Below the pieces are notes generated by a model. That model saw only the letters and a program-made list of their open reading frames with translations, did no database searches and was not told where the DNA came from. The position numbers and the translations under genes are program-made. Positions 1 to 55,277 of a DNA stretch of 55,277 nt are shown one piece after another. The stretch's first letter is position 1. The number at the start of each line of letters is the position of its first letter. Location: contig DBNM01000122.1 of the NCBI GenBank assembly GCA_002299135.1, forward strand, positions 1 through 55,277. The letters run 5' to 3'. Source of the stretch: Candidatus Neomicrothrix sp. UBA672. GTDB lineage: Bacteria > Actinomycetota > Acidimicrobiia > Acidimicrobiales > MedAcidi-G1.

Positions 1-255
1 AATTTGAACATTCCAAACAAACCCGTAAAAGAAGTCCTCGGATTCCGACAAGCCGATTTAGCGAATATAGGAAGAGTTCAAACAGTAATAACTTCTCAAG
101 ACTCAACTGGCATAGATATCGAACTTGAGCCATGTAACGACCCGGTACCTGAAGGAACTGATTCGGCTCTTTTAGAAAAAGGTTTCGCGACAGCTACAAC
201 ACTCGAACCGTCTAAAGAAGCCGCTGTAGTTCTACCAACTGAAGAATGGGAATAG
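1..255 (+). CDS. 3' end of a CDS entering from the left edge, product unidentified
   Basis: Frame 1 is open from base 1 to TAG at 253-255, with protein-like composition and an acidic tail. It ends 52 nt before the MFS gene. Confidence 0.55.
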   Translation, partial: NLNIPNKPVKEVLGFRQADLANIGRVQTVITSQDSTGIDIELEPCNDPVPEGTDSALLEKGFATATTLEPSKEAAVVLPTEEWE

Positions 256-307
256 ATCATATGCCGAGTAGAAGATCAACATACTCAAATTGACGTAACC
301 TGAAACT

Positions 308-1648
308 GTGAGCGTCAAGGAAACAAAACCCCCACTTAGTCCATTTACGAGAATGGCTATCACACACCTTTCAGGCGCAGCAGCGGACGCGATGATTGCT
401 GTAGCACTAGCAGGTTCACTCTTTTTTCTTGATCCAGACTCAGCAAGACCAAAAATCGCTCTATACCTACTTTTAACTATTGCACCATTCGCTATCGTCA
501 CGCCGCTCATCGGTCCTTTAATTGATCGAATTTCTGGAGGTCGACGAACAATGATTCTTATAACACTGCTTGCACGCGCAACTCTGGCAACACTTCTCGC
601 CATGTACATCGAAAGTCTTGCTTTGTTCCCAATAGCTTTTGGAATTCTCGTATTCCAAAAAGCTTATTCAGTAGCGAAAAGCGCCGTAGTTCCAAAATTA
701 GTTAGTTCGGAAAGAGATTTAGTAGAAGCAAATTCGAAATTGGCACTCCTGAGTGCAGTTGGAAGTTTTTTTGGAGCTTCAATTGGGGGACTGGCTCTCC
801 TCATAGGGCCTTCCTGGCCTGCGAAAATTGCTGTTATAGGATTCACACTTACTTTGGTTTCCGCAGTTCAAATACCAAGAGTCACTGTTGCGACCACTCC
901 AGCAACATCAGGAGAAAAAACAGAGTTGCGTTCAGCAGGAATAATTAATGCAGCCGCAGCGATGGCAGTGCTACGAGCCGCTGTAGGTTTCGTGACTTTT
1001 CTGCTTGCATTTGAATTCAGAGGTGGAGAAGAAGGTGTAGCAATGGAAGGAACAGGTCGTGCGTTAGGTGTAGCTACTGGGGTGGTAAGAGATCAAGACA
1101 TTCTTGGAACCCCTGGAGCTCCTGTCTGGCACTTCGGTGCTGTTCTAGCATGCGCAAGTGGAGGAGCTTTGCTTGGAGCACGAGTAGCACCACGCTTAAG
1201 AAAACTGATGGTTGAAGAAAGAATTATTTCAGGTGTCCTCTTTATAGCTTTCGCAGGAACAGTTTCTGCATCTTGGCTTCCATCAATTCTAGGAGCCATG
1301 GTTGTTTCTTTGCTTTTAGCCGGATCCGCGGGATCTGCCAAATTAGCATTCGACTCTCTCGTCCAAAGAGATGCACCGGATGCAAACCATGGAAGATCAT
1401 TCGCTCTTTTTGAAGGAAGGTTCCAACTCAGTTGGGCATTCGGATCACTAATAGCTTTATTAATCGCAATGCTGCCAATACAAGTCGGTTATTTCACAAT
1501 GGCTCTCGGTGTAGGACTTGGTCTCGTTTTTTACCTACCAAGAACTAGAGAAGCTCGTAAAGCGGAAAAAATCATTACACCTGAAGAACCTCAAAAACCC
1601 GACGGACAACTTGGCTTTTGGACTAGAAGCACAGAAGAAGAAAACTAA
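308..1648 (+). CDS. MFS transporter (actinobacterial type)
   Basis: About 12 hydrophobic segments; MFS motif-A-like GPLIDRISGGRR; AFDSLVQRDAPD segment; TAACCT-N6-GTG leaderless-type start. Confidence 0.85.
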   Translation: MSVKETKPPLSPFTRMAITHLSGAAADAMIAVALAGSLFFLDPDSARPKIALYLLLTIAPFAIVTPLIGPLIDRISGGRRTMILITLLARATLATLLAMYIESLALFPIAFGILVFQKAYSVAKSAVVPKLVSSERDLVEANSKLALLSAVGSFFGASIGGLALLIGPSWPAKIAVIGFTLTLVSAVQIPRVTVATTPATSGEKTELRSAGIINAAAAMAVLRAAVGFVTFLLAFEFRGGEEGVAMEGTGRALGVATGVVRDQDILGTPGAPVWHFGAVLACASGGALLGARVAPRLRKLMVEERIISGVLFIAFAGTVSASWLPSILGAMVVSLLLAGSAGSAKLAFDSLVQRDAPDANHGRSFALFEGRFQLSWAFGSLIALLIAMLPIQVGYFTMALGVGLGLVFYLPRTREARKAEKIITPEEPQKPDGQLGFWTRSTEEEN

Positions 1649-2814
1649 TCCCCTGTTTCTAAATCTAATCTCGCTAACCACAACCCTGGAGCATCAACCT
1701 CGCTAGGAGTTGGCAGATTGGATTCATCAACCCAAAGGCGATCTAAACCTTTGGAACCTGCTCTTTCAACAACTCCACCAATAAAAGAGACACCGCGATC
1801 AACTTGTTCTTGTGTCAGATTCAAACCCAATATTTTCTCTACAAAACGTTCAGCCTCACCAGTCTCGACACGACGTCTTCGCAGAGCTTCAGTCATCATC
1901 GGGTAAGAAGGAATTAAGTCATTACCTATTTGATCCATTGTGTAGTCAACAAACCCGATAATCACTGCAACAAGTGCTTCCAAATAAGGTAAAAGAGCTT
2001 CTTGTTGAGGTGAACGAACCGCACCTAGAACCATTTCAGGATTTAAAACATTTTCTAAAGAAGCTAACCCTTCCAATCCTTCACCGATTTCGATTTCACC
2101 AAGTTGATCTTGAATCACTGAAGGGTCACTACTGAAACTTTCAGCATGTTGGGTTAACAACCCGCTTAGGTTTTTTCGGATATGAGGAATTCCCAGAACA
2201 GCATGATGGGTAACTTCATGAAGACAAATCCAAAGCCTCAAATCTTCCTTAGGAATACTCCAATCTTCACCAAAAGAGTCAATATTCGGTGCAACCAGAA
2301 GAATACGATCGCCTTCACGAGGTATGGGAAGATCGTAGGTTCCTAAACATCTACTAGCTAGATGGCCAACCATTGTTCCAGTGGTCATCTCCGCCATCAT
2401 CGGGGCAAGTAAAGCCATCATTTCATTAATCTCAGATGGAAAGTCACCTAAATCTATATCGTCATCAGTCCCTATAGAAGCCAAGCCGACGAGTAAAGGT
2501 TTAAGAGCATCCAAAGAATGTGTTGCCCAACCAGCTTTAGTCACTGGTTCTATTGTTAAAGATCCGCTACGAGAAGGAGTCAAACCCGTCACCTTATTAA
2601 CGTGCAGTTCCGCGACTCTTAAGAGATTCTCAAATTCCATTCGTTCAACAGGGTCAACATTAGGTTCACTAGTTCCACCAGAGGCAATGGCCATCGCTAT
2701 TTGCTTAGCTGATTGTCCACCTTGTTGCGAAAAAGATTTGAATATCTCATTCAAAAATGACATATCAGAGAACGGATTGTCATCATCTGGGTTAGATGGA
2801 TCGAAGAACTCCAC
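1645..2814 (-). CDS. Zinc-dependent metalloprotease, Zincin_2/DUF2342 (putative hydrolase) family
   Basis: HExxH in LHEVTHH; LGTYDLP, LRRRR and LPTPSEVDAPGLWLAR motifs typical of this actinobacterial family. Confidence 0.88.
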   Translation of the reverse strand: MEFFDPSNPDDDNPFSDMSFLNEIFKSFSQQGGQSAKQIAMAIASGGTSEPNVDPVERMEFENLLRVAELHVNKVTGLTPSRSGSLTIEPVTKAGWATHSLDALKPLLVGLASIGTDDDIDLGDFPSEINEMMALLAPMMAEMTTGTMVGHLASRCLGTYDLPIPREGDRILLVAPNIDSFGEDWSIPKEDLRLWICLHEVTHHAVLGIPHIRKNLSGLLTQHAESFSSDPSVIQDQLGEIEIGEGLEGLASLENVLNPEMVLGAVRSPQQEALLPYLEALVAVIIGFVDYTMDQIGNDLIPSYPMMTEALRRRRVETGEAERFVEKILGLNLTQEQVDRGVSFIGGVVERAGSKGLDRLWVDESNLPTPSEVDAPGLWLARLDLETGD

Positions 2815-2906
2815 ACTTGCATCGTAGATTCAAAAAATTGTTTAGCGTTGATTTTTCAGGAAACAAAATCATAGAAATAAATCAGCATTTAACAAAAATA
2901 AAATTC

Positions 2907-2923
2907 TTAACCACAACGGTTAA
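2907..2923. promoter_or_regulatory. Perfect inverted repeat TTAACC-N5-GGTTAA, possible regulator site in the divergent zincin/moaE intergenic region
   Basis: Seen directly, near the middle of the 180-nt divergent intergenic region. Cognate regulator unknown. Confidence 0.3.
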
Positions 2924-2994
2924 TAAAGACATGCAACCATACGCTATTCTGCTCACCATATGCGTAACATTTATTATCTACCTAAGATTTCAAA

Positions 2995-3498
2995 ATGACG
3001 CTTTCTCCACCAACTAACAGTGACACATGGATTGGTTTGGGTGACCAAACTCTTCCAGTGAACGAAGCTCTGGAATGGGTTAACCAACCAGAGTGTGGAG
3101 CCGTAGTTCTTTTTAGCGGCAATATAAGAAACCATGCTGAAGGCCGTGCAAACGTTACAGAAATAACTTATGAATCTTATGAAGAACAAGCTTTACCGAG
3201 GTTAGAAAAAATCGCTGAGAAAACCCGCGAACATTGGCCCGAAGTAAAAAGAATAGTGATGTTGCACCGAATCGGGAAACTTGAAATAGGTGAAACAGCA
3301 GTAATCGTTCTGGCTTCTTCAGCTCACAGAGACGATGCTTTTTCTGCAGGACGGTGGTGTATAGACACACTTAAAAAAACTGTTCCAATTTGGAAATCTG
3401 AAACTTGGGAAGGTGGAAGTGACTGGGGACTTGACGCGCAACACATTACTGAATTAGAAGAAATAGATTCTCTTGAACCCGATAGTGGAAACTTATGA
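2995..3498 (+). CDS. moaE: Molybdopterin synthase catalytic subunit MoaE
   Basis: GAVVLFSGNIR, YESYEEQA, HRIGKL, SSAHRDDAF and LKKTVPIWKSE motifs. Confidence 0.93.
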   Translation: MTLSPPTNSDTWIGLGDQTLPVNEALEWVNQPECGAVVLFSGNIRNHAEGRANVTEITYESYEEQALPRLEKIAEKTREHWPEVKRIVMLHRIGKLEIGETAVIVLASSAHRDDAFSAGRWCIDTLKKTVPIWKSETWEGGSDWGLDAQHITELEEIDSLEPDSGNL

Positions 3499-3725
3499 AT
3501 ACAAATTTAATTTTTCTGGCAGGAACAGTAGTCATAGCCATAATTGGTTCAATTATTCTTTGGTTGATTACAAGGCCTAAAACACGTTCAGCAACCCCCG
3601 GTGAATTGCAGAAGATATTGCGAGGTGCATCACAAAGAAAACCTAGACGGATGCAAAACCCGGATGGTATAAGAGTGATAGGCAGTGAAGAGAAATTAGA
3701 AACCCAAATAGAACGCGAAGATTGA
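3495..3725 (+). CDS. Small single-pass membrane protein (76 aa)
   Basis: N-terminal TM helix followed by a basic tail. ATGA overlap with the moaE stop; ends 1 nt before mreB. Confidence 0.7.
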   Translation: MNTNLIFLAGTVVIAIIGSIILWLITRPKTRSATPGELQKILRGASQRKPRRMQNPDGIRVIGSEEKLETQIERED

Positions 3726-3726
3726 A

Positions 3727-4731
3727 ATGGCAAGAGATTTAGCTATCGACCTCGGTACAGCAAACACTCTGGTTTACGCTCGAAGTGAGGGAATAGTACT
3801 GGCGGAACCTTCTGTGATTGCTTTAAATGAAAACAATCGTGAAGTTTTGGCAATGGGTTCAGACGCATGGAACATGATAGGAAGAACCCCAGCTCATATA
3901 GTCGCTCACCGTCCACTGCGAAAAGGAGCGATCACAGATTTTGATATAACCCAAAGAATGGTCCGGCTCATTCTTAAAAGAGCAGGAGTAAGTCGTTTTA
4001 ACAAACCACGAGTAGTTATTTGTGTACCCTCTGCGATCACACCTGTTGAAAGGCGGGCAGTAACTGAAGCTTGTCGCCGAGCAGGAGCTTCAGACGCACA
4101 GCTCATCGAACAGCCTTTAGCAGCCGCCATAGGAGCAAACCTCCCAATAAGTGAAGCCTTTGGAAGCATGGTTGTTGATATCGGAGGCGGCACATCAGAA
4201 ACAGCACTACTTTCGTTGGGTGGAATAGTTGAAATAGAAGCGAAACGCGTTGGTTCTTTTGATATTGATGATGCAATTCAAAACTATATAAGGAGAGAAT
4301 ACGGATTAGCGATAGGTGAGAGAACAGCTGAAGAAATAAAATGGACAGTCGGATCTGCTGCAGAAACACCAGGTGAAGGCAGAGCAGAAGTACGAGGACG
4401 TGAAATGTTCACCGGTATGCCAAAGACAGTTGTTCTGCAGCCCTATGAAATCAGAACAGCAATTGAAGAACCTGTTTCTGTGATGGTTGATTCAGTAGTT
4501 TCTTGTCTCGGTAAAGCCCCCCCTGAACTTGCTCAGGATCTGTTAACCAGTGGCATTTATCTTGTAGGAGGAGGAAGTCTTTTACGCGGTTTAGATAGTC
4601 GAATATCACAAGAAACAGGAGTTCCAGTAGTTCACGCAGAATCGCCAATGGAGTGTGTGGTGCTGGGAGCTGGTCAACTAGTTGAAGATTTTGATGCAAT
4701 GCGCGCAATGTTTATGGAAGCTAGACGTTAA
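3727..4731 (+). CDS. mreB: Rod shape-determining protein MreB/Mbl (actin-like ATPase)
   Basis: IDLGTANTLV, VVDIGGGTSE, GERTAEEIK and LVGGGSLLRG motifs. No mreC/mreD adjacent. Confidence 0.95.
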   Translation: MARDLAIDLGTANTLVYARSEGIVLAEPSVIALNENNREVLAMGSDAWNMIGRTPAHIVAHRPLRKGAITDFDITQRMVRLILKRAGVSRFNKPRVVICVPSAITPVERRAVTEACRRAGASDAQLIEQPLAAAIGANLPISEAFGSMVVDIGGGTSETALLSLGGIVEIEAKRVGSFDIDDAIQNYIRREYGLAIGERTAEEIKWTVGSAAETPGEGRAEVRGREMFTGMPKTVVLQPYEIRTAIEEPVSVMVDSVVSCLGKAPPELAQDLLTSGIYLVGGGSLLRGLDSRISQETGVPVVHAESPMECVVLGAGQLVEDFDAMRAMFMEARR

Positions 4732-4734
4732 AAA

Positions 4735-5367
4735 TCAATCAGGGCGTGGTCCAATATCAACTGGACTAATCACCCTATTTACATCAAGTAGGTCTTCAGC
4801 TATTTGTCGTACTTGCCAATCTCTGTCATTTAGAGATTTTTTAAGAGCTTCATCAACTTTCGGATCGTCAAAAGCCGCCAGAGCAATAGCTGCTCGACGT
4901 CTTATTGCAGGTTTATCCTTTAGGGCTTCTAGTACGGTTTCAAGCCCTAGAGGTGAACCTATAGATCCAAGAGCAGCAACAGCAGCTTCCCTACATAGTT
5001 GATCTGTATGACTATCGGCGATCAAGCAAAGTTGATTAATTACCTCATGAGTTTGATTCTCTTTTTCCCCTGCAGCCCAACATGCTGTTTCGACGACTAG
5101 AGGGTCTGTGTCATCAAATACATTAAGAGGGATTTCTTCAGGTCTTTTTGCTAGCAACTCGATCGCTCTTTTACGAACTTCAGGAGAAGGGTCGTAGACA
5201 GATTTTTCTAACATTTTTCCTGAAAGTTTTCCTAATTTTTCTAAAGAACTTAGAGCCGCTCCTCTCACCTTTGCATCCCCTTCATCTAATAATGAAATCG
5301 CTAACTCATAGTCACCTGAATAGCTAGAAAGAATAGCTTTTCGTCTATTAGAAGTATTTGAGTCCAC
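4735..5367 (-). CDS. HEAT-repeat (PBS-lyase-like) protein
   Basis: Repeated helical units: DAKVRGAALSSL, SPEVRKRAIELL, LCREAAVAALG, AIRRRAAIALA, DWQVRQIA. Confidence 0.85.
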   Translation of the reverse strand: MDSNTSNRRKAILSSYSGDYELAISLLDEGDAKVRGAALSSLEKLGKLSGKMLEKSVYDPSPEVRKRAIELLAKRPEEIPLNVFDDTDPLVVETACWAAGEKENQTHEVINQLCLIADSHTDQLCREAAVAALGSIGSPLGLETVLEALKDKPAIRRRAAIALAAFDDPKVDEALKKSLNDRDWQVRQIAEDLLDVNRVISPVDIGPRPD

Positions 5368-5651
5368 TAGCCGATTGCCTGTTCCAAGAGGAAACCTCCT
5401 GCGAAAATAATTAGTCCGATAAGGGAAGCTAAAATAATTCCGCTAAAAATAACGAAAAAGCCAAGAAGAACAAAAGATCTCAACCTATGCCACCAACGTA
5501 TTTTTGCTGATTTGCCTAAAGTGATTCGGCGCGGAGGCTGAAACCAAACCCCTAATCTAGCTACCGGGCTCCATCCTTTATCTGCTGCACGTTCGGTGCT
5601 GCCATCTGGCGGGACAGGTGAACTAAAAATGTGTTTAAATTTGTAAAAAAT
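5367..5651 (-). CDS. Unannotated membrane protein with no canonical start codon (putative ATT start)
   Basis: Stop-free frame 5660-5370 encodes ...RWWHRLRSFVLLGFFVIFSGIILASLIGLIIFAGGFLLEQAIG. Its TAG overlaps the HEAT GTG (TAGTG). AAGGA lies 6 nt before ATT at 5651. Absent from the ORF track. Confidence 0.55.
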   Translation of the reverse strand: MFYKFKHIFSSPVPPDGSTERAADKGWSPVARLGVWFQPPRRITLGKSAKIRWWHRLRSFVLLGFFVIFSGIILASLIGLIIFAGGFLLEQAIG

Positions 5652-5779
5652 CTGAATTCCTTAAAAGCCTTCTCGTAATTTAATCATGACAGTTAATACA
5701 ACTGCAGTCAGGAATTTAAAAATACATTAGTAAAAAATGTAAAGTCTAAGAAAACGTACGGATACGGTAATCGCGAATA

Positions 5780-6835
5780 GTGTACGAGAATTTAATGAAT
5801 AAAAAAATCTCAAAAAAGTGGAAAACAGGAATCATATTTTTTCTTTTAATCGGATTCTTAATATCTATGACTTTTATTCAACTTCCGTATTTCGCTTTCA
5901 AACCAGGAACAGTAAACGAATTATCACGCAGGGTTGTTGTTTCGGAAGGGAGAAGTTTCGAACCCGCTGGCGAAATTTATTTCACGACAATTTCACAAGA
6001 TTCGTCGATAAATGGGTGGGAGTTTCTTGAAGGAACCTTCAAAGAATCTGTGCATTTGATTGATGAAGACTCAATTTTGGGAACAAGAAATAGAGACGAA
6101 AATAAAACTTTCAACTTTGACCTAATGAGGGCTTCTAAGTTGACAGCCGTGTCAGTTGCTTTAAGCCATTTAGGTTTGGAACCATATAGAGCTACAGGTG
6201 TAGGAATTGCCTCAGTCGGAGGCCCATCTGAAGGCATTCTGACCACATCTGATGTAATAGTTGCAGTAAATAAAAAAGAAGTTTTTACAGATCAAGATTT
6301 AATTATTGAAATCAGAGAATATGAACCTTCGGAAATTATTCAACTTAGTGTCGAGAAAATAGATGGATCCGATCCACGAGAAATCTCAATCGAACTTGGT
6401 TCACGTGAAGACGAACCGTCAGTTGCATTCCTTGGCATAGCACCTCAGACCCGCATAGAAGATAACGACGATTTGCCTGTACAAGTTCTAGTAAACACAG
6501 GAAGAATTGGAGGTAATTCAGCAGGTCTGGCTCTCGCACTATCTGTGTTAGATCTTTTAACTCCAGGAGAATTAACAGGAGGTTTTAAGATTGCCACTAC
6601 AGGAACAATCGACCTAGAAGGAAATGTAGGCCCCATAGGCGGAGTAGAACAAAAAACTATAACTGCCCGGAAGGCAGGAATGGATTTATTTTTGGTGCCC
6701 GAAAATTCTTTCGAAAATGCCAAGAAACACTCGGGTGAAATGAAAGTTGAAGGGGTAGCAAATTTAGACGATGCTTTAAAGGTTCTAACTGATTTGGGTG
6801 GCAACGGTGATTCCTTAGAACTACCAAAAAATTAA
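5780..6835 (+). CDS. YlbL-family PDZ-domain, Lon-like (S16) serine protease
   Basis: N-terminal TM, central PDZ-like region, GGNSAGL (catalytic Ser), TGTIDLEGNVGPIGGVEQK (catalytic Lys). The start may be ATG at 5795. Confidence 0.9.
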   Translation: MYENLMNKKISKKWKTGIIFFLLIGFLISMTFIQLPYFAFKPGTVNELSRRVVVSEGRSFEPAGEIYFTTISQDSSINGWEFLEGTFKESVHLIDEDSILGTRNRDENKTFNFDLMRASKLTAVSVALSHLGLEPYRATGVGIASVGGPSEGILTTSDVIVAVNKKEVFTDQDLIIEIREYEPSEIIQLSVEKIDGSDPREISIELGSREDEPSVAFLGIAPQTRIEDNDDLPVQVLVNTGRIGGNSAGLALALSVLDLLTPGELTGGFKIATTGTIDLEGNVGPIGGVEQKTITARKAGMDLFLVPENSFENAKKHSGEMKVEGVANLDDALKVLTDLGGNGDSLELPKN

Positions 6836-6885
6836 TAATATATTTCTCACGTTTCCTCTAATGAGGCCACCAGTAAGCTTAAAGA

Positions 6886-6939
6886 ATGAGAGCGGAGCGA
6901 ATGGATTTCGCAGTTAGAGAGTTTAAGAATGCAACCTGA
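6886..6939 (+). CDS. Candidate leaderless upstream ORF (MRAERMDFAVREFKNAT)
   Basis: TAAGCT-N6-ATG, the same geometry as six other gene starts in the window. Overlaps the UPF0182 start codon out of frame. Confidence 0.3.
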   Translation: MRAERMDFAVREFKNAT

Positions 6940-9889
6940 AGACGCTCCACCACCGCGACCAAGAGTTCTACCGCGTCGCGGTCGAAGAGGTTCAGCAGGG
7001 CGTTTTAGGTTAATTATTTTTGGAGTAATTGCAGTTGGGCTTTTTCTCCTCATGTCTTTAAGAGGACTAGCCGGTTTTTATACCGATTTCTTGTGGTTCG
7101 ATTCGCTTGGCCAAGGTGATGTATTCAAAGCAGTTATAGGAGCACAGGTAGTTCTCGTATTACTCTTTATGTTCTTATTTTTTCTAATTCTTTTTGGGAA
7201 CTTAACAGTCGCTCAGCGTTTAGCACCAAGAATAAGACCAGCTGGCCCAGAAGAAGACCTAATTGTTCATTACCACACTTTTATAGGTAAAAGAGACAGA
7301 CTTGTTCGCATCCTTTTTTCAGCCTTTTTTGCACTGATAGCCGGATTAAGAGTCTCTGATAAATGGCAGGACTGGCTTTTGTTCACAAACAGGGAAGATG
7401 TCGGAGTAACTGATGCCCAGTTTGATAAAGATATAGGTTTCTATATCTTTCAATTGCCTTTCTTCAACTTCGTGGTTGATTGGGTGTTTGGAACCCTTTT
7501 AGTAACAATTATTTTTACGTCCATAACCCACTATCTAAACGGTGGTATCAGGTTTCAAACTACAGGGGAGAGAGTTAGACCTCAAGTCAAAGCGCATTTA
7601 TCTGTACTACTTGCAGTCATAGCTTTAGTTCGAGCGGCAAACTATTGGTTAGCTCGATATGAGTTGACTACATCTGACAGAGGAGCGGTTGACGGTGCCA
7701 CTTATACAGACGTAAAAGCTCAGCTTCCTGCAACGAATTTATTAATTCTCATCTCTTTATTAGCAGTAATTCTTTTGGTCGTTAACATTCGTAGACGAGG
7801 ATGGGTCTTACCTACACTTGCAGTCGGCTTATGGGCTTTCGTAGCAGTGGTGGTGGGGAGTATCTATCCAGCAGTCATACAAAATTTTCGTGTCGAACCC
7901 GCAGAATCAGAAAAGGAAGCTCCTTATATAGAAAGAAATATTTTCGCTACAAGAGAAGCTTACGGATTGGCTGAAATTGATGAAGTTCAATTAACAGATT
8001 TTGATAACAGCATTACTGCAAATGATTTAAAAAATAATTCAGCGACAGTTAGAAATATAAGAATTTTGGATCCACTGATTGTTCAAGCGACTTTCGACCG
8101 TCTGCAGGGCGAAAGAGAGTTTTATCGATTCTCCGATGTTTTAGATACTGATCGGTATGAAGTAAATGGGGAAACAACTCAGGTACTACTTGGAGCAAGA
8201 GAACTTAATTTAAATGAAACTCGTTCATGGGAAAATCAGCATGTTGCATTTACTCACGGTTATGGGCTTGCATTAGCACCAGTTTCAAGAGTTAAAGGTT
8301 CTGGGGATCCCGATTTCTTGATAGGAGACTTACCAGTATCAATTGACGAATCAATGGACTTAACCCTCGATAGGCCTCAAATCTATGTGGGCGAAAATCT
8401 AGGTGGATATGCGGTTTTAGGAGCGAGTCGAAATGAGGTTGATTACACCGACGAAAATCAACAAACGCTCGCAGTTCGATATGAAGAATTAGGTGGCGAT
8501 GGCGGAGTCGGTATGGGATCTTTATTCCGCAGAGTTGCTTTTGCTCTTAGATTCGGCCAACTAGAGCCTCTTATCTCAAATTTTGTAACAGAAGATTCCA
8601 AAGTAATGTTCGTTCGCGATGTGCGAGAAAGAGTTGAAAAACTTGCACCCTTCTTGCATTTTGATGCTGATCCTTATCCGATATTAGAAAATGGACGCAT
8701 TATTTATATGATCGATGGTTACACCACAACAGATCGTTATCCGTATGCCCAAAATGCACCTGTAGCAGAACTTCCACGAAAGAGCGGATTACGCCATAAT
8801 TTTAATTATGTAAGAAATTCAGTTAAAGCAACAGTCGATGCTTTCACAGGGGAAGTAATTTTCTATGTTGTTGACCAACAAGATCCACTAATAAACGCTT
8901 ACCAAAGAGCATTCGAAGGTTTATTTAACCCAATGGATGAGATGCCCGCCTCTTTACTCGAACATGTACGTTATCCAGAAGATTTATTCCGAGTTCAAAC
9001 AGAACTTTGGGGTAAATATCATGTTGATGACACAGAGAATTTTTACCAAAGAGCTGCGGAATGGGCAGTTTCTCAAGACCCAGGTAGAACTGGAGAAGGT
9101 GCTGCAAATCTAGCGATTGTGAATGAACAGGGCATCCGAATTGGCAGCAGGGATATGCGAATGTCCCCGTACAGAACAATCGTGGAACTACCCGATTCTG
9201 ATAAAGCTGAGTATGTAGTTCTGAGAGCTTTCGTTCCCTTAGATGATGAAGATACACGTAAAGAACTTGCAGCATTTATAGTCGGGCGAAGCGATAAAGA
9301 TAATTACGGCAAATTGGCTGTATACAGACCGCCTTCATCAAACTTCGACGGACCGGCTCTAGCGGAGGAAAGAATTCGTAACGATGAAGAAGTAGCTAGT
9401 CTTCAAACCTTATTAAGCCAACGAGGTTCAACTGTATTGTTTGGAGAACTTTTATTAGTACCTATAGAAGACTCAATACTGTATGTCCGTCCTTTATACG
9501 TGCAAGCTGAAGGTGACAGCACAGTTCCAGAACTGGTACAGGTAATTGTCGCTGTAGGTGAAGACGTAGTGATGGCTGATTCTTTACAAGACGCACTTGA
9601 AACTCTTACAAATTCTTCTCTATCGGAACTATTTGAAGGAATAGGTTCAGGAAAATCTTCCAAAGTAGAAATTAATGAAGAAGAGGATGAACCTCAGACG
9701 GAGTCTGTCTCAACGATTGAATTATCAGACATTTCTGAAAATGTGGCAACAATTATTGCTGAAATTGACCGCTTACAAAAAGCCTCAGCTACAGCTTTGG
9801 CAAACGACCCTGCAGACTGGGAGGAGTTTGGACGGCTACAAGCGCAAATTCAAGAGCTTGTTAATGCTCTAGCACTCGAGGCTTCTTGA
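6929..9889 (+). CDS. UPF0182 family membrane protein
   Basis: YTDFLWFDSLG, DAQFDKDIGFYIFQLPF, FTHGYG, NYVRNSVKATVDAFTG, HVRYPEDLF and LYVRPLYVQA motifs. Confidence 0.95.
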   Translation: MQPEDAPPPRPRVLPRRGRRGSAGRFRLIIFGVIAVGLFLLMSLRGLAGFYTDFLWFDSLGQGDVFKAVIGAQVVLVLLFMFLFFLILFGNLTVAQRLAPRIRPAGPEEDLIVHYHTFIGKRDRLVRILFSAFFALIAGLRVSDKWQDWLLFTNREDVGVTDAQFDKDIGFYIFQLPFFNFVVDWVFGTLLVTIIFTSITHYLNGGIRFQTTGERVRPQVKAHLSVLLAVIALVRAANYWLARYELTTSDRGAVDGATYTDVKAQLPATNLLILISLLAVILLVVNIRRRGWVLPTLAVGLWAFVAVVVGSIYPAVIQNFRVEPAESEKEAPYIERNIFATREAYGLAEIDEVQLTDFDNSITANDLKNNSATVRNIRILDPLIVQATFDRLQGEREFYRFSDVLDTDRYEVNGETTQVLLGARELNLNETRSWENQHVAFTHGYGLALAPVSRVKGSGDPDFLIGDLPVSIDESMDLTLDRPQIYVGENLGGYAVLGASRNEVDYTDENQQTLAVRYEELGGDGGVGMGSLFRRVAFALRFGQLEPLISNFVTEDSKVMFVRDVRERVEKLAPFLHFDADPYPILENGRIIYMIDGYTTTDRYPYAQNAPVAELPRKSGLRHNFNYVRNSVKATVDAFTGEVIFYVVDQQDPLINAYQRAFEGLFNPMDEMPASLLEHVRYPEDLFRVQTELWGKYHVDDTENFYQRAAEWAVSQDPGRTGEGAANLAIVNEQGIRIGSRDMRMSPYRTIVELPDSDKAEYVVLRAFVPLDDEDTRKELAAFIVGRSDKDNYGKLAVYRPPSSNFDGPALAEERIRNDEEVASLQTLLSQRGSTVLFGELLLVPIEDSILYVRPLYVQAEGDSTVPELVQVIVAVGEDVVMADSLQDALETLTNSSLSELFEGIGSGKSSKVEINEEEDEPQTESVSTIELSDISENVATIIAEIDRLQKASATALANDPADWEEFGRLQAQIQELVNALALEAS

Positions 9890-9897
9890 TCGCAGAG

Positions 9898-10314
9898 TCA
9901 ACTTAGTGGCTGCCAGCCACCAGTTTTTTTGTTATTTTGTTTTCTCACTGGTGAATCTGATGCAAGGTCACTAAAAGCCTCGTCACCATCGAGAGATGGG
10001 GACATTGTTTCTTCTTCAAAGTCCATTCCAGCGTCACTACTGAGAACAGAAATTTTACCTCTTAGCTCTACAGTCAAACGAGAAAGTTCAGCTGACAGTC
10101 GAGCAACATGAAGTTGAGTTTCGAGTATCGCGTCTTCATCCGCTGAAGAAGTAGTAGTTCCGAGGACATTGAAATTTTGTTCCAGTGATGAAACTCGTTC
10201 TTCTAGATCGCGAATGCCGTTTACCAAATCAAGTAAAACTTGACTTGTGTCATCTGGAATTTCAAATTTTGAACTCTCAGAAGAAGCTTTAAATCTTTTT
10301 GATTTTTTTCCCAC
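9898..10314 (-). CDS. Hypothetical coiled-coil protein
   Basis: Heptad-like segments (IRDLEERVSSLEQ, VARLSAELSRLTVEL). Start placed at GTG 10314 because TACGAT-N6 precedes it. Confidence 0.7.
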   Translation of the reverse strand: MGKKSKRFKASSESSKFEIPDDTSQVLLDLVNGIRDLEERVSSLEQNFNVLGTTTSSADEDAILETQLHVARLSAELSRLTVELRGKISVLSSDAGMDFEEETMSPSLDGDEAFSDLASDSPVRKQNNKKTGGWQPLS

Positions 10315-10429
10315 AGTTAAATCGTAGTACCTACTAAGACACATAAGTTTCTTGTTAACTCGAAAACATTAAAAGGTTATGAGCTTGCTTATTTGTCGGA
10401 TTGCTTTTTCACCTCTACGGTAATTAGGA

Positions 10430-11176
10430 ATGACAATTGATGATTATGAAAACGTTGTAGTAACAGGAGCCTCAAGTGGTATAGGGGAAGCTGTTGCTAG
10501 AAGCCTTAGTCAAGCAGGGCTTACTGTTCATGCAATTGCGCGTCGAACAGAGCGTTTAGAAAAGCTCGCTGAAAACACAAATTGCACAGTACATACGATG
10601 GATGTTTGCGACTCTGAAGAATTTGTCGATTTACTGGGAACACTTGAAGCTGATATTTTGATTAATAACGCTGGTGTAGGAAGAGGTTATGGAAATTTAG
10701 TTGAGGCACATTTTGACGATATTGAAAAAACAATCGATACGAATGTAAAAGCAGCTATTTATGCAGTAAGAGCAGTTCTACCTGGCATGGTTCAACGTAA
10801 TAGTGGGCATATCATAAATATTGGTTCGATGGCTGGCCTATACCCTTTGGCCTCGTCGCTTTACGGTGCTACTAAAGGAGCCATGCACGTGTTATCGATG
10901 GACTTACGTTTAGAACTTCAAGGGACCGGCGTTAGAGTAACCGAAATTTGCCCTGGACGAGTGAGCACAGAGTTTTATGATGCTGCATTAGATGACCCAG
11001 AGGTAATTGAAAGCAAAAAGAATTCTGGAATAGAAGAAGTAACGAGTGAAGATATTTCTCAAGCAGTCATTTATGCCTTAAACGCTTCTCAACATGTCAA
11101 TATTAATCGAATTGAGCTCCAACCAACAGAACAAACTTATGGTGGAATGCAATTCACTCCTAGGTTTTCAAAATGA
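10430..11176 (+). CDS. SDR oxidoreductase, YdfG-like NADP-dependent type
   Basis: TGASSGIG, ARR, NNAG, YGATK, EICPG and HVNINRIELQP motifs. Confidence 0.9.
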   Translation: MTIDDYENVVVTGASSGIGEAVARSLSQAGLTVHAIARRTERLEKLAENTNCTVHTMDVCDSEEFVDLLGTLEADILINNAGVGRGYGNLVEAHFDDIEKTIDTNVKAAIYAVRAVLPGMVQRNSGHIINIGSMAGLYPLASSLYGATKGAMHVLSMDLRLELQGTGVRVTEICPGRVSTEFYDAALDDPEVIESKKNSGIEEVTSEDISQAVIYALNASQHVNINRIELQPTEQTYGGMQFTPRFSK

Positions 11177-11919
11177 GTTTCGCGGGGAAAGTCGCAGTTG
11201 TAACTGGGGGTTCGTCTGGAATGGGAGCTGCGACCGTAAAAGCTCTAGCTTCAGCTGGAGCGCAAGTTAATTTGATTGATATTGACAGAAACGGAGCTGA
11301 GGTAATAGCTCAAGAGACAGGTTCGGAAGTTTTCATAGGAGACGTTTCAAATTCAGAATTTTGTGATCTAACAATCAATTCCATTGTCGACGATCAAGGC
11401 CAGATCGACATATTAGTAAACGCTGCTGGAATCATTTTGCGTGCAGATGCTTTAGAGACAAATGATGATAACTGGAAAAGAATTATGGCTGTCAATGTAG
11501 ATGGAGTCTTCTTTATGTGTCGTTCAGCTCTTCGACACATGGTTAATGCAAACTCCGGTGTCATAGTAAATTTTGGGTCTATATGGGGTGATGTCGCTAC
11601 ATCAGGGGCGGCCGCATATTGCATAACAAAAGGAGCGGTTCATCAATTAACAAAGGCTTTGGCACTTGAGCATGCTGAAAATGGAATCAGAGTAAATGCG
11701 GTAGCGCCAGGGGAAGTAAATACACCAATGATCAAATCTGGTAGAGACAAACCTCCGACAGCTGATGAACTTCAAGATTTAGCTAACAGGACAATCCCGA
11801 TTAAGCGAATAGCAGAACCGCAAGAAATAGCTGAAGTGGTCCTTTTTTTAGCTTCGGAAAGATCCAGTTATATGACTGGATCTATAGTCCCAGTTGATGC
11901 TGGCTATACAGCAAGATAA
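11173..11919 (+). CDS. SDR oxidoreductase, classical NAD-type
   Basis: TGGSSGMG, acidic DID, YCITK, IRVNAVAPG and SYMTGSIVPVDAG motifs; ATGA overlap with the upstream SDR. Confidence 0.9.
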   Translation: MSFAGKVAVVTGGSSGMGAATVKALASAGAQVNLIDIDRNGAEVIAQETGSEVFIGDVSNSEFCDLTINSIVDDQGQIDILVNAAGIILRADALETNDDNWKRIMAVNVDGVFFMCRSALRHMVNANSGVIVNFGSIWGDVATSGAAAYCITKGAVHQLTKALALEHAENGIRVNAVAPGEVNTPMIKSGRDKPPTADELQDLANRTIPIKRIAEPQEIAEVVLFLASERSSYMTGSIVPVDAGYTAR

Positions 11920-11960
11920 GTTCTGGTTGGCTCAACGGTCACCTCGCGATACTCTAACGA

Positions 11961-12034
<74 letters not shown>

Positions 12035-12073
12035 CTACAGAAACATCAAAAGTTAGTTTCTCTGGAGTCACCC

Positions 12074-12607
12074 TTGAAAGACGAAAATACTGATACTTAT
12101 GTAGATAACTATGAAGACGTATCAGTTTTTTCTCTTGATTCAGGACGGGAACAATTGCTTCACAGCAAACAAACCGAATGCGTTTTCATGTGGACCAATT
12201 CATCTGGCGATCCGATAGGAGTCGTTATGAATTATGTAGAAAAAGATGGAAGTTTTTGGCTTACTTGCACCCGACGTAGAAAACGAGTAGCTGCTCTTGA
12301 ACAAAGACCAAGAGCTTCAATCGCAGTGTCAAGCAGAGGAACAGATATCGGAATGTCTCAAGCTGTCACATACAGAGGAAACGTTAAGATTTACGACGAT
12401 CAGGTCACTAGCGACTGGTTTTATAGAGCTTTAGCAGAAAAAGTAAGACCTGATAGCAGAAGTCAACAGGATGCTTTTGTCGAACATTTAGATACACCTG
12501 GTCGAGTAGTCATTGAACTAATTCCCGATCCGGATGGTCGAATTGGATTTGATTCAGAACAAATGTTTGCAAATAGTCCCGCAGGTAGGTCTTCTCATAA
12601 CAGCTAG
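12074..12607 (+). CDS. Pyridoxamine 5'-phosphate oxidase-like split-barrel flavin/deazaflavin oxidoreductase
   Basis: ECVFMWTNSSGDPIGVVMNY, FWLTCTRRRKRVAALEQRPRASIAV and RVVIELIP. Start set at TTG 12074 (GGAG 6 nt upstream), because the ORF-track start lies inside the tRNA. Confidence 0.8.
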   Translation: MKDENTDTYVDNYEDVSVFSLDSGREQLLHSKQTECVFMWTNSSGDPIGVVMNYVEKDGSFWLTCTRRRKRVAALEQRPRASIAVSSRGTDIGMSQAVTYRGNVKIYDDQVTSDWFYRALAEKVRPDSRSQQDAFVEHLDTPGRVVIELIPDPDGRIGFDSEQMFANSPAGRSSHNS

Positions 12608-13107
12608 TCGGAAATTTGACCGTAAATAGGGTCACTTTCATCTCGCGTTCCAGCAATAAATTTATTAGGCATTTTTTCGTCAATTGTTTCGATTTTTGTC
12701 CAATCGGATCTTAGAAAACGTTTCGATATACGCCATCCATCGTTTAGATTTTGGAAGTAATCTATGTATCTCCCGCTAAAAGTCCACAACTTCTCAGGAC
12801 TGTCTTCATCCGCTGGTTGAACGTGATAGGCAAGAATGTAAGACTCGGCGATTGCTCCGTTGTCATTGAAATCTATTTTTGTGTTCGACAGGCGATGTTG
12901 AGTAGAGGAATATCTTTTTCTTAATCTCTCAACAACCGGAAGAGCAAAATCTTCAATCGGTACAAATGCGTCAACCTGATACCCCTCTAATAAAGCACCA
13001 GGGTGGAAAGCGGCGAGAATTGCATCAGGGTCCAGTCTGTCTATCCCACGGGTGTAGGAAAGAAGACAGTCCATTATTTGTTTTTCTGCGTCTTTATGAT
13101 CACTCAT
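12604..13107 (-). CDS. NTF2/SnoaL-like family protein
   Basis: YTRGIDRLD, AFHPGA, TQHRLSN, AESY, GRYID and WRISKR pattern of SnoaL_4 proteins. Confidence 0.85.
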   Translation of the reverse strand: MSDHKDAEKQIMDCLLSYTRGIDRLDPDAILAAFHPGALLEGYQVDAFVPIEDFALPVVERLRKRYSSTQHRLSNTKIDFNDNGAIAESYILAYHVQPADEDSPEKLWTFSGRYIDYFQNLNDGWRISKRFLRSDWTKIETIDEKMPNKFIAGTRDESDPIYGQISD

Positions 13108-13114
13108 TATTTCC

Positions 13115-13588
13115 TCAATTCTTTAATCTAATTGGACTATTTGGATCAAGTACTTCTTGGAGTTCAATAACATTCCCATCCGGATCACGTCCATATGTGG
13201 CCCTGATTTTTCCGCCTCCTAGCTGGTCACTTTTAGGAGGAGGGGTATGAAATTTGATTCCCGCATTTAAAAGCCTTTGATACTCGGCGTCTATATCAAC
13301 CACGTCAAAACACATATGAGTGTAACCGTGGTCACAAACAGGTCGATTTGGATCTCCCAGAGCAGGTTCCGGAGCAGAGTATTCGAAAATTTCTATATGA
13401 GTGTTATGAGCTCTAAGCATTACAGAACGTGCTGCAGAGTCTTTTAGACCGACGATTTGGTCAATCACCTCTCTCTTGTCCCATGAAGTTTCATATACAA
13501 TTTCGAAACCAAGGACGTCTTTGTAGAAATCAACCAACCTATTTAGATCAGGTGTTGATATAGCAACATGGTGAATTCCGTTTATCAT
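13115..13588 (-). CDS. VOC/glyoxalase family protein
   Basis: IHHVAISTPDL...FYKDVLGF, IEIFEY, HMCFDVVD and YGRDPDGNVIELQE. ATG at 13588 follows AGGAG. Confidence 0.9.
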   Translation of the reverse strand: MINGIHHVAISTPDLNRLVDFYKDVLGFEIVYETSWDKREVIDQIVGLKDSAARSVMLRAHNTHIEIFEYSAPEPALGDPNRPVCDHGYTHMCFDVVDIDAEYQRLLNAGIKFHTPPPKSDQLGGGKIRATYGRDPDGNVIELQEVLDPNSPIRLKN

Positions 13589-13678
13589 GACACTCCTATT
13601 TTTATTTGTAACAATTTTGTTTTTCAAAATTCTTTGTGAGAATATTTACTCGGACTTTGATTGAGAGGTAATTAAGCC

Positions 13679-14815
13679 ATGTCAAGCACAGTAATCGGTA
13701 TCCCTACAGAGATAAAAACCGATGAGAGGCGTGTTTCATTGACACCAATGGCGGTTGGAGAGATTACAAACAACGGCAGTCAAGTTGTTGTCCAATCCGG
13801 TGCTGGAGAAGGAGCAGGCTTTGACAATAACCAATATGAAAAAGCCGGAGCCAAAATAGTTGAAACGGCAGAAGATGTCTTTAAAGAGTCAAAACTCATT
13901 GTGAAAGTCAAAGAACCACAAGAGAATGAATGTAAATTATTAACACCTGAACATACGCTATTCACTTACCTTCATTTAGCAGCTGACAAGAAACAGACAG
14001 ACGATCTAATGTCATCGAATTCAACTTGTATAGCATTTGAAACAGTTACGGATGATCAAGGCTCTTTACCTCTCTTAACCCCTATGTCAGCAATAGCTGG
14101 GAGGATGTCAATACAAGCTGGTGCCCACTGTCTAGAGGCAAGACAAGGAGGCACTGGTGTTTTACTTGCAGGTGCACCTGGAGCAGAACCAGGAAGAGTG
14201 GTTGTGCTTGGTTGTGGAGTAGTTGGAAGCAATGCTGTTGAAATCGCAGTCGGAATGGGTGCAGAAGTAATAGTTCTAGACAGGAATCAAAAAATTCTTG
14301 ATGTTATTGATGAAAAATATTCCGGAAAAGTAAAAACTATTTTTTCAAATGAAAGCGATCTTGTATCAGAGGTTTTGAAGGCTGATCTGACAATCGGAGC
14401 AGTTCTATTACCAGGTGCTAAAGCCCCAAAATTGGTAAATAAAGAGATGGTTTCTGAAATGAAGCCGGGGTCTGTGATTGTCGACGTGGCAATAGACCAA
14501 GGTGGGTGCGTAGAGACCGCGCATCCAACGACTCATTCAGATCCGACCTTCGTAATCGATGAAGTAGTTCATTATTGTGTCGCAAATATGCCTGGCGCAG
14601 TGCCTCGAACAGCAACAATTTCTCTTACGAATACAATTCTTCCTTACGTCCTTACTTTGGCGAATGAGGGCGTTAAAGAGGCGCTAATTTCAAATTCAAA
14701 TTTTATGAATGGTTTAAATATTTGCGCTGGAAAAATTTGTGAACCAGCAGTAGCAGAAGTCCATAATTTGGATTATGTGGATCCGACAGAAGCGCTTTCT
14801 TTGTCTTTGAACTAG
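13679..14815 (+). CDS. ald: Alanine dehydrogenase
   Basis: IGIPTEIK..ERRV, VKVKEP, FTYLHLAA, PMSAIAGR, DVAIDQGGC and HYCVANMPGAVPRT motifs. Confidence 0.96.
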   Translation: MSSTVIGIPTEIKTDERRVSLTPMAVGEITNNGSQVVVQSGAGEGAGFDNNQYEKAGAKIVETAEDVFKESKLIVKVKEPQENECKLLTPEHTLFTYLHLAADKKQTDDLMSSNSTCIAFETVTDDQGSLPLLTPMSAIAGRMSIQAGAHCLEARQGGTGVLLAGAPGAEPGRVVVLGCGVVGSNAVEIAVGMGAEVIVLDRNQKILDVIDEKYSGKVKTIFSNESDLVSEVLKADLTIGAVLLPGAKAPKLVNKEMVSEMKPGSVIVDVAIDQGGCVETAHPTTHSDPTFVIDEVVHYCVANMPGAVPRTATISLTNTILPYVLTLANEGVKEALISNSNFMNGLNICAGKICEPAVAEVHNLDYVDPTEALSLSLN

Positions 14816-16365
14816 TTCCCAGAAGGCAGATGTATAGGGAACATTTCTCGTATAAGAGAGTCTGAATCGGCTGAAATGTGTGTTGGTGCCGGTCCATCTA
14901 GTATCTCTTTAACTACTTTGTTAGCACGTTGGCGAACGTCTAAAGAACCCGCATCTTTCCAATCATCAGGACTCAGACGATCACCAACAAGCGGATAGAC
15001 ATACTCGGTTTGCATCACATCGAGAGTCTGGGCATGACCTAAAAAGTGTCCAGGTCCGTTAATAACGTCTTTTATGACTTCAATAGCAACAGACTCGTCG
15101 TTAACTTCAATACCACGTACTGTTCGGGCTATTGAACCAAGCATGTCATTGTCAATCACTAATGCTTCTAACGAACAAGCCAGCAAAGAAGCGAGCATTC
15201 CAGCTGATTCAAAGACTATGTTTGCTCCTGCCTGAGCGGCGAGCGTTACCGTGGTTCCTTTTTCATGACCTGCTTGGTTGTCTGGCAATTTTGAATCTGC
15301 CATTCCGGCTGCAACACCGGAAGGAAGACCGATCCAATTAACAAGTTGAGCCGCTGCAGCATTAAGTATTGCTTCTTCACCTGAACCTCCTGACATCGCT
15401 CCTGTTCGCAGATCGGAGACAAAAGGCCACATGCCCATAGTGCATGGGTGTCCGGGAGACATTAAATTCACACAAGTTAAGGCTGCGAGACATTCTGTAA
15501 GTGCTTGTGTCAATGAGCCTGCAAGTGTTGCTGGGGAAGTAGCACCGGCCTGTCCGGCTGAAAGCAAATTTATAGGCATTCCAACACGAACCTGTTCAGC
15601 CATGCAAAGAGTTGACTCCTCAGCAAATCTTAATGGCGGAACAACGAACGTATTGTTGGCGATACAAAAAGGACGTTTACGGAATTCATCAGAATCAGGA
15701 TTTCCAGTAAGAGCAATATTGAACATTTTGGACATGTCGTGAACATGATCTGGATGAAAAAAAGATGTGCCAATTGGTTTGGTCGTGCTGCTCATCGCAG
15801 CATACGCAGTGTTGAAATCTAAATCTTTAGAAGATTCCATATCACGTGCCACGACAGTTCTAACGTACATATGGATGTTGTCTGATTTGTCAATGATTCT
15901 GCCAATGTTAAAAATATCTTTGAGTTGACTGTCTCTGAAAGTAGATGTTTCATGATCGAGTATTAGAACAGCAGCGCCACCAGTCGAAAAATGAACTCGA
16001 TCACCTCCTATTTCAAGATTGTATTTTTCATCAAAACCGAAAAGTGTGAATTCTTTAGCTGCTACATCTATCATCGAGCGAACTAGCTCCTTAGGGAACA
16101 AAAGACGTTCTTCAGAAGTAAAGGTTCCTCCATTACTAGTTACTAGATCAATGAATTCAGGAATTGCTTGTGCCATTCCCACTTCTTCAAGCAGTTCAAG
16201 AGCGGAATCAAAAATTTTTTCCATCTGTGAGACACTTAACGGCTGAAATGAACCACCGGGTAAACCGGGTTTAACAGCTCTAGATTCCGGTGGTGGTGGT
16301 GCTGAACGTTTAGCTATTCGAGCACTACGCCCGCCAGCTCTTTTTGCGGGAGTTTCTTCGTTCAT
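14812..16365 (-). CDS. Trimethylamine methyltransferase (MttB) family, non-pyrrolysine, MtgB-like
   Basis: AGATSPATLAG, SDLRTGAMSGGSGE, GMADSKLPDNQAGHEK (Met where methanogen MttB has Pyl) and GPGHFLG motifs. Confidence 0.92.
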   Translation of the reverse strand: MNEETPAKRAGGRSARIAKRSAPPPPESRAVKPGLPGGSFQPLSVSQMEKIFDSALELLEEVGMAQAIPEFIDLVTSNGGTFTSEERLLFPKELVRSMIDVAAKEFTLFGFDEKYNLEIGGDRVHFSTGGAAVLILDHETSTFRDSQLKDIFNIGRIIDKSDNIHMYVRTVVARDMESSKDLDFNTAYAAMSSTTKPIGTSFFHPDHVHDMSKMFNIALTGNPDSDEFRKRPFCIANNTFVVPPLRFAEESTLCMAEQVRVGMPINLLSAGQAGATSPATLAGSLTQALTECLAALTCVNLMSPGHPCTMGMWPFVSDLRTGAMSGGSGEEAILNAAAAQLVNWIGLPSGVAAGMADSKLPDNQAGHEKGTTVTLAAQAGANIVFESAGMLASLLACSLEALVIDNDMLGSIARTVRGIEVNDESVAIEVIKDVINGPGHFLGHAQTLDVMQTEYVYPLVGDRLSPDDWKDAGSLDVRQRANKVVKEILDGPAPTHISADSDSLIREMFPIHLPSGN

Positions 16366-18777
16366 CTATTTTCTTATTTTCTCATTAAGTGGATCTACAA
16401 CTGCGTCCTTTAGGACGGTAGCACGGCATCTTTCATTCATGATTTCAATTTCAAAAACAGATCCAGGCGATTCCAACTCCGGTGACACATAGGCAAAAGC
16501 GATACTTTTATCTGCGGTATGGCTCCATGTGCCACTTGTGGTTAAACCAATTAGATCATCACCAACGTAAATCGGTTCATTACCGCGACAATCAGTGTCA
16601 TTTGTTTCAACTTCACAGTAAACAAGAACCATGTCTAGTTTTTCTGATTTTCTTTCATTCACAACATCAGAACCAAGGAAATTGCGTGAAAGGTCAACGA
16701 ATCTTTCCAAGCGCGCCTCAATAGGAGTGATCTCAGTAGTTAACTCGGAACCCCATGCTTTATAAGCTTTTTCTATTCTCATTGAATTCATTGCATAAGA
16801 TCCGTAATGGCTCAAATTGTATTTAGCACCAGAATCAATTAAAGCCATGTAAAGGCTGATCATTTGATCAATTGGATGATGCAACTCCCAGCCAAGTTCA
16901 CCGACATAGCTGACTCTTAGGGCTATACAAGGAACATCAGCAATTTCAATTTCTTGACCGGTCAACCAAGGAAAAGATGCATTGGAAAGATCTGCATCTG
17001 TTAGCGGTTGAAGCACATCACGAGCCGAAGGGCCGCTAATAGCAAGAATCGCTATCTCGTCGGTAATATCACGAATTGAAACATCTTCATCTTGACCGAC
17101 ATTTTGGTTAAGCCAGTCCAAATCATGAAGTTCTCCCATGATTGAACTATTCAAATAAAACCGTTCGGCATCTAACTGGGTAATTGTCATTTCACACTCG
17201 ATTCCTCCGAGAGGAGTAAGCATGTGGGTTAAACGTATTCCACCATCGTTAGAAGGAAGTTTGTTAGCTGATAGCCGATCTAACAATTTTGAAGCATCTT
17301 TCCCTGATATTTCAATTTTTGTGAAAGCGGTTAAATCTGCAATACCGACATTTTCACGAACATTTCGACACTCTTGTCCCACAATCTCGAAAGCATTTGA
17401 GCGTCTAAACGAATGATCTTCAGCGGTGCCAAAATACTGGGGTCTTTCCCATCCAAAAATTTCCATCCATTGGGCATTTAGGTCATCAAATTTTTCATAG
17501 ACAGGAGTTTTTTTGATAGGTCTACCAGCGAAACGTTGTTCACCTGGAGGTCGAACTTGATACATTTCGTGAAACTCATCAATAGCTTTAGCACTCGCGT
17601 AGTTGCCCTTTGGGTATGTATGTGGACCAAATCTTCTTGGGTCCATTTCAGCAACATTTATTTCTGTTTGGCCATGAACCATCCACTGGGCTAAATATTT
17701 GCCCGCACCTGGGCCTTGAGTGACCCCGATGGAGGCACCTGCACATATCCAGTAATTTTTCAGTCCAGGAGCTGGGCCCATAAGATACCCCGAGTCTGGA
17801 GTGTGAGTAATCGGACCAGAGACAGTTGTATGTATGCCAGCTTCTGCGAAAACAGGGATTCTTTTGGCTGCAAGCTCAAGCCAAGGTAACAATACATCAT
17901 GGTTCGGTGGCGTTAGATAGAAATGAAGATCCCAGTCAATTCCGTCAACACCATAGAGTTCAGCTCCTTCTCGTTCATATGGTCCGACGATTAGGCCATC
18001 TATTTCTCTTCTGTAATAGCAGGAAGCTCTCGGGTCTCGGATAACTGGAAGGTCAAAATCCAATTTTGCAACTTCAGGAATAGCTTCAGTAACTAAATAT
18101 TGATGGATGACAGAAACTATAGGAACTTCATAACCGACCATTTCACCTAATTGAGGGGCATAGCAACCTGCAGCATTTACTACATGTTCGGCTATGACTG
18201 AACCTTTATCAGTTGCAACTTCCCATTTCCCATCAGGTAAAAGATTCATGTCGGTTACTAGAGTGTGACGTGCTATTTCTGCACCTAGTTGGCGCGCTCC
18301 TTTTGCCATTGCGTTTGTTGAGCTACTTGGGTCGCTCCAACCATCATTTGGTGTCCAAAAGCCGAGTTTTACGTCACTTACATCGAGTAAGGGATGATGA
18401 TCGAGAATTTCACTTGGTGAAATGAGATGACTCTCAACCCCAACCAGATTAAGCATCCCGTTTACGTAGCGAAACCAATCCACTTCATTATCTGACAGAG
18501 CTAAACGAATTGCTCCTGTTGGATGCCAGCCGGCACTAAGACCAGTTTCTTCCTCGAGTTCCGTGTAAAGCTTTGGGGCTGCTGCATGCACCTTTGCCAT
18601 ATTCAGACTTCCTATGAAATGTGGCACAAGTCCAGCTGCATGCCAAGTGGAGCCAGAAGTTAGCTCTCCTTTTTCAATAAGCAAGATGTCAGTCCAACCT
18701 TCGTGAGCTAAGTGGTACAAAAGCCCAGCTCCCATTGCACCGCCACCAACAATTATGGCTTGATACTCTTCTTTCAT
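16366..18777 (-). CDS. FAD-dependent oxidoreductase-GcvT fusion, dimethylglycine dehydrogenase-like
   Basis: GGGAMG, LTSGSTWHAAG (covalent-FAD His), GPITHTPD, GWERP, RVSYVGELGWELH and SMRIEKAY motifs. Confidence 0.9.
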   Translation of the reverse strand: MKEEYQAIIVGGGAMGAGLLYHLAHEGWTDILLIEKGELTSGSTWHAAGLVPHFIGSLNMAKVHAAAPKLYTELEEETGLSAGWHPTGAIRLALSDNEVDWFRYVNGMLNLVGVESHLISPSEILDHHPLLDVSDVKLGFWTPNDGWSDPSSSTNAMAKGARQLGAEIARHTLVTDMNLLPDGKWEVATDKGSVIAEHVVNAAGCYAPQLGEMVGYEVPIVSVIHQYLVTEAIPEVAKLDFDLPVIRDPRASCYYRREIDGLIVGPYEREGAELYGVDGIDWDLHFYLTPPNHDVLLPWLELAAKRIPVFAEAGIHTTVSGPITHTPDSGYLMGPAPGLKNYWICAGASIGVTQGPGAGKYLAQWMVHGQTEINVAEMDPRRFGPHTYPKGNYASAKAIDEFHEMYQVRPPGEQRFAGRPIKKTPVYEKFDDLNAQWMEIFGWERPQYFGTAEDHSFRRSNAFEIVGQECRNVRENVGIADLTAFTKIEISGKDASKLLDRLSANKLPSNDGGIRLTHMLTPLGGIECEMTITQLDAERFYLNSSIMGELHDLDWLNQNVGQDEDVSIRDITDEIAILAISGPSARDVLQPLTDADLSNASFPWLTGQEIEIADVPCIALRVSYVGELGWELHHPIDQMISLYMALIDSGAKYNLSHYGSYAMNSMRIEKAYKAWGSELTTEITPIEARLERFVDLSRNFLGSDVVNERKSEKLDMVLVYCEVETNDTDCRGNEPIYVGDDLIGLTTSGTWSHTADKSIAFAYVSPELESPGSVFEIEIMNERCRATVLKDAVVDPLNEKIRK

Positions 18778-18807
18778 TCTTTATTCCCTAAGTCTTTCCA
18801 TTTTGCT

Positions 18808-21255
18808 TTATAAGCGAATTCTTTCTTTATTTGGATCGTAGAAACTTTTTATCGATGGGGTTATTTTTAATCGACGTGTCGCCACTTCAATTTCCCATGA
18901 TCCGGAATCAATCCAAGATTTAGTAACACCATCATTACTATGCGTGTACCCCATAGTAAGGCATCTGTCTTGTGTGTAACTCCACATTCCACCAGTAGTT
19001 GTGCCTACGAGTTCTCCGTCCCGAAAAATGGGATCATCGTGATAACTCAGAGTTTCTTGATCTTCAATTCTAAATTGGAGCAATCTTTTTGTTCTGATTT
19101 CGTCTCGCTGGTTGATAAGGGAGTCTTTCCCAACAAACCCATGTGGTTTATCCCATGCCACTGCAAAGCCTAAACCAGCTTCAAGAGGAGTATCCACGGC
19201 TGTAATGTCATGACCCCAATGCCGATAACCTGATTCCAGTCTTAGAGAGTTCATAGCGTGAAAACCTGCAAGACAAATCCCGAAGTCACTGCCAGTCTGC
19301 ATAATTTCTTCAAAAACACGTATTGCATTGATTTTTGGAACGTATATTTCCCAACCAAGCTCACCTACGTAGCTCATTCGCAGAGCTTGACATTCAATCC
19401 CCGCTATTTCCAAAGGATTTATAGATCCAAAAGAAAAGTTTTCATTCGACAAGTCAACAGATGAAATAGGACTCAAAGTATTTCGAGCGTGGGGTCCCAT
19501 GACCCCAATGACTGAGAAATCTTCAGTAACGTCTTCAATAGTTACAGATTTTTTGTTACTAGCCCGTGTCAACCATGAAAGATCTTTGGTTTGAGAAGTA
19601 GCAGAAGTTACAACCCAAAATTTGTCTTCTTCGAGTCTGTTGACAGTTAAATCGGCTTCAATCCCGCCGCGGTTATTGAGCCATTGGGTATAAACGCCGC
19701 GACCAGGTTCAACGTCAATTTCATTTGCACTAATTGAATTTAAAACTTCTAAGGCATCATTTCCTGTAACGGAGAATTTTGCGAAAGAACTTTGATCAAA
19801 AACACCAACAGCCTCTCTAACTGTCTTGCACTCGGTAAGCATATTTGTATGCCAGTTTTGTTTCCCATAGGAGTATTCGTACGCACGCTCTTGTCCTTTA
19901 TTTGCATACCAGTTTGGACGTTCCCAGCCTGCTGTTTCGCCGAATACTGCACCTGCTCGATCCAAGCGGTCGTGAAGAGCGCTTGTTCTTATCCCTCTTG
20001 CTGATTCGTACTGTCTGAAAGGCCAATGCATTGCGTATAAAAGTCCAAGAGATTCTGAAATACGATCTTCAAGATAAGAAAGATCGCTTTGAAAGTTAAA
20101 CGCACGTGAAATGTCCACACTCGTCAGATCCATCGGGGCTTGTCCATCGATTATCCAATCTGCAAGAACCCACCCAACACCACCAGCACTTTGAATCCCG
20201 ACTGAGTTGAAACCAGATGCAACAAAACATCTTTCTACTTCAGGTGATTCTCCCAAGTAAAAAGTTCCATCAGGGGTGAATGCTTCCGGCCCATTGAAAA
20301 AAAGTTGAATACCGGTATCGGCTAAAGCTGGCACTCTATGGCAAGCAGCTTCAAAAATTGGACCTATATGATCCCAATCTTCTGGGAGGGTTCCAAAGCA
20401 AAAATCTCTCGGTATTTCTTCAAGGTTCCATATTTTTGCTCTAGGTTCAAAGAAGCCTGCCATTATTTTGCCGGTCTCTTCTTTGAAATACGTGTAATTC
20501 CCAGGATCTCGCAGAGTCGGCATTCCTTGTAGGACGTTTTCTAAAGGTTCGGTCACTATGTAGAAGTGTTCGCAGGCTTGCAACGGGACATTAACTCCGA
20601 TTGTCTTTGCTAGCTGCCTTGTCCACATGCCTCCTGCCATTACTACAGCTTCAGCTTCAATTTTTAGACCGTCTTCAGTTTCAACGCCTGTGCAAATGCC
20701 ATTTTTTTTAGTTAGTGACTTAACAGAGATACCTTCAAAAACTTGAGCGCCACCATTTCTAGCTCCTTTTATTAAAGACATCGTCGTATCCACTGGGGAA
20801 GTGACACCATCTTTAGGTATGTAGAGAGCACCAACTAAATCATCGGTATTAACTAGAGGCCAGAATTCATTTAATTCATCCATTTCTATCTCACGAATTT
20901 CTACGCCAACTGTTGAAGCCATAGAAATTCCTCTTTTAAGCTCTTCCCATCTTTCTTGATCGGCAGCAACTGAAATTGACCCCGGTGTCCTATAACCGGT
21001 TGCTTGACCGGTTTCTTCTTCTAAGTCTTCAAATAAACGAGCAGAATACGTAGCTAATTTTGTAAGTGAATAAGTTGATTTAAGCTGAGAAACAAGACCA
21101 GCAGCATGCCAAGTGGTACCACCGGTAAGTTGCCCCTGCTCGAGAATGACCACATCTGAGATTCCCCGTTTTGTTAAGTGGTATGCAATACTCGCACCGA
21201 CTATCCCACCCCCAATTATCAAAACTTGGGCTCTATCAGGGATTCCTTTCGACAT
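18808..21255 (-). CDS. FAD-dependent oxidoreductase-GcvT fusion, sarcosine dehydrogenase / methylamino-acid oxidase-like
   Basis: GGGIVG, GTTWHAAG, FNGPEAFTPD, GFNSVGIQSAGG, GWERPNW and SLRLESGYRHWG motifs. Confidence 0.9.
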   Translation of the reverse strand: MSKGIPDRAQVLIIGGGIVGASIAYHLTKRGISDVVILEQGQLTGGTTWHAAGLVSQLKSTYSLTKLATYSARLFEDLEEETGQATGYRTPGSISVAADQERWEELKRGISMASTVGVEIREIEMDELNEFWPLVNTDDLVGALYIPKDGVTSPVDTTMSLIKGARNGGAQVFEGISVKSLTKKNGICTGVETEDGLKIEAEAVVMAGGMWTRQLAKTIGVNVPLQACEHFYIVTEPLENVLQGMPTLRDPGNYTYFKEETGKIMAGFFEPRAKIWNLEEIPRDFCFGTLPEDWDHIGPIFEAACHRVPALADTGIQLFFNGPEAFTPDGTFYLGESPEVERCFVASGFNSVGIQSAGGVGWVLADWIIDGQAPMDLTSVDISRAFNFQSDLSYLEDRISESLGLLYAMHWPFRQYESARGIRTSALHDRLDRAGAVFGETAGWERPNWYANKGQERAYEYSYGKQNWHTNMLTECKTVREAVGVFDQSSFAKFSVTGNDALEVLNSISANEIDVEPGRGVYTQWLNNRGGIEADLTVNRLEEDKFWVVTSATSQTKDLSWLTRASNKKSVTIEDVTEDFSVIGVMGPHARNTLSPISSVDLSNENFSFGSINPLEIAGIECQALRMSYVGELGWEIYVPKINAIRVFEEIMQTGSDFGICLAGFHAMNSLRLESGYRHWGHDITAVDTPLEAGLGFAVAWDKPHGFVGKDSLINQRDEIRTKRLLQFRIEDQETLSYHDDPIFRDGELVGTTTGGMWSYTQDRCLTMGYTHSNDGVTKSWIDSGSWEIEVATRRLKITPSIKSFYDPNKERIRL

Positions 21256-21391
21256 AGGTGAAAACGATAGACTTGATGTCCTGTTAAAACAATTTTGGCT
21301 ACTTTTTAAAGGCTATTTTTATTATTCTGCTGATCTGATCTAGCGCTCAATAAATACGTTCAGTAGATTCGTATTAGAGGAAAGTTGACTC

Positions 21392-22771
21392 ATGGTTAAA
21401 AGAAAAAAAGTTCAGGATCTTGGCAAAGCTAGAGCCCCAGGGCCAAGCCTGAGAGATCATTTGCTTGCAGACGGTTCTGGTGTAACCCCACCCTTACTAG
21501 AAGAATCATACGTTTTTCTAGGTGATGAAGACATTCCGTACGAATGTTACACGTCGCATGAAAGGCTTCAAGACGAATTTAAATCTCTGTGGCCAAAGGT
21601 ATGGCAATGGGCTTGTCGAGAAGAACATATTCCCGAACCTGGTGATTATTATGTTTACGATATTGGTGAATTATCAGCGATAATTGTTCGCGCAGATGAT
21701 GGAAGCATAAAAGCTTATTACAACGCGTGTATGCATCGCGGAACGCAACTGAAGCCGCCGGCAACTTGCGGTACCACACAAGGCTTGAAATGTCCGTTTC
21801 ATGGTTGGACTTGGTCATTAGAAGGTGAATTGATTGATTTGCCACAAGAGTGGGACTTCCCACACGTAGACGCGGAAAGTCACAAATTGCCCGAATTAAA
21901 AGTAGGTCTCTGGGGAGGGTTCATTTTTATAAATTTTGATCAGGACGCTAAACCGCTTGAGGAATATTTGGGAGTTTTATCAGATCACTTCTCACATTGG
22001 GATCTTGAAAATAGATACATAGAGACGCATGTTTGCAAACGTCTACCCGCGAACTGGAAAGCTTCAGCGGAGGCATTTATCGAGGCTTATCACATCAGAG
22101 AAACTCACGCGGGTGGCAAACCTGGTACAGAAGCTCCGACTCAGTATGACATTTTTGGAGAAAATGTAACCAGATTTGTGCACACAATAGGTTCGCGAAA
22201 TGGTTCCACTGAAATTGGGGTAGACGAACAAGAACGTTTGGAACGTCTACTAAAGGGAAAACTGGATGGAGATTTAGTACCAAAACTTCCTGATGGGGTA
22301 AAAGCAAGAGATTATTATGCTCAACTTCTACAAAAAGAATATGGAGATAAATATGGCAAAGACTTCTCAGGTTTGACTACTTCTGAGACAATCGACTCAA
22401 TCGAATATTTTCTTTTTCCAAATGCTTTTTTCTTTCCTGGGCTGACTTTGCCAATGGTCTACCGATTTAGACCTGATCCAGTTGACCCAGATTATTGCAA
22501 TTTTGATCTTCTTTTTCTCCGTCCCAAACCAGAAGATGAATCGTATTCAAGGCCACCAGATCCTGTAAATCTGGGAGTAGAAGAAAGTTATACTTTAGTT
22601 GACTCCATTGGATCGTTGGGTGCCATCTATGATCAAGACACCTCAAATTTGGCAGCACAAACCCGTGGATTCAAATCAAGTTTCAAACGAGGACAGACAC
22701 TTGGAAATTATCAGGAAGTTAGAATTAGACATTTACAAATGAAAGTTAATGAATATATAAGTAATTCTTAA
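21392..22771 (+). CDS. Rieske non-heme iron oxygenase, alpha subunit
   Basis: Rieske ligands in CMHRG...CPFHGW; mononuclear Fe motif NWK...EAYHIRETH; distal QD. Confidence 0.93.
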   Translation: MVKRKKVQDLGKARAPGPSLRDHLLADGSGVTPPLLEESYVFLGDEDIPYECYTSHERLQDEFKSLWPKVWQWACREEHIPEPGDYYVYDIGELSAIIVRADDGSIKAYYNACMHRGTQLKPPATCGTTQGLKCPFHGWTWSLEGELIDLPQEWDFPHVDAESHKLPELKVGLWGGFIFINFDQDAKPLEEYLGVLSDHFSHWDLENRYIETHVCKRLPANWKASAEAFIEAYHIRETHAGGKPGTEAPTQYDIFGENVTRFVHTIGSRNGSTEIGVDEQERLERLLKGKLDGDLVPKLPDGVKARDYYAQLLQKEYGDKYGKDFSGLTTSETIDSIEYFLFPNAFFFPGLTLPMVYRFRPDPVDPDYCNFDLLFLRPKPEDESYSRPPDPVNLGVEESYTLVDSIGSLGAIYDQDTSNLAAQTRGFKSSFKRGQTLGNYQEVRIRHLQMKVNEYISNS

Positions 22772-22833
22772 AAAGCAAATAGAGTTTAATTCTGAATTTG
22801 CTTATTGTTAATTCAAATTTTAGAGGAACATTA

Positions 22834-23814
22834 ATGGAAATAACTGACGAAATTTTAATCGATTTATATAAACGAATGGTGAGAGTTAGGTTATTCGAGG
22901 AAGAAGCTGGACGTTTAGCAGAATCCGCTCGTTTACCAGGTTTTCTTCATTTGTATGTAGGTGAAGAGGCCGTAGCATCAGGTGTTTGTGGTGCACTTGA
23001 AAGCCAAGATCAGATCACCAGTACGCATCGTGGCCATGGTCATCTACTTGCAAAAGGCGGTGATTTTAATCGAATGATGGCAGAACTAATGGGTAAATCC
23101 ACTGGGTATTGCAATGGGAAAGGTGGATCTATGCATATTTGTGACTTAGATCTTGCAATGCTGGGTGCCAACGGAATAGTTGGAGCTGGAGTGCCAATTT
23201 CGGTTGGAGCAGCATATGCCAATAAGTTGACAAATAATGGTCTGATATCAGTAGCTTTTTTTGGAGACGGAGCCACAAATATCGGCGCTTTCCATGAAGC
23301 AGCCAACATGGCAGCAGCCTTATCTTTGCCAATGCTTTTTGTCTGTGAGAATAATGAATACGCAGAATACAGTCCGAGGCACAAGACAATGGCTATTACT
23401 GATGTAATCGAGAGAGCTGCTGCTTACGGTTTCCCTGGAGCAATTGTTGATGGAATGGATTGTGTAGCAGTTTTCGAAGCAGCTTCATTAGCGATTGAAA
23501 AGATTCGAAATGGCGAAGGTCCAATGATGCTTGAATGCAAAACATACCGCTTTTATGACCATGTGGGAGTGAAAGGAACTGCTTCGAATTATCGAACAGA
23601 CGAAGAAGTAGAAGAAATGAGAAAACGTGATCCTTTAGTGGTGCACGAGACTCGTCTAATTGATTCAGGAGTCATGGACGCTGAATCAATTCAAGCTATT
23701 AAAGATGGAATCCAAAAAGAAGTTGAAATGTCTGTCGAATTTGCTGAGAACAGTCCGTTTCCTGAACTTGAAGACATGTTGCTAGATGTCTATACGAATG
23801 GAGAATCTTCATGA
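22834..23814 (+). CDS. acoA: TPP-dependent dehydrogenase E1 alpha (acetoin dehydrogenase-like)
   Basis: HLYVGEEA, STHRGHGH, GKGGSMH and GDGATN...ENN TPP motif. ATG at 22834 follows AGAGGA. Confidence 0.85.
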   Translation: MEITDEILIDLYKRMVRVRLFEEEAGRLAESARLPGFLHLYVGEEAVASGVCGALESQDQITSTHRGHGHLLAKGGDFNRMMAELMGKSTGYCNGKGGSMHICDLDLAMLGANGIVGAGVPISVGAAYANKLTNNGLISVAFFGDGATNIGAFHEAANMAAALSLPMLFVCENNEYAEYSPRHKTMAITDVIERAAAYGFPGAIVDGMDCVAVFEAASLAIEKIRNGEGPMMLECKTYRFYDHVGVKGTASNYRTDEEVEEMRKRDPLVVHETRLIDSGVMDAESIQAIKDGIQKEVEMSVEFAENSPFPELEDMLLDVYTNGESS

Positions 23815-24845
23815 GCTCGGACAATATTTTTGAAGGTGCAAATGAAGCAAGTAGTGATGAAGCAAACTCAGCTGAACGCAAACTTGGCTACGGAGCAGCA
23901 GTAGTTGAAACCTTGGCGCAAATTATGAGAGAAGACGAATCGGTTTTTGTAGCGGGTGAAGATGTGGGTGCACATGGGGGAGTTTTTGGTTATTTCCGTG
24001 GTCTTCAACCAGAGTTCGGTGAAGACAGAGTTGTGGATACTCCTATCGCAGAACAAGCAATCATAGGTCTCGGGATCGGTTCAGCCGTTCAAGGTCTCCG
24101 TCCTGTCGTCGATTTGATGTTCATGGATTTCATCTGTGTAGCAATGGACCAAATAGTAAATCAAGCAGCCAAGCTTAAATACATGTTTGGTGGTGGAGCT
24201 AAGTTGCCTTTAACAATTACCACAGCTGGAGGAGCAGGACTTTCAGCAGCGGCTCAGCACAGTCAAAGCCTCGAAGCTATGCTCTGCCATGTTCCAGGCC
24301 TCAAAGTAGTCATGCCCTCAGATGCTTATGAAGTAAAAGGGCTTTTAACGTCCTGTGTCCGTGAAGACAATCCGACAGTTTTCATAATTAACAAGAGGAA
24401 ACTTGCTGATACATGTCACGTGCCTGAAGAATTATTTGAGATACCTCTAGGAGAAGGCCATATTGTTCGAGAAGGAAGCGATGTAACCGTTGTTGCAATC
24501 GGAAGAATGGTAGATGAGGCCAAAGTTGCTGCAGAAAAATTATCTAACGAAGGAATAGATTGTGAACTGATTAATCCACGAACTGTTCAACCATTAGATA
24601 TCGATCTAATGGTTGAGTCGGTTAGCAAAACTGGTCATTTAGTTATCGTTCATGAAGCAGTTAGATTTGGTGGAATCGGAGCAGAGATAGCAGCCCAGAT
24701 TCAGGAACAGGCATTTGATTATCTTGATGCACCTATAGAAAGAGTTGCGGCACCATTTAGTCCAATACCATTCAGCCCAGTTTTGGAAAAACAATATATT
24801 CCAGATGCAGAACGTATAGTTGCTGGCATAAAGAACTTGTTTTGA
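23811..24845 (+). CDS. acoB: TPP-dependent dehydrogenase E1 beta
   Basis: DTPIAEQ, MFMDF, DQIVNQAAK, AAQHSQSLEA and FDYLDAPIERV motifs. Confidence 0.85.
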   Translation: MSSDNIFEGANEASSDEANSAERKLGYGAAVVETLAQIMREDESVFVAGEDVGAHGGVFGYFRGLQPEFGEDRVVDTPIAEQAIIGLGIGSAVQGLRPVVDLMFMDFICVAMDQIVNQAAKLKYMFGGGAKLPLTITTAGGAGLSAAAQHSQSLEAMLCHVPGLKVVMPSDAYEVKGLLTSCVREDNPTVFIINKRKLADTCHVPEELFEIPLGEGHIVREGSDVTVVAIGRMVDEAKVAAEKLSNEGIDCELINPRTVQPLDIDLMVESVSKTGHLVIVHEAVRFGGIGAEIAAQIQEQAFDYLDAPIERVAAPFSPIPFSPVLEKQYIPDAERIVAGIKNLF

Positions 24846-24858
24846 GGTTTCAAAACAG

Positions 24859-25851
24859 GTGACAACAGTTGGGTTAATTGCAAATCCTTTAGCAGGGAAA
24901 GATGTTCGTAGGTTTACATCTGCTGCATCGCTCAATAGTGATAGAAGCAAAATTGAGATTCTAAGACGCTGCGTTTTGGGTGCAATAGACGCAGGAGCAG
25001 AAAAAGTTCTATTAGCTAACGACTTCAGGAACCTGGGATTGAGAGCTGTCGATGGTTTAAATCTCGGTAGCAAAATCGAAGAAATGTCATTTCATCCTGA
25101 AGGTAGACGTACAGATACTACTGAAGCAGCAAAAATATTTAAAAAAGAAGGAGTTAAATCGATCATTTCTCTAGGAGGTGATGGGACGCAACGAGATCTG
25201 GTATTGGGATGGACAGACGCTCCTTTATTGCCAATTTCTACCGGAACCAATAACGTTTTCCCATTTATGGTGGATCCAACTGTTGCTGGTACTGCCGCAG
25301 GGCTTATTGCTTCTGATGAATTAATTATTGAGGAAGTATCTCAGCGGGCAAAGGTAATCCATGTTGAATTACCAAACGGAATTAAAGATTTGGCTTTGGT
25401 TGATGTGGTTTTGGTAGATGACCGGTTAACCGGTAGCAGAGCTGTCGTTAAACCCGATTCAGTAAAACAAGTTTTAGCCGCAATCGCTAATCCGGCTTCT
25501 ATAGGGCTTGCTTCAATTGCCGGACGAAGCAAGCCGGTTTATTTCGACGATGAATCAGCTGTTTCAGTTATTTGCGATCCAAAAGCAAAGCAAGGTGTTT
25601 TCGCTCCCATCATGCCTGGTTCAGTATCTGATGTTGGGATTGTAGATATTAAAGAAGTGGAACTTGGTGAGACAATTGAACTTAATGGCCCCGGAGTATT
25701 GGCATTTGATGGAGAAAGAGATTTTGTAATGGGAGAAAATGAATCAGCAAAGGCTACAGTTTTACGCAATGGTCCAAAAGTTATAAATCCTAATTTTGCC
25801 GTTCAAACAGCAGCAGCCAATAAAGTATTTCTGAGGAAGAGGAATTCTTAA
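24859..25851 (+). CDS. acoX: AcoX / ATP-NAD kinase family protein
   Basis: GLIANPLAGKDVRR, LGGDGT, STGTNNVFP and LAFDGER motifs; lies within the aco operon. Confidence 0.88.
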   Translation: MTTVGLIANPLAGKDVRRFTSAASLNSDRSKIEILRRCVLGAIDAGAEKVLLANDFRNLGLRAVDGLNLGSKIEEMSFHPEGRRTDTTEAAKIFKKEGVKSIISLGGDGTQRDLVLGWTDAPLLPISTGTNNVFPFMVDPTVAGTAAGLIASDELIIEEVSQRAKVIHVELPNGIKDLALVDVVLVDDRLTGSRAVVKPDSVKQVLAAIANPASIGLASIAGRSKPVYFDDESAVSVICDPKAKQGVFAPIMPGSVSDVGIVDIKEVELGETIELNGPGVLAFDGERDFVMGENESAKATVLRNGPKVINPNFAVQTAAANKVFLRKRNS

Positions 25852-25852
25852 T

Positions 25853-27211
25853 ATGTCATCACCTATTTATATGCCGAAATTGGGTTTAACCATGACAGAA
25901 GGCACCTTGACGGAGTGGCTAGTCAATACAGGAGAGACCGTTACTAAAGGACAACCTGTTGCTTCAATAGAGACGGACAAAATAGAAACCGAGATAGAAG
26001 CTGAAGCTGAAGGACGCTTACATCAACTATGTAAATCTGGTGAAATTTTTGAATGTGGAGTGGTTTTGGGATGGGTCTTAGAAGAAGACGAAGAACCACC
26101 TGAGACACCAGAGATTCCAGAAGTTAAAAATGACCAGATAACAACTATCGAACAAAACGAAACCCCAGGAAAAGAAACTAAAACAAAGAGTGGTCGCATC
26201 GCAGCCTCCCCAGCTGCAAAACGACTCGCAAAAGAAAAAGGATTGGATCTTTCTACGATTTCTGGAAGCGGTCCCGGTGGAAGAATAGTAGTCGAGGATG
26301 TTGAAGCATTTGCAGTAAACACATCAAGCGACTCTATTCCAGGGACTCTCGACAGTAATGCCTCTCAAGCTGCAGTTAACGAAGCGCAAAAACTGGGAGT
26401 AGACCTAAGTGCGGTACAGGCATCTTCAACAGATAGGAAGATTAGAAAATCGGATGTCCAAGCACATATAAAGAACTCTTCAAGGTCTACATCAGAAAAA
26501 CAGGAAAGCTTTTTTTATGAACCTATCGGTGAAGGGGAAAGGGTTCAGTTGACAGGAATGCGGAAAGTCATAGCTAACCGAATGCATTCAAGTCTTCAAT
26601 CGATGGCACAACTAACTCTTCATATCGATGTTGAAATGGATAAAGCGATTTCTCTACGAAAAGAGATGGAAAGCGATGATGAATTACCAGGCTATACAGA
26701 TTTTGTTATTGCATCAGTAGCACGGGCTTTGAAAGAACACCCGCAAGTAAATTCTCAAATGCTTGAAAATGAAATCCTTCAGTTGAGTGAAATAAACATT
26801 GGTATGGCTGTCGCTTTGAGTGATGGGCTGGTTGTACCTGTTGTCAGAAATGCCGACCAACTTTCCCTAAATGAAATCGCTAAAAACACTTCTCGTCTAG
26901 CAGGTCAAGCTCGAGACGGAAAATTAGCTTTGGAGGATCTTGAAGGAGGAACTTTTTCTGTTTCCTCATTAGGGATGTTCGGAGTTGATGGTTTTACACC
27001 AGTCATAAATCCTCCTAATGCAGCGATTCTAGGTGTAGGTAGGATTCGTGAGGATATAGCTTGGGACGACCAGACCCCGCGAAAAACATCCCGAATGGTG
27101 ATAAGTCTCACTTGGGATCATCGTGTTTTGGACGGAGCTCCAGCAGCTGATTTTGCAAGCACGATAAAATCAGGTCTTGAAAATCCTGAGTCTCTTCTTA
27201 ACGTCAACTAG
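25853..27211 (+). CDS. acoC: Dihydrolipoamide acyltransferase E2
   Basis: Lipoyl ETDK, two peripheral-subunit-binding-like segments and catalytic DHRVLDG. Confidence 0.88.
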   Translation: MSSPIYMPKLGLTMTEGTLTEWLVNTGETVTKGQPVASIETDKIETEIEAEAEGRLHQLCKSGEIFECGVVLGWVLEEDEEPPETPEIPEVKNDQITTIEQNETPGKETKTKSGRIAASPAAKRLAKEKGLDLSTISGSGPGGRIVVEDVEAFAVNTSSDSIPGTLDSNASQAAVNEAQKLGVDLSAVQASSTDRKIRKSDVQAHIKNSSRSTSEKQESFFYEPIGEGERVQLTGMRKVIANRMHSSLQSMAQLTLHIDVEMDKAISLRKEMESDDELPGYTDFVIASVARALKEHPQVNSQMLENEILQLSEINIGMAVALSDGLVVPVVRNADQLSLNEIAKNTSRLAGQARDGKLALEDLEGGTFSVSSLGMFGVDGFTPVINPPNAAILGVGRIREDIAWDDQTPRKTSRMVISLTWDHRVLDGAPAADFASTIKSGLENPESLLNVN

Positions 27212-28118
27212 TCTCAGCCATATGAACGGCTATTTCACCTGCAACTTGCACATTATTTAATATCAGATCGACATTTGCTTCAAGAGTTAGTCCTCCACTT
27301 GCATTCGAGACTTTTGTTAATAGAAAAGGGGTAATGGCATTTCCTGTAATACCAGCCGAAACTGCTTCATCTAGACTTTCGTTTATAGCATCTTCAACAA
27401 TTTTTGTGTCTACGGATTTATCTTCTGGTATAGGAACAGCTACAAGTTGACCTGTGGTTAACCCAATCTCCCAATGTGTGTTTAACAGAAGAGCAACTTC
27501 TTTTGCTTCAGATGCGACAATTTTTAATTCTAAGTCTCTACCAGGTGTCCAGAATTCAGGAAAGATATTTGTTTTATAACCAATTATGGGTACGCCGAGC
27601 GTTTCCAAAGCTTCGAGTGTCTTTGGTATGTCAAGTATTGATTTAACACCTGCACAAACCACAGCAACAGGTATATCAGATAAAGCTTTAAGGTCAGCAG
27701 AGACATCGCCATCGGATCCGCGATGAACTCCACCAATCCCGCCAGTAGCGAAAACTTTAATGCCTGAAAGATAAGCAGCGAACATAGTAGATGCAACAGT
27801 GGTTGCACCTAATGACTTATTGGCAATTACTTCGCCTAAATTGTTGAAACTTGTTTTTGTAACTATGCCACTAGAACCCAAGAGTTCGATTTCTTCTCGA
27901 CTGACTCCTACGCGTATATAGCCATCGATTAAAGCGACAGTAGCTGGTACAACTTGAAAATCTCTCAATATCGATTCAGCTTTGAGAGCTACATCAACAT
28001 TTAACGGGGAAGGAAGTCCATGTGAGATCAGAGTCGACTCTAAAGCAACAACAGGTTTTTTCTCGTTTAAGGCGTCTTGAATTTCATCAGATATTTTTAA
28101 CATCGGTATTTCATTCAC
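27204..28118 (-). CDS. psuG: Pseudouridine-5'-phosphate glycosidase family protein
   Basis: VALESTLISHG, ATTVASTM, ATGGIGGVHRG, DVSADL, KSILD and TPFLL motifs. Confidence 0.9.
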   Translation of the reverse strand: MNEIPMLKISDEIQDALNEKKPVVALESTLISHGLPSPLNVDVALKAESILRDFQVVPATVALIDGYIRVGVSREEIELLGSSGIVTKTSFNNLGEVIANKSLGATTVASTMFAAYLSGIKVFATGGIGGVHRGSDGDVSADLKALSDIPVAVVCAGVKSILDIPKTLEALETLGVPIIGYKTNIFPEFWTPGRDLELKIVASEAKEVALLLNTHWEIGLTTGQLVAVPIPEDKSVDTKIVEDAINESLDEAVSAGITGNAITPFLLTKVSNASGGLTLEANVDLILNNVQVAGEIAVHMAETS

Positions 28119-28311
28119 GTATATATAACTACCTTAAAAATTCTTCTTTATTGCAAAAATAGTTATTAATAGAATGTTTTTAGAGTGACTTCAGATCCCT
28201 TTATGACCTTGAGTAAATTATTCGATGTTTGTTTATAGAATTGTTTGGATATTGGTAAATCTTGAGTGAAAACACACAGTTCAGTTTTCAAGAAATTTGA
28301 TGGAGAAAAAT

Positions 28312-29136
28312 ATGACAGATCTTGACCCATACTCTCTTGCTGAGGAGGCTTCAGCAGTTTTGATTGATAAAACGAGTATCGCCAATCATGATATTGCTTT
28401 GGTTCTTGGTTCCGGATGGGCTTCAGCGATCGATGAGATCGGAGATATTTCGGCCGAAGTTGAAATGGCAACTTTGCCTGGTTTTCCTGAACCGACTGTA
28501 TTGGGACATCGTAATTTAATCCGTTCTCTCAAAGTAAAAGATAAAAATGTGCTTGTTTTAGGTGGAAGAGCGCATTTATATGAAGGCCATCGAGTCGACA
28601 CGGTTGTTCATGGCGTTCGAGTAGCAGTAGCTTCAGGTTGCAAAACTATTATTTTGACCAATGCGGCAGGTGGACTGAATCCTGAATGGTCTGTCGGCCA
28701 GCCAGTACTTATTTCTGATCAATTGAACCTTATGGGTCAGTCGCCGATGGCAGGACCGGCTCCACCAGAAGGTAAGGCAATTCGTTTTGTTGACCTAACA
28801 GAAGCCTATTCAGCGCGACTGCGACAATTAGCTCAAGAAGTAGACCCAACCCTACCCCAGGGTGTTTATGCGGGTTTACTAGGAGGTGCTTTTGAAACCC
28901 CGGCTGAAATAAAGATGTTTGCAAAAATGGGAGCTGATCTAGTTGGAATGTCTACTGTCTTAGAAACTATTGCAGCGCGACATCTTGGGGCTGAGGTTTT
29001 AGGAATTTCTCTTGTGACAAATCAGGCAGCTGGTATGTCTGAAGAGAACCTTGATCATGAGGATGTACTTGAGGCAGCGGCAGCTGCAGGTCCGCGGATG
29101 TTCAGTCTACTTTCGGGGATTTTGGAACGTCTGTGA
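28312..29136 (+). CDS. punA: Purine-nucleoside phosphorylase (trimeric type)
   Basis: VLGSGW, GRAHLYEG, LTNAAGG, FETPAE, VGMSTVLE, VTNQAAG and HEDVL motifs. ATG at 28312 follows GGAG. Confidence 0.93.
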   Translation: MTDLDPYSLAEEASAVLIDKTSIANHDIALVLGSGWASAIDEIGDISAEVEMATLPGFPEPTVLGHRNLIRSLKVKDKNVLVLGGRAHLYEGHRVDTVVHGVRVAVASGCKTIILTNAAGGLNPEWSVGQPVLISDQLNLMGQSPMAGPAPPEGKAIRFVDLTEAYSARLRQLAQEVDPTLPQGVYAGLLGGAFETPAEIKMFAKMGADLVGMSTVLETIAARHLGAEVLGISLVTNQAAGMSEENLDHEDVLEAAAAAGPRMFSLLSGILERL

Positions 29137-30821
29137 CGAAAGAAGCCAACTTAGACGAAGCATTAGAAGTAGCTAACAAATGGCTGATCAACGATCCTGA
29201 CGAAACTACAAAAGTTGAAACCGAGAATCTTATTTCGCGCGGGGACATTGAATTTATTCAAAGATTTAGTAATTCTTTAGTCTTCGGCACTGCAGGTATA
29301 CGTGGTGCTAGGGGGGCCGGACCTATGAGAATGAACAGAGTCATGGTCAGGGTCGTAGCAACTGCAATAGCGCAAGAATTATTAAGTGATGATCAAGGAG
29401 ATGAACCCCCATTAGTAGTAGTTGGTTATGACGCGCGTTATAAGAGTCAGATTTTCGCTCAAGACTCCGTCAGGGTTTTGGCTGGACATGGAGTAAGAAG
29501 TTTAATTTTACCGAGACCTTTACCAACACCTGTTTTGGCTTACACCTCTTTATCTAAAAAAGCTAAAGCAGGAATAATGGTTACTGCTAGCCATAACCCA
29601 GCAGAAGATTCTGGGTACAAAGTTTATTGGGAAGACGGAGCTCAAATAGTAAACCCTGTCGACTTGAAGATAGCTAAAAGAATCGATTATAAAAATCCCC
29701 CCGCAAAGGAATCGTTAGCAGACTATGAAGATGCAGCGATTCTTAAGGGTGATGATGAGCTGATAAAAGAATATGTAGATTTTGCCTCTTCTTGTGTTTC
29801 ACCTGAAAGCAAACGTGAAATAAACCAGATCTATACACCTCTGCATGGAGTTGGTAAAGAAGTCTTCTTAGAGGTATTTGAAAAAGCAGGATTTAAAAAA
29901 CCAGCATTGGTTGAGAGCCAAGCAGAACCAGATCCGGATTTCCCAACTGTTGTATTCCCAAACCCAGAAGAAGAAGGGGCTTTAGACCTTGCTATTGAAC
30001 TTGCTGTTGAAAAAAACGCTGATCTGATAATTGCAAATGATCCCGATGCAGATCGACTGGCTGTCGTGGTTAGACATGAAAACAAATGGCGTTGCCTCAA
30101 TGGAAATGAAATAGGTGTTTTGTTGGCAGAACACATCCTAAGTAAGGGAAAAGGAGAAGAGAGACTTGTTGTCACAACAGTTGTTTCATCCGGCTTACTT
30201 TCTAAAATTGCAGATTTTCACAAAGTTAAATATGCGGAAACACTAACTGGATTTAAATGGATCGTCCGCCCAGGGATAGATGATAAAAGATTGAGGTTTG
30301 TTTTCGGCTATGAAGAAGCACTTGGTTTTGCATTAGGCGACTCAGTGCGAGACAAAGATGGTATTACTTCTGCTTTAGTTTTTGCAGAATTAGCAGCTGA
30401 ATTAAAAGCTGAAGACAAAACAGTAATTGATCTATTAGACGAATTATGGAACCTGCACGGTGTGCATAAAACAGCTTTGTTTACAAAAAGACTTGCCCCT
30501 GAAATAGACATTTCCGCAGACTTTATGTCTCCTTGGAGGGCCTCTCCGCCCGAACACATTGGTGAATTCGATGTTATCGAAGTAATTGATTTGTTAATTT
30601 CTGAGTCGGACTTGCCTCCAACAGATGCTCTTGTTATTAACCTTTCGAATGGTCGAATAGTCATCCGCCCCAGCGGAACTGAGCCAATGGTCAAGGTCTA
30701 TATTGAGGTCACAGAATCAGTTATTAACGACGATGTCAGGTCGGCTGAAAGGTCAGCAGACCATAAGATAGAAGACCTATTGCATGGAGTTAGCAGTTTG
30801 TTCCAAGTAGAGAAAGATTGA
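29133..30821 (+). CDS. Phosphosugar mutase (alpha-D-phosphohexomutase family), probably acting as phosphopentomutase
   Basis: FGTAGIRG, TASHNP, DPDADR, GYEEALG and RPSGTEP motifs. The role is inferred from its position between punA and deoC. Confidence 0.88.
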   Translation: MTKEANLDEALEVANKWLINDPDETTKVETENLISRGDIEFIQRFSNSLVFGTAGIRGARGAGPMRMNRVMVRVVATAIAQELLSDDQGDEPPLVVVGYDARYKSQIFAQDSVRVLAGHGVRSLILPRPLPTPVLAYTSLSKKAKAGIMVTASHNPAEDSGYKVYWEDGAQIVNPVDLKIAKRIDYKNPPAKESLADYEDAAILKGDDELIKEYVDFASSCVSPESKREINQIYTPLHGVGKEVFLEVFEKAGFKKPALVESQAEPDPDFPTVVFPNPEEEGALDLAIELAVEKNADLIIANDPDADRLAVVVRHENKWRCLNGNEIGVLLAEHILSKGKGEERLVVTTVVSSGLLSKIADFHKVKYAETLTGFKWIVRPGIDDKRLRFVFGYEEALGFALGDSVRDKDGITSALVFAELAAELKAEDKTVIDLLDELWNLHGVHKTALFTKRLAPEIDISADFMSPWRASPPEHIGEFDVIEVIDLLISESDLPPTDALVINLSNGRIVIRPSGTEPMVKVYIEVTESVINDDVRSAERSADHKIEDLLHGVSSLFQVEKD

Positions 30822-31750
30822 AAAGAATGTCTACTTCCAATATTACGTTTCGGAAAACCGGTTCTTCAATAAAAGTTACTCCAGTAGACGAAGTCTCTCT
30901 TGAAGCCAGAGCGGCATCTCTAGCAACTCGGTCAATAAAAACTGATAGTAAAAGAGCAGCTCTTCATCTTGCAATTCGTTGTATGGATCTGACAACTCTT
31001 GAAGGAGCAGATACTCCAGAAAAAGTTGCTTCATTGTGTCAAAAAGCTAAACGTCCTGATCCATCCAACCATGATGTTCCTTCTGTAGCTGCAGTATGCA
31101 TTTATCCAGAAATGGTTCATCATGCAGTGGAGGCCACCGAGGGTTCAAGCGTAAAGGTTGCAAGTGTCGCTGGTGCTTTTCCAAGTGGCCTATCAACTAT
31201 TGAAGCACGAACAGCTGATATAGCAGATGCTGTCAAAAGAGGAGCTGATGAAATAGATATAGTTTTAAATCGTTCAGCTTTTCTTGCTGGTGATGAACAA
31301 CGAGCATTTGAAGAGATTGTTGCTTCGAAAGATGCCTGTGGCAAAGCACATCTTAAAGTTATTTTAGAAGTAGGTGAACTGGGTAGCTATGACAAGATTC
31401 GGCAAGCCTCGATGCTTGCTATGACCGCTGGCGCCGATTTTATAAAAACTTCGACAGGAAAGATTTCTCAAGCATCAAGTTTGCCAAGAGTGTTATGCAT
31501 GGCAGAAGCAGTAAGGGATTTTGCCCAGCAAACGGATATTTCTGTAGGTATTAAAGCTGCGGGTGGAATTCGCACAGCGAAACAAGCTTGGCATTATCTT
31601 GTTGTGATTGGAGAAACACTGGGGACTGAATGGTTAAGTCCCGAAATGTTTCGTATTGGCGCCTCGAGCCTACTAAATGATGTGTTACTTCAATTAAAAC
31701 GTTTAGATTCAGGTAGCTATAGTGGCCCTGATTATGTAACGGTGGACTAA
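30818..31750 (+). CDS. deoC: Deoxyribose-phosphate aldolase
   Basis: DLTTLEGAD, AAVCIYP, GADEIDIV, KVILE, FIKTSTGK, KAAGGIR and FRIGASSLL motifs. Confidence 0.96.
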   Translation: MKRMSTSNITFRKTGSSIKVTPVDEVSLEARAASLATRSIKTDSKRAALHLAIRCMDLTTLEGADTPEKVASLCQKAKRPDPSNHDVPSVAAVCIYPEMVHHAVEATEGSSVKVASVAGAFPSGLSTIEARTADIADAVKRGADEIDIVLNRSAFLAGDEQRAFEEIVASKDACGKAHLKVILEVGELGSYDKIRQASMLAMTAGADFIKTSTGKISQASSLPRVLCMAEAVRDFAQQTDISVGIKAAGGIRTAKQAWHYLVVIGETLGTEWLSPEMFRIGASSLLNDVLLQLKRLDSGSYSGPDYVTVD

Positions 31751-33240
31751 TGGTTAATTCGAACTCTAAAGGTGGATCCAGTTTGGAAGATTTTGGGATC
31801 GAGTATGCGTCTGCGATTGAGTCAACGAGTCTTGTAAACATAAAAGATAAATACGGACTTTTCATCGACGGAAATTTTGTTGATTCTTCTTCAGGGAAAT
31901 CTTTCAAAACTTTAGATCCTTCAACAGAAAAGCCGTTGTCGGTTGTTGCGGAAGCTTCATCAGATGATGTTGACCGTGCTGTGCGCGCAGCGGGTGTTGC
32001 TTATGAAAAGTATTGGAAGAAAATGCCTGGAGCGGATAGAGCGAGATATTTGTTTCGGATAGCACGCCATCTTCAAGAAAGAGCACGAGAGTTTGCTGTT
32101 TTGGAAACCTTAGATGGAGGAAAACCTATAAAGGAAAGTCGAGATGTTGACCTTCCTTTAGCAGCTGCTCATTTTTTCTACCATGCTGGCTGGGCAGACA
32201 AATTGGAGTACGCATTTCCGCAAAGACAGTTAGAACCTCATGGTGTCGTAGGGCAAATTATTCCATGGAACTTTCCCTTATTGATGGCGGCATGGAAATT
32301 AGCTCCAGCATTGGCTTGTGGAAATACTGTTGTCTTAAAACCTGCAGAAACAACACCATTAACTGCATTGTTGTTAGCTGAAATAATAAGAGACGTGGAT
32401 TTACCTCCGGGTGTGGTGAATATTGTTACTGGAGCTGGGGAGACGGGTTCTGCGATCGTTGAACATCCAGAAGTTAACAAGCTTGCTTTCACAGGTTCCA
32501 CCGAGGTGGGTAAGTTAATTCAACGTTCGGCAATAAGGCGCAATTTGCCTTTGACATTGGAGCTCGGAGGTAAGGCTCCACATGTTATTTTTGAAGATGC
32601 AGCACTGGATCAAGCAATCGAAGGCGTTATCAATGGAATTTTCTTTAATCAAGGACACGTGTGTTGTGCTGGATCAAGGTTGCTGGTTCAAGAGTCTATT
32701 GCTGATAATTTTATAGATCGACTCCAGAAACGAATTGAGTTATTAAGGGTCGGAAACCCTCTTGACAAAAATACTGATATTGGCGCAATAAATTCACAAG
32801 CCCAATTGGAGAGGATAGATCAACTCGTCAAAGCAGGTATTGAAGAAGGGGCTGAGGTGTTTAAACCGTCGTGTTCTTTGCCTGAGAATGGATATTGGTA
32901 TCCTCCGACAGTTTTAACTGGAGTCCAACAAAGTCACCGTGTTGCTCGTGAAGAAATATTTGGACCTGTTCTAGTAGTGCAAACATTTCGAACCCCTGAA
33001 GAAGCTTTAGAAAAGGCAAACAATACTCCGTATGGTCTTTCCGCTGGTATATGGACCGAGAAAGGTTCTTTGATCCACTGGATGGCAGAGCGTTTGAGAG
33101 CGGGGGTTATTTGGGCTAATACATTTAACAAGTTTGATCCAACGAGTCCTTTTGGTGGTTATAAAGAAAGCGGTTTTGGACGTGAAGGTGGAATGCATGG
33201 TCTCGCTGCTTATTTAAAGAATAGTGGGGGGCGTTCATAG
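31750..33240 (+). CDS. Aldehyde dehydrogenase (probably acetaldehyde), catalytic chain
   Basis: IPWNFP, KPAETTP, FTGSTEVG, ELGGK, GHVCCAG (catalytic Cys), EEIFGP and GGYKESG motifs. Confidence 0.93.
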   Translation: MVNSNSKGGSSLEDFGIEYASAIESTSLVNIKDKYGLFIDGNFVDSSSGKSFKTLDPSTEKPLSVVAEASSDDVDRAVRAAGVAYEKYWKKMPGADRARYLFRIARHLQERAREFAVLETLDGGKPIKESRDVDLPLAAAHFFYHAGWADKLEYAFPQRQLEPHGVVGQIIPWNFPLLMAAWKLAPALACGNTVVLKPAETTPLTALLLAEIIRDVDLPPGVVNIVTGAGETGSAIVEHPEVNKLAFTGSTEVGKLIQRSAIRRNLPLTLELGGKAPHVIFEDAALDQAIEGVINGIFFNQGHVCCAGSRLLVQESIADNFIDRLQKRIELLRVGNPLDKNTDIGAINSQAQLERIDQLVKAGIEEGAEVFKPSCSLPENGYWYPPTVLTGVQQSHRVAREEIFGPVLVVQTFRTPEEALEKANNTPYGLSAGIWTEKGSLIHWMAERLRAGVIWANTFNKFDPTSPFGGYKESGFGREGGMHGLAAYLKNSGGRS

Positions 33241-34085
33241 TGACAGGAAAGATCCCTATTGCAAAGACTTATAAACTTTTTATCGATGGAGCTTTTCCTC
33301 GGTCAGAATCAGGTCGAACTTTTTCTGTAAATGACACTGAAGGTGAGCTAATAGCAAATGTTTCTCAGGCTTCCAGAAAAGATTTTCGTGAAGCAGTTCG
33401 TGCCGCTAGAGCAGCACAACTTCCTTGGGCTTCAAGGACTGCTTATAACAGAGGTCAGATTCTTTACCGTGTCGCTGAAATGCTGGAATCTAGAAAAACT
33501 GAATTTGTAGAGTTGCTCAAAAGCATTGGTGTGAACAGTAGATCAGCAACACGTGAAATTGAAGACTCCATACAGAGATGGGTGTGGTATGCGGGTTGGT
33601 CAGACAAGTACAGTCAGATATTGGGATCTGTCAATCCTGTATCAGGTCCCTATTTCAATTTTACTGTTCCTGAACCGACAGGAGTGGTCGGGATTATTGC
33701 TCCAACTGAACCCTCCATGCTGGGGTTGATCTCTAGGCTTGCACCGGCAATTGTTAGCGGAAACACGGTAGTAGTGGTTTCTGAAGGCCATAGCTCTCTG
33801 ACCTCTGTAACTATTGGTGAAGTGTTGGCTACTTCAGATGTGCCAGCGGGTGTAGTAAATATATTAACTGGGGATCAAACTGACCTGCTCCCATGGATGG
33901 TAGGACATTTGGATGTTAATGCAATTGATATCAGTGGAATTAGTCAGGAAACTGATCTGACTCTTATTGAAGAAGCTGCTTCAAATGTTAAGCGGGTGGT
34001 TTCACGGCAAGTAAATGAGGAAAGTCTAGAACTTCTTTCTGATTTTTTGGAGATGAAAACAGTATGGCATCCAATAGGGAGATAA
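33240..34085 (+). CDS. Aldehyde dehydrogenase-like partner chain lacking the catalytic domain (ALDH16 C-domain-like)
   Basis: KTYKLFIDGAFPRSESG, AYNRGQILYRVAE, EPTGVVG and C-terminal KTVWHPIG. No ELGGK or catalytic Cys; 281 aa. Confidence 0.85.
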   Translation: MTGKIPIAKTYKLFIDGAFPRSESGRTFSVNDTEGELIANVSQASRKDFREAVRAARAAQLPWASRTAYNRGQILYRVAEMLESRKTEFVELLKSIGVNSRSATREIEDSIQRWVWYAGWSDKYSQILGSVNPVSGPYFNFTVPEPTGVVGIIAPTEPSMLGLISRLAPAIVSGNTVVVVSEGHSSLTSVTIGEVLATSDVPAGVVNILTGDQTDLLPWMVGHLDVNAIDISGISQETDLTLIEEAASNVKRVVSRQVNEESLELLSDFLEMKTVWHPIGR

Positions 34086-34089
34086 TTTT

Positions 34090-35364
34090 TTAAATAGAGA
34101 TTTTGTCAAGAATGAGTGGTGAAACATCTGGTGCTGTGTCTGATATTTCGATTGCTCCTTCTAAAGCGTCGATAGCGGGACTAAAACATTTTTCTGTGTC
34201 GCCGTGAAGTTCTAGTACGGGTTCCCCTTCGTTTATGTAAGCACCTGGTTTAGCCATGCAAATTATTCCGGCAGTGGGACTTACTGGGTCTTCTTTTTTA
34301 GCTCGACCTGCGCCTAAGCGCCAAGCAGCCACACCTACTGAACGGCAGTCCAACTTACTTAAGTAACCAGTAGATGAAGCGTTAATAGTTTTTTTGTACT
34401 CTGCTATTGGAAGATCTTTTGATAAGTCGCCTCCTTGAGCTGAAACCATTTTTTCAAAAATTTCCCTTGGTTTTCCAGATGCAAGCACCTCACTGGGATT
34501 TAAATCTACGTTAGAGAGATCCAACATTTCTTGAGCTAAAGCCAGAGTGATTTCAATAAGATCTTTTGGTCCTTTTCCCTCTAGAACGTCAAGTGATTCT
34601 GAAACTTCTAAAGCGTTACCTACGTTATTTCCTAAGACGGTTTCCATCGAAGTAATTAAAGCAACGGTTTTGACCCCTGAATTTTCGCCAAGCTCAACCA
34701 TTGTTTTGGCTAATGTACGTGCTTGGTCAAAATCAACCATAAAAGCTCCTAATCCGGTTTTTACATCTAAGACGAGTGCTTCAGTGCCTTCTGCAATTTT
34801 TTTGGACATTATCGAGCTTGCGATAAGGGGGATTGAATCGACTGTATGGGTGACGTCTCTTAGAGCGTAAAGGCGTCTGTCTGCGGGATTAATATTTTCA
34901 TTTGCTGCGGCGATAATTCCGCCAATTTCACTTAGTTGCGCGAGCATCTTTTTTTCACTAAGAGAAGCAGTCCAACCTGGAATAGATTCCATTTTGTCTA
35001 GAGTTCCACCGCTATGGCCTAACCCTCGGCCAGAAAGTTGGGGAACCGCTAAACCACAACTTGCGATTAAAGGAACGAGGATGAGGGAAACTTTGTCGCC
35101 TACACCGCCAGTTGAGTGTTTATCAACAGTTTTTTTGCCTACGCCGCTTAGATCTAAAGTAATGCCTGAATTGACCATTGCTTTAGTCCAATGTGCCAAT
35201 TCTTCAGGTTCCATTCCATTGAAGAAGATTGACATTGCTAACGCTGCTGCTTGTTCGTCAGGTATGAGTTCACTTCCAGAAAAATTCTCTATAAACCAGT
35301 CGATTTGTTCTTTACTTAGAGTTCCACCGTCTCTTTTGGTTTGAATAATTCCGAGTGCGTCCAT
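34090..35364 (-). CDS. deoA: Thymidine / pyrimidine-nucleoside phosphorylase
   Basis: DKHSTGGVGDK, SGRGLGHSGGTLDK, LYALRDVT, SSIMSKK and LGAGR motifs. Confidence 0.95.
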   Translation of the reverse strand: MDALGIIQTKRDGGTLSKEQIDWFIENFSGSELIPDEQAAALAMSIFFNGMEPEELAHWTKAMVNSGITLDLSGVGKKTVDKHSTGGVGDKVSLILVPLIASCGLAVPQLSGRGLGHSGGTLDKMESIPGWTASLSEKKMLAQLSEIGGIIAAANENINPADRRLYALRDVTHTVDSIPLIASSIMSKKIAEGTEALVLDVKTGLGAFMVDFDQARTLAKTMVELGENSGVKTVALITSMETVLGNNVGNALEVSESLDVLEGKGPKDLIEITLALAQEMLDLSNVDLNPSEVLASGKPREIFEKMVSAQGGDLSKDLPIAEYKKTINASSTGYLSKLDCRSVGVAAWRLGAGRAKKEDPVSPTAGIICMAKPGAYINEGEPVLELHGDTEKCFSPAIDALEGAIEISDTAPDVSPLILDKISI

Positions 35365-35780
35365 TAAGGATTGGTCCTGTCTCGCTCATTTAGGTCATCG
35401 ACTGTAAAAGGATCTGAAAGCAGTTCAACTATCGATTTAGGTCCACCAGGCCCATCAACGATTAATTCTTTCCCTCCTGCTTCTATGAGTATCTGACGAC
35501 AACGACCACATGGTGCTAGTGCTTCTCCTTCGGGGTTAGAAGCTACAGCTGCGATTAATCTGCCTGCTTTTCTTCTATGCAAGTCGCTTATCATGCCGCA
35601 TTCAGCACAAAGAGTTAGACCAATGGAAGCGTTTTCGACGTTGCATCCTGTTACGATCTCGCCACTATCTGTCAGCCCAGCTGCACCAACAGGAAAATTC
35701 GAGTACGGGGCGTAAGCCATTGTTGCAGCTTCTTGTGCTTTTATGCGTAGGTTTTCCCAGTCAATTTTGTTACTTTCCAT
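35364..35780 (-). CDS. cdd: Cytidine deaminase (tetrameric type)
   Basis: AYAPYSNFPVGAA, GCNVENAS, CAE and PCGRCRQ motifs. ATG at 35780 follows AGGA. Confidence 0.95.
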   Translation of the reverse strand: MESNKIDWENLRIKAQEAATMAYAPYSNFPVGAAGLTDSGEIVTGCNVENASIGLTLCAECGMISDLHRRKAGRLIAAVASNPEGEALAPCGRCRQILIEAGGKELIVDGPGGPKSIVELLSDPFTVDDLNERDRTNP

Positions 35781-35834
35781 TAAATCATCCTGCCAGAAGG
35801 ATGGATAAAGCACACACGAAGGGGTGCAAACCTT

Positions 35835-36734
35835 CTAATTTTTGGAGAGAGTTATATCGAAACGTGACATGGTTGTCGAAGCAATCAATAAAACCCACAC
35901 AGCGCAAGCACCTAATAAGTGAGCGGTTACGACTGCGCTGGAGCTAACTTCGGTGAAAACATGAACTGCTCCCAGTAATACGTTCATTCCATATGCAAAT
36001 GCAGCAAAATGGATTAGCAGTTGTTCGTTTTTTGGGCGTTGACGTTTCTTAGCGTTAGAAATCAAATATGCAATATAAATAATCCCTATTCCCGCTGCAA
36101 GTCTATGGAGATAATGAACAAATGTGTAGTGGTCTGAGATGTCAGGTTTTAACTGATTGTTCAAAAGAGGCCATCCGGAAAAATACCTGTTATGAACATA
36201 GGCACCAAGTAAAAGTAGCGCATATGAACCAAAAGCTCCCAAAGCTAGAAGTCGACTCCAATCTCTGCTACCGGTTGCTTCTAAATTTTCATTTCTATTT
36301 GTTGACACCAAGATCACAACTACCGTCAATAGGGCTATGACCACCATTGAGATTGCTAGGTGTATAGCCACGAGATCGGAGTCTAAATCTGCTTTGACGA
36401 CACCTCTGCCAATCAGTGCTTGAACTACTACTGCTACGACTGCAGCTACTGAAAGTCTTCTGGCGGTTAGGTTGTTACGAAGATTTTTCCTGATGCTTAT
36501 CGCCGTTAACAAAATCAGGATCCCTACAATCGCTGCTACCCATCTGTGTAACCATTCGATAAGCATGTGGTACTCGCCTCGGGGAAGCAGACCTCCTAAT
36601 AGGCCATTTTCACATAACGGCCATCTGTCAGAACATCCGTACCCACTGCCACTGCCACGGGTAAAGCCTCCGATGCCTATCAAAATAAAAGTTACTAAGA
36701 GAGAGATTCGTGCTAGACGGTTTGTGGTGTTCAC
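35835..36734 (-). CDS. ctaA: Heme A synthase COX15/CtaA (Cys-pair type)
   Basis: GSGYGCSDRWPLC, EWLHR and HYLHR motifs; eight TM segments. Confidence 0.88.
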   Translation of the reverse strand: MNTTNRLARISLLVTFILIGIGGFTRGSGSGYGCSDRWPLCENGLLGGLLPRGEYHMLIEWLHRWVAAIVGILILLTAISIRKNLRNNLTARRLSVAAVVAVVVQALIGRGVVKADLDSDLVAIHLAISMVVIALLTVVVILVSTNRNENLEATGSRDWSRLLALGAFGSYALLLLGAYVHNRYFSGWPLLNNQLKPDISDHYTFVHYLHRLAAGIGIIYIAYLISNAKKRQRPKNEQLLIHFAAFAYGMNVLLGAVHVFTEVSSSAVVTAHLLGACAVWVLLIASTTMSRFDITLSKN

Positions 36735-36792
36735 GTTTTGAGGTTACGAGCATCTTGCATCTTGACAACTGTAATATTTGGCACGGCGTGAT

Positions 36793-38715
36793 TTAAGGTT
36801 CGATAATTGGCCAAAATAGAGGAAAGTTTGTAAGTGTTTCCCATAATTTCAGCATTTTATCGGTATCGCCTTGGACTTCTATCCTCGCATCTTCGATTGC
36901 TTGAGGGAGGGAGTATTCTGTTGCAATTAGTTCTTCGAGAACGTTTCGCGAAGAACTAATTGATACGTCTGAATCTTCTGAGGAAGGTCCGATTTTAGAA
37001 TGAAGTGTGCCATTTGATAATTCAAGGCGTGCTGTTTCGTCTGTGTCAGTAAAGGACCAGTTGACAAACATTGGGCTTAGTTCTACTGCACTTTTACCGT
37101 CTACTTTTACAGCAAGAAAATCAAATATCTGTCCCAGTGTCATACCTTTTGCGACTTCCAGTCGTGGGCGTTGGATAACAGGTACATCGATACTCCCGTT
37201 TCTTAGTTCTTGAGCTCCTGTTAGGTAGATGTCACGCCAAGGTCCGGATTCTGCTTGATAAGCAAGCTGTTCGAAAGCATCTGCTTGTAATAGTCGGGCA
37301 TCATCGTTTTGAGGATCTGTAAAGACTGCATGTCTTAATACTTCAGCTACCCATTTATAGTCACCTGCTTCAAAAGCATTTTTTGCTTTTTCTATCAGTT
37401 CTTCAATTCCGCCCATGAAATCGACATACCTTTTTCCTGCTTCCGTAGGTGTATAAGGATCAAGACTGGAGGGATGCCCATCGTAAAATCCTATGTATCT
37501 TTGATAAACGGCTCTTACATTGTGGCTAACTGTTCCATAATAACCATGACACATGTAGTCATCCCAGAGTCCTGGAGGTAGATCAACCTGTGCGGCAATT
37601 TCATTTGGTGTGTAGCCGAGATTGGCTAGGCGCATAGCTTGATCATGCAACCACCTGTATAAGTCTCTCTGACGTGTTAGGTATCCTTTTACAGCATCTT
37701 GTCCCCAATGGGGCCAACCATGGCTAGCGAAAACTATTTCAGATGAATCCCCCCAACGGTCAAGAGCCTCATCTATGTATCTGCTCCATTGAAGTGAATC
37801 TCTTACAAGCGCACCTCTAAGAGTCAGAACATTGTGCATAGTGCCTGAACAATTTTCAGCCATGCACAAAGCTTTGTATTCAGGGAAAAAGAAATGCATT
37901 TCAGCTGGTGCTTCAGAGTCAGGGGTTAGTTGAAATTCTATTTTTACTCCATCAAGAATAAGTTCTTGCCCTGTTTCAGTTATGTCGATTGTTGGAGGTA
38001 CTAAAGCTGAAGAACCAGTAGGGATACCTTTACCTAGTCCTTGATCAACATGGCCTTTTTCATTCCAAGGTAAGAGCATTCCAAATTGATAAGTTGCGCG
38101 TCGTCCCATAACAGGCGCTGCTATTACGTTTTCTGCAACTGCTTCGCGTAGGAAGCCTTCAGGTGCAACGATCGGGATGTTTTCATCTTCAATTCGAGAC
38201 CTTTCGATCATTCCAAGGATGCCACCGTAGTGATCCAGATGAGAATGGGTATAGATGACAGCGCTTATTTCACGAAACCCCAGATGTTCAGTGACAAGTT
38301 CATAAGCGGCAGCTGCCGTTTCAGCTGTAGTTAAAGGATCGATTACGATCCACCCAGTTTTTCCTCGAATAAAAGTAGCGTTTGATGTGTCAAAGCCGCG
38401 AACTTGATAGAAATCTTCGCAAATTTCATAAAGACCATGCTGAGCATTCAAACCAGCTTGACGCCATAAAGAAGGATTGACGGTTTCTGGAGATTCTCCT
38501 ATAACAAAATCGGACTTAGAAAGATCCCATGAGATGGGTTGCCAAGCATTTGGCTCATGCTTTTCAATAATTGGGTTAGTTCGAGTTGCTATGAAGCCTT
38601 TAGCAACATTGGCGGCATCTGTTCCATCATCCGAAGGAAGGGTATTTTTGAAAGCCTTGTTTTCTCTTTTGGTAAATTCAGTTGCTTGTTTAGGCTGTCG
38701 GGATTCGTTTTCCAT
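36793..38715 (-). CDS. Alkyl sulfatase (SdsA1-like: MBL fold, dimerisation and SCP2-like domains)
   Basis: VNPSLWRQA, THSHLDHYGG, EAPAEM, HNVLTLRGA, HGYYGTVSHN and RDIYLTGAQELR motifs. ATG at 38715. Confidence 0.93.
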   Translation of the reverse strand: MENESRQPKQATEFTKRENKAFKNTLPSDDGTDAANVAKGFIATRTNPIIEKHEPNAWQPISWDLSKSDFVIGESPETVNPSLWRQAGLNAQHGLYEICEDFYQVRGFDTSNATFIRGKTGWIVIDPLTTAETAAAAYELVTEHLGFREISAVIYTHSHLDHYGGILGMIERSRIEDENIPIVAPEGFLREAVAENVIAAPVMGRRATYQFGMLLPWNEKGHVDQGLGKGIPTGSSALVPPTIDITETGQELILDGVKIEFQLTPDSEAPAEMHFFFPEYKALCMAENCSGTMHNVLTLRGALVRDSLQWSRYIDEALDRWGDSSEIVFASHGWPHWGQDAVKGYLTRQRDLYRWLHDQAMRLANLGYTPNEIAAQVDLPPGLWDDYMCHGYYGTVSHNVRAVYQRYIGFYDGHPSSLDPYTPTEAGKRYVDFMGGIEELIEKAKNAFEAGDYKWVAEVLRHAVFTDPQNDDARLLQADAFEQLAYQAESGPWRDIYLTGAQELRNGSIDVPVIQRPRLEVAKGMTLGQIFDFLAVKVDGKSAVELSPMFVNWSFTDTDETARLELSNGTLHSKIGPSSEDSDVSISSSRNVLEELIATEYSLPQAIEDARIEVQGDTDKMLKLWETLTNFPLFWPIIEP

Positions 38716-38716
38716 T

Positions 38717-40042
38717 CTAAGGTCCGGAAGATATTCCTTCACCTACTGGTGTGTAAACACTTTTTTCTATTTCTTCGTCGCCATATCTAGCAAGTTCAAA
38801 TCGTCCAACGACGAAGTGGTGAACTTCATCCGGTCCATCCGCAAGACGTAAAGTTCTTTGACCTGTGTACATGCCAGCTAAAGGCGTCCATTGCGAAATA
38901 CCAGTAGCACCGTGAACCTGAATTGCCTCGTCAATAATATTGCAAACTTTTTCGGGAACCATTGCTTTCACAGCACTAACCCAAACACGTGCCTCAGCAT
39001 TTCCCATAGTGTCCATAGCTTTCGCGGCCCTTAGTACCATTAGGCGACATGCTTCAATTTCGATTCTTGCACGTGATATTAGTTCAACATTTTTCCCTAA
39101 TTGAGCGATTTTCTTCCCGAATGCTTCTCTCGATAGTCCTCTAGTGGCCATTAATTCTAGAGCTTTTTCTGCAGCGCCTATGGATCTCATACAATGGTGT
39201 ATACGTCCAGGCCCTAGCCTCAACTGAGAGATTTCGAAGCCCCGTCCCTCTCCTAGGAGCATGTTTTCTTTAGGCACTCTTACATTGTCAAGATGGATAT
39301 GCATGTGTCCGTGTGGAGCGTCATCTTGTCCGAAAACATGCATAGGTCCGATTATGTTCACTCCCGGTGTGTCCATGGGGACCAGAATTTGTGATTGTCG
39401 CCTATGCGGAGGTCCATCTGGATTTGTTTGGACCATACAAATCATTATTTTGCAGCGAGGATCCCCAGCGCCAGAGATGTAATACTTCTCCCCGTTTATC
39501 AGCCATTCGTCACCGTCTAAGACTGCTTGGGTAGCTATATTTTTTGCGTCTGAGGAAGCAAGACCAGGCTCGGTCATTCCAAAACAAGATCTGATTTCAC
39601 CATTTAATAGAGGTTTGAGCCACATTTCTTTTTGTTCAGGTGTACCCACGCGTTCTAGGACTTCCATGTTTCCCGTATCAGGGGCACTGCAATTGAGTGA
39701 TTCAGAAGCTAAGGGGTTTCGTCCTAGTTCAGCTGCTATATATGCATAATCTAAATTTGAAAGCCCTTGCCCGGTTTCATCATCCGGTAAGAAAAAATTC
39801 CATAAGCCATTAGAACGCGCCTTATTTTTAACACCTTCTAAAAGTTCTAGTTGATCATCGGTGAAGGACCAGCGGTCTTCGCGATCCTCCCCAAGTTCAT
39901 AGAATTGTTCCGTTATTGGTTCGACTTCCTCTGCAATAAATTTCTTAACTGCCTCATAAAGGGGTCGTGCTGTTTCAGACATTGCAAGATTTAATGAGTC
40001 ATCACTTGGATCATCTACGTGCATTCCGGGACCAATAGTCAT
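38717..40042 (-). CDS. Acyl-CoA dehydrogenase (ACAD10/11-like)
   Basis: NCSAPDTGNMEVL, FGMTEPGLASSDA, RLGPGRIHHCMR and LRLADGPDEVH motifs. Confidence 0.94.
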   Translation of the reverse strand: MTIGPGMHVDDPSDDSLNLAMSETARPLYEAVKKFIAEEVEPITEQFYELGEDREDRWSFTDDQLELLEGVKNKARSNGLWNFFLPDDETGQGLSNLDYAYIAAELGRNPLASESLNCSAPDTGNMEVLERVGTPEQKEMWLKPLLNGEIRSCFGMTEPGLASSDAKNIATQAVLDGDEWLINGEKYYISGAGDPRCKIMICMVQTNPDGPPHRRQSQILVPMDTPGVNIIGPMHVFGQDDAPHGHMHIHLDNVRVPKENMLLGEGRGFEISQLRLGPGRIHHCMRSIGAAEKALELMATRGLSREAFGKKIAQLGKNVELISRARIEIEACRLMVLRAAKAMDTMGNAEARVWVSAVKAMVPEKVCNIIDEAIQVHGATGISQWTPLAGMYTGQRTLRLADGPDEVHHFVVGRFELARYGDEEIEKSVYTPVGEGISSGP

Positions 40043-40158
40043 TTTTTATCTCTTTTCTTAATGGAAATGTTTTAAGAGTTGTTGGAATGTCTAGCAGAAG
40101 TTATCCAATTTTGCGATTTTAAAGCCAAGTAATATAGATCAATAGATGGCTTATATAC

Positions 40159-40184
40159 GTGTTACACAGAATATGTGTTACACT
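40159..40184 (+). promoter_or_regulatory. Operator with two GTGTTACAC quasi-palindromes overlapping a TACACT -10 element
   Basis: Identical 9-mers at 40159-40167 and 40175-40183. TACACT at 40179-40184 lies 5 nt before the antitoxin ATG, a geometry typical of RHH autorepression. Confidence 0.65.
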
Positions 40185-40189
40185 TAGAT

Positions 40190-40378
40190 ATGGCCAATTT
40201 AACACTAGCGATTGACGAGGACTTGCTTCGTCGAGCTAGAGTCCGTGCTGCGGAGCAGGGCACGTCAGTAAATGCGGTCGTTAGACAATTGATTGAGGGT
40301 TATTCTTCTTCAGATCGTGCGGAAAATGCTCGTAAACGACTGGTCGCACTTTCCATAACATCTGCTGCTTCCTCATGA
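40190..40378 (+). CDS. Ribbon-helix-helix (VapB/DUF6364-like) antitoxin-type protein, C-terminally short
   Basis: MANLTLAIDEDLLRRARVRAAEQGTSVNAVVRQLIEGY is a classic RHH; sits upstream of a PIN gene. Confidence 0.85.
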   Translation: MANLTLAIDEDLLRRARVRAAEQGTSVNAVVRQLIEGYSSSDRAENARKRLVALSITSAASS

Positions 40379-40399
40379 ACGTTCTAAAAGTCAAGATTT

Positions 40400-40846
40400 G
40401 TGCTTAATAGGGTTTTTATTGACGCTTCAGTTCTGCTCAAGCTTTTTGATGACAACACACCCTCAGAACAAGCTGCCGCTAGAAACTTAATTGGTGATGT
40501 AGAGAATGCGACCCTTGTTACTTCAGCTTTGTCAATGGCAGATTTTTATGAAGAAGTAACCACTAAATTTAGTCGAAACCTCGAAGCGGTAACGGCCAGG
40601 CAAGCTTTAAATGATTTGACAGAACTGACTATTGTACAAATTGATTCAGATTTAGTTTTGGCGGCCACAGAAACGCAAACAGTTTTGAATATCGAAATGC
40701 GAGAAGCTATAACGATTGAAGCAGCGGTTACCTCTGGATGCGATTTTATAGTTACTGAAGTTCTTGACCAAAGACACACACTCAAAGGAATACATATAAG
40801 AAGTCTTGAAGAGATGATGAACGATAAGGAGAATCAAAATGATTGA
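40400..40846 (+). CDS. PIN-domain (VapC-like) protein with a degenerate active site
   Basis: VFIDASVL...FD, LVTSALSMADFY, EMREAITIEAA and GCDFIVTEVL follow the PIN layout, but the acidic tetrad is altered. Confidence 0.8.
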   Translation: MLNRVFIDASVLLKLFDDNTPSEQAAARNLIGDVENATLVTSALSMADFYEEVTTKFSRNLEAVTARQALNDLTELTIVQIDSDLVLAATETQTVLNIEMREAITIEAAVTSGCDFIVTEVLDQRHTLKGIHIRSLEEMMNDKENQND

Positions 40847-41828
40847 AATCGAAGGTTTGAAACAGTATGAGATTGATATTCGTGGCGTAAATATCCATAT
40901 TGCTGAAGCGGGAGAAGGCCCTATGGTTCTTTTCGTTCACGGTTTTCCTGAGTCATGGTATTCATGGAGGCATCAGATAGCTGCTATTTCGGCTGCTGGT
41001 TATCGAGCTGTTGCAATGGACGTTCGAGGATATGGGTCTTCTTACGCTCCGAAAGCAATTAATGAATACCGACTTGTCTGTTTAGCTGGAGATTGCGTAG
41101 GAGTTGTCCAAACTCTAGGCGAAGACACTTCTTTAATTGTCGGACATGATTGGGGTTCTCCTATAGCTTCAGCTGCTGCATCTTTTAGGCCGGATATTTT
41201 CAAAGGAATAGCTCTACTTTCTGTTCCATACACACCGCGGAGTGACGGAAGGCCTTCTGATTTTTTTAGATCTTTAGGAGGGCAGGAAGAATTTTATATT
41301 GAGTATTTTCAAGAACCAGGAAGGGCAGAAGCAGAGATCTCTCAAAATCCTTCCAAATGGCTTGAGGGTTTTTATTTCACTGCTTCTGGAGATGCTCCTG
41401 CATTAATGGATGATGAAGGTTCAATGGGTTTTGTTTCTCCAAGCGGTGAACTTAAAGATCGTTTCAAGTTTCCAGAAGAGCCTCTTCCATGGTTCACTGC
41501 AGATGATTTAGATTTCTATACCAAGCAATTTGAAAAGTCAGGTTTTACAGGTCCTCTGAATCGGTACAGGTGCGTTGACCTTGATTGGGATGACCTGAGA
41601 ATGCATCACGAGGCACCGCTGATACAACCTTCACTATTTATTGGTGGGGAAAAAGACGGCCCAACAATTTTGGGGGCTGGAAGCATTTCACGTTTTCCAG
41701 ATACTCTTCCTAATTTGATAAATTCCGTTATTTTGCCAAATGTAGGACATTGGATTCAACAAGAGGATCCTGATTCAACTAACTCACTTTTATTAGATTT
41801 TTTTCAAACTTTCAATCTTGGACAATAA
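40839..41828 (+). CDS. Alpha/beta hydrolase, epoxide hydrolase (EphA/EphB-like)
   Basis: HGFPESWYSWRHQ, GHDWG nucleophile Asp, two lid Tyr motifs (YIEYFQ, NRYR) and GHWIQQE. Confidence 0.9.
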   Translation: MIEIEGLKQYEIDIRGVNIHIAEAGEGPMVLFVHGFPESWYSWRHQIAAISAAGYRAVAMDVRGYGSSYAPKAINEYRLVCLAGDCVGVVQTLGEDTSLIVGHDWGSPIASAAASFRPDIFKGIALLSVPYTPRSDGRPSDFFRSLGGQEEFYIEYFQEPGRAEAEISQNPSKWLEGFYFTASGDAPALMDDEGSMGFVSPSGELKDRFKFPEEPLPWFTADDLDFYTKQFEKSGFTGPLNRYRCVDLDWDDLRMHHEAPLIQPSLFIGGEKDGPTILGAGSISRFPDTLPNLINSVILPNVGHWIQQEDPDSTNSLLLDFFQTFNLGQ

Positions 41829-41853
41829 AAACGATGAGGTCTAAGGTTTTCTT

Positions 41854-43947
41854 ATGAAGGCAGATAATCGGGGTAAATTAACTAGGTCACTTGCTCTGCG
41901 TCACGTTTTTGCTTTATCAACGGGAGCGATGCTTTCATCAGGTTTATTTCTTTTACCAGGGTTAGCAGCATCTAAAGCTGGTCCGTCAGCGATTTTGGCT
42001 TATTTGATTGCTGGTTTTTTGGCGATACCTGCCATGTTGAGCGTTGCAGAGTTATCTTCTGCGCTCCCCAAAGCAGGAGGTGCATACTATTTTTTGGAAA
42101 GAGCTTTGGGTCCTTCCATAGGAACTATCGCAGGAATTGGAACTTGGCTTTCTTTAGTCTTGAAAGATGCTTTTGCCTTAGTAGGCATGAGTGCTTATCT
42201 GGTTCTAATTCTCGATTTTAATGGCAAAGCTGTAGCGCTGGTTTTAATAGCTTTTTTCACCTTTGTAAATGTTGTTGGTTCGAAAGTAAGTGGTTCAATT
42301 CAATTATTTTTGGTTGTTTTCGTACTAACAGTGATGGCTTGGTTTCTTACAGAGGGCCTTTTGGAAACCCAAAAACAAGGTATAGACAAGTCTAATCTCG
42401 ATCCATTTTTTACAGAAGGGTTCTCCGGCCTTGTTTCAGTGATAGGCCTAGTTTTTGTTTCATATGGTGGTTTGACAAAAGTTGCAAGTGCAGCCGAAGA
42501 AGTAGATGATCCGTCCTTAAAGATCCCACTTGGAATGTCGTTATCTTTGTTAGTGGGAACCACTCTGTACACACTTGGTGCTCTAGTAGCAGTAGCACTT
42601 TTACCCTCAGCGGTTTTACATGAAGATCTGGCACCTATACATTCAGCTGCCGAAACCATTCTTCCATCCGCAGGAGTCGCGCTTGTTGTTTTAGCTGCGT
42701 TAGCAGCATTCGCCTCAGCAGTGAACGCTGGCATTTTGGCTGCAGCTAGATACCCAATGGCAATGGCGCGCGACGGACTTTTTCCTGAGATAGCTGGGAG
42801 GCTAAGCCGATTTGGAACTCCTGCATTCGGTGTAATCGTTACCGGAATTGCAATAGCGCTGGTGGTTTTGGTTCTCGATGCTGAATCAATTGCAAAACTT
42901 GCGAGCGCTTTTGTTCTTTTAACACTTGGCTTATTGAATATTGCTGTTCTGGTTTTAAGAGCTTCTCATATTCGTTCGTATGCACCTGCTTTTAAAGCAC
43001 CTTTCTATCCGTTAACACAGTTCGTCGGAATAGGTATTTCTATATTTCTAATTTTCCAACTTGGTGCAACTGCCTTACTATTCGTGGTTTTTGTTTTTGT
43101 TGCAGGGTGGACATGGCACCGTCTTTATGCAAGCGGAAAAAGTAAAAGAGCAGGTGCGATTAGGCAGGTTTTTGAAAGATGGGGAGCCGATGCCGATCCA
43201 AAATTGGATCGAGAAATGAGTGCTGCAATGGCTGGTCATGGCTTAAGGGCCGGCGATGATTACCCTGGATTGATTGCCAGAGCTGGAGTTTTAAGCGTCC
43301 CACCCGGAACGACTATCACAGAAGCAGCGGATAGAGCGGCGACGGTTCTCTCTGATTTAATCGGTTTGACCGGAGAGCGAGTAACAGAACAGTTTTTAGA
43401 AACTGGCTCTTTGTGGATCCAACCTTCTAAACAACACCCGACAGCAACCCCAGTCGCCTTGTTTGAAGATATTGAAGAAGATCAACTTGTAATAGTTAGA
43501 GCATCAGAGGGCATTCGTATTCCTGCTTCTTGGGGAGGTTCTGGTGAATGGGTCAACGCTTTATTTTTCCTTGCAGGAACAACTGAAAATCCAGGTCGCT
43601 CATTAAGAGTTGCAGGAGAGCTCGCTGGCCACTTGCATACGGGTGCGAAACTCATAGGATTAGCTCAAACAGAAGCCGAAGTTAAATCAGCCTTACTTCC
43701 TGAGATGACATTCCGTCAATACGCTCTTTTGCCAGAAGGGAAAGATTCAGCGCTTATAGGTTCAAAAGTTTCTGACCTAAAATTCCCTGCCGAAGTTGAA
43801 GTAGTTTCTGTTCACAGAGAAGGTATTCTGATCCAGCTTAATGAAGAACTCTGTTTAGAAGCTGATGATCAAGTAACACTTTTAGGCCCGTCGGAAACGA
43901 TGCCTTCATTAGGTGAACCTCTACCTATCCAAGAGACTCTCGAGTAA
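41854..43947 (+). CDS. APC-family permease with C-terminal PTS-EIIA-like and RCK_C (TrkA-C) domains
   Basis: GAMLSSGLFLLPG, AELSSALPKAGGAY, VFVSYGGLTKVAS and ARYPMAMARDG motifs, about 12 TMs, then a soluble tail ending LIGSKVSDL...LEADDQVTLLG. Confidence 0.88.
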   Translation: MKADNRGKLTRSLALRHVFALSTGAMLSSGLFLLPGLAASKAGPSAILAYLIAGFLAIPAMLSVAELSSALPKAGGAYYFLERALGPSIGTIAGIGTWLSLVLKDAFALVGMSAYLVLILDFNGKAVALVLIAFFTFVNVVGSKVSGSIQLFLVVFVLTVMAWFLTEGLLETQKQGIDKSNLDPFFTEGFSGLVSVIGLVFVSYGGLTKVASAAEEVDDPSLKIPLGMSLSLLVGTTLYTLGALVAVALLPSAVLHEDLAPIHSAAETILPSAGVALVVLAALAAFASAVNAGILAAARYPMAMARDGLFPEIAGRLSRFGTPAFGVIVTGIAIALVVLVLDAESIAKLASAFVLLTLGLLNIAVLVLRASHIRSYAPAFKAPFYPLTQFVGIGISIFLIFQLGATALLFVVFVFVAGWTWHRLYASGKSKRAGAIRQVFERWGADADPKLDREMSAAMAGHGLRAGDDYPGLIARAGVLSVPPGTTITEAADRAATVLSDLIGLTGERVTEQFLETGSLWIQPSKQHPTATPVALFEDIEEDQLVIVRASEGIRIPASWGGSGEWVNALFFLAGTTENPGRSLRVAGELAGHLHTGAKLIGLAQTEAEVKSALLPEMTFRQYALLPEGKDSALIGSKVSDLKFPAEVEVVSVHREGILIQLNEELCLEADDQVTLLGPSETMPSLGEPLPIQETLE

Positions 43948-43968
43948 TCTTGAAGAAAAGGATTTTCT

Positions 43969-45195
43969 GTGTTTTCAGTTGATATGCGTTCACGTTTGGA
44001 TAGCGATGCGGAGCAGATCGATTCAGAAGTTTGGATAAATGATCAATTACCATTTCTTTTAGAACAAAACTCTTTTATTGCTTACGAAGGTGCTCAAATT
44101 CTGGGGTGCGGACCATTAGGCATTAGGGTTTCACAAAAATCATTTACTCTTACTCCTATAGAAGGAGTAATCAAACTAGATATGGGTGTATCTAATGCCT
44201 CTGTAGTAGTTGATTTAGATGAGATTTCATTTTCTGATTTGGTGCAAGACATACAGACTCCTCAATCATTAGCTACTTCCAAAGTGATTAACCTACCTTT
44301 GAAGGAGCATTTTAGATTTTTAAAGTGGTGGCCTGTTCTTAGAGCGATAATTGATGGTAGGTCAGTTCATAAACCAGGTGAGATTGACTTCTTGAATCAA
44401 GACGGAAGCCCTCTTGATTTGAACAGATCTTTTACTCAGGAAGATTCGGACGAAGAAATTTCGTGGTTTTTATCGCAAACCGGTTATTTGCATCTCAGAG
44501 GATGGTGGAGTCAAGAGTTAATGATGGAAATTTCTAACGATATGGATAACGCCATAGGAAAATATGAGAGAGGTGACGGTAGATCTTGGTGGGCGAAGAC
44601 GAAGGATGGAAAAGATCACTGTGTCCGTCTTCAGTATTTCCAGAGCGAATCGGAATCCGTGAAAGGACTTCTTACCGATGAGCGACACGAGAGGATTGCT
44701 ACGATACCTGGAGATGGACACACCATTGGGTGGGATGGAAGTAATGATCAGAATGCAATTGAAGCTTTAGTTAAACCAATAGGAGTGGTTGAGGGGATCT
44801 CTGATCTTCCTTGGCATAAAGACTGCAGTCTTGGAAGACATTCCTATGACTGTTCGTCTATGACGGTCGGAGTTTCAGTTACAGGAGCAGATTCTGGAAG
44901 TGGTCAATTATCAGTGGTAGCAGGTTCACACAGGGCTAATTTGCAACCTAATTTTATTCATCCTTATCTTGATCTACCCATGATTGATTTGCCTACCAAA
45001 ACAGGTGATGTGACAGTTCATTTATCATGCACACTACATATGAGTCATCCTCCTGTAGAAAGAGAAAGACGAGTTATGTATACAAGTTTTGTTTTGCCTC
45101 ACAAAGGTAAAAAAATTGGTATGGATCGGATTTCAAAAGTGAGAGAAGAGGCTTATATGAAAGTAAGTCAAGCTCCGGCTCACAAAATGGATTAA
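43969..45195 (+). CDS. PhyH-family Fe(II)/2-oxoglutarate dioxygenase with an N-terminal extension
   Basis: LPWHKD (HxD), VVAGSH, GDVTVH..CTLH and ERRV motifs. Confidence 0.85.
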   Translation: MFSVDMRSRLDSDAEQIDSEVWINDQLPFLLEQNSFIAYEGAQILGCGPLGIRVSQKSFTLTPIEGVIKLDMGVSNASVVVDLDEISFSDLVQDIQTPQSLATSKVINLPLKEHFRFLKWWPVLRAIIDGRSVHKPGEIDFLNQDGSPLDLNRSFTQEDSDEEISWFLSQTGYLHLRGWWSQELMMEISNDMDNAIGKYERGDGRSWWAKTKDGKDHCVRLQYFQSESESVKGLLTDERHERIATIPGDGHTIGWDGSNDQNAIEALVKPIGVVEGISDLPWHKDCSLGRHSYDCSSMTVGVSVTGADSGSGQLSVVAGSHRANLQPNFIHPYLDLPMIDLPTKTGDVTVHLSCTLHMSHPPVERERRVMYTSFVLPHKGKKIGMDRISKVREEAYMKVSQAPAHKMD

Positions 45196-46586
45196 TCTCC
45201 CCGTAATAGATGGGCAATAAGCATTGCGCTTTTGCTGGTTTTGTTTGTCCGTGTTTCCGAAACATCTGCTGAACCCATGAGACGACGACTGGTGCGAACT
45301 CCCAACCAACGTAAAGGTTCAGGCTCCCAGCGTCTCGACTTTACACCTACCCAAGGCAGTGTAACTCTTTCAGTGTCATGCCTTAGGATCAACTCTGCCA
45401 TCGTTCTACCCGCTAAATTCGCTGCTGCGACTCCTTCTCCTACGTACCCGCCAAGCACTCCTAGTCCGGAAGAAGGATCAAAACGTAGTCCTGGAAGCCA
45501 GTTTCTTGGAATTGCGATCACTCCACCCCAACGGTGGGTGATTTTGAAATCACGAAGAGGTGGGAGTAGGTCGATTAATGTTTGATGGATTAATTCGTGG
45601 GATTTTTTGTTTACTTCTGCAGTTTTTCTGATTTCTGAGCCAAAGAGATAGGGTGGCATACCCTGACCACCAAAAGCGATGCGATTATCTTCAGTGCGTT
45701 GACCGTAGATAACTATGTATCTTCCATCAGCAAATGTAGGCCTATTCTTTAGTCCTATTTCTTCGAAGACTTTTTCATCAAGAGGTTCTGTAGCAATCAT
45801 TCTTGAGTAAACAGGTAATAAATCAAGTTTGTGTCCTTTTAGGTTGCGGGTGTATGCCTCAGTTGCTTGAACTATTACTTCTGATTTCACTAATCCATGA
45901 TCTGTTGTTACTTCATTTTTAGAGATATTAATTGCTTTAGTTGATTCGACGATTTGCCCACCTAATTTTTCAACTGCTATTGCTAACCCTCTTACCAAAC
46001 GAGCAGGATCAATTGTTGCTGAAGGTGCGAAGAAAATCCCAGAGAGAACTTTTGTGGCGTTTAAATAAGTGAGTGCTTCATCGCGTTCAAGAAAGCGTAT
46101 TACATCTTCACCAAACCCATTTTCACGGGCAGATTTAATTTCATCACGTTGCCTTTGAGCTTGAGGTTGATTACGAGCCACGCTTATAACACCGCCCTTT
46201 ATAAAACCACAATTGATGCCCTCTTTATGTGTAATTCTTTCAACTTCATCTACAGCATCGAACATTGCTCTTTCAAGTCGCTTAGCTTCACTTTTTGATG
46301 ATTTTGCAGCGTATTTCTCAGTACCACCTGCTAGAGCACCTTCACACCATCCGCCATTACGGCCTGACGCTCCAAAGCCACAGTACTCACTCTCAATTAC
46401 TAGAACGTTTAAGTTTGGATTGGAGGCCAACAAATAATAAGCAGTCCAAAGACCACTGAACCCACCGCCGACTATCGCAACATCAACTGAAAGGTCTCCA
46501 CTAAGTGGGGACCGCTTAGTGACAGGTGGGTCAAGAGTGTCGAGCCAAAGGGAGTCAGGTTGTTGTGAAGGTAAGGAAGACATCAC
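45192..46586 (-). CDS. FAD-dependent amine oxidoreductase (DAO family, PuuB/OrdL-like)
   Basis: SLWL, DVAIVGGGFSGLWTAY, GFGASGRNGGW, MIATEPL, THRWGG, GYVGEGV and WEPEPLRW motifs. Confidence 0.88.
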   Translation of the reverse strand: MMSSLPSQQPDSLWLDTLDPPVTKRSPLSGDLSVDVAIVGGGFSGLWTAYYLLASNPNLNVLVIESEYCGFGASGRNGGWCEGALAGGTEKYAAKSSKSEAKRLERAMFDAVDEVERITHKEGINCGFIKGGVISVARNQPQAQRQRDEIKSARENGFGEDVIRFLERDEALTYLNATKVLSGIFFAPSATIDPARLVRGLAIAVEKLGGQIVESTKAINISKNEVTTDHGLVKSEVIVQATEAYTRNLKGHKLDLLPVYSRMIATEPLDEKVFEEIGLKNRPTFADGRYIVIYGQRTEDNRIAFGGQGMPPYLFGSEIRKTAEVNKKSHELIHQTLIDLLPPLRDFKITHRWGGVIAIPRNWLPGLRFDPSSGLGVLGGYVGEGVAAANLAGRTMAELILRHDTERVTLPWVGVKSRRWEPEPLRWLGVRTSRRLMGSADVSETRTNKTSKSAMLIAHLLRGD

Positions 46587-46699
46587 TTACATGCAACTCT
46601 AAACCTCTAAAAATAGCAAGTAATTGGAATTTGAAGCCGGCTAGCACCGAGACTTCTAAATAGGTAGCCTGATATTAGGTCAACAGAATAGAAGAACAT

Positions 46700-47929
46700 A
46701 TGATTCCTGCCCTATTACATGCCTTTTCGAAACCAACTTCTGAGAATTTTCATACGCTTGTCCGTTCTGAAGGGGTTCGAGTTTGGGATGACAAAGGTAA
46801 CGAATACATCGATGGGCTTGGTGGACTCTGGTATTGCCAGATAGGTCATGGAAGACCTGAGTTGATTGATGCAATAACTGAGCAATTACAAAAAATGAGT
46901 TCGTATCACACTTTTGCTCCTATGGGGAGCGATGTATCAGATGCAGCAGCTGAAAGAATCCGTTCTGTTTCACCTTTTCCAGATGGTCGTGTTTTTCTCT
47001 GTTGTTCGGGTTCTGAATCAATTGATACTGCAATAAAACTATTGAGAAAAATACCTATATTAAGAAAACAATCAGAACGTCAAATCATCTTGAGGCGTGG
47101 GCGCGGTTATCACGGTGTAAATATTGGCGGAACTACTATGCAGGGAATCTCGGCTAATCGAGAAGGCTGGGGTGAATTGTTTCCAAATGTAATAGAGATT
47201 GATCCAACGAATATTGAATCTGCTGCCTCAATATTTGCAGAATATGGTGAACAAATAGCAGGAGTTGTAACTGAACCACTGCAAGGTGCTGGAGGAGTTT
47301 TCCCACCACCGTCTGGGTATCTCGAAGGTTTGAGAAGGTTATGCAATGATTACGGAGCACTTCTTGTCTTTGATGAAGTAATTACTGGTTTTGGTCGAAC
47401 TGGCAATTGGTTTGCCTCTGATACTTATGGTGTGAAACCCGACATCATAACTTTCGCAAAAGGTGTCACAAGCGGTTACCAGCCTTTAGGTGGAGTATTA
47501 CTCAGTAGGACAGTTTGTGATGTGCTTGAATCTGATCCAGATTTCACATTTATGCACGGTTATACCTATAGCGGACACCCGGCAGCATCGGCAGCTGCTA
47601 TAGCGAATATAAATATCATCGAAGACGAAGGATTAGTTCAGAGGGCAGAAGTCATAGGCGACAGACTTTCTGGAGGACTTAAAGCTTTAGAGAAAGATGG
47701 AATTTTTTCTGAAGTACGAGGTGTGGGAGCTATATGGGCTGCCCAGGTTACTGATGCATCAACTGAGCAGGGTTTAGTCATACGCGACAAGATGACTGAA
47801 ATGGGAGTGATCTGTCGGGCCATAAATGGAGCGTTGGCGTTTTGTCCGCCATTAGTGATAGAAGAAAATGATATTGATTCAATTATTGATACTGCTGCAA
47901 AAGCAGTTGAAGAGGTTACCGCAAAGTGA
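46700..47929 (+). CDS. Class III (omega) aminotransferase, SpuC-like
   Basis: YIDGLGGLW, SGSES, GYHG, EPLQGAGGV, FDEVITGFGRTG, TFAKGVTSGY and HGYTYSGHP motifs. Confidence 0.93.
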   Translation: MIPALLHAFSKPTSENFHTLVRSEGVRVWDDKGNEYIDGLGGLWYCQIGHGRPELIDAITEQLQKMSSYHTFAPMGSDVSDAAAERIRSVSPFPDGRVFLCCSGSESIDTAIKLLRKIPILRKQSERQIILRRGRGYHGVNIGGTTMQGISANREGWGELFPNVIEIDPTNIESAASIFAEYGEQIAGVVTEPLQGAGGVFPPPSGYLEGLRRLCNDYGALLVFDEVITGFGRTGNWFASDTYGVKPDIITFAKGVTSGYQPLGGVLLSRTVCDVLESDPDFTFMHGYTYSGHPAASAAAIANINIIEDEGLVQRAEVIGDRLSGGLKALEKDGIFSEVRGVGAIWAAQVTDASTEQGLVIRDKMTEMGVICRAINGALAFCPPLVIEENDIDSIIDTAAKAVEEVTAK

Positions 47930-49020
47930 AACGTCCACCCATAAGAATTCTTGAGCTTTCTGGAACACCTGAAAGTATCGGTCATGAGCATGGGAAGACT
48001 TTTGCAGACGAGATCCGAGCTTATACAAAAGATAGGATCAACCTAGTTTCTTCAGGTTTGTGGTCGGGTGGATCAATATCGGAAACTGAAGTTATAGAAC
48101 TTGCTGAATCTATGCTGCCAGCCCATCGAAAATTTGATGAAGATTTGCACGCGGAGATGTTGGCTCTTGCTAATGCTGCTGGGATTTCGCCAGCAGAAGC
48201 GGTAATAGTTGGAGGTTTTACGGACTTTGTTGATGCTGTAAGAGCGACAATAGGAGTGGAAATACCTGGAGAACTTCAAGAAGATGATTGCACATCAATG
48301 ATTATTCCTGATTCTCGAGCTGATGGTTCAGGATTTTTAGCTCAAACATGGGACATGCATGACACAGCAACTGATCATGTGTTACTTCTAAAGATTACTC
48401 CTACCGATCAACCCGCCAGTCTGATATTTACTACTGTGGGGTGTCTTGGGCAGCTGGGAATGAATAATGCAGGTGTTGCTGTCGGTATTAATAATCTCAC
48501 CTGTCTAGATGGAAAATGTGGTGTCACTTGGACTTCAGTAGTTAGGGGCATGTTGAAAGCTGAAAGATCAACTGATGCTTTGAATGTGCTTCTTGAAGCT
48601 GATCTTGCAGGCGCTCATAACTATTTGATATTTGACAGTTCTGGTGACGGCTACAACATTGAAGCTATGCCTTCTGTCAGACCTGTTAACACACTTGGTC
48701 CAGATCCATTAGTTCATACGAACCATACGATTCAATCTGAATCCAGCGATGTTCAAGCTGACCGTGATGCTTCTCTTTTAGAAAACTCAGTTCGTCGTTT
48801 AGAAAAGGCTCAAAAAATTTTAGAAGAAGGAATTATTGATTCAGATCGTTTAATGACACTTACGCGAGATCCTGAAGCAATTTGTCAAACTGCTAAAGAA
48901 CCATATTTTATTGAATCTAGTGGTGCAGCAATTATGAGACCAGCTACTCAAGACTTTTGGGCATGTTGGGGTAGACCAGCTGAGAACGAATATCAACGCG
49001 TTGACTGGTTCCATGGATAA
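47926..49020 (+). CDS. C45 family autoproteolytic Ntn acyltransferase/amidohydrolase
   Basis: LSGTPESIGHEHG, EDDCTS (Cys122 nucleophile), AQTWD, GMNNAGVAVGINNL, HNYL and HTNH motifs. Confidence 0.88.
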   Translation: MKRPPIRILELSGTPESIGHEHGKTFADEIRAYTKDRINLVSSGLWSGGSISETEVIELAESMLPAHRKFDEDLHAEMLALANAAGISPAEAVIVGGFTDFVDAVRATIGVEIPGELQEDDCTSMIIPDSRADGSGFLAQTWDMHDTATDHVLLLKITPTDQPASLIFTTVGCLGQLGMNNAGVAVGINNLTCLDGKCGVTWTSVVRGMLKAERSTDALNVLLEADLAGAHNYLIFDSSGDGYNIEAMPSVRPVNTLGPDPLVHTNHTIQSESSDVQADRDASLLENSVRRLEKAQKILEEGIIDSDRLMTLTRDPEAICQTAKEPYFIESSGAAIMRPATQDFWACWGRPAENEYQRVDWFHG

Positions 49021-49678
49021 AGAACCGTTTATTCATTTGGGTGAAACTTCAGGAATCAGATATATGAATCCTCTAGTTGATTGGGTGGTAGGCATGACTC
49101 AATTGGAACTGTCGTCATTTCCTACCTCTGACCCCGAAGACCTTTATAACGAGAGCGAACTAAAAGCATTGATTGAAGATTTTTCGGAAGGATGTTTTGT
49201 CGGTTTTGACCAAGAGAACATAGTCGCTATGGGGCTCGGTATTAGAGTCCACTTTGATCTTGAGAAACCTCTTCACACAGTGCATGACATAGTTCCCGGT
49301 AATGGAACTTCTGGACATCATCAGGACGGAGATTGGTATTACGGCACTTCAATAGCGGTAAGTCAGCAATATCGGAAACGTGGTATTGGAAACGAGCTTT
49401 ACAAGCTAAGAAAAGAAGTTTGCCAGTGTTTTAATCTCCGAGGAATTGTTGCTGGAGGAGTTATGCCTGGATACGTCGACCACAAGAATGATTATTCAGC
49501 GGATGAATATATAGAACTAGTTCGGAAAGGTGAAATTTATGACCCTACTCTTACGTTCCAGAGGGATAACGGGTTTCAACTTGTCTGTGCGTTACCTAAT
49601 TATATAGTTAACCCTGAGATTGATAATAACGCTGCATTAATAGTCTGGCAGAACCCCGACTATGAGGTGGTTAACTGA
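49013..49678 (+). CDS. GNAT N-acetyltransferase, YkwB-like
   Basis: IAVSQQYRKRGIG acyl-CoA loop, GGVMPGY, YDPTLTFQRDNGF and WQNPDY motifs. ATG at 49013 overlaps the C45 gene end. Confidence 0.88.
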   Translation: MDKEPFIHLGETSGIRYMNPLVDWVVGMTQLELSSFPTSDPEDLYNESELKALIEDFSEGCFVGFDQENIVAMGLGIRVHFDLEKPLHTVHDIVPGNGTSGHHQDGDWYYGTSIAVSQQYRKRGIGNELYKLRKEVCQCFNLRGIVAGGVMPGYVDHKNDYSADEYIELVRKGEIYDPTLTFQRDNGFQLVCALPNYIVNPEIDNNAALIVWQNPDYEVVN

Positions 49679-50652
49679 TGACCAATATCAATGAAGGGGA
49701 TCAAGCGTTCAGGAGCGATTCCTTAAAGGGGAAAGAATCGGAAATGCCTTTTGGAGGGGCTCTTTCTTTTCTCCGAAGAAAGTACACAAGAGAAATTGAT
49801 TCAGCTGACATTGTCGTGTCGGGTATACCATTCGATATGGCGACGTCGAATCGTCCAGGAGCTCGCTTCGGACCTAGAGCTCTAAGAGCGGCATCAGTAG
49901 GACTTGCTGAACTAGATGCATACCCATTCGGTTTCGACCCATTTGATTTTGTTGCTGTAGCAGATTATGGAGATTGCTATATCGATTATGGCTATCCACA
50001 GAATGCAACAGATTTAATTGAACGCCATGCTGACCAAATCTTAAACACAGACTCGATGATGGTAAGTATGGGAGGCGATCATTATGTTACTTACCCACTT
50101 TTAAAGGCTCATGCAAAAAAGTTTGGACCCTTGTCTTTAATACATTTTGATGCCCATTGTGATACGTGGCCTGATGATGGAAATCGGCTAGACCATGGAT
50201 CGATGTTCCTTCGGGCTGTGCGTGAAGGAATAGTCGACCCAACAACTTCGGTTCAAATTGGTATTAGAACTCATAATGAGGACACATTTGGTTTCACTGT
50301 TTTGGGGGCTCCGTGGGTCCATAGAGAAGGCATTCCTGCAGTTATTGAAGTGATTAGAGAAATTGTTGGTGATAGATCAGCATATTTGACCTTCGACATT
50401 GATTGTTTAGACCCAGCATTTGCACCCGGGACTGGAACTCCTGTCGCTGGTGGTCTTAGCTCTGCTCAAGCCCTTGAAACGATACGTTCACTTGGAGAAT
50501 TCGAAATTGTGGGAATGGATCTTGTTGAAGTAGCTCCGCAATATGATGTTGGCGAAATCACGGCTATCGCTGGTGCCACGATTCTTCATGATTTCATTTG
50601 TTTACAGGCAGTTAAAGCTGGAGCTATTCCTTTACCTTTTGGAAGAGTTTAG
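49678..50652 (+). CDS. speB: Agmatinase (ureohydrolase)
   Basis: RPGARFGP, GGDH, HFDAHCD, DHGS, TFDIDCLDPAFAPGTG and DLVEVAP motifs. Confidence 0.88.
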   Translation: MTNINEGDQAFRSDSLKGKESEMPFGGALSFLRRKYTREIDSADIVVSGIPFDMATSNRPGARFGPRALRAASVGLAELDAYPFGFDPFDFVAVADYGDCYIDYGYPQNATDLIERHADQILNTDSMMVSMGGDHYVTYPLLKAHAKKFGPLSLIHFDAHCDTWPDDGNRLDHGSMFLRAVREGIVDPTTSVQIGIRTHNEDTFGFTVLGAPWVHREGIPAVIEVIREIVGDRSAYLTFDIDCLDPAFAPGTGTPVAGGLSSAQALETIRSLGEFEIVGMDLVEVAPQYDVGEITAIAGATILHDFICLQAVKAGAIPLPFGRV

Positions 50653-50692
50653 AATATGGAATCCGATTTCTACTTTAGAGAGATAAAACAAG

Positions 50693-51754
50693 ATGACTTC
50701 TGCAGTTGAGTTAAGTGGAATAACGAAACGGTTTGGTGATGTAGTTGCTGTTGACAATGTTGATTTGTCAATTGCAGATGGAGAGTTTTTCGCGATGTTG
50801 GGACCCAGCGGGTGTGGTAAAACAACAACTTTAAGACTGATCGCCGGTTTGGAATTTCCTACTGAAGGAAGTCTTTCAATTTTTGGTCAAGAAGTAGGGA
50901 CATTAACGCCTGATAAAAGACCAGTTAATACTGTGTTCCAAAATTATGCGCTATTTCCCCATCTAACCGTTTTAGAAAATGTTGGATTCGGTTTGAAAAT
51001 GCAAGGGGTTGACAAAGAAACAACGCGTAGTAGATCTATGGAAATGATTGAGCTGGTTCAACTCGATGGTTTAGCTAAAAGAAAACCTTCACAGATGTCA
51101 GGTGGACAGCAACAGCGAGTTGCGCTTGCTAGAGCTTTAGTCAATCAACCAAAAGTATTGCTTTTAGATGAGCCCTTAGGTGCACTTGATTTGAAGCTTC
51201 GACAAGAGATGCAACTTGAATTGAAGAAACTTCAGAGAGATGTTGGAATCAGTTTTGTTTTCGTGACACATGACCAAGAAGAAGCGCTCACAATGGCAGA
51301 CCGTATTGCGGTTATGGATGATGGTAAGTTGCTTCAAGTTGCTACACCTGAAGAAATATATGAACGTCCGGCAAACCGTTTTGTGGCTGATTTTATAGGT
51401 CAGACAAATTTGCTTGAAGGTACTGTTTCAGATGCAGAAACTGTGATTCTTGAAAACGGTATTTCTGTCAGAGCCAAAAATGGATTTACTGCAGGGACTC
51501 ATGTTGCGGTTAGTCTTCGACCTGAGCGTGCTCATATTCAATCTCAAGGTGAATTTGAAGAAGGTTGGTCACACGTAAATGGTTCTGTTGAAACAGTGAC
51601 CTATTTGGGCAACGCACTTATCTATGGCATAAAACTCGATTGGATGGATCTTGAGGTTCGTGAAGAAAACCACCCTGGGGTTGAGCTACACAGGCCAGGT
51701 GCAGAAATTACTGTCAGCTGGGACCCTGAAGCAATCTCTGTGGTTTCTGACTGA
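50693..51754 (+). CDS. potA: Polyamine ABC transporter ATPase
   Basis: GPSGCGKT, RPVNTVFQNYALFPH, MSGGQQQR, LLDEPLGALD and a TOBE tail. Confidence 0.93.
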   Translation: MTSAVELSGITKRFGDVVAVDNVDLSIADGEFFAMLGPSGCGKTTTLRLIAGLEFPTEGSLSIFGQEVGTLTPDKRPVNTVFQNYALFPHLTVLENVGFGLKMQGVDKETTRSRSMEMIELVQLDGLAKRKPSQMSGGQQQRVALARALVNQPKVLLLDEPLGALDLKLRQEMQLELKKLQRDVGISFVFVTHDQEEALTMADRIAVMDDGKLLQVATPEEIYERPANRFVADFIGQTNLLEGTVSDAETVILENGISVRAKNGFTAGTHVAVSLRPERAHIQSQGEFEEGWSHVNGSVETVTYLGNALIYGIKLDWMDLEVREENHPGVELHRPGAEITVSWDPEAISVVSD

Positions 51755-52656
51755 TGAAGACTGTAGTTAAAACAGATACTGAAACTGCGACTGCAACACC
51801 AGAATTTGAAAAGGCAGCACTTCGCCAAGAATCAAGACGTGGTCTCTTTCTCGCCCTGCCGGCTTATTTGTATTTGATTTTCTTTTTCGTAATTTCACTT
51901 TTCATCGTTTTTATTTACAGTTTTGCGACTCGAAACCGTTTTGGTGGCACTGATTTATCCGGATGGAATCTTGATAGCTATGCAAGAATTAGTGAACCCA
52001 TAGTTAGAGATGTCCTTTTTCGGTCCGTATGGCTTGCTTTTATTACCACAGTTATTTGTTTGGTTATCGCTTATCCTTTTGCTTACTTTCTTTCAACGCG
52101 TCGAGTTGCTGTAAGGAACGTCATGTTGGTATTTGTGATGATTCCGTTTTGGACAAATTTTCTAGTTCGTAATTTTGCATGGAGAGTCATACTAGGGAAT
52201 GACGGGCCACTAACTAATGCAACTGAATTTGTGGGTTTAGGTTCTGCAGAACTTTTGTTCACACAAACCGCAGTGGTATTGGGTCTTGTCTATGGCTATT
52301 TGCCTTTTATGATTCTTCCTCTGTACGCGGCTATAGAGAGAATAGATCGACGTTTATTAGAAGCAAGTAGGGATCTTTACGGGACAGGATTGCAATCTTT
52401 TCGACATGTGCTTTTCCCTCTGTCAATGCCGGGTGTAATAGCTGGATCAATCCTAGTTTTTGTGCCAAGTCTAGGAGCTTATGTGACACCAGAAATTTTA
52501 GGTGGAGCTAAAACCACATTACTTGGAAGCTATATCGTCACTCAGTTTCTCACCGCTAGAAATTGGCCTTTTGGTGCGGCGCTTTCTTTCGTTCTTATGT
52601 TAGTGATGTTAGTAACCACAATTGTTTACTTCCGAAAAGGTGGCAGGACGTTATGA
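51754..52656 (+). CDS. potB: Polyamine ABC transporter permease
   Basis: IPFWTNFLVR, YLPFMILPLY, EASRDL and NWPFGAA motifs. Confidence 0.92.
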   Translation: MKTVVKTDTETATATPEFEKAALRQESRRGLFLALPAYLYLIFFFVISLFIVFIYSFATRNRFGGTDLSGWNLDSYARISEPIVRDVLFRSVWLAFITTVICLVIAYPFAYFLSTRRVAVRNVMLVFVMIPFWTNFLVRNFAWRVILGNDGPLTNATEFVGLGSAELLFTQTAVVLGLVYGYLPFMILPLYAAIERIDRRLLEASRDLYGTGLQSFRHVLFPLSMPGVIAGSILVFVPSLGAYVTPEILGGAKTTLLGSYIVTQFLTARNWPFGAALSFVLMLVMLVTTIVYFRKGGRTL

Positions 52657-53483
52657 GCACCTCCGTGGAACCACGTGGTTGGGCTAAAGCAGCTTTACAT
52701 GTAAACGGTTGGTTCGTTTATATGTTTTTCTATGCACCCATAGTTTTACTAGTTATCTATTCATTTAGTAATAGTAGAAATGTAGGTACATGGGGAGGTT
52801 TCACACTCGATTGGTATCGTGATTTTTTTGATAGCTCGAATGCCCGTGGAGCATTATCAAATTCAGTGAAAATAGCGATTTTCTCTACCATCATTTCTGT
52901 CGCACTTGGAACTATGGCAGCGTTATCGCTCGAACGTTTTACATTCCGAGGAAAGAAAGTTTTTGATGCTCTTCTTTATTTGCCGATAATCATCCCTGAC
53001 GTAACTATGGCAGTAATGATGCTGCTGTTCTTTGGTGAATTTTTTGACGTCCTTGACGCTCTGTTTGGTCTTGGGCTACGAAAAGGTTTCTGGTCAATTT
53101 CAATAAGCCATATTGCCTTCAATATAAGTTTCGTATCAGTTGTAGTTCGGGCTCGTCTCGCTGGTATGGATACGGACTTGGAAGAGGCAGCAATCGACTT
53201 GTATGCCTCTAGATGGAAAGCTTTTCGTTATGTCACATTCCCACAGATAGTTCCTGGAATTGCGGGAGGTGCACTCTTAGCTATGACCTTGTCCCTTGAC
53301 GATGTTGTAATTACTCAGTTTGTTGCGGGTCCGGGTTGGACGACATTACCTGTCTATGTCTTTGGACTGATACGCAAGGGTGTAACTCCTCTAATTAATG
53401 CAGTTTCAGTGACGATGCTTGTGGTCTCAATGCTTTTGGTCGTGCTATCGATCGTCGCTCAACGAGTAAGAAGAAGTGGTTAA
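52653..53483 (+). CDS. potC: Polyamine ABC transporter permease
   Basis: YSFSNS, GFTLDWY, EEAAIDL, LSLDDVV and TLPVYV motifs. ATG at 52653 overlaps the potB stop. Confidence 0.92.
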   Translation: MSTSVEPRGWAKAALHVNGWFVYMFFYAPIVLLVIYSFSNSRNVGTWGGFTLDWYRDFFDSSNARGALSNSVKIAIFSTIISVALGTMAALSLERFTFRGKKVFDALLYLPIIIPDVTMAVMMLLFFGEFFDVLDALFGLGLRKGFWSISISHIAFNISFVSVVVRARLAGMDTDLEEAAIDLYASRWKAFRYVTFPQIVPGIAGGALLAMTLSLDDVVITQFVAGPGWTTLPVYVFGLIRKGVTPLINAVSVTMLVVSMLLVVLSIVAQRVRRSG

Positions 53484-53537
53484 GCGCTATTATCGCTTTT
53501 AAGTAGGTCTAGTTGGCCTCAGAGGGGAAAGAAAGAT

Positions 53538-54644
53538 ATGAGAAATTTGAAACGTTTTAGGTATTTAGCTGTTCTACTTACCTTAGCTTTAGCAGTTTCT
53601 TCGTGTGGAAGCGACAGTGATGAAGCCGCTGCAGCAGATTGCGAATTGAATCAAGTAGATGGCGATTTGGCTTTGTATAACTGGGCTGAATACATCGATG
53701 AAGAACAACTAGCTGAGTTCGCAACAGAATATGGTATCAGCGCAACCATGGATGTTTATGATTCTAATGAAGCGATGCAACCAATCATTTCTGCAGGTAA
53801 TTCTGGTTATGACGTTATTGTGCCGTCTGACTACATGGTTTCTATTCTTATCGCAGATAAAAAGGTCCAGAAACTGAATTCTGACGCTATTCCGAATGCT
53901 AAAAACATCTCAGCTGATTTTAGTGGTTTGTATTATGACCCTTCTGGCGAATACACAGTTCCATATCAGTGGGGTACTACCGGTATAGGAGTTAATACGA
54001 CAGTTGTTGGAAAAGATTTCCCACGTTCTTGGGGATTGATTTTTGATCCGAGCATTTCGGGCGCTTTCGATGGGAAGATCCAGTTGTTAAATGACCCACG
54101 TGAGACGATGGGAGCGGCGCTTAAGTATCTTGGTTATTCACTAAACACGACAGATAAGGGTGAATTGGACAAGGCAAAGGATTTGGTCGCGTCAACCGCT
54201 GACAGGCTGGCCGCTTTTAATACAGATTCTGCAGATGAATTCCTAACCAGTGGAGAAACTGTAATTGGACACGGATATTCAGGTGACATGTTCGTTCAAT
54301 TCCTGGAGACCGATAATCCTGAGGATTACGTTTATTTTGTTCCTGAGGAAGGTGGAACAAGGTGGATAGACAATATGGGAATTCCTTTTGATGCCCCACA
54401 CCCATGCACCGCACATACCTTCATTAACTGGCTACTTGGTGCAGACCAAGGAGCTGCTCTTTCCAATTGGAACTACTATGGAACCCCTAATGATGCTGCT
54501 GTAGCAGGGCTTGATGAAGATCTACTTGATTTCGTCAATGATCCTGAATTGTTAGCAGGTGGTGTTGATTCACTTGAAGAGATTGAGGATACAGGTGATT
54601 TTGAAATCAATTATGCTGACGCTTTCGTAGAAGCTAAAGGCTGA
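53538..54644 (+). CDS. potD: Polyamine ABC transporter substrate-binding lipoprotein
   Basis: Lipobox AVSSC; YNWAEY, YDSNE, YDVIVPSDY, VPYQWGTTG, YSGD and WIDN motifs. Confidence 0.92.
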   Translation: MRNLKRFRYLAVLLTLALAVSSCGSDSDEAAAADCELNQVDGDLALYNWAEYIDEEQLAEFATEYGISATMDVYDSNEAMQPIISAGNSGYDVIVPSDYMVSILIADKKVQKLNSDAIPNAKNISADFSGLYYDPSGEYTVPYQWGTTGIGVNTTVVGKDFPRSWGLIFDPSISGAFDGKIQLLNDPRETMGAALKYLGYSLNTTDKGELDKAKDLVASTADRLAAFNTDSADEFLTSGETVIGHGYSGDMFVQFLETDNPEDYVYFVPEEGGTRWIDNMGIPFDAPHPCTAHTFINWLLGADQGAALSNWNYYGTPNDAAVAGLDEDLLDFVNDPELLAGGVDSLEEIEDTGDFEINYADAFVEAKG

Positions 54645-54653
54645 TTCGAGTAT

Positions 54654-54696
54654 TTAAAAAAAGTGGGACCTCTTTATTGGGGTCCCACTTTTTTAA
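54654..54696. terminator. Bidirectional intrinsic terminator
   Basis: AAAAAAGTGGGACC...GGTCCCACTTTTTT hairpin with an A tract on the left and a T tract on the right, between convergent genes. Confidence 0.9.
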
Positions 54697-54722
54697 TTTA
54701 TATTGCAGATATTAGAAAAGCT

Positions 54723-55277
54723 TTATTTCAATACCTCAGCCATTGTGTCGATAACTTGACCTATTTCGTTGTCACTAATAGTTAGTGGAGGGCAAATTGC
54801 GAGTCCAGTGTTTAGGGGTCTTAAAATAACTCCCTTGGAGCGGATTTCATTTCTGATTTGCGTAGGGTCCTGTTCAATCTCGACTGCGTATACAGCACCA
54901 GTTCCACGCCAAGAGTCAATGAGGCTATCTGATCGTAATGATTCCAAACCGTTTCGGATCTGCTCTCCAACATGGTTAGCTCGCTCAACCAAAGTTTCAC
55001 GTTCCATCAATTCCAAATTCGCAATACCAGCTGCACAAGACGTTGGATGACCAGAATATGTATAGCCAGTCCTGAGAACGAAATCAGGTTCTTCAAGGGT
55101 GTCACAAACATTTCTAGAAATAATTACACCGGATAGAGGTAGATACCCAGAGGTAACACCTTTCGCAAAAGTCATTAAATCAGGAGTTACTCCAAAATGT
55201 TGAGCTCCAAACCATTTCCCTGTCCGACCAAACCCGCAAATAACTTCATCAAAAATAAGCAAAGCACCGTTATCATC
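54723..55277 (-). CDS. Class III aminotransferase, 3' part (5' end beyond the window)
   Basis: IFDEVICGFGRTG, TFAKGVTSGY, GYTYSGHP and ICPPL motifs; paralogue of 46700-47929. Confidence 0.9.
   Translation of the reverse strand, partial: DDNGALLIFDEVICGFGRTGKWFGAQHFGVTPDLMTFAKGVTSGYLPLSGVIISRNVCDTLEEPDFVLRTGYTYSGHPTSCAAGIANLELMERETLVERANHVGEQIRNGLESLRSDSLIDSWRGTGAVYAVEIEQDPTQIRNEIRSKGVILRPLNTGLAICPPLTISDNEIGQVIDTMAEVLK

What the first reader, a model, noticed from the sequence alone, without database searches (positions are those of the whole stretch)
45192..55277. Candidate acyl-protected polyamine catabolic pathway: GNAT + C45 hydrolase where PuuA/PuuD would be expected
Seen: aminotransferase III, C45 Ntn-hydrolase, YkwB-like GNAT and agmatinase are joined by overlapping stop/start codons (47926-47929, 49013-49020, 49678) and run into potABCD. 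A PuuB-like FAD oxidase is divergent, and a second aminotransferase III converges on the shared terminator. No glutamine-synthetase-like PuuA or PuuD hydrolase is in the window. Known: Puu/Pau pathways block one amine by gamma-glutamylation so the amino-aldehyde cannot cyclise, oxidise the other end, then deprotect. C45 enzymes (penicillin acyltransferase, Drosophila Tan) transfer or hydrolyse N-acyl amides. Inference: agmatine -> putrescine (SpeB) -> N-acyl-putrescine (GNAT) -> N-acyl-aminobutanal (oxidase or aminotransferase) -> N-acyl-GABA -> GABA (C45). This would be an add/remove protecting-group pair built from two poorly characterised families.
Basis: partly seen in the sequence, partly recalled or inferred. 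Interest (0 to 1): 0.8.

Follow-up and report, generated by a model that had tools for sequence, protein, structure and literature searches.

The report
Acyl-on/acyl-off pair in polyamine catabolism

Summary
The genes and overlaps are as described. The C45–GNAT pair is real: adjacent in 47 of 48 GNAT-bearing genomes among 251 Acidimicrobiia, fused in three, mostly beside polyamine genes, and lost with the oxidase-to-potD block in close kin. The 'instead of PuuA/PuuD' premise is weak. A PuuD-like gene lies 3.9 kb past the window edge, though it persists where the block is lost. A GlnA2-type ligase is on another contig. There is no anti-correlation: 35 of 48 carriers have extra GS-like genes, against 120 of 203 non-carriers. 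New support: the same GNAT family pairs with other amidase families, including in three Deinococcus gabT–gabD operons, and fuses to an amine oxidase and to aminotransferases. Caution: its nearest folds are CurA-type decarboxylases, and some relatives fuse to PEP carboxylase. Best reading (0.42): an acylate–oxidise–deacylate route; no activity has been assayed. The scan noted this twice before on other genomes.

The parts
45192..46586 (-). DAO-family FAD oxidoreductase, PuuB-like; divergent from the operon; part of the block that is gained or lost together
   Evidence: PF01266 E 2e-59; 28% to E. coli PuuB, E 1e-28; not found in G004, G008, G009
46700..47929 (+). Class III aminotransferase of the omega-amine/polyamine:pyruvate type
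   Evidence: PF00202; best PDB relatives include amine and polyamine:pyruvate transaminases, E about 1e-76 to 1e-78
47926..49020 (+). Peptidase C45 Ntn-hydrolase; predicted nucleophile Cys122, Asn266
   Evidence: NF040521 above cut-off; model pLDDT 93.6, TM 0.85 to isopenicillin N acyltransferase 2x1c/2x1d; C122 and N266 invariant in 56 rows and aligned to the IAT residues
49013..49678 (+). GNAT-fold protein of the family found in GNAT/nitrilase fusions; start at ATG 49013
   Evidence: PF00583; plasmid relatives; model pLDDT 95.2, nearest folds CurA/SxtA/GphF (TMq 0.72-0.77), then serotonin N-acetyltransferase 0.62
49678..50652 (+). Agmatinase SpeB
   Evidence: NF002564 446 bits against cut-off 302; nearest PDB entries are agmatinases
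50693..51754 (+). PotA ATPase
   Evidence: TIGR01187 387.6 against cut-off 355.6
51754..52656 (+). PotB-like permease
   Evidence: best NCBIfam hit PotB, below its cut-off
52653..53483 (+). PotC-like permease
   Evidence: best NCBIfam hit PotC, below its cut-off
53538..54644 (+). PotD/PotF-like solute-binding protein
   Evidence: best NCBIfam hits PotD and PotF, below cut-off
54657..54694 (.). Bidirectional terminator-like hairpin
   Evidence: 16-pair stem flanked by A and T runs
54723..55277 (-). 3' part of a second class III aminotransferase (51% to the first); lies outside the mobile block, since it stays in kin that lack the block

Best explanation
The block encodes a polyamine-type ABC importer, an agmatinase, an aminotransferase, a flavin oxidase and a tightly coupled GNAT–C45 pair, and it most likely breaks down a diamine by having the GNAT cap one amino group with an acyl group from acyl-CoA and the C45 enzyme remove that cap after the other end has been oxidised. 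Predicted route: agmatine to putrescine (SpeB; from family assignment), to N-acyl-putrescine (GNAT; inferred), to N-acyl-4-aminobutanal (aminotransferase or oxidase; inferred), to N-acyl-GABA (an unlinked aldehyde dehydrogenase; inferred), to GABA (C45; inferred). Shown: gene content, coupling, fusion, joint loss, families and folds. Not shown: any activity, the acyl group, the amine, or whether acylation comes before or after the first oxidation.
For: Pair: among 251 Acidimicrobiia genomes, 48 have the GNAT, all 48 also have the C45, and 47 have them adjacent. In the best 80 of 156 GTDB C45 loci the GNAT is adjacent in 66 and within the locus in 68. One reading frame in G051, G348 and L060 and in proteins P0229 and P0253. 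Context: 62 of 80 loci have a pot, speB, oxidase or aminotransferase III neighbour, 48 have pot genes, 12 a GabT-like gene (two such genes score at the TIGR00700 cut-off). Of 61 relatives, 26 of 28 with the potD orthologue carry the pair; outside the own family the same 3 of 24 genomes have both. G004 and G009 lack the whole oxidase-to-potD block, with the flanking genes joined. Amidase is exchangeable: three Deinococcus plasmids have two GabT-type aminotransferases, this GNAT family, an amidohydrolase (Amidohydro_3 in the one scanned) and gabD in a row; a second GNAT copy precedes an Amidohydro_3 gene in G292 and G522. Of 41 mostly longer family members scanned, 15 carry a nitrilase-type hydrolase, 3 a C45, 1 an Amidohydro_3, 2 an aminotransferase III and 1 a flavin amine oxidase. 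13 of 48 carriers, including single-contig G348 and G218, have no GS-like gene beyond the GlnA1/GlnA2 pair. The CoA-binding motif R121-x-x-G124-x-G126 is invariant in 56 rows.
Against: No anti-correlation with GS-like genes: 35 of 48 carriers against 120 of 203 non-carriers have an extra one, by a rough count from match numbers and E-values. A PuuD-like C26 gene is 4.5 kb from potD here and within 14 of 80 loci. A GlnA2-type protein is in the genome, and S. coelicolor GlnA2 is reported to glutamylate polyamines (PMC8998196). 6 of 54 C45 genomes had no GNAT hit; in the 4 opened, C45 still sits by speB, aminotransferase or pot genes. The GNAT's nearest folds are decarboxylases, it has Gln183 where acetyltransferases often have a Tyr (recalled), and 3 of 41 relatives are fused to PEP carboxylase. 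8 of 80 loci have a PutA/pseudouridine glycosidase context without pot genes, though pot and oxidase genes lie 20-35 kb away on the same contig in several such genomes. The two nitrilase-length fusions opened (Salinivibrio, Rhodobacteraceae) show no polyamine context. No dehydrogenase is in the block.
Confidence: 0.42

Rival explanations
1. An ordinary gamma-glutamylation pathway split over the genome: a distant GlnA2-type or other GS-like ligase caps the amine, the PuuB-like oxidase acts, and the nearby C26 protein or the C45 protein removes glutamate; the GNAT is accessory.
For: PuuD-like gene 3.9 kb past the window, 30% to E. coli PuuD; GlnA2-type gene on C158; in S. coelicolor the oxidase, dehydrogenase and gabT genes (SCO5655-5679) are served by distant GlnA2/GlnA3 (PMC9397018 section 24); IAT removes an alpha-aminoadipyl side chain, one CH2 longer than gamma-glutamyl (recalled); all 6 C45-only genomes have an extra GS-like gene.
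Against: C26 is independent of the block: kept in G004, G008, G009 that lack it, not found in 13 of 31 pair-bearing relatives and in 11 of 28 with potD. A GS-like gene is in only 1 of 80 loci. It leaves the GNAT fusions to C45, amine oxidase and aminotransferases unexplained.
Confidence: 0.2
2. Salvage and buffering rather than protection: the importer takes up N-acylated polyamines, C45 frees the amine first for plain transamination, and the GNAT re-acylates excess amine.
For: C45 occurs beside speB, aminotransferase or pot genes without the GNAT in 4 of 4 such genomes opened; P. aeruginosa grows on acetylputrescine through deacetylases (PMC4784309 passages).
Against: One-polypeptide fusion of two opposing activities on the same substrate would make a futile cycle (inference); in Deinococcus the pair sits between gabT genes and gabD.
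Confidence: 0.15
3. The GNAT-fold protein is not an amine acyltransferase but an acyl-CoA sensor, regulator or CurA-like acyl-CoA decarboxylase attached to various catabolic enzymes.
For: Top five Foldseek matches are CurA, SxtA and GphF GNAT-like decarboxylases; fusions to PEP carboxylase (3 of 41) and a HAD hydrolase.
Against: The positions of the CurA catalytic His and Thr (residue roles recalled) are Gln183 and Gly149 here; across 144 wider relatives position 183 is Gln in 93%, and none of the 8 His-bearing rows has Thr at 149. Most fusion partners make or cleave amides and amines.
Confidence: 0.12
4. Same pair, other order: oxidation comes first and the GNAT traps the ring-opened amino-aldehyde (1-pyrroline and the like) as its N-acyl form, as DapD/DapH do in lysine synthesis.
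For: Fusions to a flavin amine oxidase and to aminotransferases; GNAT directly behind the oxidase in G218, G573 and G670; adjacency to PutA, which makes a cyclic imine, in 8 of 80 loci.
Against: PuuB-type oxidases are known to act on an N-acyl (gamma-glutamyl) diamine (annotation); the PutA link looks like a rearrangement within one lineage.
Confidence: 0.1

Closest known systems
E. coli Puu / P. aeruginosa Pau / S. coelicolor GlnA2-GlnA3 gamma-glutamylation pathway
   Same: Polyamine import, PuuB-like oxidase (28%), class III aminotransferases, cap-oxidise-uncap logic (PMC9397018 passages and section 24).
   Different: No GS-like ligase in the block (1 of 80 loci); a GNAT and a C45 Ntn-hydrolase sit there instead; no linked PuuC.
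Bacterial polyamine acetylation (SpeG, PaiA, C. glutamicum) and acetylpolyamine amidohydrolases (P. aeruginosa PA0321, PA1409)
   Same: GNAT acylation and amidase deacylation of polyamines.
   Different: Those are unlinked detoxification or salvage steps; PMC9397018 says the fate of acetylspermidine in E. coli is not known. Here the amidase is C45 and the GNAT is only distantly like SpeG or PaiA (TMq 0.53 and 0.48).
Animal acetylputrescine route to GABA; arginine succinyltransferase (AST) pathway (both recalled)
   Same: Acyl-CoA-derived cap, oxidation of the free end, deacylation.
   Different: Other enzyme families and, for AST, another substrate; not compared by a call.
Isopenicillin N acyltransferase and insect Tan (peptidase C45)
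   Same: Fold (TM 0.85), Cys nucleophile and Asn aligned.
   Different: 19-20% identity; Asp rather than Gly before the Cys (IAT Gly102-Cys103, Tan Gly121-Cys122 per PMC10194958); coupled to a GNAT in a catabolic block.
CurA/SxtA/GphF GNAT-like decarboxylases
   Same: Nearest solved folds and a shared C-terminal motif.
   Different: Catalytic His/Thr positions not kept; no polyketide synthase context.
Bifunctional GNAT/carbon-nitrogen hydrolase proteins
   Same: Same GNAT module, 31-36% identity, paired with an amidase.
   Different: Partner is a nitrilase-fold amidase; no polyamine context in the two opened; no functional paper found in my searches.

Membership tests
Puu/Pau gamma-glutamylation pathway | GS-like gamma-glutamyl-polyamine ligase in the locus | tested here: not met
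   None in the window or the rest of contig C92; only a GlnA2-type gene on C158 (NF045547 314 bits against 650); 1 of 80 related loci
Puu/Pau gamma-glutamylation pathway | PuuD-type C26 hydrolase serving the locus | tested here: inconclusive
   Present 4.5 kb past potD, 30% to PuuD, but kept where the block is lost and not found in 13 of 31 pair carriers
Puu/Pau gamma-glutamylation pathway | PuuB-like FAD oxidase | tested here: met
   PF01266; 28% over 392 aa to PuuB, best hit in the genome
Puu/Pau gamma-glutamylation pathway | Linked PuuC-type aldehyde dehydrogenase | tested here: not met
   Only unlinked dehydrogenases, none above a PuuC or aminobutyraldehyde dehydrogenase cut-off
Peptidase C45 | Profile score, Ntn fold, Cys nucleophile and Asn | tested here: met
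   NF040521 179 against 85; TM 0.85 to IAT; C122 and N266 invariant
Peptidase C45 | Self-cleavage before the Cys and amidase or transferase activity | not testable with these tools
   Asp121 precedes Cys122, unlike Gly in IAT and Tan
GNAT N-acyltransferases | GNAT fold with R/Q-x-x-G-x-G/A CoA-binding loop | tested here: met
GNAT N-acyltransferases | Acyl transfer from acyl-CoA to an amine | not testable with these tools
   no assay; no characterised close relative
GNAT-like decarboxylases (CurA/GphF/SxtA) | Fold with the extended C-terminal motif | tested here: met
   TMq 0.72-0.77
GNAT-like decarboxylases (CurA/GphF/SxtA) | Catalytic His and Thr | tested here: not met
   Gln183 and Gly149 at the aligned positions; which CurA residues are catalytic is recalled, the paper was not held
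Agmatinase SpeB | Curated profile cut-off; nearest structures | tested here: met
   NF002564 446 against 302; agmatinases rank above guanidinobutyrase
PotABCD polyamine ABC transporter | Four genes whose best hits are Pot profiles | tested here: inconclusive
   PotA above cut-off; PotB, PotC, PotD best hits but below cut-offs, so the ligand is not fixed

The most novel reading that the evidence does not exclude
This GNAT family plus an exchangeable amidase (C45, Amidohydro_3 or nitrilase) is a third, cross-phylum route for diamine catabolism, and in the C45 version the Ntn enzyme works as a transacylase that hands the cap from N-acyl-GABA to fresh putrescine, so that the GNAT only primes the cycle (the ArgA/ArgJ logic run catabolically). 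That would give ATP-free amine protection in ocean oligotrophs, and a function for the orphan GNAT module of GNAT-nitrilase fusions.
Probability: 0.15. Interest if true: 0.82.

Novelty: new variant of a known kind. Interest (0 to 1): 0.56.

Why it matters
Cap-oxidise-uncap catabolism of polyamines in bacteria is described for the gamma-glutamyl cap; the review I read says the fate of acetylspermidine in E. coli is unknown. A dedicated acyl-CoA-based version would fill that gap, give a substrate class to a bacterial C45 subfamily and to the GNAT module of common GNAT-nitrilase fusions, and show how marine Acidimicrobiia may use dissolved polyamines. It is directly testable with two small soluble proteins and with cultured Deinococcus carriers.

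Tried and rejected
Anti-correlation with PuuA/PuuD: tested and not found; the GS count is rough, since it cannot tell PuuA/GlnA3 types from other GS-like enzymes, and kin are not independent. A GS tree of 30 rows finished only in quick mode; E. coli PuuA sits on a long branch in an open fork, so no clade could be named PuuA. Complex prediction for C45 with the GNAT was not available, so binding is untested. Expression: four RNA runs kept as contigs cover potD (three runs) and short pieces of the aminotransferase, C45, GNAT and speB; the run that covers all bins also covers intergenic DNA and may hold DNA, so neither transcription nor a single transcript is shown. Promoter scan gave fewer sites than shuffles (10 against 20). 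ESM Atlas returned only generic GNAT clusters. PDB sequence search for the GNAT gave nothing below E 0.001. Distant C45 proteins on plasmids (79 records, 23-30% among the 40 listed) were not followed up except one Desulfocapsa locus without GNAT or pot genes. Literature searches listed no paper on this pair; the library lacks most subscription papers. Three paper look-ups were not held. PutA as a functional partner: considered unlikely, as pot and oxidase genes lie on the same contigs further off.
Full report
Source and observation. The window is G000:C92:1-55277 of a 1.57 Mb genome that is 68.5% complete. Its closest named relatives are marine Acidimicrobiales MAGs. The hairpin at 54657-54694 is a plausible two-way terminator.

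What lies beyond the edge. The contig goes on to 61936. It carries the rest of the second aminotransferase, an MFS transporter and a Peptidase_C26 gene at 59161-59874, 30% identical to E. coli PuuD over 201 residues. The one PF00120 match in the genome lies on C158, between a glutamine synthetase II-like gene and a GlnR-like regulator (those two labels are my reading of the sequences). It passes the type I GS cut-off and not the PuuA cut-off. I call it GlnA2-type from its position and recalled likeness. S. coelicolor GlnA2 is reported as a gamma-glutamylpolyamine synthetase (PMC8998196; abstract start and passages seen). In S. coelicolor the oxidase, dehydrogenase and gabT genes are far from glnA2 and glnA3 by locus number (PMC9397018; passages and section 24 seen). 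So the lack of PuuA/PuuD in the window is not diagnostic.

Is the C26 gene part of the system? Probably not. G004 (94% complete), G008 (84%) and G009 (92%) of the same genus had no hit for C45, GNAT, oxidase or potD but keep C26. In G004 and G009 the second aminotransferase directly abuts the phyH-like gene, so the 9.5 kb block from oxidase to potD is cleanly absent. Among 61 genomes, 13 of 31 pair carriers had no C26 hit and 19 of 37 C26 genomes lack the pair. Still, C26 lies within 14 of 80 loci.

Conservation of the pair. Of 61 relatives 32 have the C45, 33 the GNAT and 31 both. In 251 genomes of the class, 54 have the C45, 48 the GNAT, all 48 both, 47 adjacent. In 401 genomes of the phylum, the 5 with a close C45 (E below 1e-100) all have the GNAT beside it; 40 genomes with only distant C45 hits have none. 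In the best 80 of 156 GTDB loci the GNAT is adjacent in 66, elsewhere in the locus in 2 and not found in 12, of which 2 end within 800 bases of the C45. Two adjacent cases are from records titled Myxococcota and Deltaproteobacteria. C45 and GNAT share one frame in G051, G348 and L060 and in P0229 and P0253. These genomes are kin, so the counts are not independent events.

Context. Of the 80 loci, 48 have pot genes, 34 speB, 43 a close oxidase, 12 a GabT-like gene and 9 a methylmalonate-semialdehyde dehydrogenase; 62 have at least one amine-catabolic neighbour. Gene order varies widely while the pair stays together. Eight loci have a PutA/CoA-transferase context with no pot gene; in G016, G020, G028, G029 and G035 the oxidase and pot genes are 20-35 kb away on the same contig. 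GabT neighbours point to GABA and the semialdehyde dehydrogenase to beta-alanine, so the amine may differ between lineages. In this genome I found no close GabT; a dihydropyrimidinase, a methylmalonate-semialdehyde dehydrogenase and a neighbouring aminotransferase lie on C170, and three other aldehyde dehydrogenases are unlinked.

Anti-correlation test. Counting PF00120 matches at E up to 1e-40 beyond a GlnA1/GlnA2 baseline, 35 of 48 carriers and 120 of 203 non-carriers have an extra GS-like gene. There is no exclusion. But 13 carriers have none, among them the single-contig genomes G348 and G218, so in those a PuuA or GlnA3 is not available unless GlnA2 does the job.

The two enzymes. The C45 model matches isopenicillin N acyltransferase (TM 0.85) with Cys122 and Asn266 invariant. 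IAT and Tan cleave at Gly-Cys (PMC10194958; passages seen); here it is Asp-Cys. The GNAT keeps the CoA loop. Its nearest folds are the CurA, SxtA and GphF domains, described as decarboxylases (PMC10127204 and PMC11685415; passages seen), but their recalled catalytic His and Thr align to Gln183 and Gly149. The family has 1,247 representatives at E up to 0.001. I scanned 41 proteins (35 representatives over 300 aa among the 150 listed, 4 shorter ones, 2): 15 nitrilase-type hydrolase, 3 C45, 3 PEP carboxylase, 2 aminotransferase III, and one each of amine oxidase, Amidohydro_3 and HAD. Of 20 plasmid hits I opened 6. Three Deinococcus plasmids have an APC permease, two GabT-type aminotransferases, the GNAT, an amidohydrolase and gabD. 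Priestia has it beside a nitrilase-type hydrolase. Two longer proteins, one annotated as a GNAT/carbon-nitrogen hydrolase fusion, show no polyamine context. G292 and G522 carry both GNAT-C45 and GNAT-Amidohydro_3 pairs. The constant is therefore this GNAT next to an amidase of any fold, often within amine-to-GABA catabolism.

Mechanism. The simplest reading is an acyl cap put on by the GNAT and removed by the amidase, with oxidation between (0.42, plus 0.10 for the variant in which oxidation comes first). Gamma-glutamylation from afar (0.20), salvage of acylated polyamines as in P. aeruginosa (PMC4784309; passages seen; 0.15) and a non-transferase GNAT (0.12) remain open. Against the best reading, C45 also occurs beside polyamine genes without the GNAT in 4 of 4 such genomes opened, and the PEP carboxylase fusions are unexplained.

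Novelty. The logic is known from Puu/Pau and, from recall, from the animal acetylputrescine route and the AST pathway. Eight literature searches listed no paper on this pair (listings only; no supplements read). The scan noted the same idea on two other genomes; I had written my reading before seeing them, and they are not independent support. Verdict: real and conserved, a new variant of a known kind, chemistry untested; interest 0.56.

Noticed in passing
P0343, P0373, P0389: The same GNAT family is fused N-terminally to PEP carboxylase in 3 of 41 proteins scanned; it may be an acyl-CoA-sensing module there. Unexplained.
   Followed up: no
L148, L149, L151 (Deinococcus plasmids): PucR/APC-linked operon with two GabT-type aminotransferases, GNAT, Amidohydro_3 and gabD; in L148 the second aminotransferase is split over two frames; in L151 the GNAT is annotated 'nitrilase'.
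   Followed up: partly
G000:C92 end (L001:7315-7937) and G000:C170:1-8000 (L186): A nitrilase-like gene, aminotransferase, dihydropyrimidinase, methylmalonate-semialdehyde dehydrogenase and ABC transporter look like a reductive pyrimidine/beta-alanine pathway; it lies just beyond the C26 gene in kin (L129, L131).
   Followed up: partly
window:13679-22771: Alanine dehydrogenase, an MttB-family methyltransferase, two DAO-GcvT fusion dehydrogenases and a Rieske oxygenase: a methylated-amine catabolic cluster.
   Followed up: partly
window:27204-35364: Pseudouridine glycosidase, nucleoside phosphorylases, phosphomutase, DeoC and an aldehyde dehydrogenase followed by a truncated second one: nucleoside salvage.
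   Followed up: partly
window:22798-27211: 2-oxoacid dehydrogenase E1 alpha, E1 beta and E2 with an NAD-kinase-like gene between them (acetoin dehydrogenase-like layout, recalled).
   Followed up: no
L044:9208-9981 and L049:3022-3795: In two GNAT-less loci a 257-aa ORF that looks like a nitrilase-family protein (by eye) lies directly before the C45.
   Followed up: no
L147:3460-9722 (Desulfocapsa plasmid): A distant C45 sits in an operon with a C26 hydrolase, a glutathione synthase-like ligase and a radical SAM protein.
   Followed up: no
L115/L116 (G011, G017): About 8 kb from the C45-GNAT pair lie an ectoine hydrolase DoeA-like gene, an M20 peptidase, a TPP enzyme, an iron alcohol dehydrogenase and a GS-like gene.
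   Followed up: partly
window:43969-45195: 408-aa PhyH-family dioxygenase with a long N-terminal extension, overlapping the oxidase stop; stays when the block is lost.
   Followed up: no
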